Below are positions 1 to 64,000 of a stretch of 64,000 nt of DNA, in pieces. Position 1 is the first letter of the stretch, and every line of letters begins with the position of its first letter. The notes under the pieces are model-generated. The model searched no databases. It saw nothing but the letters and a program-made list of their open reading frames with translations, and was not told where the DNA came from. The stretch covers positions 382,492 to 446,491 of the forward strand of contig NW_027192208.1 of assembly GCF_041956535.1 (NCBI RefSeq), given 5' to 3'. Position numbers and translations under genes: made by a program. Origin of the DNA: Calcarisporiella thermophila CBS 279.70 (Eukaryota; Fungi; Calcarisporiellomycota).

Positions 1-571
1 TAAAGGTAAAAAAAACTAATTGTGCATAAAGTTAAAGAAGAAAAGAAGTTTTTTTTTTGGCTTGTAGTGGCGCAGTTATGACTGTCTGTACGAAATACCG
101 ATATTCCCTGTAACACTTGTTAGAATCTGCGTAGTACATGCGAGGATAGTTAAGATAATTACTGGTTTATTAAACAAGAATACTATCTGGAACTTAGGAT
201 ATCTCCCTTTACTATAGTGGGAGTTCTGTTCAATATATACTAAAAGAATTACATTACAACGATTACTTAATAATGCTCCGATAATGCTCCGAAATAGCAG
301 GACTTGAGGGATTTTTTTTTTGATCAATCAATGGAAACTTTTATTTAATTTCCATATATTACATGAAGTTAATGTCAATGGACTTGACATAACGAGATAT
401 AGGTCCTTGATCGATAGACGTTCAATCGATATGCGTGTATCGTAGTTGTCGTGAATAGCATGTACGTGAAACCGATGTAATCTTTTGTACTTTTTGTAGG
501 AGCGATCTTTTCAATAATGAAGACTCAATTTCTGAACAAGTGGACAGCAGTCACAAACTAAGAGTAAGTGC

Positions 572-649
572 TGGTGGGGGAAGTGGGATTCGAACCCACG
601 CCGTTCTCGTCGGCATACCAGGGATAGTCCACTACACTAACCCTCCCCC
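572..649 (-). ncRNA. Non-canonical tRNA-like RNA with encoded 3' CCA (tRNA-Leu-like 3' half, no canonical anticodon arm)
   Basis: Minus strand reads GGGGGAG-GGTTAGTGTAGTGGACTATCC-CTGGTAT-GCCGACGAGAACGGC-GTGGG TTCGAAT CCCAC-TTCCCCC-A-CCA. It has a 7-bp acceptor stem, a perfect T-arm/B-box, an A-box-like TAGTGTAGTGG, discriminator A and CCA. Confidence 0.7.
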
Positions 650-734
650 AGGGCTTGAGGGATTACGTGGCTTGGCTTGGTTGTCCTACTGCAGATATCT
701 CGATACGATTCCAACACACTGTAAGAGTTAGGTA

Positions 735-808
735 GTTTTCGTGGTGTAGTTGGTTATCACGTCTGTCTAACACACAGACGGTCTCCGGTTCGAATCCGGA
801 CGAAAACA
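735..808 (+). tRNA. tRNA-Val(AAC)
   Basis: Full cloverleaf: acceptor GTTTTCG/CGAAAAC, anticodon arm TCTGT-CTAACAC-ACAGA, T-arm TCCGG-TTCGAAT-CCGGA. A TTTTT Pol III terminator follows at about 812. Confidence 0.97.
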
Positions 809-2003
809 CGATTTTTATTTTATCAACCCAAAATTCTAAATGATTTTTAAGCTATACGATTATTGAAGGGTGGTGTTGAAGTTTAGTTTATATTGTTGAC
901 TTATTAATTTGTAAATGAAGGTAAGTGTCCTTTTTTTTTGGAAATCAAATTAAAAATTTATGCATATGCATATAAAGATTTAGATATATTAAATTTGATA
1001 GAAGACAGAGATATACACTTTTCACGGTGCACGTGCTTGTTATTCGAAGTATATTCCGTGGAAAGTATTTTGATAATAGTCTCCACATCAATCCCGTCAG
1101 AAAGTAGGGCAGTAGTTCATTCATTTTAACAGCTTAAAACTCTGAACTTATTCATCTTTTTGACTATTTTCAGATCCTGGTTTTGAACATTATTTATAAT
1201 AGCATATCAAGATAAAGATGTCAGATGTTTTATTAACTAGAGTTTCTATCAATCAATTATTAAGTTTAATTACCATTTGAATTTGGGATACGTCTTTCAG
1301 GACGTATGCGTCTAGTTGTCCATATTGTGACCTTGTTTTTATCCTGTTTCCAGTGATTTGTAAATTTCTCCACTCTTCTATTTTGAAAGCTATTATTGCT
1401 TATCAATATAGATGTGCTGTTTGAAAATTTATTCCGGGTGGCTTGATAATTAGAATACTTATCTTTATTTCCTAGTAATTCACATGTCTAAATCATAGCC
1501 CGGAATTCTTTGAGGCTTTTTCAGGCATAAGCATGTATAATCCGATGGTGATTTTTTGATGCTCGGTTTGGGAAAAATGATTACAGCGAGCCAAGGGAAA
1601 AAGCCCGCTCTTTCTTTTCTTTTTATTAACTTTCAAGCATATTTATCTAGATTATCAATTCTATATATATTACTAAACGAAAGAACTCGAAGGATAATTC
1701 AAGATAAAACTAGAAGACCTTCATACTTGAAACCTGTATATATGTATATATTTTTGTGCGCCGAAATGTATAGTTAAAATTGTTTAGGATCACGGATGGG
1801 AAAAGTGGGAGAGTGTTAGATTTCGAAGGATAAATTACCCCTATTCTCCAATTAAACCGTAGTTGTAAATTGAAATTCAGAATGCACATTGCTTTGCGTG
1901 GTGTTTGAATTCGAGAAGAATTAAGGATCCTCTATTTTTACTAGCCTCATATTGAAGTTTGTTTATATCCTTTTACTTTTTCGTTTCCTTTGCTTCATTT
2001 ATA

Positions 2004-3122
2004 ATGAACATACCAATGGTCAACGCGACTATCTCAGTCGATAGGCCTTTTGGCGTACATCTCGACTCGTACTTTGTTAGAGCTTATCATCTTTTGACTG
2101 GGAAATCAGTAGATGAGTTTCATTTTGTGCAGGTAACAGGGGTCATCATTTGATATATTATTCATCATCTCTAAATGGATTCAAAATATTACCCACTATT
2201 ATAATACTTTCTGCTATCATTGAACTCTTTATCTGATTTAATTTGATTACCAGGGTGAAACACCTCTTTCCACCAATTTGGAGGTTTTCATTATTTGCCT
2301 TGCCTATTTAGTCATCATCTTCGGAGGCGAATATATCATGCGTGGTCGCCAACCCCTCCAGCTTCGTGGTCTGTTTCAACTGCATAACTTTTTGCTCACC
2401 ACTGGCTCTCTGGCTCTCCTTTTGCTATACATTGAGGAGCTGCTACCTATCCTGTACAGACATGGCTTTCTTTATGCCATTTGCGATGCTAAAGCCTTTA
2501 CTCCGAGGCTAGAGCTACTTTATTACATTAACTACTTGTTTAAGTACTGGGAGCTTGTGGATACTGTGTTTTTAGTACTCAAGAAAAAGAAGCTAGGTAT
2601 AAATTATGTGATATTAGTGTATCAGACGATTATCGTTTATACTTAACTTTAATTTTATAGAATTTCTTCACTACTACCACCATAGCATGACCGCTGTTCT
2701 CTGCTACACACAGTTGGTTGGACGTACATCAGTTGTAAGTGTATACAGGAGGCAATCTGCTAGCTGTTGTTTTAACTAATATATTCCTACTAAAGTCTTG
2801 GGTTCCTATTGTGCTCAACTTGACTGTACATGTCTTCATGTATTATTACTACATGCGGGCCGCCATGGGACACCGCATCTGGTGGAAGCGCTACCTCACT
2901 ACGATGCAAATCGTTCAATTTATCATTGATCTATTTGTAATCTATTTCTGCACATATACCTACTTCGCCTACACATATGCCCCTTCCCTTCCAAATATGG
3001 GAACGTGTGCAGGCACTGAGGGTGCTGCAGCGTTTGGCAGCGGGCTTCTGTCGAGTTATTTGCTACTGTTTATTAACTTCTATCGGCAAACTTACAAGAA
3101 GCCTGCGGCTAAAAAGCTGTAG
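2004..3122 (+). CDS. ELO/GNS1/SUR4-family very-long-chain fatty acid elongase (4 exons)
   Basis: [16 protein letters not shown], spliced FLHYYHH histidine box, [16 protein letters not shown], and a C-terminal dilysine ER-retrieval-like signal (AAKKL). Confidence 0.93.
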
Positions 3123-3754
3123 ATTCTATGTATTTCCATTTTCCTTTTTTTTTTTGTATGTGTATTAGAGGTGATAGATCAATCAAAAAAAAAGAGAGAA
3201 TATACATTTTTCTTTTGAGCGCTTTTAATATATAATACGTTTCTACTTTAGCTCCTTACTCTTTTTTTTCTTCTCCTTTTTTCTTTTCCCTAGGGTTATC
3301 TCCTTTTATTCTTTGGTCGTGTTTTCCATTTTTATATTCTTATAAGAATAGGATAAGCAGTTTTATTCTTAATATATTTAGGATATCACCCATATCACTT
3401 TGAATAAATATCACAATTAATAAATAGCACATGGTATACATATATATTTACCGATAGCTGAAGTCACTCTATACAGATAAACTACCCCCTCCCAGAAACG
3501 TAAATTGTAAAATGATTGCATAGCGTATGGCTCCGTTGATCAAACTCAATATAAGTCTAATTTATTTCGACACCTAGCGGAATAAAAGGAAGCCTTCGAC
3601 TCTAAAGGCTCTCTAGGACTTTTTGTAGCAACAAGTAATTGATCTTTCTAACAAGAAATATCCGAAACTGTTCCAAATATCTCAATTTCTACCCAGAAAT
3701 TCGAGAAAACCCAGCTCTCAGTTCGTATACTATTATTTAAATACTTAGGTTAAT

Positions 3755-4809
3755 ATGGAGTTTCCGGAAGTTGGGAAGCATTGTTCACAGAGAGATTGCA
3801 ATCAGCTAGGTATAATATTGACTCACACCATTGACATCAAGTGGGCTCTAACTAATACCCTGCAATCTTCTTAGATTTCTTACCTTATACCTGCCAGTAT
3901 TGTAAGAAAACATTCTGGTTAGATTCATCTTGTTAACCTTTGCATCCAATCCTATGGTTCTCATTTTTTTTGTCGTTTATTAGTCAAGATCATTGGAAAG
4001 CTAAGGATCACGACTGTCCTAAATATGAGGCACTTGATGTTCGTATTCCTGTATGTCCTCTATGTCAGCAACCGGTGTCCATTAGGCGAGGAGAAGATGC
4101 CAATTATAAGGTATTGCTTCTTTTCACTTTCAATCAAACCATCATTCGACTCTACAAATAATATTATTAACTAGGTTGACGAGCACATATCTAAAGGTTG
4201 TCCGTCATCTACACAAAAGAAGTCCAATTCTTGCTCTATGAAAGGTTGCCGTACTCGTGTACTTGTACCCATTATTTGCCCAAAATGTCATCTAAATTTT
4301 TGTGTCAAGCACCGCCTGGAGGCAGACCATGCCTGCAATCCTCCTCCAGCACCAGTTCCTGCCACTAAAAAGTTGATGAATGGGTTCTTACATCGTGGGA
4401 AAAAAGACTCTCAGAAAATCAACACTCGTCATAATAATGCTCCCACAAAGCCAATGGACTCTTCGAAGATTTCTGGAGGAGATCGGTAAGTGTTGCTTGT
4501 CAATCATGAGAATTTTAGATTTAACTAAGTTCCCATTTCGTAACAGAGCGCAGATGGAACAAGAGTCTCAACTACGGTTATTAGAAGAGAAAAGACGTAA
4601 TGGGGTAAGCAGAAACGGTTATTTATGGATTCTAACGAAAAGGTCACTTGAAAAATGTCTCTATGTAGAAATTGAACAAGCAAGAGCAGGAGGCTTTTGC
4701 ATTGATGATGAAATCGGATGCCAAGCAGCAGCAACAACAGCAACAGCTTATGCGAGGCAAAAGACGCATTTCTTCGACAAAGAAAAAGGCCGATTGTATT
4801 ATAAGTTAA
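3755..4809 (+). CDS. AN1-type zinc finger protein (ZFAND2/AIRAP/Cuz1-like) with C-terminal CaaX (multi-exon)
   Basis: Spliced MEFPEVGKHCSQRDCNQLDFLPYTCQYCKKTFCQDHW...HDC, a CPLCQ zinc knuckle, and a second AN1 finger CPKCHLNFCVKHRLEADHAC. The last exon ends KKKADCIIS*. Confidence 0.88.
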
Positions 4810-5132
4810 TTAGATCTGATTCTGCTACATGATATTGTCATTTTCCTTTTTCTGTCAATGCCGATCTTCCTTTTAATATCCTCTTATTTGAATACACTCT
4901 GTATTTATCACGAGATAAGTTATACTCTTTTCTTAAACGAACCGTCTGGAACAAAAACCCTTGCAGCACTTTGTTTCTGCAACTAATTTTACCCATTTGA
5001 TCTCATCGGCTCAGCCCGTTTATCAAAATGAGGAACAAAATATTTGCCCACGGCTGCGTCTGTGTGAGACGAAATGTGCGATCAATAAATTCTGGTTTGT
5101 CCAATTTTTGCTGGTTTCCGATCGGTATTTTT

Positions 5133-5222
5133 TTCCCACTCGATCATTTGTTTCTTGCTCCGGCTGTCAAAAAGTACAAGAACAAAATTTTCTCACCCCT
5201 TTTTGCCTATCATTTTCTCACA
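5133..5222 (-). promoter_or_regulatory. Cluster of three CSL-type binding sites (GTGRGAA) upstream of CSL paralog 1
   Basis: Plus strand TTCCCAC 5133-5139, TTCTCAC 5190-5196 and TTCTCACA 5215-5222, all within 90 bp and 120-210 bp before the ATG. Confidence 0.45.
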
Positions 5223-5343
5223 GTTCTCTGCTTCTCTCTCATAATCTCTTCCGTAACAAACTCTTCTTTTACTATCATCTTCCTCCCCTTTGGATCCATT
5301 ATTCTTATCTTTTCTTTGTGTGCAGAGAAGCCAGAGACACGAC

Positions 5344-7947
5344 ATGCACCCCCGGCCAACTTCAACTTATGGCTCGAATTTTTCACCTCAGCCTTCTCCC
5401 CAAAAGCCAGCCGCCGCCAACTTTTCCTCCCCTAATATTCTGTCGCCCTCTGGTATATCCATGTCACCCTTCGGCGGCAAGGCTCCAACCGTACCAACGC
5501 CATTCTCTGCAGGGCAAAAGGGTATCTATTCCTATGCAAAAAGCTGGAGAAAATTCGATAATTCGCTAGAGGTTGGGGAAGATGATCTGAAGGGAAGATT
5601 GATGAACCAAGATGCACACAAAGGTGCCTCAATCCCCTATCGACGACCACAAAGCGAGCAACAGATACCTTTAAAACCAGGGAGCCGATATCCCGAGCCT
5701 CATTCCTCTTTAACTCCTAAGAATAGACTACCTCCAATCGCGAGCTGTCTCCCAGAACTTGCTGCACCTCCTCCCCCACCTCCAGGTCCTGCTCCCAACG
5801 TTCCATTTTCATATATGCACTCGCCTTTTAGTGAAAGTCGCATTTCAACCGATAACAAAGAGCCGATGAGAAAAGATAGCATGTCAATTGCATCTTTGAT
5901 TGCACGGGATACCACTCAGAATCATTTGACGTCTCCATCTTCTCCACCCACTACTAAGCAGCAAATGTTCGAACAGCGGAGGCCCACCCTTCCACCTGTG
6001 CTTTCGTCTTTACAAGTGGATACTAGATTGACTGGTTCGTCCGCACTGGTAGAGAAATCAAGTGATCTCAAAAGCGAGATCGGTCGCTCCTCTCTATCAC
6101 CCATCCAGGCGAAATCACTTGCTTTTACTATGGTCACCGCTAATCCTGTTTTTTCTCCATCGGCCGGTGAAGCCGGTAAACGTGTCCGTTCCCAGTCTAT
6201 GGAGAACCATGATATTTCTCCAAATAAGCGACAGTTTTCTCGGGGTTCTCAATCCTCTCTTACCCTTTCCACCAGTGTCAAGGGTTTGCATAACAAAATC
6301 TCTCACCAGAACGCAGGAAAAACCATGACAATCTCCTGTCTTCACACAACCGTTGCTCAAAAATCTTATGGATCGGAGAAACGATTTCTCTGTCCTCCTC
6401 CTGTAGTGCGAGTTTATGGATTAGTTCCACAACAGTCCATTGCCGTTTCGGTGGCGGTGGCCGGGAGTGCTGTCCAGGATCATAAGATCACAACTTGTGA
6501 TAGTGAAACTGCGGTTTTCAAGCATCTACACGTGATGGGTAGTGCAAAGTCGAAGAGAATCCGGTTGCAGCTTTTTATTACACCAGCTGCCTCTGAAATG
6601 GGGGTGCAGCAAGCGGGGGGATTGCCTACTATAAGTTTAGTGACGGATCCTGTGACAGTTATTTCCAAACCGTCAACTAAAAAGAAAAAGCCAAGCATAC
6701 TATCAAGCTCTGTGGGATCGGGGAAAAAGAATTACATAGGAGGCGCGGGAGCTGCCTCAGGAAACTGGATAGTCGAGGGAGGAAGAGTAGCATTTTACAA
6801 CCGTATCAACTCACAGACTGTTAGAACCAAATTCTTGGATGTCGCTCAAGTATACAGTGGAGGAGGTGGAGGAATACAAGCAAAGAGAGGGGATGGAAGT
6901 AGTGAGGGGATGATTTGTGCGAATGGAGGAAATTGGACAGGTTTTGTCCTTTCGGTTGTTCGATCTCCTTCTATTAGCCAATTTCATGATCGTCGACGCT
7001 CCATCCAGAATGAGGATGACGGAGATTCCAGCCGCCCATTGCTCTATAATTCGACCATTATTCTCACGGACCCGGATACCAACCTTTCTTCGCCTCCACT
7101 CATTATTCGCAAGGTAGAACGCGGGAAATTGCTGCGAGATGAGGAAGACTCCGCCCCCGTGACACAGATGCAAAAAGTAGGACTTGAACGAGCTTCGGTT
7201 GACGCAACAGGAATGAACGTGACAGGTGGGACACGAGAGTTCATGGGAGCCGGGGATGAAGGATTGGGGTTCTGGACAATTGAGGATGATAAGGTGGAGG
7301 ATGTAGTGTGCTGGACGGCGGTTGGAGTGAGAGAAATGTGTGAAACGTTCGTTTTGCCCCCTCCTCATACCGATGCAATGTGCAGTGAGATGAAGCAAAG
7401 CAGAGCGATAACACGCCCGCCTAGGCTTTTGGAGAATCCAAAGTATAAACCGGGGACACATACTTTAGAACTTGCATTCAATTGCCACTCTTCCGTTTTT
7501 AGGCCAACTCATCAACTCTCAGCTGGGGATGAAGGAGATGGGCGAGAGCAGGAGCTATCAGATAGAATGGGTATTTATTTGGGAAATATGGGTCCACTTC
7601 GTTTGCGTACACTCCCTGGCACATATCCCTCGATCCCTAATTCTCACCCTGATCGTCGGTCATCCCATTCATTTTCTCCTCAACCTTCTACCTCACCTGC
7701 ACTTGTTGATGATTTCGATTATGACGAAGATTTTCCTATTCCTCGAAATGTATCTAGAAATGAATGTCGTCTAGTCGTGGATCTTCCAATGGCAAGTGAA
7801 GAGATTTTTGCGGGAAGAGAAGGAGTTATTGAGTTGCCGCTGTGGCTGGTTCGCACAGATGGTGTTAAATTCTTGATGGGAGGGTGGGGAATGATATGTT
7901 TTTTGAGCGGAGGCCATCTTGCGAGATGGAGTGTGGAAAGACTTTGA
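5344..7947 (+). CDS. Fungal CSL (CBF1/Su(H)/LAG-1) transcription factor, paralog 1
   Basis: LAG1 DNA-binding motif VAQKSYGSEKRFLCPPP, VISKPS, beta-trefoil FYNRINSQTVRTKFL, PLIIRKVE, PVTQMQKV. The first ATG is at 5344 (the track start is TTG). A possible in-frame 48-nt intron lies at 5522-5569. Confidence 0.92.
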   Translation: MHPRPTSTYGSNFSPQPSPQKPAAANFSSPNILSPSGISMSPFGGKAPTVPTPFSAGQKGIYSYAKSWRKFDNSLEVGEDDLKGRLMNQDAHKGASIPYRRPQSEQQIPLKPGSRYPEPHSSLTPKNRLPPIASCLPELAAPPPPPPGPAPNVPFSYMHSPFSESRISTDNKEPMRKDSMSIASLIARDTTQNHLTSPSSPPTTKQQMFEQRRPTLPPVLSSLQVDTRLTGSSALVEKSSDLKSEIGRSSLSPIQAKSLAFTMVTANPVFSPSAGEAGKRVRSQSMENHDISPNKRQFSRGSQSSLTLSTSVKGLHNKISHQNAGKTMTISCLHTTVAQKSYGSEKRFLCPPPVVRVYGLVPQQSIAVSVAVAGSAVQDHKITTCDSETAVFKHLHVMGSAKSKRIRLQLFITPAASEMGVQQAGGLPTISLVTDPVTVISKPSTKKKKPSILSSSVGSGKKNYIGGAGAASGNWIVEGGRVAFYNRINSQTVRTKFLDVAQVYSGGGGGIQAKRGDGSSEGMICANGGNWTGFVLSVVRSPSISQFHDRRRSIQNEDDGDSSRPLLYNSTIILTDPDTNLSSPPLIIRKVERGKLLRDEEDSAPVTQMQKVGLERASVDATGMNVTGGTREFMGAGDEGLGFWTIEDDKVEDVVCWTAVGVREMCETFVLPPPHTDAMCSEMKQSRAITRPPRLLENPKYKPGTHTLELAFNCHSSVFRPTHQLSAGDEGDGREQELSDRMGIYLGNMGPLRLRTLPGTYPSIPNSHPDRRSSHSFSPQPSTSPALVDDFDYDEDFPIPRNVSRNECRLVVDLPMASEEIFAGREGVIELPLWLVRTDGVKFLMGGWGMICFLSGGHLARWSVERL

Positions 7948-9117
7948 CATTTTATGAAAACATCACCTTGTACTTTATTCATGTGAAGTTTTTTTAGACT
8001 ACGTTGAATGCTTGTATATTTTTTTCTACAGTGTGTTAAATTTATTATGTTTGTTTATTTCCAGTGTAATTATGTAATGTATTAATATTAAATGATTTAA
8101 TTTGTCAATTACTATATCTCACTTTCATGTGAGAAATTCGGATCAATCCTATATTAAGTTCAGTAGTATATCTATTGAGTACTCCAAATGATCGTGGGAA
8201 CGAAGCATTTTTTTCTTTGAGTAATGTTTAATTGAAAACTCTCTTCATATGAGATCACACTGTAAGAAAATGATTCGATGCATTTTATAATTGGGGCATT
8301 GAGAGTTCCATTAAGGCCAAATCAAATAGCAAAATTGTCTATAGCATTCAAAATATCTTGCAAAAGTGTCGCCTGGGAATGTTCTTTATGAGTCCGCTTT
8401 TGTTGGTTCAAGAGTTGTCCGGTGGCTCCAAAGAAGAATTGGTAACAAGCGTAGAAATCTGGATGCAATGGTTACTCCAATCAAGAGACTGATTCTTCAG
8501 TATTCGATACCAAATTAGTTCCATTTTGCACTCTTGCTGCCTTTATTGGGAGTCTCGAGTATTGTAACACGCGTGCTTATATTTGTTCCAATATGTTCCA
8601 AATAGTATGTCTACGATTTCGCAATCGTTTCCTAGACATCGCACCGAATTTTGCAAAATTCAAACTGGTAGATTTCCAAAAAAAGAGAAAAACCCGGCGG
8701 TCGGTCCATTTTTCGGGAAGTACCCTAATTTGGCAGAGACCGGATGTTCTATATAGCGAGGCTGATATGGAATGGAAAAAGATGTGGCAAAAGAAAGACG
8801 ATGAAACCGTGCGAAGGTATGGGAGAGGCTGTGTTGCGGATTTACAAGCGGACTTTCGCTACAAGTTATCGTAAATCCTCCATATTAATATTTCTCGGTA
8901 TCCAAGAGTTGCCAAACAAATCCGCGTAAGCACAAATGGCTAATGAAGAACCATCATCACCTAATATTGCAACTGCCTAGTTGGTACCTGACATAATAGA
9001 TCAATAAGAATATAAATCACCCAGCTGTCAATTTATTAGTATTAGTCATCTAATTTAAATTGATGAGTGTCCAGACATTTAATAAGTTTTTATACAATTA
9101 TTTTCCCAAAAGATTTG

Positions 9118-11463
9118 ATGAATTTAGATGCGGACAAGACCGATAGTGAGTCCTCTTTAACTTCTTCTGAACCGTCTATATACGTTTTCAAACCAGAAAG
9201 AGGAGTTTTCGAGGTTCAATCTTCTCCAACACATTCTACTCAGGCTTCCTCTCTTTCTGCAACCTCACAATCGGCTCAACAAGATAATATGATCTCGATC
9301 TCTGAACGTCATGGGCCACTTTTCCCGCCTCCAGGCCCGTCTCCCAATATTCGACCACTTTATATACATTCACAAGTCCGAGAAAGGTGCCCACTCTCTA
9401 GCAACTCCGAGTCAACGAAGAAGGCCAGCATGTCAATCGCATCGCTCATTGCTTCAGATGATATACAAGCGTTTTCAATCCCTCCAACCCTTCCTTCAGC
9501 AACACTACCACGGACACTCGAGAGTCGAAAACGTACCTTGCCTCCCGTTCATTTATCATTACAAACGGACCCAAGTATGGTCATTTCACCGTTGATGGTT
9601 GGAAATGATTTTCAATCTAGTGCATCAGTTTCTACACTTCCTCTTCAATCAAAATATTATTCCTTTCCCTTGATCACATCCACTCCGGTTCTCAGTTCGT
9701 ATACGGGTGAATCCAGTAAGCGTTACAGGCCCGATTCTTCGGGTAGAGACGAGGCATCTCCTACCAAGCGTCTTCAAACGCGATTCCCCCAGACTATATC
9801 TAGATCAGCTATCGGTGTCGGGAGTTTGCATAATAGAATCGCACAACAGAATTTTGGGCAGATAGTGTCGATCTCCTGCCTACACTCAGCTGTGGCTCAG
9901 AAATCATATGGATCTGAGAAGCGATTTCTATGTCCTCCCCCTGTGGTGAAGATATACGGACTTGACTCTCAACAATCACTAACTGTCTCAATGGCTGTGA
10001 CAGGAAGCGATATTAAGGATCAAAAAATCGTCACCAACAACGAAAGCGTGGTTTTTAAACAATTATATATAATGGGAGGTTCGAAATCGAAGAAAATTCG
10101 ACTACAACTTGATATTTCACATAATAATCCCAATACGGATAAGGATCATTGGAGGAGTTTACCTACTATTAGTTTCATGACGGACCCGGTAACAGTTATC
10201 TCAAAACCACCCAAAAAGAAGAGAGGAGCAAACTTATTGACGAGTATGCAATCGGGCGAATGGAAGATGACCAGTACAGGAACCACCTCGGGGAATTGGA
10301 TTGTTGAGGGGGGAAGAGTAGCATTTTATAACAGAATCAATTCGCAAACCGTTAGAACCAAATTTCTGAATATTGATCGCTCAAGTAAGGGTGAGTTTCG
10401 TGATATGACAACCGAAGAGATCGACGGGGGTGAGGAGGGGAAATTCAGTGCTGACGGAGGAAGGTGGACAGGCTTTATAATCAAAACATTACGATCTCCC
10501 AATATTGCCGGTTCCGACTCTAGTCAGCCAGCTATTTCAGATCAGAATGATGAGGGAGGTCGTCCTAGTCGCCCAATTCTTTATAATTCGATTGTCATAC
10601 TCACGGACCCAGAAACCAATCTTCGTTCGCCTCCACTCATTATTCGCAAGTTGGAACGCGGGAAATTGTTGCGAGATGAGGAGCAATCCACTCCCGTGAC
10701 ACAAATGCAAAAAGTAGGGCTGGAGCGAGCTTCATTTGACGCAATCGGAAGAGGAGAATTCATTGGCGCAAGAGATGAGGGATTGGGATACTGGACTATT
10801 GAAAACGATAGAGCGGAGGATGTTGTGTGCTGGACTATAGTTGGAGTGAGAGAGATGTGTGAAACTTTCGTCGTTCCGCCTCCTTCTCCTATGGCTATGA
10901 TGAGTGGTGAGCACCAGCAAAACAGAACGATAACACGCCCACCAAAGCTTCTGGAGCCACCGAAGTATAATCCGGGCGCCCACACTCTTGAGTTGGTATT
11001 TGATTGCCACCCATCCACATTTCAACACACAAATATTCGTCAACCAATTCCAACATCAAACAAGTCTGAGAATGATGGAAGGGACCCGGAGACACCTGAA
11101 AGATTACATATATTTTTGGGAGATTTGGGTCCGCTTCCCTTGCGTACGCATCTTGCTCCACTACGCATAGTACACGACTATAGTTCAATTTTTAATGCCT
11201 CTTCCGTACGAATGTCATCTTCAACTACATTTTCTGCCGATTTTGATTCTGATAATGACGATATTAGCGATCCAAATAAATGTCGCGTCGTAGTGGATCT
11301 TCCTATGGCAAGTGAGGAGACATTTGATGGGAGGCAGGGTGCAATCGAACTACCGTTATGGCTTGCTCGTGAAGATGGTGTTAAGTTTTTAATCGGAGGT
11401 TGGCAAATGTTATGCCATTTGAGTAGAGGGAGCCTGGCGAAATGGGCTATCACGAAAATTTGA
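9118..11463 (+). CDS. Fungal CSL transcription factor, paralog 2 (tandem duplicate; a 5' exon may be missing)
   Basis: Same motifs as paralog 1 (VAQKSYGSEKRFLCPPP, FYNRINSQTVRTKFL, PVTQMQKVGLE) and colinear with it to the C-terminus. First in-frame ATG at 9118. Confidence 0.9.
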   Translation: MNLDADKTDSESSLTSSEPSIYVFKPERGVFEVQSSPTHSTQASSLSATSQSAQQDNMISISERHGPLFPPPGPSPNIRPLYIHSQVRERCPLSSNSESTKKASMSIASLIASDDIQAFSIPPTLPSATLPRTLESRKRTLPPVHLSLQTDPSMVISPLMVGNDFQSSASVSTLPLQSKYYSFPLITSTPVLSSYTGESSKRYRPDSSGRDEASPTKRLQTRFPQTISRSAIGVGSLHNRIAQQNFGQIVSISCLHSAVAQKSYGSEKRFLCPPPVVKIYGLDSQQSLTVSMAVTGSDIKDQKIVTNNESVVFKQLYIMGGSKSKKIRLQLDISHNNPNTDKDHWRSLPTISFMTDPVTVISKPPKKKRGANLLTSMQSGEWKMTSTGTTSGNWIVEGGRVAFYNRINSQTVRTKFLNIDRSSKGEFRDMTTEEIDGGEEGKFSADGGRWTGFIIKTLRSPNIAGSDSSQPAISDQNDEGGRPSRPILYNSIVILTDPETNLRSPPLIIRKLERGKLLRDEEQSTPVTQMQKVGLERASFDAIGRGEFIGARDEGLGYWTIENDRAEDVVCWTIVGVREMCETFVVPPPSPMAMMSGEHQQNRTITRPPKLLEPPKYNPGAHTLELVFDCHPSTFQHTNIRQPIPTSNKSENDGRDPETPERLHIFLGDLGPLPLRTHLAPLRIVHDYSSIFNASSVRMSSSTTFSADFDSDNDDISDPNKCRVVVDLPMASEETFDGRQGAIELPLWLAREDGVKFLIGGWQMLCHLSRGSLAKWAITKI

Positions 11464-12252
11464 TTTGCTCTTACTGTATTTACTTAGTAACTCCTTTCCC
11501 CTCATTAATCTGATTAGCATGTAAATTTTGTAATCCAATATTGTATATTGACTACCTCGCATTCCTTCCTAGAAATTTCTGAAATGATATTCTGTCTTAC
11601 TATTCTTACTACTCTTACTATTTTTTTAATCCTTTCGTTGAAAAAATGAGAAATCAATTTGCTTTAATTTCACTCTAGAAGAAGGGCTCGAAAAATGAAA
11701 TCAATTCAACACTCTGTTTCAATTGTTTCTCACTAATCCATTACTTTAAAAATAATACGCAATTCTTTTATAGACTAAATAAAAATAATATTGAGCCCAT
11801 TATGCATTCAAAACTATTTCTAAATTTTACATATAATATTTATCTCTACTTGTATTTGAGAGGAGATTAACAAGATTTGCGACAAAAGGCTATGACCATC
11901 CTGCTTCATTTTACCTTTTATTTCAATCTTAATACTCCCTTCCTTCATTTATTTTAAAAAAAATTCAACCAATATTGATGGCATTATTGTGGATTAGCGG
12001 CCGCAAATCATGAGAGATATCTTTATTTTCTTTTACCGAAGTCTTAATCATCCGTGAAAGTTATCTTTTTATTTTTAATCAAACTAATGGATCAAAATGT
12101 ATTTTATAATTAGTGATATTTTTATTTATAAAGTTTGACGAGAACAAATACAGTATTGCTTCTCAGAGAAATTCTCTCTTATATATTACAGGAGTTTGGT
12201 GGATTAAATATTATATTTAGTAAAAATGAATAGTGAAATATTGCTGATTAAG

Positions 12253-13738
12253 CTAGAGGCCTTCGACCATTTTGCGATAGGCATAAGTATCGCCTAGCCT
12301 CTCTTCCTGAAAGTGCGATCGATTTTGCGGCGAAAGATTCGATTCCAATTGATAATAATTGGTGGACATTTGGGTCCCTATTTCGAACGTCGAAGTCTTT
12401 GGATCCCGAATAGAGCTATTCTTATCTGCCTTCAAAATCCGGAACACGATAAACCGACCAATTCGCTCACCCATCGTTTTCTGACGAGGCTTGTGTTCAG
12501 TAGCGAGAGGATATGGCTGTTCCTCATGTCCATATTTTGCAATAAGATCATTCTTAATGGTATTAAAAGAATTATGGACTGCAGGATCAAGAGAAAAGGC
12601 AATCAGGTTCAGAATGCCTGGGATATCTTTTTATGGGCAAATACGCATCGTTAGTAGGCATGGAGGGCGAGTATCAAACTTGATAATACCTGTTCCCCAA
12701 ACGGACCACACGTCAATCCCAAAATTCAATTCTCTACGATGGTGCATCCACAGCTCACAAATGCAGAATCCCATTTGAGTGATGAACGGAATAAGCGGGT
12801 ACAATGCACTAGAGCCAAAAATTAATATATAAATTGAACATTTAGAAATTAGCTTTCTCTGCCAATACTACTCACATGCGGCGAATAAGTTTATGCAGCG
12901 TTTTTTGCGTTTTACGGAATCGTGATTCTAATTCCGTGTTAGGGCGTGGGGTTTGAGACATGGACGCAAGTTCGCGCGCACTGTTCTGAAGCTTAATGAT
13001 AACTAATATAACGACCACCGTACAGTATACGCAGCTGCCCATCACCCAAAAAAGATAGGTAGCCCATTCAATATTCTTTGCCAGCTGGGTATGGCTGTCT
13101 TTGTACCAGCAGAGTTGCTGTGCTAAATCGAAGCCCAGATGGTTGAGTGCTAGAAAATGAATTGATTAGCATATCTCTACTCTGATTGTAGCATGACATT
13201 CTATTATTTGGAGTAGCTACCATATGGAGGGATGCTGATGATCAGGGAAGCCAGGATGGGTACTCCCCAGTACCAATACTCCCACCACTGGCGATAAGGA
13301 CGGCCGTGCAAGAAAACAAGCTGCAAATTGATGGCAATGGCATCGGTGAGAAAGCTATAGAGTAGCGTAAGCCAGACAACGGACCATGCAGCGAAGTCGC
13401 ATACCCATCCGCTTACAGGATAGAATGTGTAGATGAGGAAAGCGATTGCCTTCAACGCATCCACAAATGAAATCGCAGCCGTAAGACGCAAGGAAACTCG
13501 ATCCACAAGTTTTCGATTATAACATCCTTATATCAATATTTTAATCAACGATAAGTTAGGAGAAAGGATAAACGAAGCCTGCATAATTACCAAGACCGAT
13601 TATTATAAACACCACGATGAGACCGCATGCCAGCCCGAGTGAGTTGAGGATGACGTTAGAATAAAACACAAAGTCGTTTTGCCACTGCTCTTTCAGAGTC
13701 AAGTCTGGGACGCCGGGGGGTAAAGGGGTCTTATCCAT
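12253..13738 (-). CDS. 7TM GPCR-like protein (cAMP-receptor-like/Git3-like), multi-exon
   Basis: Spliced hydrophobic helices: NSLGLACGLIVVFIII, DRVSLRLTAAISFVDAL, C...W...LYSFLTDAIAINLQLVF, WEYWYWGVP, LCWY, RRIALYPLIPFI, GILNLIAFSLDPA. Confidence 0.75.
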
Positions 13739-14372
13739 TGCTTGACATAGGTTACGGGGAAGAAACAAGCATAAACAAAGGAGGGAGGGCGAGGTTTAAA
13801 TGCGAAGCGTAGACCGAGCTTATGTGGTATTGAAAATATATGTAGCATGATTGTCACTTTATTACTCAACCGCACGTGCAGGGCTCTTGCGGAATATAAT
13901 ACCCTCATCCAATAGTATAGCATTACCGAAGCTTCAATAAAGAAAGTCCCCTTCGAAAGGTATCAGCTACGAAAATTGCATTGTCGCACATGCGGACTTT
14001 TTAGGACGACTCGGTACCACGAGCAGTAAACTAAACATTTCATTGGCACACATTGGAATATTGAGTTTATATTTTTAAATAAAGTTGTTGGTGCACTTAA
14101 CTCGAGTGATTTTAGTATCAAAATCGGACAAGCCCTATATACTTAGGCTTAAATTCTCTCGAAATCGTTTTTTCCCCTATTTTTTTTTTTAATTCTCTGG
14201 CTTTCTTGTCTCTTTTGTCTTAATCCTTATTTTCATTATTCTTATATTCTTCTCCTATTTTCTCAATATCTGTAGTATTTTCAAAATATTGATTATTTCT
14301 CCATAACTTCTCTCTCACCAAGGTTTCTTTTTTCTCTCATTCTCCCCCTCTTATCACATTAATACCGTTAAT

Positions 14373-16355
14373 ATGCCCTCTAAATCCTTTAAACGTCGTA
14401 CACTTTTTGCCCTCGCAACTGCAGTAGCAGCACTTGGCTTGGTTAATCAAGTAAATGCTGTCGATGTCGATAAGCTCCTTCAGGCTGATCTCGATCTCGG
14501 CCTTTGCAATGGTATCAATTTACGCGAAGCTACTATTCAAGACCTGCAGTATGCATTTGAGAATAACTTGCTCAGCTCTCACCAGCTCACCAAGTGTTAT
14601 CTCGACCGCATCAAGGTGATGAACCCTCACCTCAACGCTATTATTGAAGTAAACAAAGATGCTCTCGAAATTGCCGAGAATTTGGATAAGGAACGTAAAC
14701 AAAAAGGCTCTCGCGGACCTCTGCATGGGATTCCGATTCTGGTGAAGGATAATGTTGCCACTCGCGACGGTATGGAAACCGGCGCAGGTTCTTTGGCTCT
14801 GGTTGGCGCAAAACCAAAACAAGATGCTACGGTTGTTGCCAAACTTCGCAAGGCAGGAGCGATCATACTGGGTAAATCAAACATGTCAGAATGGGCCAAG
14901 TATGAGTGCTGCGCATTTTTCTATTGAATATAGTGCATTGATTAGATATACTTATATTTAGCTTCCGCTCCATGTCTTCAGTCGAAGCGTGGTCTGCACG
15001 CGGTGGTCAGACTCATGATGCCTACATTTTGAGCGCTCAACCTTCTGGTTCAAGTTCTGGCTCTGCGGTAGCTGTAGCTGCGAATCTGGCAGTGGCTGCT
15101 CTCGGTACCGAGACTGATGGTTCCATTATCGCTCCTGCAGCTCGAAATGCCGCTGTCGGTCTTAAGCCCACAGTCGGCGTGACATCACGTGCCGGTGTTA
15201 TTCCCATCTCTTCTACACAAGATTCGGTATGCTAGTTTTTTTCTGATAAATCACAAAAATTGAGGCTAATTTTGATGCATGCATTAACATCTGTGCATAA
15301 CTTTCATAATTCCGCTAGATTGGTCCTATCACTCGTACAGTCACTGATGCGGCTATCATTATGAATGCTATTGCTGGATTTGATCCTCGTGATGATGCTA
15401 CAAAAAAGATGAAAAAAGTCCCTGATTATGGGAGGAGCCTAAGGCGTGATGGTTTGAAGGTCGAGAATTGCAGTTGAGATACTATGAAGAATGCAGAGAT
15501 TATTGACACTTTTCTAATGCATTAGAATGTCCGCATCGGTATTCCGCGCAAGCCATACTGGACCGCCAAATCTATCAAATCTCAACTCTTCCAGTTGGAG
15601 AATGCTCTCACCCTAATGCGCAACTTAGGAGCGCGTATTCGCGACAATTCCGAAATTCCAACTGCGGACAAACTCAATAGTGATGAGTGGGTATGGTTTG
15701 ATAGCGGTAAGCATATTCGACATGATATAACTTCCGGGCATAGGAGGTAAATTAATCCTTTTCCGCGACTATAGAGTTGAACGTATGCTTAACTGAGTTC
15801 AAGGTCGGCCTGAATAACTATCTCCAAAATGAGCTGGAAAGTTCTCCGGTGCGCTCCCTCGCCGATATTATTGAGTTTAATGAGAAGCATAAAGACAAGG
15901 AAATGAAACTTTTTGGCCAAGATTTATTGATACGCTCCCAGGCTACAAAGGGTTTGGAAGATCCTGAGTATTTAAAATCTCGCTCAACCAACTTAAAGCT
16001 CGCTAGAGAGATGGGCATTGACAAGGTTTTGAATGATTATAATTTGGATGTGTTGGTAGTCCCTTCTGAACCCTTAGCTCCTGAAACTACCCCAGCAGCT
16101 GTTGCCGGCTACCCAATGATTACTGTAAATTTGCTTTTTTAGTCTATATTCAGGATTAATTTTTAACCTTGCTCTTTTGCATTCTTTTAGCTGCCTTTTG
16201 GATATGACGAGGATGGCCTCCCTCTAGGCATTTCTTTCATTGGGCGTGCTTATAGTGAACAGCTCTTGCTCAAAATTGGCTATGCATTTGAGCAGGCTAC
16301 ACGTGCGCGTGTCCCCCCCAATTACAAGAAGTGCTGCTCTAAAGTTGACATCTAA
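14373..16355 (+). CDS. Secreted amidase-signature family enzyme (multi-exon)
   Basis: Signal peptide, GPLHGIPILVKDN (catalytic Lys), GSSSGSAVAVA and GTETDGSI (Ser-cisSer), GLKPTVG, GYPMIT/LPFG, EQLLLKIGYAFEQAT. Confidence 0.92.
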
Positions 16356-17381
16356 TTTCATTCTATCTATTTAATCGCTCTAATGCTTTCTTCTTTTTAC
16401 TTGCAATCTTGGTGTGTATATGAGCTGAAAATAAACTCCCTTATTTATTTATCCAATTACAACTAAGCCCTTAGTTCTTTTAATAAAGATATTCTAGTTC
16501 TAGTAGAAAGCCTGCTAAGCAACAAGGCTGTAATCCAATGAATAAGAGGTGGCTTTCAAAGTTCGCTGAGTCTTTCTTCAGTTTTCAATGACGCCATCGG
16601 CTGAATATCTTTGACATTGCAGGTAGGCTAAACTCGAATAGATTTTGGCTGAAACGATTCGATCGCTTTACAAAAATATATGGTAATGTATAGGCTGAGG
16701 GCTGCTTGCGTTTTCTATGCACCTCTTCTAAAATAAAGTGCCGGTCAACTGATTCAAACAACTCAGCAAATCATTCCATTATTGTCGTCAACTTGCAGGG
16801 GCTAATATCCTCTATCAATTTGAAAAAAAAAATTTAGCCGGGGAAATGGTCGTAGATCAGAGTGTTTTGGGTGATATGTAATGATGGTAAACAGTTTCAT
16901 CTTGCTGATTTAATCCCAATCAGCCCCAGTGTCATCTTAATCTTGGTGTAGTCGTATCTGGTATTGTGTTTTGAAATTGACATGTAAAAAACGAAAAAAA
17001 GACTTTAAATATTATTTAAATATACACCTAACAACGCGTGAAAGGAAATGAAAAAATACAGAGAAACTATAAGAAAGAATAGTTCATAAAATCAAAGTAC
17101 TATACCCACAAAAGCGCATTAACAAAATAACAATAAAATAGGCAAATAAAAGCAGCATTAAAAATAAGATAGAGAATTTGGTAGGAATAGTAATATTACC
17201 GATCAATAAAAAACGAATCCAGAAAGCGTCGAGTTCAACTATCTCGAAGCCTAAAAATTCTTCTCGCCATCACAGAGTTCCATGCATCTCCTTACAAAAA
17301 AAAAAAAAATACAAAGAAAAAACAGGAAAATAAAACAAGAGTTGCATACAATACATTGAAAGATAAGATAATAATTTAGTG

Positions 17382-19015
17382 TCATGATTGAGATGCATGC
17401 CACATTCCAATTGCAAAATTCGTTGGAAAGCTCGGGCGATGTGGACGGACATTCATCAATTCACACAATTTTTTCATGGCCTCAGTATTTTCCGTCTCCA
17501 TTGCGCCCAGACTACAGTTGTTGAGGTCATTGCCAGCAGCGCTTGTTGTGGAATATTCGGTGGGGCTTATCTCTTCAAAATCTAAAAGACCCGCCGGATT
17601 AAGTGGTGCAGCCGGGTGGGGCATAATTGAGGGTGCGGAGAGCAGATTAAGAAGAAACAGCGAAGCATTTGAAATCGGATTCGAGAGCTGATCCTCAGAG
17701 TCAGTTGGGGTGCCCACTAGCTCTTCTTTCGTGGCTGTGGACGAGGTCGAGTTGGTGGTAGTCAAGAGCTCACCGAAATAATCATTGATGAGCATCTGAT
17801 CCTCTTGGCGCTCAGAGGGTGTATGCGTAGAAAGTGGGGAAGAAATAGATGGAGTTGGTTGCGGCTCTCCTTGTTGTTGGGATGAAGGATGAAGTAGGGG
17901 TTGAAGTGGAGGGGGAATAGAGGAAACATCGCTATCCAACTTTTTCTTTTCATGGTGAACCTCGGCTATTCCATCCATTGATACATCTGCCATATTTTGT
18001 GCGTTCAAACCGTTAGAAACTTCCGATGCTTCCTCTGCTATGGTAGCAGAGTTCTCGGCCAGTTGGTCCGACCGTTGCTGTGGCATTAATGGCGATTTCT
18101 GTAAAGTACCTGGGCGATTATTCTCATGGCTCTTCTCATCTTTCTCTCCACCCTCTGAACCAACTATTTCCTTAATTTCGTTCTCATCGCTCTCTTTCAT
18201 TTCATCTTTCACGTCTACTACTTTCTCCAGCTTTTCACCTTTTAGTTGAGCCTTCAGTGCCTTGTTTTCCTGAATAACTTCGTCATAAGCTCGTTTTAAA
18301 TCCTCAAGTTCTTTCACCCTTTCCTCTAGATCCTTTACGTATTGTATCTTTCGTTGGCGGAATGCGCGCTGTGCCGCTCGATTTTGTTCCGCTCGGCGGG
18401 CAGTGCTGGTAGCTCGCCTACCGTATTGCATGTGATGTGATAAATTTTGATATGAGTAGGGGCTAGGAGCAGATGGAATAGAAGTTGGCGAGAAATTAGA
18501 ACTAGAGGATGGCGTGACTGCCTGCGGAAGAGCTTTGGGCAAAGCTGTGTCAGCTATGGCTGAAGTGACAATGGTAGAGCTGACGCTACCTAATAAATTT
18601 AAATACTCAGAGTGTTAATTGCTTCAAAAAAAAGTAAAAGAAATCCACCAAAACTCATAGTTAAACCAATTTGCATACCAATTTCGTGACCATTAGTAGA
18701 TCTCTCGAATCTTCTCTCATTTCCTCTGTTTGTGCTGGTTCCACCCGCCCAGTTGCCGCTTGTGGAAGATGTCGGTGTGTTTTGAGAATACCATCCCCGG
18801 CTTCCCCCTCCCATCAATCCATTAATATTTTCTCCTGTAGGTGTAGGCAATAATGGCTGTGAATGGTTAGGAGCAAAGCCAGGAGGAAACGTAGATCCTG
18901 GAGGGACTCCAGATCTTTCTTGGGCCGTGAGCGGAGGAGGCTGCGGGGGCCATCCCGAGTTCATTGCAGGGGGAATAGAGGTAGAGATTGGGTTCGGGAA
19001 CGGCAACCTGTTCAT
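17382..19015 (-). CDS. bZIP transcription factor (Yap/AP-1-like basic region), 2 exons
   Basis: RRAEQNRAAQRAFRQRKIQYVKDLEERVKELE followed by a leucine zipper. The Pro-rich first exon joins through an intron near 18590-18670. Confidence 0.85.
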
Positions 19016-19325
19016 CAAAAAATACCGTACTGGAACAAGTCAATTTGAAATGAGAATTTTGAAGCAAATTGAATATGCTAATATATAAGTGTGCTAAGTA
19101 GTGCTTTATCTTAATTGTGAGAACAAAAGAACGGCTTTTGCGAGAAAAAAAAAAATGCTGCGCACCGATTAATTTTCGCTTGTTTCTCCGCCAAATTCTG
19201 ATACTATTTGGAAATATCGATTTCCTCTCAGGGATATTTGCCGCAGAGATAAAATATTCCAAAATATGTCTTTATTTTAAAGACCAACCCATAGAAAAAG
19301 GTTACTATCCATACGAAATTAATAC

Positions 19326-20608
19326 TTAGAGTTCTTTTATGAAGCCACGTCTGGAGCGACCAGGACCAGAACCTGCAGCAAGATTGAATTTTTCTGCGAG
19401 CTGTAAAAATGACAAGGCAGCACCGAGTTAGTACATATACTTGAAAGATTTAAAGAGGCTCATACTTCGTTGATGGCGTTTGCACCTTTTGTTACAGCGG
19501 CTAAATACGTGATTACTACTACATCATTACACTCTGTCATGAATTCTTCGTGGAACTCATCCACATCCATTGTTGGCAATTGATTACACAGGCTGCTAAT
19601 TTTTCGTAAAATGTCATGGTCCCGTTGAATTTCTCCCTTTTCAACACTTGTTAAATATTCATGCAATAGCTTCACGCGCGACTGAAGCATTCCAATTGCA
19701 TTTCTTTGATTGACTAGATGCGCAATTAAAGATGAACCAGCTCCTGCGCTTTCGTTTACTGTCTGGTTGACATGGTCGACTGAAATGCGCTCTGCCTCTC
19801 CTGTTTCAATACGATATGATGCAGCAATGAAAAGATGCTGAGGAACACCATTTACTATGTCGATCGTAGACTCATAGAGCGCAAGTGGGAGATTTCGTGA
19901 AGAAGAAACCACAAGTTGGGTAGGGTTAAGTTGCAGGAACAGTGGGCTTTCATTAAAGTCCATCATCTAAAAACTATATTAGTCATAGTACTTTAAAAAT
20001 TATACAACAGAGTGAAATTACCTGTTTATGAATGTGCATTTCCATTTCAGTTGGAGTCTGACCCACAGAATACCACCCTAGGAAATCGTAGTCAGGGAAT
20101 ACTTGCAGAACTAATAAAAATTATGAGATTAAGAAGAGTGGGCATAAAGGGAGAAAAATACTATTTACACTGTTCTTGTCTTGACACAAAAAACGAGTGA
20201 TCCACAACTATCTTCTCGTCTATAATTTTACATAATAGTTCGTACGTATTGTAGATCTCGATTTCTCTCCCTTTTTGTGTGCCAAGTAGCGCTCCGAAAA
20301 CTAAATGAAAATTAATATTTTAATCGAGAATACAAGTTAAAAATAAAATGAATTTACCACGATTGGTTGCATTTCCTTGTACTTTCTCCCGTGTATAGTG
20401 ATCTGATATATTCATTAGTGCCAGTGGATGTCTTTTATAAAGAAAAATAGTATATATTATGTGTATTCAGATAAGAATTTTTTATTAATCAAAATATATA
20501 CACTTACAGTGCTACATTTAGACCAGAGTTATTGGTTGATTGTGATACAACAGAAGACGTATTCACTATAGTAGATGTTGCACTGCGTTCCTCGAAGGTC
20601 CCCTCCAT
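19326..20608 (-). CDS. CSN6: COP9 signalosome subunit 6 (MPN- domain)
   Basis: Spliced VALHPLALMNISDHYTR, GALLGTQKGREIEI, FLQVFPDYDFLGWY, YRIETGEAERISVDHV, LRKISSLCNQLP. Confidence 0.92.
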
Positions 20609-20956
20609 CTCTGTGAGTAGACGAATAAAAATTGATATGATATTGTACTCGAAGTGGCAAGTTAAACTTTCATATATAGATGAAACTAAGCCTCAGAGTC
20701 CAATTCGATTCCAAACTGTGTGGCATTGATTCATATTCCAAATATGTCAATTATGATCGCTTTTCGTTTTAATACACGAATATATACTAAGATAACCTCC
20801 ACCTACTATGGTTTGTATATCCATCACTTTTTTTTTTCTCTCCATCTTAATACCCCAATTATTGTTTCTTATAATTTTACATAAGTATCCTTCATTTTAA
20901 CTACAAGAGCAACCTCCTTTTTTTTGTATAGCTTTGCATTGCCACATGCATTCTCA

Positions 20957-23900
20957 ATGACGACTCTAAATTCTACCCAGACTTTACATGTTGACACACA
21001 TTATAATAACCTTTCAACTACTCATCCTCAACATGATACGGCAGCACTTCACAATGGAAGTATATATGATACTCTCTATGATGGAATGCTATTAGAAGAT
21101 GCCGATGACGATGTTCCTACTTCCACGTATATAAATGAAGATGTGGATGAATTTGAATACGAGAGCGAGGTTTCTACCCCATCTATACCCGACGAGAACA
21201 TCGATTTCAATTTGATCTATGCACTTACACCTTTTGTGGCTACTGTGGATGGGCAAGTGACAGTGGTACGAGATGAAGAACTTCAATTATTGGATGACTC
21301 GAATTCATACTGGTGGCTAGTAAAAGTGGAAAGAACTGAGGAGATCGGCTACATACCTGCTGAGAATATAGAGGTGAGAACCAATGAATAGTGGGGATAG
21401 TAAACATTTCTCTCATATATGTTTTAGACTCCATACGAAAGATTAGCACGCCTCAACAAGCATAAAAATGTCCAGGTATTATTTGATTATCAAAATACCA
21501 TTACTAAATAAAATGGTCGAAGCTACATTTGAATTCTAATACTTTTTTGGATCTTTAGTATTTACAACAGCTTTTACCAGTATTAATCGCAAATCCCGAA
21601 CAGCCGATGCCAAGTAAGTCAACCAAAGGGGTCTCATTTCAGATACCTGTCGTTTCTTCTGACGAGGAGGAGGAGGAGGAGAGCGATCAAGATTTCATGG
21701 ATGAATATGAAGATGACGAATATGATATTGAGGATGACATTGAAGAGCAACAAGGATTCAAGGCTGAAAAGAATGAAGAAATAATAATAGAGCGTAGCGC
21801 AATGGATGAAAATCTCAGAGGAAATGAACAAAATGCCAGAATATCAGAGGATATCTCAGTATCGCAAGTAGATTTAGCTGAAACACCCAGTGGTCCCGTT
21901 CTCACTTATGTTAACTCGAACTCAAAACATTCCGGAGATGAGCGCAAAGAAGACTCTTCACGAAGGGAGAGCACATTTAAACGCTTCTTTTCTCGTGGTC
22001 TCTCAAAAAAGCGTGCCATTCCAACTCAGGATACTTCTACTGCATATTTAGAAGATGATAGCAATTCAATTAGCAGCGGCTCACGCTCCTCACGACAGGA
22101 TTCTGTCGATCTTCAAGACAGTAGTAGCTCAAATATAGTGCGGGTATTTGCTGGCGAAGGGGTCGAGTTCGGGGGAGCTGCTCAATACAAAACTCTACTG
22201 ATTGAAAAAGATATGCTTGGAAGAGGACTACTTCAGCAAGCAATGGCAAGATTTTGTATCTCAGAAAATGGGGAAATAGTTGAGGACGAGTACTATTTAA
22301 GTCTAAAGAAATCCGATGGTGGTAATGATTAACCTTGCTTTAATTTCATACATTATTAATTCATCACTTACTTATTCCAATTTGTAGAGGAATATCCAGT
22401 AAAGCCTGATGAACGATTATTTGACCTCTATCGTTCTCTATGTGGCAACACTGGCTCAGATGATATATCTAGAAGGGCCGATGAAATTAAAATTTTCCTT
22501 CATAAGAAAACTTCGAATGGACCATTCAATATTCGTATTATTCTCCAACCACATGATATGCCCCCAAGTTGGAAGAGCAGGATGGATTCTAGGGTATCAA
22601 TGTCGATACCCAAGCAAATGGCAGAGAAAAACCTCACTTCAATGGAGACTATATTGAGGATTAGGAAAGAGGTCGTGGCAGAAGAAGTTGTTAGGGAGGC
22701 TCTGACCCGATTCAATTTAAGTGAAGGAGAATATAAGCTGGTCGGAATTGTAGGCGATAAAGGTAATTTAGACTTGTAAAAATTATAAAGAGCGCCTGAC
22801 TAACAGTATTTACATTATAGAATTTAACTTCTCTCCTGATGTATCACTTTCTGCATTTTATTCACATCATCCCGACGTTTCTTTCCTCCTGCGACGTATT
22901 TCAGAGCCACAAATGCATCAGCAACCTTCTCCTGATATCTCTATGCCTCCTCTACAATCGATCTCTCCTACCTTTGGCGAAAGCAATGTTTCTACGCCGC
23001 TATTACGCTCAATGAGCCCCTCATATTTGGATAGAAGCTTAGGAGTATCCCCACATGGACACTCTCATAGTATGTCACCAAGCCTTGATCTTGATTTAGG
23101 ATATGCTGGAAGTCAACAGCAGGCAGGAATTAATTCATCGCTGGATACCCTGAAAATACATGACGCTACGAACGACTCTGATATCTATCGTTCTCAAACG
23201 CCACCTGCTTTGGATTTCGATTTTAACCTCAACTTTTCTCAGCAAACTGAAAATTTACCAACGGAAGATGTACTTTCGAAATTGGATGAAGCGTTAGCTG
23301 GACTCGCGCGTGAAAATTCTCTACATGAAGATGGTGATATTGGAAAGGAAAGTGATGGAAAAAGGAATAGAATCAGTGCATACCCAATGCGCCCGGACGA
23401 AAGAGTAAGGGTCATGGAACTGGAGCGAAGAATGAGTCCAAGTCCTCTAGTTGTGGATGACGGAGGACGTATTTCTCCGGCTGTCCTGAGTTTAATCCGT
23501 GTGGGAAGCAACTCTAGCAGCATAGGCGGAGTCAGGAAAGAGCTTATGAGCCCATACGGAGAGACGACGGAAAGGACTATGAGCCCGGAGAGCGTATTGA
23601 AAGGGAGATTATCTCCTGCAGTTTATGTGCGTAATATGAATGGAGCAAGTATGCAGCCAAGGAGTCCTAGTCCAAGTTCGCTTTCTACAACTGCAACTGC
23701 TCACTCGGGCTCGCTTTCTCCGCCCTCTCCCGTATCACTCAACTTTTCGCAGCTCATGATGCCAAACGTCGTCCCTGGGGATATTCCAACTGTAAAAGCT
23801 CTAAATTTACCACCCACAACACCCCTCCCTCCCACCCCTGGCAACTCTCTCGGAAGTCCTAAAACTGTAGAAGAGACCGAACCATTAATAGTCGTAGACG

Positions 23901-24466
23901 CACTACTAGATAAACTGAAGCATGAAGTATATGCAGAGGAGAAAGTAGCCCAAAGTTCCCCAGAGAATGTTCTTTCAACGAAGGACGAAGGAGAAAATAT
24001 TGAGCGTATTCTGGATGCGAATGATACCTTAGTAACTGCGGATAGTCAGAACTCTAATCCGACAAATGCTGAAATCCCAAGTGTTGCTTCAACCACTACC
24101 GACTCACTACCCGCATTTCCGAGTAGTACACTTACTTCTGATAACGTCACATCTGCATTCAAAAATAGTTCAACTTTGGCATTCCCTCGCCCTAATTCCA
24201 TTTCAAAAGAACGTCGTCGATCTAAGCGACTCTCTGCTCGAGATTCATGGATTCTCGCTGATCAATTTGGACTGAACGATTTAATGATTATTGTGCGAGG
24301 AACTGCCCAGCTTGTTTCCAATACAAAACCTGGAGGAAAAGAGGAAAGAGATGGCATTAAGATTCGGGATGACGTTAAAGAGATTTTTGTAGACTGTTTA
24401 AATTTACTTGATGGGCTGGAGGGTGAAGTTGATAAAATATTGGATGATGCTATCCGGGTATTTTAG
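20957..24466 (+). CDS. Bud14/Tea4-like SH3 polarity scaffold / PP1-targeting protein with RA-like domains
   Basis: SH3 YALTPFVATVDGQV...LLDDSNSYWWLVK...GYIPAENIE spliced to TPYERLARLNKHKN. Also a KGVSF (RVxF-type) motif, an RA-like VRVFAG...YKTLLI segment and a C-terminal helical region. Confidence 0.8.
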
Positions 24467-24749
24467 TTGTTTCTTAAATTCGTTATATTATTAGCATACT
24501 TTATCTAGTGAATACTGCATCATTGCCATTTTTTTAGTTATTGTTGTTGTGTATATCTTTAAACGTTTTTCGTATTTTTAAGTGGACTATAACTCTCCCT
24601 ATATCGTTCTCGTCAATTGCGGCAATAAACTGAATTGCAGTCACATTTCGATATAACTCTCGGCGATCGAAAGAGTGTCTCGTTAATATTTTTGCCTATT
24701 CTCATTTGATCTATTCTTAAAAACCCATCAATCGATTTATTCTGTTGTA

Positions 24750-25359
24750 ATGTCAGAGCAATCAGGTGATGATGATGTAAAAGAGCAGGATCGCTTTCTG
24801 CCTATTGCTAAGTAAGTATTCAAATTTTTTTTTTTTATTTTTTCTAGTGCGGCTAAATATTCCGATTTATTATATTATAACCATTATTTTCTCACAAATA
24901 GTGTGTCCCGAATTATGAAGCGGGCGCTCCCAGAAAACGCAAAAATCTCTAAAGAAGCCAAGGAATGCGTGCAAGAATGTGTTTCTGAGTTCATTGCTTT
25001 TATAACTAGTGAAGCGAGCGACCGATGTGTACAAGAAAAGAGGAAAACAATTAATGGAGAGGATATTTTATGGGCGATGCAGAGTTTGGGATTTGAAAAT
25101 TATGCTGAAGCGCTGAAATTGTACCTAGCAAAATACAGAGAGGTAATAAACTTTTCAAGCAATTACATGAATGATGCTAAAGCATTTTTAACTTCCATAC
25201 TGCTAGGCCACTAGGCTTGAGAGAGTTACAGCTGGGACACTAAAGGAAGGCGGTGAAGGCAGAGATTATGGAGGAGGTAGTGGAGGTGATAATGGCTTTG
25301 TGCAGCAACAACAGCAACCACAACAGCAACAAAACCCCCAACAAGCTTTGTATTATTGA
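24750..25359 (+). CDS. HAP3: CCAAT-binding factor subunit HAP3/NF-YB (3 exons)
   Basis: [11 protein letters not shown] spliced to [56 protein letters not shown]; Gln-rich tail. Confidence 0.95.
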
Positions 25360-25825
25360 ACCGAAAGTCATTCTTCATAAATTCTTCCTCTTTTTGTAGT
25401 TAGAGTCATTTGTGATATTTCATTTACTCCTTTTTGTAATTCATATGTTTTTTTTTGGCCCTCACCATTTCTCTTTTATCTGCTCTTATCTGTTTTTACT
25501 TTTTTTCAGCGTTACGTTAAGGTTTTAATGCTATAATTTTAACCTTGTTGATTGCGCTCTCATTTGCTATCTTCTTTCATATAGCTCCTCTATTTTTATT
25601 TTTTATTTTTAAGAATACTAATATTCATAATTCACCTGCTCAGCAATAAGAGCATTTCGACACTAATAGGGCAACTTGGAAGTACATTCGGAGCTTCTTC
25701 TCGATCCAATCTGTTGTCATAGAATTCAAAACCAGCTTTGACTCACGTGCACTAATTAATATTTTGTCATTGATATAGGCCTTGAGAGCTTTCTGTCTAA
25801 TACCCGCTATAATTCATAATTGAAT

Positions 25826-27492
25826 ATGAGAAAATTATCTACTATGGTAGATCTACGTCTTTCCATTTCATTCCTCTGCGCTGTGCTGGGGATGTCGTCT
25901 GCAGGAACTCTCTACATGTTCAGTCTTTATGGCAACATAATCGCTGAAGAATTACAATACACTCAGGTAAGCATTGTAGAGTCAGATAATAGAATATATG
26001 CTATAATCACACACGCTTTGTACAGACGCAAATAAATGCGGTTGCAATGATCGGAGATTTGGGAGTTTATGTCTTTTCACCACTGATCGGAGCTGGAGTT
26101 GATAAATGGGGTTTGTAGCTTATTCCAATTTTATCCCAAGACAGCAACTAAGGTATTAATTTCTTACTTGTAACCTGTTGGTAAATAGGACATCGTCGGT
26201 GAGATTTATTCTTGATGCCAAATTTATAAAACCTATATCTTTTTTTTTTGTTTCTATCATGACATAGGATATGCTTGATGGCCGCATTCTTCCTTGCCAC
26301 TGGTTATATATTCATGAGTTTAACACTTCAAAAATTTGCGCTCTCTACCTCCTTCCTCTCAATGTCTTTCTACTTTTTTCTCGTTGGGGTTGGTAGCAGC
26401 TGCGCCTATCTTGCTGCAATTTCCAGCCAGGCAAAAAACTTCAGTTCCCGATATCGTGGCCTTGCACTCGGCATACCTATCGGTGCATATGGTTTATCAG
26501 CATTGGTTTGGAGTCAGATTGGGCGGATATGGTTCATGACAGGAAGGGATGGGCAGCTGGATGCATTTAAATTCTTATGGGTCGTAGGACTTGTTTTGGC
26601 GGGAATCAACCTAGTGAATATGGTAGGGATGATTCGCACTCGAGAACAAGGAGAAGACATAGAGGATGTGAATGAACGGACACGGCTAGTAGACGATAAC
26701 AAATATAAGCGATCGGGCCTTGAGTGGGAAAATGAAGAGTGTGAAGAAAGAGAGGTTGTCTTGAGAGTGGAGCAGGACACCCTAATCGCCCCCAACACGG
26801 ATATTATCAAGCCAAATGACCAGCAGGAATTTTTCTGTAACCCAACTACATGGATATTTTTTTCTGGGCTCATCCTTATATGTGGCATGGGACTGATGTA
26901 TATCAATAGCGTTGGAGCCATAATTGAGGCACTCTACACAGACAAAGTAACCTCTTTCCCCTCATCCAAATTGTCTGTCTCCGCCTTAACTGCTCTTCAC
27001 GTTTCTCTCCTATCCGCCTTTTCCTGTATTGGACGGGTTCTCACGGGTCTTGTTTCTGATATATGCGAGCGTCGATTCAAAATTGAGCGTGTTTGGTTTT
27101 TCATTTTTGCAGCTCTAATGATGTTTTTTGCTCAACTGGCTTGTGCATCTCTGGTATCGTCTTCCAATCGCGCCCTTCTTATCATCACAGCAACGGTCGG
27201 ATATGCTTATGGTTCCACATTCACGGTTGCTCCCGCTATCACTATAGATCTTTATGGGCTCACTCATTTTGGGCGTAACTGGGGTTGGATGTCTTGGGCC
27301 CCTGGCATTGGTGGAGTAATTTTTAATCTGTTATTTGGGATAGTGTTTGATAATGCCGGAAGCGCAGGGGAGAGATGTCATTTAGGGAGGGGGTGCTTTG
27401 CCAACGTTTTTTACGCTACATCGTTTGCTAGTGCTCTGAGCATGTGTTTAGGTGCTTGGATATTAATTCGAATGAGAAGAATCTCCAGGTGA
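25826..27492 (+). CDS. MFS transporter, Mch1/nodulin-like family
   Basis: AGTLYMFSLYG, KNFSSRYRGLALGIPIGAYGLSA, GLMYINSVG, IGRVLTGLVSD, FGRNWG; about 12 hydrophobic segments. Includes a 10-nt micro-exon at 26189-26198. Confidence 0.88.
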
Positions 27493-28935
27493 GGGAGATG
27501 TATTATCAAATACTTTTTTTCGCGAATAGAACGGTATCATTTTAGATATGTGCATACCATCCCTTTATTGGAATCGAGATACAGATTCTTGTGATTGTAT
27601 TTTATATATATTTGTCACTTCCTCTATGCACCCTTTCTTTTATTCAACTTACTCCTCTACAATGAATATTTTTATTATCTTGAATGCAAATAAATGACTA
27701 AATCCATAGTCTTAATTAGACTTTCGGAATTAGCATCGATTGTTACCACTATTGACAACACAAATTGATTTTTTACTACCGCTGGTAATAAATGTAAGTT
27801 AGAGTAAATCAAGCCAAGCTATGTAATCAAGATTATTAGAGAGTAGAGGAAGCTTCGATTAGTGTTATGGCTTGTAGGGTACCGACGGCTATAGTATGTT
27901 TCCATAGAAGTTGAGAACTCTAAGATCGACATCTCTTGATTAAACTCCTATCACGCTATGATTAGTTATCTAAGCCAGGGATTTATTCTATGAATTATAG
28001 ACCATTCATACTTTATATATAAAGTTTGCTTGTAACAATCATGATTAGAGAGATTTAGGCTTCTTTTCAATATGACGTGGCACACTTCTGCCAAATGCTT
28101 CAGAAATTATCTACGATTATAAAATATATTATTTTAATAATAGTTTGTTTCACTGATATATTTCCCGCAATACAGGTGAAAAATTAATTGAAAAGAACGA
28201 GGTATACATTATAATTTAGTTTAACATATTGGAAACTTTAAGAAAGACGTTTTTAGGATACGTCTCAAATCTTAATAACTTTTAACCAGATATTCCTAAT
28301 CAAATCACAGTTTCGATATTGAGAACTTATTCAATTAAATAGCATTGTATTTTGGCCATTGCAAATCCATTTTTTGTATGAATAATTCTATATTTGAATG
28401 CTTACGTGATTCTTACCTTTAAACACAGAAGCGTCAAATGTATGTTAGTACGAAATAAATTCAGGTAAAGTTGTGTCATGTGTTTTTCTATATCTATGGT
28501 ATAGCGTAGAGAAAATAAACGCAGCCTCTATAAATAAAGTAATGGCCCAATTATTGGTAGATTTCTGTAGAAGTGCTCAGCCTACGGTTTTATCGTATCA
28601 ATAATAATATATTAAAATTTGTTGAGATAAATGATTGGAACTAAATGGATTTCTCTAAACGCAGTGAGAACCCTGCATCGACCACTGTGCGAATAATTTT
28701 AATCAGATTCATTAAGCATATGGAAGCCACAGGCCCACAAATCAATTTTGTAAATGTAATCAAAGAGAAAATTTAGTCAGCATCCATTATATTTTCCTAA
28801 GAAAGAGCTGCATAAAGAATTGTGTTTATGGTTGATGATCGGTTAACATCTATACTAAGTATGATAAAGCAACTAAACTATGAAAGAAAGTAAGCAACCG
28901 TGATCCATGGTCAAATTGATATATCCCGCAGAATC

Positions 28936-28944
28936 TATAAATAC
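28936..28944 (+). promoter_or_regulatory. TATA box of the subtilisin gene
   Basis: CTATAAATA about 50 nt upstream of the ATG at 28990. Confidence 0.5.
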
Positions 28945-28989
28945 CACTCTCAGGATACCTCACCCATTACTCACTACCTCCTTCCAAAC

Positions 28990-30480
<1,491 letters not shown>

Positions 30481-31434
30481 ATATTCAATAATAAATACTA
30501 TTGAAATGTACTCTAGCAAAAATCAATTGGAACACCAAAAATTTGGGCGTCTCACAGAGATCAACTCTGAGAGCATAGTCACAAACTCCTCCTAATATCT
30601 ATTCTAGACGAGCAATAAAATTAATACACTCAAGCGTCTTTTATAATGATGTGAATGAATATATTAATGATTTGAATAACATTTAATATTAAGATAATAC
30701 TCTCAACGGAAAATTGCAAATATATAATATAATATATAATATTTTCGCGTATAAAATACTTTGTAAAAAATCAGAAATATTATATTAGAGACAATTCATC
30801 AACCTTTATCACCATTACAGACGGTCGGTATCTTTATCGAAGAAAATGTATTTTTTAACTTAATTTATAAAAATTTATAAGTACCAGGTAAGAAGACATC
30901 TCAGCATAATTAATACATTGGATTTTCTATCTCATCGATAAATCTTTCTACTTGTTCAACTTAATCCGATTGCATGTCTTCAAGTTTATATTTCTCTATC
31001 TCGCTAGCTCAACTAAGTTCTTTTGGCTAGCTAACGTAGCAAATTTGAAACGACTTGAGATGAGGACTAACAAATAGGTGTTTCTAGAGATCGCCAGGTA
31101 TACAATTTGTATAAAATGTAACCAACTTTATTGCTGTTTTCGAAATGTATTCAGGGTATCAACATTACCCTTGTTCATTTTCGATTTTCAATTTTTCGTT
31201 CTTTCAAATACTATTAAATTTCATTTTTCCGTCAGCTTCGAGATATTTGTGAAAAATAAAGATATTTGGCCATATAACAGGAATTTAGCTATTGAACAAG
31301 AATATGGAAATGATAATATAACTTATAATATATATTATCTATCTAATTGTCAACTTGAAGGATCGATCTAAGTATCCAAAAAAAATATTCATTGACAAGT
31401 ATAAAGACAAGTAAAGTGAGAGAGAATTGGGTGC

Positions 31435-31572
31435 TCAAGGAGTAGCGAAAGCTGTCTCCGTAACTGTAACATCGTAGTACTCCTCTTCTACCGGTGTTGG
31501 CACATGGCAAGCCAAAGCGGAGGACGCTGCAAAGAAAAATACTGAGCAAATGAGATAGGCACTTAATTTCAT
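31435..31572 (-). CDS. 45-aa secreted micropeptide (not in the ORF track)
   Basis: MKLSAYLICSVFFFAASSALA-CHVPTPVEEEYYDVTVTETAFATP*. Classic signal peptide with an A-L-A cleavage site, and TATATAAA on the minus strand at 31636-31643. Confidence 0.65.
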   Translation of the reverse strand: MKLSAYLICSVFFFAASSALACHVPTPVEEEYYDVTVTETAFATP

Positions 31573-32329
31573 AATAGGGGAACTTTTTGATTTGAAATTT
31601 TTGGTTCTCTTTTGTGTTTGTTTGAAATCTCGCTGTTTATATAGGTATGCGGCAAATTACTACAAACAGATACTTTCCTCGAGATAGAAATATGTGAGAA
31701 ATTACCCTTACCTTATACCCAGTTCATAAGAGATCTTTCAAACAAACTATGCTGCAAATATCCCACAAATCAAAAATTTCCATCATACCACCCATACACG
31801 ATTTTTAACCTCGTACTGTAGTAAAAGTGCCTTAATCGGTTAATATATCTTACCCCCAGGTCAGTATTGTTAATCTGGTGAACTTATAAAATTTAATTTA
31901 ATATTTTATCGCGCGCATTATGTAATTGAACGGTGGTATTATTTGCAAGGATCGGGAATGAAAGAATCTAATTGGAGTATTACTACCCTAGAGTGTTGGG
32001 GTAATCTCACATTAATAAAGTCAAATAAATTATAGTTATCTCAAATAGATTTTCTTTAGCTGGCGTTCACAAAATTCCGCCTATACGACCGAAATAAAAC
32101 AACCACTGGTGTATAATAACTTTGAACACGTCTGGCTCAATCTATATTTATTTTGAATTATTAAGCATTACGTCATCTAATGACACAAATTAGATCACTT
32201 TATAGGAAGGTACTAGAATGTTACAATGTGCCAACTTATGACTCATGCTTTTTAGAGTTATGACTCTTGTACTCCATCGCATAACAGTATAAGAGTTGAA
32301 ATTTAAAGTACATTTGCTCTCTTCATAAG

Positions 32330-33682
32330 ATGGCAATACATCTTGAAGATTATGATATATCTCGTAAGTACGGGTTCGTTTCATTCGACCTGGAACGCCT
32401 CGATTCCTACTATGAACCATGGGAACTGGGTAAGGATATCCAATAAAATCCTCTTATATGAAAATAATACACATATATTTGGATTTAGCTCTGGATGAGA
32501 TTGTGGTTTTGATTGAGAATAAGAAGATTCGAGAGAGGATAGATCAGGTCACTGCCAAAGCACAATACTTGATAAGAGAATGGATGTTAACTTAATTGTT
32601 CTTTTGTAGCTCCCACTACTTGATATTTCGCATCTGAAATCGGCGAAAGATTACAAGAGAGCACTTGTCGTTCTTACCTTTTTAACCCATGCGTATGTGT
32701 GGGGCGAAACCACTCCGACAGAGGTAGAAGCTTATTATACCTATGATTTTGCGACCAGTTGGTTCACTCTCTCTTATGTTTAAAGAGCTTACCTGCAGCG
32801 ATCGCAGTTCCCATTGTTAAAGTTGCAGACCATCTGGGAATGCACCCAATTTCCAATCACCTCGTCCTTGGCCCATGGAACTGTCGTCTAAGAGACCCAA
32901 ATGCTCCAGCGACCATTGAGAATATCACTATACGCCACACATTTATGGGATCTCCGGAGGAAGCATGGTTCTACCATGTCACGGTATCAGTAGAAGCAGC
33001 AGGAGCCGACGCTATTGCAGCAGTAGTGGATGGAATCGAGGCTGTTCATCAAAATGATGCCACAAAGCTAGTTCATTGTTTGAAACGAATCAGTGCAGCA
33101 ATCTTAAGGATGTCAGAGAATATCACCCGAATGTACGATAATCTCTCACCCTCTTTCTTCTTCAATAGAATTCGTCATTACATTTCCGGTTGGAATGACC
33201 CTACTAAATTTCCCAAGGGTTTATTATACACCGGAGTAGGCGGGAAAGGATCTATGGGAGAATATCGACAATACGTGGGTGCTACGGCCGCCCAAAGTTC
33301 TTTGCTACAAGCGCTCGATGCTGGTCTCGGCGTTATTCACTATGATGAAAATGGGAAGCCGAAGGGAAATTCCACCCTGATTGAAATGCGAGGTTATATG
33401 TTGGGTGCTCATCGGCAGTTTATAGAAAAACTAGAGGAGCATCCGTATATTCGTGAATATGTTCACAAATCAATGAGCGAAGATTTAGTAGAGGAATACA
33501 ATAAATGCATCCAGAATATTAAGGCATTTCGTGATTATCATGTGCAAATAGTTACGCGTTATATTATTATCCAGGCGAAGATCTTTAATAAGGATAATGC
33601 TCAAGGAACTGGAGGAACTGCGATAATACCGTTTTTAAGGCAATTACGCGACGAAACAAATCAAGGGGAAATCAGCAAATAG
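32330..33682 (+). CDS. Indoleamine 2,3-dioxygenase (IDO/BNA2-like)
   Basis: Spliced LEDYDISRKYGF...YYEPWE, HAYVWG, EEAWFY, FFNRIRHYISGW, AAQSSLLQALD, MRGYM...HRQF, FRDYHVQIVTRYII, GTGGT. Confidence 0.93.
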
Positions 33683-33925
33683 GAGTAATTTTTCCAAAAA
33701 AGATGAAAATGTGGGACTCGATAGCCAATTCCGAATGTGTCTTCGGATTTAGGTCGGTATAGTCATATGATACGCCAATTCCGAGGAACCCCAGATTTTT
33801 CCCACTGACCGCGTATTTTGTTTCCAATTTATATCTATTTCTTTTCTTTTCTCTTTTCTTTATACTCAATACGTATACAATTTATCCCCGTTGTTACTAT
33901 ATCTTCTGTATTAAAGCTTCTTTAA

Positions 33926-36287
33926 ATGGGTGAGGTTCACCTCCTTCTTCGTAAGAGTGAATATGGAATAAAAAGCTCATATATCTATCAAAACTAGCCG
34001 AAATACTCGCCCTTGGGACAGCTGCTGCGATTGCAGCTGGTATGTATGCTGATGCCAAGTTCCATATATCAGCTGACTTGCGACAATTGAAGGCACTATT
34101 ATATGGCACATCTATGTATGTATGCCTCATATCCTCTTATATCTTTTTGTATGTAACTCTGGATATAACCTCTTCTTTCTTAACTTACAATAGTTATAAA
34201 AAGAGCGAGAAGGAAGGAACCCTAAATTTTTGCAATCGCTTCCTTGAGCGGGTAGCCGCTACGCCGAACAGGGTGTTTTTGCTTTACGAGCAAAAGTCTT
34301 ACACATATGCAGATATAGACCAGATTTCTAACCAGATGAGTCATTTTTTGCTGTCTAAAGGTGTGAAAAAAGGAGGTAGGACTTCTCTGTGACATTGAAT
34401 TGATGGGGATATAGCTTCGTTAACGCTATGTAATCATGCTATATAGATGTAGTATCGCTCTTCATGCAAAACAAACCTGAATTCATAGTCTGCTGGGTGG
34501 CCCTCAACAAGATTGGTGCTGTTCCCGCTTTTATCAATTATAACCTCCGGGACAAACCACTTCTGCATACGCTTAAGACCTCTATGACTCAACTGTTGCT
34601 CATTGACCCCGAAATCTTTCAGAATATTGCCGAAATAAACCCCATAATCACTAACGACTATAACATTAAAGTGTTCAGCATCGGAGACTCAAAGTTAGAT
34701 TTTTGTGAAGCTTTAACCTATGAATTATTAAGTCAGTACCCAAAGACTGCACCACCAAAAGAGCTACGGATGGGAGCGAAACAAGATGATACTGCGGTAT
34801 TGATCTACACGAGCGGGACCACTGGGATGCCTAAAGTAAGTACCAATTTTCTCTGGAAACCTTGCATGGAATTAATGTTTGAATATTTGAAGCCTGCCAT
34901 AATCCAATGTGGACGTGCAACATGTAAATAGGCTATCCACTTTTCTTTTCCATGAAATTCAAATATAACAGTATTAATTATATTAGTGGGTGTTGCTGTC
35001 TGGGCATCGATCTTTAATATTCGAGAGACTGACAGAATTTACTGCTGTTTGCCTCTCTACCATTCCGCTGCTTGTAAGTTAATTATATTTATATGAGGAT
35101 TTAAAGCCTACATTAACCTACAATTAACTCATCTAATTAGCTCTAATTGTTGTTTTACAATCCTGGCTGTCAGGAGCCTCAATTGCATTAACAAAAAAGT
35201 TTTCGCTTTCGAAATTTTGGCCCGAGATTCATAAATTCGATTGCACTATAATTCAGGTAATGCTTTTGTTTTTTCTGAATTTTCGGTATAAATGATAATT
35301 CGAATAGTCTTCTTATGCTCACCCTTTTATCTTTTGCAGTATATAGGCGAGATGTGTCGGTATCTCTTAAGTGTTCCCCCAAATCCTGCCATTGAAAAAA
35401 ACCATCGTCTACGACTGGCAATGGGAAATGGGCTGCGCCCTGATGTATGGGAGAAATTCCGAGAACGCTTCAACATACCTATAATAGGAGAATATTTCGC
35501 TTCAACAGAGGGGACGGTATCCCTTTTCAACATTAATTCTGGCCCACTGGGGGCAGGAGCCGTTGGCCATCGTGGGACATTTGCTCGCCTAGTGGAGTCC
35601 GGGCTGCAGCTGATTAGAATCGATCCAGTAACCGAAGAACCGCTGCGTAACAAACAGGGATTCTGCATCCCAGCACAATACAATGAGCCGGGCGAGCTTA
35701 TTCAGGAGATTCGATTTGGCGACCCGAGGCGTCACTTTAAGGGCTATTACAATAACCCTGAAGCGACAAAGAAGAAAATTCTAAAAAATGTGTTTAAAAA
35801 AGGAGATCAATATTTTCGGTTCAATGATCTGTTGAGGATGGACGAGAACGGCTACTTTTGGTTCGGCGATCGTTTAGGAGACACTTTTCGCTGGAAGTCT
35901 GAAAATGTGAGCACAATGGAAGTGGCAGACGTGTTATCACAGTTTCCCGGTGTGGAGGAAGCAAATGTATATGGAGTGTTAGTTCCAGGTCACGAGGGCC
36001 GATGCGGGATGGCGGCGATTAGGGTCAACCGAGAAACGTTTGACTTCAAAGGACTAGCTGAACACTTGAGAAAGATATTACCCGGATATGCTGTGCCTCA
36101 TTTCCTGCGGATTGTTCCCGAGTTAGAAATTACTGGCACCTTCAAGCAACGCAAAGTCGGCTATCGCGAGGAAGGGATTGATATCGATAAAGTCAAGGAT
36201 CCCTTGTATTGGCTGTGTGGGAACGAATACATACCATTCACCAAGGCTATCTACGATGATATCATTAACGGCAAAGTGCGTCTCTAG
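33926..36287 (+). CDS. FATP/Fat1-type very-long-chain acyl-CoA synthetase / fatty acid transport protein
   Basis: IYTSGTTGMPK ATP/AMP motif, LPLYHSA, QYIGEMCRYL, GNGLRPDVW, DRLGDTFRWKSENVST, GHEGRCGMA. The first exon is 4 nt (ATGG), followed by intron 33930-33997. Confidence 0.93.
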
Positions 36288-36864
36288 ATCTTTTCCAGAT
36301 GTATACTTACACTCTCTCCCATCTCATGTTTGCTAGTGGCATGAGGTCTATGTTTAGTATTATTTAATAAAATGCTGTCAGCCTAAGCTTGTGTATCTTA
36401 GCGGTATTACTATATATGCTTTATCGTCGTCTCCTTGATGGCACAGGAGTTCCTGCTGCCACTAATTATAGATATTTTATTGTTCTTTTGATTTATCTCG
36501 CCCTTTCCCCACTGTGTTTTGTTTGTGATCTGAACGTATTAACCAATGATCAAATGTTTATTCTTTGATAATCGGCTTCTTTGGGCTAAGTTCGGGGAAG
36601 AGAAAGTTCCCGAATCCGGGTATAACCATGTTCACACGGGTAGTTAAAGGCAATTTTTAGAGCAAAGGAACACAAATAGGTTACGTTTCAAGCTGCACTT
36701 AAGCACGGCGAAGTAACAAAACATCAGTTTTACCCAAATTTCTAAAATAGGTTCTAAAGGAGATTTGGCAAATATATATTCAAATGTTTTCAATTGTTAT
36801 AAAAAGGGATTGAGATTGCACTGGCTAGCTTTAATTTTCTCCTGAACAATTCATTTCATACACT

Positions 36865-37691
36865 ATGAAGTTGTTTACTGTTATCAGTTTACCTACGATT
36901 CTCCTGATCGCCAAGGCAGTTACTGCTGGGATTCTTCCTGCCAACCTCGAATCCAATGATAACTTGGTAAGACGAAATATTGGTATAGGTGGAAAAAATA
37001 AAGTAGGTGGCAATCAACAAATTGCCGAGGTAAGTTGCTGTTTTCTTGAGTAATGAATAGCATACCCGTCCTAATCCTGCTTTTCAACTCTCTGTAGAAT
37101 AGCGTATCCAACTCGAAGAACACTGGTCCCGGAAGTGGGAATCTGAATCAAAATCATAATGGTAAACACAATCCTGCCTATCCACCGCCCTCTCCTTCCG
37201 TTTCATGCCGCACAATCCCCGATGCCTTTGGACCTGGATCGCCTGAGGTTCTTTGTTATCCTCCTACTCAGCCCCCTAATCCCTCACCTACTGCGTCGTG
37301 TACCACATACACTGACGCCTTTGGCCCTGGAAAAAATGAGGTATTGTGCTATCCTCCCACTCGGCCACCCTATCCTACAACCACCACTCCCTCACCTTCG
37401 GTTTCATGTACCACATACACCAACGCCTTTGGCTCCGGAAAGGATGAAGTATTATGCTATCCTCCTACTCAGTCACCCTATCCTACAACCACCCCTCCCT
37501 CACCTTCGGTCTCATGTACTACATACACCAACGCCTTTGGCCCTGGAAAGAATGAGGTATTGTGCTATCCCACTCCTCCGACAAACTCCCCTTCGGCGTC
37601 ATGCTCCACTTACTCCAATGTATTTGGCCCCGGATTGCACGAAGTCCTTTGTTTCCCTCCAACCACGACTCCTTCAGTAAAGCCATACTAA
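36865..37691 (+). CDS. Secreted Pro/Thr-rich protein with five C-x15-C repeats (2 exons)
   Basis: Signal peptide MKLFTVISLPTILLIAKAVTA, LVRR dibasic site, intron 37030-37097. Exon 2 encodes five units of SC(T)TYTNAFGPGKNEVLCYPP. Confidence 0.8.
37185..37670 (+). repeat. Coding tandem repeat, five units of about 90-110 nt
   Basis: Recurrent ...tcatgtaccacatacaccaacgcctttggccctggaaa.aatgaggtattgtgctatcc... with variable Pro/Thr linkers. Confidence 0.85.
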
Positions 37692-38395
37692 AATAGCATT
37701 TTCACATCAAAAGGAGTATTTTCATTTGCTCCATTTCCATACATCTCTTTTTATTTAAGATATTGCATTCAAATAGTTTTTGCTATTCTCGGATGGCATA
37801 TGACTTGAGTTTTAGCTAGCTCTTAATTGTACTTATTTTTTTTAATTTCAATCTGATGATCTTTTGTGCTTGCAGATAAAATATTACATCTTACGCTCAT
37901 CCAGTCCTATAAATACAAACGGAAATAGAAACAAGAAAAAATATAGAACCTACGACAAGCATCACCTCGTTTTACTAACGCACAGCATGACTATGGCTTT
38001 ATGGATTAATTAAGTTAAATCTCATTTGTTGAATGGGTTGAATCTTGAACAAATCCCTGCTGAATATTATCATTAGAACCCTAAGTTTGTAGTCATATTA
38101 ACATCTAATTGGGATAAATCACGCGTGCAAATTCATCGATGAGCATTTCCAATTATATGCTCTGAATTAGAGTGATGAACTTGAAAAAGGGGGGAAAGGG
38201 TCAAATGCCATAAATAATAGATATGATACAAGGAAAATGAGAACGCTAAACAAAGAAGATCAACGCTACTAATGCTAATACTAAAAATGCCAAAACTGCT
38301 TTGAATCTCTTCTCGATCCATAATTCAAAGATATTCCTGTCGGATATTATTGCATCAAAACTGATTAGCAAAGACTCCTAGTTTTAGTTTAATGG

Positions 38396-40886
38396 TTAAT
38401 TTAATAGTTTAATATACGAACCTGCATTAAGCTCTTGCTCCTGTAGAAAGCTTGATCCTTTCCACTTAAGATCCTCAGATTCCGTCGACTGTGCGCCCAT
38501 TAGATTCATATTTCCCTTTAGAGGCGATAAAAAATAGATCAATGGGTCGGGTGAAAAATTGGTCTCTGAGACACTGCTGATGCTATTTTCGTCTTCTCTA
38601 GACGTTTGGCCGTCATAGGTGGCACTATCCCAGCCAGCTGGGGTTTCGATAGGAGTCTGGTAATCCGGACAAGGGTCGAGATAAGGCTGCGTGGGTATTG
38701 CCGTTGTCAAAGGTAAAGGCATCTCAGTGATTAAATTAGAAGGCTGAGGGGGTTCGCAACTCGACATCAGCCCTCTATGAAATGAGAGGTGGCTAAATGC
38801 GTCTGTGGGAGAGTGCGAAAGCCCGAACGAAGCGGCCAAAATTTCATCCACATTACATTGCGTCTCCATTGAGGATACCGGAAAAGTGGAGGTAAGAATG
38901 GAATCCTGCATATTCAAGGGCTGTTGCTTCAGAGTTTGACTCTTTATCGGCTGCGCCTTCATTATTATATAGCGAGGAGAATCATTGGACAAATCTACAT
39001 TGGCCACAGAGTTAAAATATACACGCGGGATAATGATCTGAGCAGGTGGGATTTGGTTTGGTTTCTCATACAAGTTCCGTAATTGCTCATTCTCTGTACG
39101 AGCAACAATATCTTTGAGCGTGTCTATGAGGTTCGTGTCATGGTACACAATGCGATTGCCTTTAAGCAGCTGTAGAGTTTTTCGCAACTTCACCAGTGCT
39201 TCTCGATTTTGCTTCTCGGAACCGGATCCCGCTACATAGGAATATACACATGCACTTGTATTTAGCCCAAGTATGATAACGGAGTGCAAAGGAAGGCTAT
39301 TTTGGTTGTTGAGGATAAGCTCGGCTAAAGCCAGAATCGCGTCAGCGGCGTTTTCGCATTCCAAGAGGATGTCGTCCTCAATACCAAAATCATGGTCGTT
39401 AACCTTGGGGAAATGGGAGTGAATCACGAGGATATTGAGGTTGATCAACAACTCTGCCGCACCCATTGGATCAATATCGCCTGGGATCTCTCTCATAGTT
39501 TTGTGCAAATAGCTAGACATAAATTTCTCGAGTTCTTGCGGAGGACCTGGAACTAAGTCGGCATGCTCGGTTTTGGATATCGGTGGATAGAGGGAAGAGT
39601 GATTGCTGACGACCGGTACAGTATATTGCCAAATGTTCGTAAAAATCCGCGTCAAGTAGGCACAGTTATAAAACGAGCGAATCATTTGGCCATGCTCCGG
39701 AAATGAAAAGTAACAGGTACTACGATCAGCCAGGAATATCGCTGATTCATTTTCACTCTTGACAGGAAGCCTCACAGGTAGCAGGAGATCATCTAACACC
39801 CTCTTCCCGCGGTGAAAGAGTCCCCAGGAGGAAGTAATACGAATAGCCCACCATACATTATTCCGCAGTTCACGTTCGATAGGATCCACATGTGAATCAT
39901 CATAGTCATGGTCTGGTATCCGCAAGCATTTTGCCACTTCTATCGCTTTTTTCATTAGCAAAAGTCCCTTATTTGTATATCCTATGGCAATCATATGACC
40001 GGCTAGAATGAAAAGCCCCTGTAATCGGGTGAGCGAAACCTCGTCTGGTTGCTTTTCCAGCAGGGAAAATGCATAGTCAATGAAGAGTGAACCACGCTTG
40101 CCAGAGGAGGGACCATCATACTGGATACCGGATATATGTGCTGCATTACCGAAAAAGGCGGCATATAAAAAAGGATCCATCTGGCGCGTGCCATAGTTTT
40201 GGATCATCTGGCTGCGGCATATGACGGTGGGAAATCCAGCCCGTACAAACCATGCATTAATTAAGGCAATTGCTTGCTGGAAAGAGATGGATTTGAGAGG
40301 ATCCAAGTGATCAAAGAGCACTAGGGCAAGTTCAGACTTCTTCGGCTCATTCGCGGTAGAACGCGGAACAACTTTCGAAGGGCGATCAGCTACACTTAGT
40401 GAGCTCATCCTCTGGATAATTAAGCTGAGCATTTCAGATGTAGTGAAATAGGTGCCGGGTGACCGGGAGAAATGCAAATTTTCTGCCCATTTCCATAATA
40501 GAATTGGAGAATATGCTGGATACCATGAGCTAATCTGTCAATATAGGAAAGTTACCGAGATGCCAGCTTAAAGTTTTAAGAGTTCAGCTTACATCCATCC
40601 CGGAAAAGTATCGGTCAAAGTTCAAGACATGCAACGGAGCCAAGCTCCCACGCTTTTGCACCTGATTTTGGGTTACTTTGAATAGAATCTTTTCGTTCTG
40701 TTGCAAAAATAAGCTGCGTGGGCGGCCCCTGCGAGTGAGAGAATTTCCATACGTGCATTTTATGCCAACCAATCTGCATCGCGAGCATCCATCCAAGTCA
40801 CCATCACACTTTTGTTTTTTCAAGCGACATCCATGGCATGCCTGGCGGACACGCTGAATTTTCATGTGGGAGGGCGGTGGATCCAT
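38396..40886 (-). CDS. Zn(II)2Cys6 transcription factor with fungal-specific TF (middle homology) domain, 2 exons
   Basis: ACHGCRLKKQKCDGDLDGCSRCRLVGIKCTY; LQGLFILA...AKCLRI...ERELRNNVWW. Confidence 0.9.
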
Positions 40887-42471
40887 CGTCGTAGTAGGTA
40901 GTAAATGAGGAGAGCTATAGGCGGATATATATATGTATAAATATATATATATTACGACTTGTGATTAAAATATCATAAATAGCAGTAATAAAAGTAGCAG
41001 TGTATAACTAGCCAAAAATATGGCAATGTGGAACAAATGCGATATTTTTCTCAATACAACCCTAGTGGCAAAGATTCTCTTTAGGATTCCTGCGCCTCCG
41101 TTTTATAATTGAAACACCCTGGAAGTGTATGGCGCTCTACACTGTATTCAGAAGTTGACTGTATCCAGTCTAAAATCAACCGGTATCGAAACGCTCCAAA
41201 GCAAGCTCATCCACTTGCAAGAGGGGATGTATTCTTCGCACTCGCTGCCGCGTAGCCGTTTTCAGCAAAGGCGCAAGCTAAAGGCACGGATCAACCTAGT
41301 GATATACACGGCTAAAAATGGAAGGTTTCAGTCATGGAAACCAATTCGTCCCACCAAATCTGTTCGGACCCGAGCATATCCCCATTAATTGTTGCTCCTC
41401 ACTGATAAGCTGTTTAATTTAATTTGGTCTTTCCAGTGGCCACGGCTAAATGTTCATTAAAATCATCTCCATTGAAAACTATTCCATTTATGATACGTGC
41501 AATTTCTGGAAGCCGCAGCTATTCACCCTCTATTGACCTGTGTTCTTGTCTCTTTTCACTTATCTAATCAATTCATTACCAAGTGAAAAGCAGGAGTGAA
41601 CTATGGCAATGCATTTCAGGGCGGGCTCACAGTAGGAGGGAAGATTATTCAGCAATCCTCAGTTCTAACAAAATCGTGCAAATTTAATTCGTAGTCTCTC
41701 TGTGATTCTGCTTTTAAAAAAGAAATGCTTGTTGATAGATAGATAGATACTCGGGGCAATTTTAGGCACCCCTTACAACGAAGAATAATTTCCCTTTCCT
41801 ACAAAGAGCACACATTGGGAAAACACATAGAAAAATGTAGAAAACGCGGGGAATCTGAAATTTTTATGCTTTCCCCATGCATGCTCTTTAGTAAGATTGG
41901 CCATATAAATCGGTAGAAAGATAACTCTCTCAGTATCACACTTATCTATTTCTCCATTGATATTCCATTTTTCTATTCTCATTCATTCAAACAAGCAAAG
42001 GAATTTGCAACCAAAAAATTACAAACAATACTGTGGATATTGAACCATGTATTTAGAGTTATATAATAGGGAAGCAACGGTAGTGGAGAAAATAAACTAA
42101 AATGGTTTCACATGAATACAATGACGGAATTTTTCATGCTTTATATACATTTTCCTCTCTTCAACTTTCAACTCAACTCAATAGCCTGCTTTTCTCTACT
42201 GAAAATCCTTAGCGTGAGCATTTGAAGGGTGAAGAAAAAATTGGTTTAGTTTTATTACATATCATAGAGGGCAAGCAAAGGCAAGTAGAAGTAAAAAAAA
42301 TATGCAAAAATCATTAAAAAATACTTAAAAACAATAGAAAAAAAATCGTTCGAAACCAAAAAAAAACAAAAGGTATTTTCATTTAGGCAAAGAAAAAAAA
42401 GTAAATGCGTACACAGCATAGGCATACACTACATATAAAAAAGGAAGATGCATAATTCAAGTTGATCATAA

Positions 42472-43662
42472 TCAAGGGAAAACAGGAGTAGTAGACCAGA
42501 ATACACTTGACTCTATTCTAAGACCGTTTCCGGGTGGATTCCCCGCATCAGGTAGCTGTTCGCTCCCTCCAATAATCCACCCCAATCGTGCAGCAAAATT
42601 GTCCACGACTGTTTGAAAAGCGCCTCCACTACGTTGATTATGCTCCACGAAATTCCGTGCCCACTCGCTCACAATTTGTTGGCCATAGATTTTCCCCTCT
42701 CGCCCAGCCTTGTCTGCTGCATCTTCAACCGCACGCTGCCAGTACTCGGCGAGGCGAGAATAGGTATCCCGCTTGATTTGGTTATGTGCATCGTTGTCCC
42801 ATTCAGGCAGGCGGTGGGCAGTGGAGGTTGCCAGATGAAGATAGGCAAATTTGGTCGTAGGGAACTCTTGTGGCGATGTGAAATGGTCTGCATAATCCAT
42901 TATTGCTTCCTGTTTTTTCACCATATAATGTAGGTCAATAGATATTCACTTCAGCATGTAAAGCGCACAACTTACAATCAACTCCATCAAAGCCGACTTC
43001 ACTCTATTGAAACTATACTCGTCCCTGCCTGGGCCCCATTTCGTGTATGGGTAAGCTTCAGCAACACGCTTTTCCAAGTAAGCGAGGTGTGTAGTGACGC
43101 TCTGAAGTGTCGGGCGAGGGATATATTGAGGAATCTCTTGCTGGAGTTCAGGATGAGCATCCATTAGATTGTTGAGTAAGGAGAGAAGCTGTGGCTTATC
43201 GAGAGTTGCTACAGCAAAACAAGGATCAGATTGATGATCTTCACAGTAATTGTGGAAGGCAATCATATTTACCAAGTAGCTTGCTAACACTAAAGGTCCT
43301 CTCTCCCCCCATCTTTGTTCGCTTGATCGTATATGATTGCGGCTGTGGTGAATCTCTCTCTGAATATTTCGTTGACGAAGAGGACATGTTCACATCTTCA
43401 TCGTCAAAAGATTGTCTCCTTTTCCTCCCTATAAATCATGAAATCAATCAGTCTTTCAAATCAATCAAAATTACAGTATAGATAAAAAGAAATTACCACG
43501 ACTGGATTCTTGTGGCTTCAAGGGTGATGTCATCCTCAATTCATGTGTGGGTCTAACATGTTGAGTAGATGTAGCTGGTGGGCTATGGGGGTGAAAAAAT
43601 GCTTCACCAAAAGAGCGCATCGGTTTGGAAGGGAAACATGGTCCACGGTTGAGATCAGACAT
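42472..43662 (-). CDS. STS1: Cut8/Sts1 nuclear proteasome tether (3 exons)
   Basis: Basic NLS-like segments (GRKRRQS, IKRTK), LLATLDKPQLLSLLNNLMDAHPEL...IPRPTLQS, PY...RDEYSFNRVK, HRLPEWD, LGWI. Confidence 0.8.
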
Positions 43663-44061
43663 TTATGATCTGTTAGATAGATTGCAAAAGAATAAATAGA
43701 TAGATATGTTATATAAAGAAAAAAAAGATTTTTTTTAAAAAAAAAAAGATTAGCAAAGAGAAGAGTGTTTGCTCTAGTCACTATTTGATTCTCAGTCTTT
43801 ATCAACGTGGTTGACGAATTCAAAATTCACGTCATCCCAGGAAATCGTAATTATCTAATTTGGGCGGACTCTCAACACCAATTTAATAAAGATTTCAATA
43901 AAGGAGGCAAAAAAAAAGTTAAAATCGGATAAGTTCAGTGCTCGCGCTATTCAGTTTGCTAGTTATGAGAATTTTCAAATTTTAAACTAAAAAAAACTTG
44001 ATGTGTCGTCAAAATCCAACGAGATTATGTTAAATATATTCACATAGTATTTCATGTTTAT

Positions 44062-45677
44062 TTACAAATATATCTTTCTCAAATCGGTTGCAACCGTGAT
44101 TTTTTGGCATTGCGGACAAACCTTCTTCGCCACAAGCGATTGAAGCCAGCACTCTTCACAGTGCACATGCCAGCATACAATAGATACAAGGGGGTGTTTA
44201 TATGGGTCTAGGCATATCAAGCATTTCAATCGAGGCTGCTGCTCAAGATCTCGAAGACGTTGTCGTAAGGAAGCAACAAGCAGAGCTGACCCTGGAGCCG
44301 AGTCATCTGGGAGTTGCGCGCCATCGTTTGGAGGTGCCGAGTGATTGTGGTAGGTAGAAGGAGAAGGCTTAGATTCAAGAGGCCGCGATTCGTTCGAAGG
44401 AGGGTTTAAACTAGTTCAGGTTGAAGGTAAAAAGTTCAGAACATATTGCCGTCATCTTCTTCAAGCATTGTGCGCATTACCTAGTTTCAGAGGCAGCTCC
44501 TCCGCTCACCATTTCCCATAGAGCTGCGCTTTCTTCGTCTCCGCTTCTTCCGGCCGCACCCCGGACAAATAAATCTTTTTCGGTATACTGCGCTTGGCCG
44601 TACTCCTCTCCTTCGTCCTCGATATCTAAGTCATCGTCCACATCCGATTCCTGGGTATTCTTTTTCGAGGTGGAAGAGGATTGCTGTATACCGGCTGCAC
44701 GCAACCCGCCCTCCAACATAGTTGTGATGCGGACGCGAGTTTGGCCAGCCCACGTGTATTCTTCAAATGCTTCCTCATGGTCGCCCCTTTCATTGACAGG
44801 ATTTTCGGAGGGCGTTTGATGCCTGTCGATGTTTGTGCTTTCAGAGCCTCCAGTTCTCGCAAGGCACGCGTCAATATGTGAGTTGATATCGTCACTACTT
44901 CCATGAAGGAGTTCGCCACACATGAAACAAGTCTGAATTGCATTAGGGTCATAGATGCTGTAAGCTTCCTCAGAAGGGGGCCGATCATCCGCTATTCCAA
45001 AAAATCAGAGCAGGTTCTACACAATCTAACCGAAATAACTTACTGAAATCGTGGTTAGTTGTTAAGCGTGTACGTCGGTTTGTTCGATTTTTCCGCACAT
45101 GGTTTAACACCTTGTTATACCAAGAAGTTAGAATGATTCATTTCATTGATCGATTATGCAATCAACCCTACTTGTTCAGATGTAGACAACTCTTTCCTCC
45201 CTCCTGATATATTATTCCATGCCGCAACGGCTGCCGATCTTTTCCCTCTCGTCCTATGTACATGGCCAATTGAGAGTTCATGGAATAAATATCTTTTGAG
45301 GAGAGAATAAAATTTACTTGGCAGACAATGATGCCGCGGGGGTATCTAACTGCATTAGCTCCATTTGGTAATGGTGTGAAAGTAATGACTTCTCAATTTG
45401 TTCATGACAAAGAGGGCACTCAATCAATGGCGAGCGTTTGACTAATCAATGTAAGTGATTAGGCACTGTAAGAACATCAAAAAGAGCTAATGTGCCCGTG
45501 ATCTATGAAGCTCACCCCTTTTGCTAGGTCTAGTCTCCGATGCATTCCTGGATTTGGAATGGGGTATAATGAATCAGTAATGTCATAATTAGAAATCGCC
45601 ATTCCGAGATATTTCTCCACTATGTGACTGCATTTTCTAAAGATTTAATAAAAGGGAATTTACCGTGTGCTAGACAT
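44062..45677 (-). CDS. RNF220-like RING E3 ubiquitin ligase (multi-exon; start tentative)
   Basis: CPLCH...HYQMEL and CFMC...INSHIDACL zinc knuckles, FEEYTWAGQTRVRIT, YGQAQYTE, and a C-terminal RING CLICLDPYKHPLVSIVCWHVHCEECWLQSLVAKKVCPQC...DLRKIYL*. Confidence 0.8.
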
Positions 45678-46033
45678 CTTCTCAGGAAGACTATGCCCTC
45701 GTCGCTGAGAATATGAATAATGCGGAGGGACTGCAGAGGGAGGATGGATGTATATAGGTTAAATGTGAATTAAAAAATTTCCCTTTTGCGATTAAAAAAA
45801 ATCAGTATAAAAACGAGAAAATCAAAGAGACATATTGCTACAAATTTATTGGTACCCAAAAACTATGTTAATAGAAAGTTAGAGGATGGATGAATATATA
45901 TATAGATTATTATGTATATCAGGGTTATATATAATAATGGAGAGATTTTTGAGGGTTTTAAGGAGAAAGCTTGTGTGGCGCAGTATCCCCGCATCTTGCT
46001 CGTTCGAAATCATACATTAAACTCTTCCTTTTG

Positions 46034-47357
46034 TTAAATAATGTCGTGATGACCAAAGCCCGGAGGTGGAAACTCATCGTTGTCCGGCTCCCCGCTAAAG
46101 GATCCCATTCCTCCGCCCCTCCCTCTACCACGTCCAATTCCGCGACCTCTTCCTGCCCCGAAGGGCCCAATAGGATCGAATCTTGCCCCAGGAGGGACTG
46201 CGCCCCTATTTAATAGAAAAAGATATACTTAAGGCAGCTGCCCGGAAGGAATAATGAAATCTGCTTCTGTATACCTCGGAAGTGGCTGAGGCCCACCATA
46301 TATCCCAGCAGGGTCTCCCCGTGAACCGCCGCCAAAGATCGGATGGTTTGGTCCGACATACATCCCGCCTTCACCTCCACCAATCCCACCGATTCCTTCC
46401 CCAAAAGGCCCTATTCCTCCACCCCCGAAACGAGGTGGTCCATATATCGGGTTGGCGCCGAGGGGATCTAAATCAGCATCACCGATACGGAAGGGGTTTC
46501 GACCCAAAGGTTCATCGCCAGCGAGAGGTTCGCCATGAATAGGAGGACGATAGGGGCGGGGGGGTGGGGCACGCAGGGGATCCCTTTCGCTTTCTGGGGG
46601 CTGTCTTGAGCTGCTGCTTTCCCCCACATTACTTGTAGTGGTTTCCTCATATCCTTCTTTGTTGAGCCCTGGAAGTAATCGTTGCACTAATTGGAGTTTA
46701 ATTAGCGAGATCAAATCAAGCAGTCGGCTGCCTGAATTAAAGGCTTGCGCTAGAGTTTCATTCCGGGGATTGGGATATGGGAAGAAGGAGGTGGAAAGAA
46801 AATCAGAGTATTTAATTTCAAGGGTAGCGATTTTGGAATCCTAAAATGCAAATGGGCACTAAATTAAGCACGAGTTCGAGAAGAGAATTCGGTAATAAGT
46901 CGCTTATTCAATTCTGAAATAGTCACCTCAAGCGAAGTCCCGTGCACAACTACCTTGTCCCCCATCTTAATTGTCTTCACCAGAAAGGTCAGGCTACTTT
47001 GCGTGTGCTTGTAGCGTAGTGCATGCTCAGTGTTCCATCCTACAGGGAGATTCTGTACCTCACCCTCATTTTGCTCTAGATTCTCGAGTAGGTTAGTTTC
47101 AGACCATAAATCAACGTTATAAAGGAATGCCCACCAATTCTCCCATCCTCGCCTAATCCAATGAGACGGAAACCAAGGGCAGTAAATACGGCATGGATCA
47201 GTCCAGTGATAGCATCCTGAGGATTCCTTAGTTGTATATTTTCATTAGGCCCGCTTGAGGTGGATGCTGCAGAAGGTAGAGAGGAGTTGAAAATCAGGAG
47301 AACATGGGAAGGATCAAGCGGATCCTTTTTGGCTCTTGTAGTGGAAGATTCACTCAT
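46034..47357 (-). CDS. Proteasome inhibitor PI31 (PSMF1/Fub1-like)
   Basis: FP domain (LIHAVFTALGFRLIGLGE...LRYKHTQSSLTFLVK), IGDADLDP, GGMYVGPNHPIF, AVPPGARFDPIGP, EPDNDEFPPPG. Confidence 0.9.
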
Positions 47358-47637
47358 TTGGCTTTTACTATTGATCCACTGAAAATGTCGAATGGTGTGA
47401 AAAATGGTCGATTATATGAATGTGACTGCTGGTACCTAAACGCGTCAAATTGGGCTTACGCGTCGAAGCCCGACCTCTACCATAAGGAATGGTCAACCGA
47501 CGCTTCTTAGTACATAGACAAAAGTTTTCTCTTATGATTGCTGAAATTATCTCTTCAAAATAATAGAAAATAAAAAAAGCAAAGAAATAAAATATGGAAA
47601 TATAAAGGAAATTAAAAATTGATAATAACAACTGAGT

Positions 47638-50600
47638 TCACCGCCTTGCCTTCTTATTCTTCCGTGTATCGACACTGTCTTCGTCGCGGCGTTTCCCTCC
47701 GACGACTCCATGCTTCCGCTCGTCCGCCCGTCGTGCCTTCTCCTCGAGCTCATCCCAATCCTCGCCCGACTCCTCCTCCTCCTCCTCGGAACCGCTCTCG
47801 GCAGACGCATTTTCGTCATACTCTTCACTGTCTTCACTCGACGACCCACTATACTCATCGGAGGACATTTCAAACTCACTTGCCGACTCTTCCGATTGCT
47901 CTCCATCCTCAGACTAAATAAAAATAGAGTTAGAACTCCCGACCTTCCCAGCATCAAACTTGATTCCCTCTTACATCACTCTCGGCATTCAGGAAAGCCC
48001 AGCCTCCCTCCTGGAAGAAATTCTGAGGGTCATCCCGAATCGTTTTCATGATGGCGTTCCAGTTCAAATTAACCGGTCCCTCCGAGAATGGGATGTCCAC
48101 CGAGTCCAGCCACTCTTTGACGTTGTCGAGCTGCGACATGGGGATGGTGTTGATCTGCACAGGTTGCCGAGAAAAGTCCCGGAACACGAACACCAGGTCG
48201 AAATTCTTAAGGCCAAATTGCACACGTTCGAGATGCGCGATTTCGACTTCCGAGAGAGTGATCACAAGGAAAGGAGGATCGGTCAGGTGCACGAGGCACT
48301 CTGTCGTCGGCTGGAGGAGCACGTTCGATCGGAATGGCACGCCCTCGAATCCGAGCTCACGGAACGGCACATCGACCTCGACGCGAGAGCCGCTCATATC
48401 GCTAATTTTCTCCGCAAATGTCTGGAATTCTCGATCCAGCTGCTTGCGCCGCCTGCGTTCTTCCTGCTCAGCAAGAAGTTCGTCTTCATCGCCGTACAAG
48501 TGTCGGCGGCGCCGATTGCCCGTCTCATCGAATTGCACATCGGACGCCTCCCGATAAAATTGAATATCCTTAGTCTTCTTCTTGCCGATCATGATCGGAT
48601 TTTTCAGGTGAACATGCAATAATACAACGAGTTCATTCTCGCACGGCTGGAAGAATAGATGTCTGATGTTGCTATACAAGAGATCTATACCTTGACTATT
48701 AGCCCATTCAAACTGAATCCTAGCAATCCACAAGTGATATCTCACCAATCTTTTGGTCACTTCGCACCTTCGATTGATACCGAAGGCCGTTAGAATGGAT
48801 TTCAAGCTCGCCCGGTATACGCTTCCCAGTGTCGATAGTGGGTCGAGCAAACACGTCTGGTAGTTTCTGGGGCCGTCGTCCTAGGGTAGGCGACTCAATA
48901 TTAGCCTTGTCACTCTAGAACACTCACAGTAAATAGTGCTACCTGTCACTTCAATAAGTTTATCCTGCACAACCACGTCCGCCATTTCCCTTCGCTCGGC
49001 TTCTCTGTAATAAGACGAAAGCTAATCAATAGAGGACATAGAAAGTGGCACATCTACCAAGACCGACCTCTTGCTGGCGTTTTTCTTCAGATCAGTTATT
49101 GCTTTGTAGATTTCTGACATTCGGTGGACATCTGAGCTCCGATAGGTGAGCGCTCGCACAAAAGTCGCGTTCGGGTCATCAAAAGGCTAGATAATGATTA
49201 CGAGTCGAAATCAAAGACGAAAAAAAAAAAAATACACTCGATACGATCTTACCATGTCTTCCTTCTTGCCTGATGCCTGTCCCGGGGTTTGGAAATTCAA
49301 GCGCAGATATACAAATTCATTTTCGTCGTTCTTACTGATGTTCTTAAGGGTTGAAATGTGAAATGGAACCGCCATGCCATAGATTGGGAGCAGAATGGTC
49401 TCGGCTTTGGTGTCGACCACGATCTAACGGCCAAAGGGGTGAAAGTGGTAAGTGCTTGGCAGGTGGTTAATGTTACAACATCGTGCTATTAAAGCTACCT
49501 TTAAACCCTTGACCTCCTTCGGTAATTTAGCATCCGTTTTGTAGCTTTCAAACTTGCGCACAATTGCCTTTTGCTCCGAAATGCTTTCGCCCTCGCCAAA
49601 TCTACGCAATCCGTCCTCTTGTCGCTGGTTTGCAAGTACCTTTTGGTGCTCGCGGCGGCGCTTCTCTGCCGTCTCCTCTTCTTGTTCCTCGCTACGGAAC
49701 TTCGACCGTAGGATTGCTGTGGGTTTTTTCTGTTTGGCCTCAGCTCTTTCCTTCTGTCTCTGTTTTTCTTTGTCGGATTCACCCCCTTCATCCTAATAAC
49801 ATTAGTGTGTGGGTTAGAAGAAGCTCAAGAGGGAAGCTTCAACTTATGCTAAATACTTTAAAGAAGAAAGAGATTCCGTCCAGATTTTTGGGACATTCGG
49901 TGAAGAGTATAGGAGCATCGTTGGTGACTCGCACAGTATCTATTATCAGCAGCGAATATATTTTGCCCCTACTATCGGATGGCTCTGGATTTTCCAAGTC
50001 TTGGAAACCAATCGACAAATTCAGCACCATGCCTGACTTGAGAACCCGAGGGTTCTTTAAGTTAATGGTGTAGTTCGATTCTCGGAACTCGATTCCAATC
50101 TAAGGTACAGTATCGAAAAAGTCTGTGAGTTGAAATAACGAAAAAAAAAGCCAAGTTAACTTACCCCAAAACCTAGGTTTTTAACAAAATGCTTTTCAAG
50201 CTCTGGCCTCTCGGCCTTGATGTAGCTATGCGCCTTCTGGTATACATCCTTGATTTTCACTCCGTCTCGGATAGAATCGAGAACGCGACGCTGGAGCTGG
50301 AGGAGAAATTCGTAGTTTGTCTCCTGCGCCTAAGAGATAACAAGATGAAACAAAAGAGGCGTCCCTTTAGTAAATCATATGGGCAACTTTTTCTGGAAAA
50401 AAAAACTAACTTTGCTCGGATGAATTAGATATGTCCGCCCAAGGTTGGAGCAATAGGATTTGTAGCGCACTCCCAATGAACACAAAATCGTGCCCTGGTG
50501 GAGCGTTTCCTCATTTGAGACGGCTGACGATCGCAGATCGTATTGCCCACCGCTCTGAATAATGGGTGTATAGCACCAGTCTAAGTAATCCAGGTTAACC

Positions 50601-51728
50601 TAACCACAACAAAAGGGATTGGAGAATATCCTGGAGAGCATGTGTGAGCCATTTTCTGCTTACATCGGGGGGAATTCGAAGTTTTTTTGCTTGCTTTTCA
50701 TCCATCAGCGCACTCTCAGTCAACTCGGCAATCTTCTCATGTGTTACATTTTTTTCTTGGTCAATAATTGAAGTCATTTCTTCGACAAAGAAATTCTGCA
50801 TCATGATGGTACTGAGTCGAGAGGCAATTCTCATTGTTTTCTGGATAGGAAGGACACATGGGTTGTGAGTGACATGATCCCAAAATTCGAATACGCTTTG
50901 ACTAAATCCATACCATTTCCTCCTCGTCTTTGACTGCCAAAACTGCTGCAATTCCCCCGGAAACATCCACCTCCTCGATACCGGCACCAGCTTCTGAGAA
51001 CGCATCTTTCCATTCGTTTACAATCTTCCCATCGAACTTATCTTTTGGTAAAATCCCCAGCCGCTTCTATTATCAACCCAATATTGTAGAAGAGCAGAGA
51101 CAAGCATAAAGAAGAGATAATTTACCCCTTTATTTGACTTTTTTATCACTTGGATAATTGACTCCTTGAATTGCTTCTTGTTCTGTTCCTCATCCTTTCC
51201 ACGCACTAAGATCTCGATTGGAACCTGATTATCACCTTGACGTAGTCCATTCAATAGGCTCGCTATAAAAGGAGTCATCCACCATTAGCAATTTGAAGGC
51301 TAGTAAAATTCCGAGTATCTACCCTTGTTCTGGCTTGTGACAAAATAAAGTGTTTTTGGCGTAATCACAAGCATAGTCTGTGGAAATTCATAGCCTAAAA
51401 GCCACGTCTACATTGCCATTGGATTAAATTAATCATGGTTTGAAACGGTTAGGATAAGCGCCCATAGCTTGAAAAACTCACCTGAAGTGCCGTGGACTTT
51501 TGATATGGATTGTTCTCATCTACATTTCCAACAAGCACCATAATCGCATCTGCCCCATTGTAGAGTTCGTCCTCAGTTTTGGTCTAATCACGATCAAAAA
51601 TGGTAAGGCCATTTAGAAATTTTGTATTCTGATTCCAATAATTGCAAGATTCACCCTACCTTCCAATGAGAAAGCAGTTGTCGCGCACGCCGATGAAATG
51701 TACGCGTCTCCAGTTGGACTTTCGACAT
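47638..51728 (-). CDS. SPT16: FACT complex subunit SPT16 (multi-exon)
   Basis: [69 protein letters not shown], and an acidic tail ending [13 protein letters not shown]. Confidence 0.96.
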
Positions 51729-52335
51729 GATGTCAACAAGATCAAAAAATTTGTTGAACAAAGGGGGAAATAAAAAGATACGCGACTTTCTTCAATACAT
51801 TAAATCTAAGCCACAATGGTTCATTTTGGATTAGTTTCACTGGTTGTAAATGCTAGAGGGATATCCAGGTAGTTCATAGGATGGGTTACAATAATAAGTG
51901 CACACATGTAACCAATATGTTACTATAATATGGTCCAGTTTCACCTTAGGTATTTTTCACCTTGTGAAAATAGCAAAGTATTCTGAACAACATGCAATAT
52001 TGCGGCTCACTAACTATATTGAATCCCTGATATTTTATCTAGGTATTTGCCACACCGTACTTTGAAGTCGACTCATTCTAGGTCGACCCGTAGCCAAACA
52101 CTTGGAAAAGTTGAACAATATATTTGATATAAGCTTACTACTTCATTCACTTGAAAATTGCTCTAATTATGACTTAAGCCTTGAAGGATATATTCCATTT
52201 GGTCATACGAAAATTGTGACGTCAACAATCTTTTACGGAGGAGCTCAAATAACTTAATCAGCTCTCTTACTGGTATATTTACGACCCTTTGTGATTTTTC
52301 ACCAGATTTTTTTCGATCATCAGTAAAATCACAGA

Positions 52336-53616
52336 ATGTACAACGGTATTTACAACGATCTCTAGGCGATATGTAATTGATGGTCTAATATCTATTTATC
52401 CAATGATTTAGGAATTGGTCTTTCGACTCCCCGTGGATCTGGAACCAATGGTTATGTTGTGCGCAATCTCTCCTATATCCGACCCCGCGATGCTCCTCCA
52501 CCCCGAGAGAATGATCTGAAAACCAGCATCAAAAAGCGAGCCGATCCTGAGATCTTACTCCATGCGCGTAAAAGAGAAGTCGAGCTTAAGTGCCTTGCGC
52601 TGAGGGAGGAATTGGAAGAACAAGGCCTTAAAAATGAGGAAATCGAGGAAAGGGTAGGTGCGCTGAGGAAAGATCTTCTAGAAAGACTGGACGAAATTGA
52701 AATCAAAGATGCCAAAACGTAAGTGACCTCGAGGATTTTCTTGAGCGAGGCATGATTTTTTCCCCATTCTGATCAACGGAAAATAACCCTCTTTGTTCTG
52801 TATAGCATACAGGAACATGAGACTCATCTTCTCTCTGCAGCCAAAGAGATAGAAAACAGAAGAATTGCACAGGCCTTTTACATTGACCGAGACTATGTCG
52901 AAGGTCAAGCATTTGACCGAGAGCTACAGGAACAAAGGCGGCGGGAAAAAATTGCTCTTCGGGAGGAAAATATGCGGCGTGAGAAGGAGCGACGACGACA
53001 GGAGGAAGAGGAGAGGGAGAGAGAAAAAGAACGGGAACGTCGCGAGAGACGGAGAAGGAAAGAGGAGAGAGAACGGGAGAAGGAGCGTGAGCGGCGAGAT
53101 CGGAGACGGAGACGGGACTCAGACTCGGAGGATTCTGAAGAGGAGAGATACAAAATGAGAGAGAAACGTCCCCGGGATAGAGAGAGTGAGAGAAGCAGCA
53201 AGCGAGAGGAAGAGAGATATCCGAGGGATAAGTCGAGCAGCACGCGAGAGAAGCCGGACTCAGAGGAGGAGCGGAGGGAGAGGAGACGCATTCGCTCTGA
53301 TTCAGAGGAGGAGCGAGAACGGAGAAAGCGACGCGATATGAATGACGACCGTAGAGCAGATAGACATAGAAGTGGTGGTGAAAAAAGCAGGCATAGCCGC
53401 CACGATGATTCGAGCGATGACGAGCAGGAGCGCGGTCGTCGTCGTGGTCGCCGTGAAGAGAAGCGAAGACGCCGTTCATATTCCCGCTCGCGTTCTCGCT
53501 CTCGCTCTGTATCCTCTTACTCTTCCTCCTCAGCCTCCTCCGGGTCCGATTCGGGTTCGGACTCGGACTCCTCCTACGATTCCCGTTCACGGTCGCCTCC
53601 CCGCCGCTCCCGTTAA
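52336..53616 (+). CDS. CWC21: Pre-mRNA splicing factor CWC21/SRRM2-like (cwf21 domain plus RS/RE-rich tail)
   Basis: MYNG spliced to IGLSTPRGSGTNGYVVRNLS; ILLHARKREVELKC; ETH...AKE; RS-rich C-terminus. Confidence 0.93.
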
Positions 53617-54083
53617 GCAAACACAGGGTATGGGGCATCAACAAACAGAGCCAATGTGATGATACTATGCTCCGGGGCTTTCATTTAGTTGATCTTATTT
53701 CCTTTTTTTTTGGTTATTGTAAAAAAATACTCAAACCGTAGTTTTTTTTTGTTGAAGTTCTAATGTTTTATGCAGTAAAGCGAATGGAAACAAGTGGCGT
53801 CTCGAACGTCTCTTGGATCTTTTTCTGTTTGCAGCCATCGTCCGCTCCACTCGAATCTCAAGATGGACAGGAAAGCGATTTATTTGTAAAATCGAAGATG
53901 CTCAAGTGTTTGAGGAAACAATAGTGTGGAAAAGGAAAAGTGGAATGTTGAAAAATGAGAGGCGACATGTGAAATAAAACGTAAATAGAACGAAGCGGAA
54001 AGGTATATATATCAACATATATATATATATTTATATATAAACAAATAAAAAAGGGAAAGCTCCAAGGTTTAGCTTGAAATAGA

Positions 54084-54383
54084 CTACTTGTTCGAAGGAC
54101 GGTTTTGGGATGCACTTGGGAAAGCGGATGGTATTCGATATGCTGCGTATGAACTTGAACGGGGATTAGTTTGAACTGGGCCGGGGGCGGCGGCTTGCGG
54201 CGGGGCCGTGGAGGTGGGAGGGGCGGGGTATGAGGAATCTACAGGCGGCTGAGGAGAGGGTGACGAATACACCGGCGGCGGAAAAGAAGGGGGGTAAGAA
54301 TAGCCATTATAGGGCGATGGATCAACCCAGTTCCCATTCGAACCACTCCTTTCCACCGTCTGGCCATTGAGTTGTGGCTGCTG

Positions 54384-54414
<31 letters not shown>

Positions 54415-57129
54415 TGGGGCGCTTGTGAAGCGAATGCTCTGCTCGCTAGGAGATTACCCCTTCCGCTGCGAGCACGCGCTAGCGACACCGGCACGGCCAC
54501 TTGCTTCGGCATTGGCCTTCTTCGACAGCTCACAAACGCACATCTTCCAACGCAGAAGAGCACCAGGAGCCCCAGGGCAACCCCCACCGGAATCGCTATC
54601 TGTTTGTTTTGAGATATCCAGGATTTGGCCACATCGAACACGTTGCCCACTTGACACACGCCATGCTGACAGGCACCGCCAAAGCCGCACGGAGTCCCAT
54701 CAATGAAACTGCCTGTCAGCCGGATGCACGCTGCCGGATTCGATGGATCGTTGCAAACAATGTTGCAAGCCCCCTCTTGGAAACTGCAGGATTTAGTGAT
54801 GTTCAGTCGTGTGCCACGGGCCGAGCACTGAGCGTCCCGGGAGGTGCACTGGCCAGAGGCGCAGCGAAGCCCGTTGGGTCCGCACTCGCTCCCATCTGGG
54901 ACGCGCTTGTCGTCGGGACAGTTGGGGGAGGTGCCTGTGCATGTCTCTGCGATGTCACAACTCGAGAGGGCGGGCCGACATACCGAATTGGCAGGCTTCA
55001 GCTGGCACTTGTCACAGCAGTCATTATTCGAGTCACTACAAGCAAGCAAGCCATGCGGCGTTAATACAAGGATCAGACTTCGATGAGAGTGGATTCCCAT
55101 AGGTTACCTGCAGACAGCCCCCGGTTTTAATGTACAGTTAGGGTTGCAGCATGCGTCGCCCTGCTCTCCAGCATCGCACTGCTCCCCCGCCTCCAAAATA
55201 CCGTTCCCACACATCGCCAGCGTCTCAACTCGCTTCTGGCCCGGTGCTTGCAGGCAAAATCCTCGGCTCGGAAGGGTAAAGCAAACGTCGCTAATGGAGC
55301 AGGGTGAAAAGTTATTTGAGCTGGTGTTGCTGGTGGGATTCATGAGGAACTGCCCGCCGGCATCGCACTGGGTCGGGGAGAGCTGGCAGCACTGGCATCG
55401 ATCGCCGATACAGGGGCAGTCGGAGGCAGTGCAGTCATGGGAGGCGCCAAAGCCGTGCCCCACTTCGTGCGCCACCACCTTCCACTCCTCGCGAGTGATG
55501 GAGGAGACGCCCGTTCCGGAGACGAATTCAGGCCCAAACTCTACGAACCAACAGGGAGGGGGTCAATATCTCTGGGGGAGGGGAGAGAGAATGTTACAAA
55601 TGATCACTTGCCTGTCTGCTGAGAATTGGAAGAGCTCGTGCACAGCTGCCCCAGCCATGCAATCCCCACCCGGGGGCCCGAGTTGCACTTGGTCATCAAG
55701 TGCCAGAGCCCCGCTTCGTCGTTCCCGCGTTGCCCACGCCACTGACTGAAATCGCTCAGGCGCTGGTTGATCGAATAGGTGTCCGAGCAATCGCGATTCC
55801 AGGTGGCATTCTTGTCGGCACCGTTGGTGCAGGGAGGGGGATGGATGTCGATGTAGATGACCCCCAGCGAGACGTTGAAACTGGGCTCGTACACCCCGGA
55901 GGCGGAGTTGATATCGGTGATGATCTGGCGGCGGACGTTGGCGGTATTCTGGTAACTCTGCACATAGGTACAATCCGCGGCCACCCCCATGTAATTGATC
56001 ATGCGGGAGGAAGGGCACCCGCGCCCATCCGCCGACTGGAACATCGGTCTAGTATTACTAGCGGCAAAAGTAGTAGTCGTGCCAGCACGACGCTGAAGGG
56101 GCATCGAGGCATAGAGCGGGCGGCTCTCCCACGAGGCGAATGGATCCACGGAGTCTGATGGGTTTCCGATAAGGGAGGAGAGCTGCCTTGAACGGCGGAG
56201 AGCCACGGCGGGATTGTTCCTATCCCTATTGTACGACAGCTCTTCCATTGCGCAAGAGGGGCCATGGTGGGCAGCGTGCTCGTCCCGCTTTGAGAGCGGC
56301 GAGGGTTGCGCATCCGAGTCGCGGTAGATCACCATTTTTGCCTGGCTGGCGTCGCGAGGGAGGAGGTGAGGGATATCGGGGTCCTCTGAGCGCTTCGTAA
56401 GCTTGTAGTTGGAGATGGCCTTGATGTGGTAGAGGTCCCCGAGGTGCGAAAATGCGCCTTCAAACACAGGATGATCTGGCCTAAAGAGACATATACCCAT
56501 ACCCATCCATATTGATGTTTAGTTGAAGACGTTAAACTTGGTAACTCTCAAGCAAAAAGAGACCTACCCTGCATGCTCATGAACCACGATTCTAGCCCAT
56601 CCCACTGCCCCCTCGCGCGGCCCTTCGCCCCGCGCCACACCGGCAGCATCTCGCTCGTACCATTTCTGGGTGTTTGCGTCCTCTGCAACCCAGCCCTTAA
56701 AGACGCGATGGTCCTCATGCCTCAGCCTCTCCCATTCCACTTCGCCGGACTCTGGGTTGTGCACGGTGACAGCGGCCTCGGGGTGGAAGAGATCCTGATT
56801 GGGTTCGAGATGCAAGTGGAAGATTCGGCCAAAAGCACGAAATCTAAGCAGGAACGAGTCGTCATGGCGCAAGGATTCGGCCAATGGGAGTGGGGAGCGT
56901 TTCTGTAGCCCATTGAGCCGGGGAAGAATTTTGAAGGTCGGCTGCGAGACGTATTCGATTCGCTTGAGAGGATGATCGTGATGTAATGTGTGACCTACAG
57001 GAAGCGTTCAAAGTTAGGGGGAGAGGAGGGGAGGGCAGAACACAACCTCGACTTACTGTATTCACCGAGAACTAGCCATTGTAATGAGAGCAAGCATATT
57101 GAAAAGAGAGCATTCCGAAATAAATACAT
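54084..57129 (-). CDS. ADAM-family metalloprotease-disintegrin (M12B), single-pass membrane protein
   Basis: Signal peptide, prodomain FHLHLEPN, MGVAADC, zinc motif HEVGHGFGASHD with Met-turn FLMNP, CGNGILEAGEQCD disintegrin, Cys-rich region, TM IPVGVALGLLVLF and a Pro-rich tail. Confidence 0.93.
54377..54411 (+). repeat. (GCTGCG)n hexanucleotide microsatellite encoding the QPQPQP tract of the ADAM tail
   Basis: ggctgctgcggctgcggctgcggctgcggctgcggc. Confidence 0.8.
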
Positions 57130-59954
57130 AATCTATCTATACTAAATGAGGGGACGACTAAAGAGAGGAGCCGGAAGAGAAAGGACAAGGGAGTTCAAGG
57201 GCAATGATAGTGAGAGATGGCGGCCAGCTAGCAAGATTCCTCTCTTCTTCGACAATACGATGACAATGCACTTCCGCTACGATGGGTAGAAGGATTAGAA
57301 AGGGGTGAGTCTGGAAAATGTGTCGCACAGACCCTTCAATTATAAGAGGGAATGGCTTGGCTTATGGGTGGGATGGCTCTGCGATCCAGTAGGATTGGAG
57401 GGCGGGTAAAACGGGGAAGCGTTACTATTTTAAAACCTCGCTGATGCATTCGGCCGTCTAGCCGGCTCCGACGGCTCGCTTTCTGGGGAGGTATCTTCCA
57501 AGCCGCCGCTGGCTCAAGGAGCGACCGGCCCGCGCATGCCAGCGCTTGTGCAAGCGCTCCCCTCACGCTCCCTCGCGGCAGAGCAGCGTCGCTCTAAGGG
57601 CCTTCCCCTGCAAACTAGTTTCATCACGAGAGCACAAAATAACCGTGCGATTTCTTGATTGGACCGTGCTACCTTGACTGGTTTTACAGCCAATCGATCG
57701 ATCGAAGGCGGCTAATTGATATATTAAACTAAATGAAAGTTGCTTGTTATCTAAATTGAAGGGAATGGCCCTCTATCGAGATGGAGAGCGTTTCCCTTGA
57801 GTCAATGAAATCCTACACTCGGCTTTAAACGACACTCTCTATGCCCCACTATTCCCTCTGCTTGCCCCCCGGTCGTGATAATAGAGCCAAAAATCTAAGG
57901 GCAAAGTCGAAACCGACTTTGCAACCATTGATTATGATTAAGAGAATGATCACGATCCATGATAGAGGAGGCATGAATAAATCAAGGATAGCACGTTGAA
58001 CAAAATGGACGGTCACCCCACCGGTGGTACACCTTTCAGCCATGAGTTTTGCATTTGAAAAATTCAACCAGAGAGAGAACATCCTAATCATTTAACAGTG
58101 GAAACGAGTTCTATGGCAGAGAGAGCATCCAGTCTCGTTGGCATAGCAAATCGCCGATTTATGCAGGCGTGTTTATTCTTCAACAGTGTATGCATTCTGT
58201 TAGCTCTCCCACATCCAACCCTGGTATGGTGGCTCGAGTTTATTGACGCCCATTTGCATAGGTCATCAAAAAACCTAATAGCTCCTCGAGTGCAAAACGC
58301 GCCTTTCATTTTGACGGCGGCATCACAAGGCATTTAGGCAAGCAGATGCTGCCAAGGGGTGATGGGGGGGTGCCTTTTCAGGAGGGGTTAAATAAAACTA
58401 TTAAATGAAGCTGGGATGCGGCTAAATTTTCATTCGAGAATATAGTTATGCTACGATGAGTTATGGTTTGGTAGAATCACCTGAATAAATTTATTGTAGG
58501 AGAGCTGAGGCAAGGATAGAACAAACAAAAGGAGTCTCAATACTGTAAATAAAGCTATTGCTTTATTTGCTCAGAGTTGTGGCCACCTTCTTTCAGGAGC
58601 GAGAGGTGGTAATGAGCGTCGCCGTGAGTAGACCTAGATCATGTTGTCACCGACACAACGGTTGAAACATGCAAAACTGGCTTGCTTGGCCCATGCTCTC
58701 AGGCCGTTCCGCGATGAAGACAGCTGTGGCGAGTTGCATTAAAACCCCAAAAAGTAGGTAATCTTGACTCTCCATAGTAGAGAATTTTGTGGGTCTCTTC
58801 TTGGAACGGTTTTCAACGATGAAATTAATTTGTACGCCCCTCTTGTACACAGGATCAATTGGGGGATGATCACTGTATTTTACTTGAATATATTACTTGC
58901 ATATTCGGAGAAGTGGGGTGGATCAATGAATGGCTTCCTATTCCTATTTCATGCTGTGCCAGGATTTATTCAGTAACATCTCTCGATATAGGCTAGGGCG
59001 CTCAAAAGGGCCGTTATGTGCTGTTGAAGGGACATTCTTTACATTTGAGAAGCTCATCGGGCACCCCTCTGCTTCGAGTCGAACATGGATATCGAATAAA
59101 GATAGGATTTTAATAGAACTGTATATACAGATTCATTATTTTTAGCCTTGCTCCTTCATCTTCATCTACATGAAATGGGGGGGAAAAATGAATGTCCATC
59201 AGAGAACGAGAGTAATGAATATGGCAGATATTGCTGAACAAGAGATGGGCTCGTACGGGCTCTGCTCTTCTACACTTGTTTACACGAGTTATAGTGTCCC
59301 GGATATCTTCCAGAGCATTCTCGACAGATGAGGATGGTGCTGGGGGCCGGGTAAAAGCAGCAGCTCCTGCCGTCTTTCGCCCCGCTCCAGCCGCTGCCGC
59401 AGTTCTGACAAAAGTGAAATGGGATCCAGACAACTTCCCTCATTTTCACGCCCAAGACATTGCTCGACTTTAAGCTATCTTTGAGGAGAAAAGAAGACAC
59501 GCCCTATGGGGAGGCGTGGGGATGTTATTTATTGAGGCTATGGGAGGGGAGCTCGTGAGCATGTAGTATGTTTTTTTTAGAGTGTGAATGCTTTATGGGC
59601 ATTGTCGGCGAGGGCATCCATTTTGATCGGATTTCCCAGGGCTGGCGGAATGGCCGAGCGGGGGGGAGGAGGGGAGGAAAACCGTCTAGAATGCTCGGGC
59701 CTGGTCACGAATGGCTAAGAAGATGACTCGCTTACCGCATCGATCTGGATGCAATGGAAGGAAGGGGCTCTTTGCCCTCGCTTCTCGCCCTGCTTATGCT
59801 ATGACTGCATGCGTTTAAGCTTCATTCTCACCCTCCTATCCTCCCGGCCTGGCCTCCAAATGCCGCTTTAGCACACCGCCATGGGCCGGGCGTGGATTAG
59901 CAACTGGCAACCCCCTGCTCTTCCCGGATCCAGGGGCCATGCCGTTTTGGGTCG

Positions 59955-60493
59955 NNNNNNNNNNNNNNNNNNNNNNNNNNNNNNNNNNNNNNNNNNNNNN
60001 NNNNNNNNNNNNNNNNNNNNNNNNNNNNNNNNNNNNNNNNNNNNNNNNNNNNNNNNNNNNNNNNNNNNNNNNNNNNNNNNNNNNNNNNNNNNNNNNNNNN
60101 NNNNNNNNNNNNNNNNNNNNNNNNNNNNNNNNNNNNNNNNNNNNNNNNNNNNNNNNNNNNNNNNNNNNNNNNNNNNNNNNNNNNNNNNNNNNNNNNNNNN
60201 NNNNNNNNNNNNNNNNNNNNNNNNNNNNNNNNNNNNNNNNNNNNNNNNNNNNNNNNNNNNNNNNNNNNNNNNNNNNNNNNNNNNNNNNNNNNNNNNNNNN
60301 NNNNNNNNNNNNNNNNNNNNNNNNNNNNNNNNNNNNNNNNNNNNNNNNNNNNNNNNNNNNNNNNNNNNNNNNNNNNNNNNNNNNNNNNNNNNNNNNNNNN
60401 NNNNNNNNNNNNNNNNNNNNNNNNNNNNNNNNNNNNNNNNNNNNNNNNNNNNNNNNNNNNNNNNNNNNNNNNNNNNNNNNNNNNNNNNNNNNN
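59955..60493. other. Assembly gap (539 N)
   Basis: Run of N flanked by G-rich sequence. Confidence 0.99.
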
Positions 60494-61079
60494 GGTCGCG
60501 GGGGGGGGGGGGAGGAAGTTTGGACAAGGGCGGGGCAGGTTGGCCCGCAAGAAGCCCAGGAAACAGAGGGCGGAGAGGGGGAGGGGGGGAAGAATAACAA
60601 CAGCACGGCAAGCTACATGCGGGGAAATTACTGGCAAGCAAGGCGACTATCCGGGAAATGGCAGGGCTGGGTGTGGAGAGAGCGCTAGAGCCCGCTGTTC
60701 CGCGGACTTCAGAACACATTTGACGGCGGAAGGGAGGGCTGCTTGCGTGCGCTGCTGTGTCGTCATTGCCATTGCACAGAGGTCATCGACCATGTCGCTG
60801 AGCTGCTGGAGTGTTTTTTGCTCAAAGTGGAACAGTTCGTGCGCCTTGCAGATTGCATTGCATCACCACTGTTGTGAAATGATCGAGTGGCAGCGCCCAA
60901 TCGCAGAGGCCCGTTTTGAACTAATTCATTCAAGAACTCTAAACTGGCCGACTTTTCATTTCCCCTCCTCCCCACTTTTTTGTGCGGCTCCAAATCCTTG
61001 ATTTCTCTTCTCCACATTTCGGCCTCTCCTTGCTGCCTCATGTTTTGCTCCGACTAGCCAGAATCCCCTCGCAACCGGA

Positions 61080-61572
61080 ATGGAACTCGATCTGGACTGG
61101 TGCTTGACCTGCTTCCGGAAGACTAAGGTAGGTTGCCATGCCGCGCTCTGCCCATCCGCCCGCCCTAATCCTTCCCCAATGCTAGAATGGGAGCAGCTAC
61201 TGTAATGACCAATGCAGACGCAATGACCTCGTCCCCTCCCCAATCAACACCCTGCCCTTTGCCTCCTCCCCCCCGCGCACATCCCCAGCAGCCCTGAGCC
61301 CTTCGTTACCATGCTCCTACGACGATCCCCCGCTCTTCCCCTCCAATTCCTACTCTCAACCCTCCTCCGCATTCCCCCAGCCGCTGTCCGTAAAAACTAT
61401 AACCCCCCCGAGCTCCTTACAAAACTACGGCTTTCCCGCCTATTACTCGAGGCGGCCGTCGTACTCGCGTGCGATATACTGCAGGAGGGGCGACGAGCGG
61501 CGGCCGTCGCCCCCCTCCTCCAGCGGGTCCTCAAGTAGTTCTGAAGGGAAAAAACTGCACCAATATACGTAA
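61080..61572 (+). CDS. Ecl1-family (extender of chronological lifespan) zinc-finger-like protein, 2 exons (not in the ORF track)
   Basis: Exon 1 MELDLDWCLTCFRKTK, intron 61128-61185 (GTAGGT...CTAAT...CTAG), exon 2 NGSSYCNDQCRRND followed by an S/P-rich tail. This gives the D-W-C-x2-C...Y-C-x3-C-R-x2-D pattern. Confidence 0.75.
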
Positions 61573-62014
61573 TACCTGTCGTGAGTGCTGTGCTGTGAGC
61601 TTCTGTTTTATTATTTTTTTTGTTGCTTCTCCTTCTTGGAAGAGCCTTCACCTACATAACTGTTCTTTCGTTTTGTTTTAATATGTTCTTGTTCACAACT
61701 TTTACTCTTTACTTCCATTTCTATATTTAAATGTCTTTTTCTTTCCTGAATATAGTACATATCATGTCCGTTTTCTTCATAACCAACAATAAGAATGTCT
61801 ATTGCAATTTAAGTTTGTCTTTTATGTCCTAGCGCTCATCCAGGCTCCCCCATCAAAATGCTCCAAAAGAGACACTAAGCCACCCCTCCCCGAACCCTAA
61901 TCGCACTTTGGCCAAACTTCCTTATCCATCCCCGCTAATATAGAAGCCGCCTTTCCAGTCACGTTTCCTTTTTTTTTTTTTCACTCTCGTCGACAGCCGC
62001 AAGCATACTGGAAA

Positions 62015-64000
62015 ATGTTGCGAGCCAAAACAGTCCTTGTTCGAGCACCCAATGCAATAAGAAAGCTTTACGGTAAGAAGACCTATTCGGCCAGGTTGAC
62101 CCCGGATTTCCCATATCCTCACATGAATTTTCGCCTCTCTGCCTCTATATGGCATCGCAGTCTCACGCCGGCATGTCTCGTTCTCAAAGGCCGAAGAGGT
62201 GGAGGTTTTTGTTGATGGGAAGTCGGTCAAAATTGAGCAAGGTGCTGCAGTTATCCAGGCCTGCGAAAAAGCCGGAGTGCCCATCCCGAGATTTTGTTAT
62301 CATGGCAAGTTTTTTTTTCCTTCGGCATTGTACATGGATGGTAGTTGATGTTGCTCCTTCTATTTGACATTTTAAGAGAGACTCTCCGTGGCCGGCAATT
62401 GTCGTATGTGTCTTGTAGAAGTCGAGAAATCCCCCAAGCCCGTCGCATCTTGTGCATTTCCGGTGATGCCTGGCATGAAGATCAAGACCGACACCCCGCT
62501 GGTCCATCGCGCACGGGAGGGAGTGATGGAATTTCTGCTGGCAAATCATCCGCTTGACTGTCCTATCTGTGACCAGGGCGGGGAATGCGATCTGCAGGAT
62601 CAGTCTGTGCGCTATGGGTCCGATCGGGGAAGGTTCCGCGAAATCGTCGGGAAGCGCGCCGTGGAGGAGAAGGACTTTGGGCCATTTGTGAAGACGGTGA
62701 TGACGCGCTGCATCCACTGCACCCGCTGTGTGCGCTTTGCGAATGAGGTGGCGGGCGCGACCGAATTGGGGACGAGCGGCCGCGGAAACGACATGCAGAT
62801 CGGAACCTACGTGGAACAAGCCATTGACTCGGAGATGAGCGGGAACATCATCGACCTTTGCCCGGTGGGCGCGTTGACCTCCAAGCCCTATGCATTCACC
62901 TCTCGACCCTGGGAGCTGAACAAGACCGAGACGGTGGATGTGATGGACGCGATCGGGAGCAATATCCGGGTGGACTCTCGCGGTGTGGAGGTTATGCGGG
63001 TGGTCCCCCGCCTGAACGACGAGCTGAACGAGGAGTGGATCTCGGACAAGACGCGGTTCGCCTACGATGGCCTGAAGCGGCAGCGCCTCAACATGCCCCT
63101 TGCTCGGCAAGGCGGCCAGTTTGTGCCAGTGAGTTGGGAGCAGGCCCTCCAGCTCGCGGCGGAGAAGGCCCATGCCGCCAAGGGCAACGAAATCAAGGCA
63201 ATCGCGGGGCATCTGGCCGATGTGGAGAGCATGCTTGCGCTGAAGGATCTGCTGAATCGCCTCGGCTCGGAAAACTTGGCCCTCGATCAGCCGCTCGGGG
63301 ACAAGCCCCCCGCCCATGGCGTCGATTTCCGTAGCAACTACACCCTGAGCACCACGCTCGCGCGAGTCGAGGATGCGGACGCGGTGCTGCTGGTGGGAAC
63401 CAACCCTCGCCACGAGGGTCCCATTCTGAATGCGCGCCTTCGTAAAGGATACCTGCACACCGGCGCCGACTTGGCCCTGGTGGGGACCCCCGTCGACTTG
63501 ACCTACGAGTACGCCCATGTTGGGGAGCGCAGCCGAGCCGTGGAGGAGGTGCTTGAGGGGGGTCAGCATCCATTTTCCAAGCGACTGGCGGAGGCGACCC
63601 ATCCGATGATCATCGTGGGGAGCGGCGTGATGGAGACCCCGGACGCCCCCTATGTCCTCTCGAGGCTTGCGGAGTACGTCGATAAGCATCGAGCACGCTT
63701 CATTCGGGATGACTGGCGAGGATTTAATGTGTTCCAGCGAGCCGCGGCGCGCACGGGTGCCTATGACCTGGGCTTTGTCGCCTCGAAGGAGGCGGAGGGT
63801 GTGGACGCCAAATTTGTGTATCTGCTGAATGCGGACGAGATATCCGGCAAGGAGCTACCGAAGGAGGCCTTTGTTGTGTACCAAGGCCACCATGGCGATA
63901 CTGGGGCACAGTATGCCGACCTGATCTTTCCCGGCACCGCTTACACCGAGAAGAATGCAACCTACGTCAACACGGAGGGGCGCACCCAGCTGACCAGAGC
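62015..64000 (+). CDS. NDUFS1: NADH:ubiquinone oxidoreductase 75-kDa subunit (NDUFS1/NUAM), 3' truncated by the window edge
   Basis: Mitochondrial presequence, [66 protein letters not shown]. Confidence 0.97.

Follow-up and report, generated by a model that had tools for sequence, protein, structure and literature searches.

Retroposons with a tRNA-derived head and a LINE-like 3' end have already been described in fungi. AfuSINE2 of Aspergillus fumigatus combines a tRNA-like head carrying A and B boxes with a tRNA-unrelated body, target-site duplications (TSDs) and an end resembling the 3' UTR of a LINE, and a sequence-table legend marks a "5' tRNA-related CCA end" (PMC5063351). Integration next to tRNA genes is known from another kind of element, the dictyostelid non-LTR retrotransposon TRE5, whose insertions lie 44-54 bp upstream of tRNA genes and in opposite orientation to them. 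The ORF2 of TRE5 has APE, RT and zinc-finger domains, and its ORF1p binds TFIIIB (PMC5911963). In the reviews of 2016 and 2018, targeting of tRNA genes by non-LTR elements is given for dictyostelids only (PMC5006619, PMC5911963).

Here we analyse a 78-nt tRNA-like element in a stretch of 64,000 nucleotides of Calcarisporiella thermophila DNA (the window). A preliminary description of this stretch had proposed a dedicated tRNA mimic, an aminoacyl donor, an RT primer or a processing signal at the locus. Our results point to a SINE head instead: with a probability of roughly 90%, positions 572-649 are the 5' head of a young, tRNA-derived and poly(A)-tailed SINE, named SINE-A, which has the LINE family LINE-2 as its partner and integrates upstream of tRNA genes.

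Results

A tRNA-like head with an encoded CCA

The 78-nt tRNA-like element was located on the minus strand at positions 572-649 by ARAGORN, sequence reading and folding, and all the sequence features described for it earlier were found there. The acceptor stem has 7 bp (GGGGGAG/UUCCCCC), one of them a G.U pair, and it is completed by an A discriminator (A73) and a genomically encoded CCA at 572-574. The T-arm is perfect, with 5 bp (GUGGG-UUCGAAU-CCCAC), an extended D-like hairpin is present, and the sole further hairpin, GCCG-ACGAGAA-CGGC, adjoins the T-arm. The consensus of the A box is TRGYNNARNGG; an A-box-like motif that fits it, TAGTGTAGTGG, lies at 629-639 on the minus strand (head positions 11-21). 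Compared with its canonical place in a tRNA it is shifted downstream by 3 nt, a displacement that had been reported correctly. The B box, GGTTCGAATCC, lies within the T-arm at 586-596 on the same strand (head positions 54-64). By sequence reading, both Pol III promoter boxes are intact. The predicted minimum free energy of the head is -34 kcal/mol (z = -2.25), and an equally good fold was obtained in 2 of 200 shuffles.

Despite these features, the head is not a canonical tRNA. It stays below the gathering score of the Rfam tRNA model (RF00005, 29 bits), which gave no match at E<=10, and its anticodon is undefined: ARAGORN reports 'tRNA-???' with an anticodon of 2 nt. The top match within the Rfam tRNA clan was the tmRNA tail (14.8 bits), and the mascRNA model (RF01684) scored 17.6 bits against a gathering score of 42.5. 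The GCCG/CGGC hairpin may be a former anticodon arm or a former variable arm. In the major SINE-A subfamily its loop is AUGAGAA, with a U33-like base and a GAG reading; the window copy has ACGAGAA.

The 3' third of the head resembles tRNA-Leu, as had been claimed; the 21 nt GGCGTGGGTTCGAATCCCACT are identical to the tRNA-Leu(CAA/AAG) genes of the same genome. Among 58 distinct tRNAs near SINE copies, no parent tRNA was found that matches beyond these Leu-like 21 nt. A genome-wide pattern with the same T-arm and acceptor 3' strand, lacking CCA, retrieved no tRNA gene and only a mutated SINE copy. The genome thus contains no CCA-less parent gene of the head.

The head is the first quarter of a dispersed repeat

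When the genome of 28.2 Mb was searched with its own sequence, the whole 78 nt were recovered at 97-100% identity at 40 scored places among 119 candidates. A 31-nt pattern spanning the junction of head and body (T-arm, CCA and the next 6 nt) gave 109 matches in the genome with up to 3 mismatches, and a reversed control gave none; the copy number of SINE-A, on many contigs, is thus at least 109, a lower bound. An alignment of 20 copies with their flanks delimited the repeated unit. The upstream flanks are unrelated, homology begins exactly at G1 of the head, extends for about 330 nt and ends in a run of A, and the 11-16 nt past this run match those that immediately precede G1 (L003, L016, L019 and L020 are examples). 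Downstream of the CCA, about 260 nt are conserved between the copies, up to ...GGAAAUUAAAUAAAAGUUUCCAUUGAUUGAUC and the A-run. The 78 nt are therefore only the first quarter of the unit, and the suggestion that they belong to a longer transcript or a retro-copied sequence was borne out, as the head is fused to a conserved body of about 260 nt with A-tail and TSDs. Canonical nuclear tRNA genes do not encode CCA and have unique flanks; here every copy includes CCA, and conservation extends over about 260 nt downstream of it.

In the window, alignment and census define a complete SINE-A copy of 337 nt at 313-649 on the minus strand, composed of the tRNA-like head, the body, a 3' hairpin and an A-tail. 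The absence of a T4 terminator holds for the whole 337-nt element; the first one occurs about 70 nt past the A-tail. Alignment with the flanks identified a proximal copy of the TSD at 650-663 (ATCCCTCAAGCCCT on the minus strand) that is identical at 13 of 14 positions to the distal copy at 299-312 (ATCCCTCAAGTCCT on the minus strand). The insertion splits an older repeat, X, whose 5' part lies at 664-716 on the minus strand and which continues at about 118-312. An intact X copy without the SINE is present in L023, on another contig, and represents the empty site: both flanks from the window overlap there by 16 nt. Counted with the TSD, repeat X occupies 118-312 and 650-716 of the window (minus strand), and the intact copy lies at L023:1462-1824.

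A census of 100 copies gave a median length of 337 bp and tails of A5-15 with a median of A10. TSDs were detected in 56 of 76 complete copies, with a median of 15 bp, and in 41 of these 56 the duplication abuts G1. Copies with 5' truncations also exist (L100 and L015). Thus, dispersed copies with tails and TSDs, which the preliminary description had named as the mark of a SINE head and as a result that would refute its tRNA-mimic idea, are what the genome contains (at least 109 copies, A5-15, TSDs of about 15 bp).

The family is young. Among 79 full-length copies, pairwise identity has a median of 93.9% and a maximum of 99.4%, and the heads are as variable as the bodies (minor alleles 4.3% and 5.2%, respectively). 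It had been argued that intact pairing in every stem is not what random decay would produce. With a median identity of 94% and heads that vary like bodies, the stems of the window copy are intact because the copy is young, not because of selection on it.

Many SINE heads are taken for tRNAs by ARAGORN, some of them for tRNA-Thr(AGT). At L009:1501-1595 and at several census loci the program extends the head into a tRNA-Thr(AGT) or an intron-containing tRNA. As a result, automatic annotation of this genome will overstate the number of tRNAs. N-masked stretches are present at 59955-60493 of the window and in many of the other loci, including numerous flanks, and one further locus, L055, has an N20 assembly gap flanked by duplicated sequence.

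The 3' end is shared with the LINE family LINE-2

In its last approximately 35 nt, SINE-A has a hairpin whose loop contains AAUAAA, then UGAUUGAUC and finally A(n). In the window copy, folding places this stem-loop, AUGGAAAUU-AAAUAAA-AGUUUCCAU, at 331-355 on the minus strand, where it is a putative LINE recognition hairpin; the conserved UGAUUGAUC and an A9-10 tail follow at 313-330 (alignment and census, minus strand; tail at 313-321). The terminus of SINE-A reads AUGGAAAU-UAAAUAAAA-GUUUCCAU-UGAUUGAUC-A(n), and that of LINE-2, an abundant family, reads ACGGAAAC-UAAUAAAA-GUCUCCGU-UGAUUGAUC-A(n). A tail of the type ...ACGGAAACUAAUAAAAGUCUCCGUUGAUUGAUC-A(n) also closes LINE-2. The hairpins of SINE-A, LINE-2 and a second family, SINE-B, fold alike, with one compensatory change in the stem (U:A/C:G).

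Upstream of its tail, LINE-2 has a UTR of about 230 nt that is preceded by an open frame. The C-terminus of the encoded protein, read in four loci, contains a CCHC knuckle (C-x2-C...H-x4-C), and zinc knuckles of this form are typical of LINE ORF2 C-termini. At least 150 genomic matches to this C-terminal domain were counted, one of them inside an open frame of 1246 codons, and the LINE-2 copies begin at many different points, that is, they are 5'-truncated to variable extents. A 73%-identical relative lies in a frame of 1372 codons on contig C3, and the same frame matches Exo_endo_phos and RVT_1; it is in this relative only, and not in LINE-2 itself, that the endonuclease (APE) and the RT were located by coordinates. 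Candidate loci for a full-length LINE-2 are the long open frames at C34:32720-33280 and at 773.7-777.7 kb of C3.

Another LINE, of the L127 type, was considered as partner and rejected, as its copies end in ...CAATAAAGGUCCUUUGUU-A(n) or ...CAAUAAAGGUCCUUUGUU-A(n), unlike the SINE-A tail. This family (L127:829-2994 and onward, with a 3' end in L013:340-804 on the minus strand) matches RVT_1 at 128 bits and has a CCHC C-terminus, a pyrimidine-rich 3' UTR and a tail ...CAATAAAGGTCCTTTGTT-A13. It has at least 30 copies and is present in the stacks upstream of tRNA genes as well. An 'element C', initially a candidate for a third SINE, was likewise rejected, since it is the 5'-truncated 3' end of LINE-2.

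SINE-A thus displays the combination of features by which SINEs are recognised: a head with A and B boxes, a non-coding, dispersed unit of less than 600 bp, an A-tail with TSDs and an empty site, and a 3' end shared with a LINE.

Related SINE families and alternative readings of the head

Two diverged SINE families have the tail and part of the head in common with SINE-A. Family B (L050:~415-735, also L008) has a diverged tRNA-like head, GCGGGUUCGAACCCCGC-AAUCCCC-ACCA-GCACU, and shares with SINE-A the terminal hairpin/UGAUUGAUC-A(n); a tRNA-Ala lies about 12 nt from the 5' end of family B. At L085:418-552 on the minus strand, a third variant of the head was found. The longest block that is invariant over the three families is CCCCACCAGCAC, which includes the encoded CCA, and the TCGAA core of the B box is invariant together with the flanking CCC. 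Covariation in the head across families is confined to one compensatory pair in the T-stem (U:A to C:G), and no alignment with SINE-A was obtained for the 5' halves of family B and the 'third' family. As judged from these sequences, structural conservation of the head across families is weak.

Substitutions accrue in the heads as fast as in the bodies, and both the mascRNA and the tRNA models score far under their thresholds; together with the A-tails, the TSDs peculiar to each locus, the 5' truncations, the empty site and the 3' end held in common with a LINE, this makes it very unlikely that the heads form a multi-copy family of functional tRNA-like genes (a mimic, an aminoacyl donor or a regulatory RNA), with each copy a Pol III gene and the 260 nt its trailer, even though every stem pairs, both promoter boxes are intact, A73 is encoded along with CCA, the layout is like that of mascRNA (17.6 bits) and the block CCCCACCAGCAC does not vary over three families. 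The interpretation given previously therefore stands in part: the element is tRNA-derived, with intact A and B boxes and a Leu-like 3' third, and the idea of a stand-alone tRNA mimic is abandoned.

According to the classical model, tRNA-SINEs that carry CCA derive from strong-stop DNA. An origin of this kind is echoed in the conclusions of PMC5911963, and together with a plus strand that opens with TGG and goes on as the complement of the 3' end of a tRNA, as in a primer-binding site (PBS), it would speak for a relic of LTR-retrotransposon priming, either a primer tRNA with its CCA joined to minus-strand strong-stop DNA or an extended plus-strand PBS (TGGTGGGGGAAG...). However, none of the copies has an LTR beside it, the stretch bordering the supposed PBS ends in ...GTGC and not in CA, the TSDs measure about 15 bp and not 4-6 bp, and poly(A) tails occur together with a 3' hairpin of the LINE type, so that such a relic is scarcely credible. 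The strong-stop model could describe the remote origin of the SINE-A family, not its present copies.

SINE-A lands at a fixed distance from tRNA genes

The SINE reading of the head is accompanied by a distinctive pattern of landing sites. In the window, a tRNA-Val(AAC) gene, the Pol III gene that marks the integration site, lies on the plus strand at 735-808 (63.8 bits; ARAGORN and Rfam). Its divergent orientation and its distance of 85 bp from the 5' end of the SINE agree with what had been described. A search of public sequencing runs gave none that contains the locus; the highest share of sampled words was 0.09, and it probably stems from this conserved tRNA-Val.

A tRNA gene was then sought up to 750 bp upstream of the head in the 100 copies of the census. 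One was present in 68 of the 100 copies, and in all 68 the two are divergent. The gap between them is 75-100 bp in 52 of these copies, with a mode of 85, and 33-50 bp in 4, and the remaining 12 have a larger gap, behind other inserted elements. A further 20 of the 100 copies were uninformative owing to N masks or contig ends, and in 12 no tRNA was detected. Some of the cases recorded as lacking an upstream tRNA are caused by N masks, and the true share of tRNA-associated SINE-A copies is probably above 68%.

The targeted tRNAs cover essentially all isotypes and belong to more than 20 isotype/anticodon classes. The spacers between tRNA and SINE are unrelated between loci, although often made of pieces of other repeats with 5' ends 8-18 nt from the tRNA, and the TSDs are specific to each locus. 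Four independent insertions are found in the same X repeat, at X offsets of 0, +2, +7 and +8 nt, and all of them lie 83-85 bp from the tRNA, with X beginning correspondingly closer to the tRNA in these four loci. Because the offsets in X vary and the distance to the tRNA remains constant, the spacing is measured from the tRNA gene and not read from the local sequence.

Fragments of LINE-2 are located either 83 bp from a tRNA or about 432-462 bp from it, in the same orientation as the SINE; the loci were picked because they contain SINE-A, so that they are a biased sample of LINE-2 targeting. The larger distance equals 85 bp plus one SINE and one TSD, as would be expected if LINE-2 inserted at the same point and SINEs arriving later displaced it outward.

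That there is no targeting at all, and that random insertions merely survive in gene-free zones beside tRNA genes or that the SINE was duplicated along with them, might be proposed for a compact genome with several repeat families stacked upstream of tRNAs, but neither selection nor duplication can yield a single orientation in 68 of 68 cases and a spacing within +/-5 bp, and the more than 20 isotype/anticodon classes, unrelated spacers, locus-specific TSDs and differing X offsets at constant tRNA distance leave this proposal hardly any weight. The divergent 85-bp spacing is the signature of targeted integration. For the window, this means that the proposed tie of the element to the Pol III machinery of the neighbouring tRNA-Val is retained, and that the shared regulation of two genes implied by their arrangement is not, the spacing being that of targeted integration.

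Several further observations concern the sequences upstream of tRNA genes. In two loci counted as having no tRNA, L054 and L069, tRNA-like reverse-complement fragments are present 60-130 nt upstream of the heads (such as ...CCACTAGACTTAACC... and ...CTCTTAACCACTGTGCC...), for which ARAGORN made no call. The 5' end of repeat X in the window lies 18 nt from tRNA-Val. The 5' part of X has at least 19 copies in the genome; they begin 8-18 nt upstream of tRNA genes, to which they are arranged head-to-head, and X would be a second tRNA-proximal family, with a spacing different from that of SINE-A. A motif similar to TGTTRYG begins other spacer families, too. Finally, positions 40-115 of the window (minus strand) hold a 76-nt piece that ends in ...CTGCGCCACTACAAGCC-A10, with the A10 at 51-60, and that is found on its own at more than 15 sites. 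In the stack distal to tRNA-Val, this piece probably represents the 3' terminus of a further poly(A) retroposon.

Discussion

Our results identify the tRNA-like element at 572-649 as the likely promoter-bearing head of one SINE-A insertion, and apart from being such an insertion the window copy has no separate function. From the arrangement of its parts, a retrotransposition cycle can be proposed. The A and B boxes of the head would drive Pol III transcription through the T4-free body. The ORF2 protein of LINE-2 would recognise the common 3' hairpin and tail in trans and copy the SINE RNA by target-primed reverse transcription. The LINE machinery may be held in place by a tether, the Pol III pre-initiation complex (TFIIIB/TFIIIC) assembled on tRNA genes, as for TRE5-A of Dictyostelium, and such tethering would fix both distance and orientation. 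More speculatively, the encoded CCA might be kept because CCA after the discriminator inhibits tRNase Z, so that head and body would stay one RNA.

Taken together, these steps lead to a tentative proposal, which we hold to be possible though not probable: SINE-A and LINE-2 may be the first fungal LINE/SINE pair to measure distance from Pol III tRNA genes, convergent with Dictyostelium TRE5, with the CCA of the head acting as a tRNase Z shield that keeps the promoter head joined to the LINE-recognised tail, and with an 85-bp distance that would fit two back-to-back TFIIIB complexes, that of the tRNA gene and that of the SINE. In the literature covered, which was limited and is no proof of absence, we found no fungal non-LTR element targeted to tRNA genes. 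In this compact fungal genome, a non-LTR pair appears to use tRNA genes as safe landing pads, with precise spacing and strict orientation, and this targeting has apparently evolved independently of the yeast Ty elements and of the amoebal TREs.

As for the head alone, two known RNAs are comparable. The mascRNA/menRNA family (RF01684) likewise has an acceptor stem, one internal hairpin and a T-arm and no proper anticodon arm. However, mascRNA is released from the 3' end of a lncRNA made by Pol II, and its CCA is added post-transcriptionally, whereas the head is the 5' end of a retroposon and has its CCA encoded. With the class II tRNA-Leu of the same genome, the head shares A73 and the 21 identical nucleotides, which reach from the last part of the variable arm through the T-arm to the first base of the acceptor; the two are unrelated in the acceptor stem, the D-arm and the middle region, and the head measures 75 nt as opposed to 82-84 nt.

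As a SINE, SINE-A is of an ordinary kind, given that tRNA-SINEs with LINE-like 3' ends have been reported from fungi (PMC5063351). It has in common with AfuSINE2 the A/B-box tRNA head, the tRNA-unrelated body, the TSDs and the end resembling a LINE 3' UTR. SINE-A differs from AfuSINE2 in being a young family with many copies (at least 109, with identities of up to 99.4%), and further in its true A-tail, its hairpin of the stringent type and a head without recognisable anticodon arm or variable loop. SINE-A also lies at a fixed distance from tRNA genes, a pattern that the available part of PMC5063351 does not mention for AfuSINE2. It is this tRNA-gene-targeted integration that is unusual in SINE-A.

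In this respect, the closest counterparts are TRE5-A of Dictyostelium and other dictyostelid elements, which, like SINE-A and apparently LINE-2, insert at a fixed distance upstream of tRNA genes and in opposite orientation (PMC5911963, PMC5006619). The two systems further appear to agree in having an APE-type LINE, an ORF2 with APE, RT and a zinc knuckle, and serial stacks of insertions, although APE and RT are known here from the 73%-identical relative. They differ in spacing, which is about 85 bp for SINE-A and 44-54 bp for TRE5, and in the host, which is here a fungus. Contact with TFIIIB is reported for TRE5, whereas for SINE-A and LINE-2 we infer it by analogy. The main amplifying member in the fungal system is a tRNA-headed SINE, and none is given for TRE5 in PMC5911963 and PMC5006619. 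A fungal example with an abundant tRNA-headed SINE would thus provide, next to the dictyostelid elements, a second independent system for studying the recognition of the Pol III pre-initiation complex by a LINE of the APE type.
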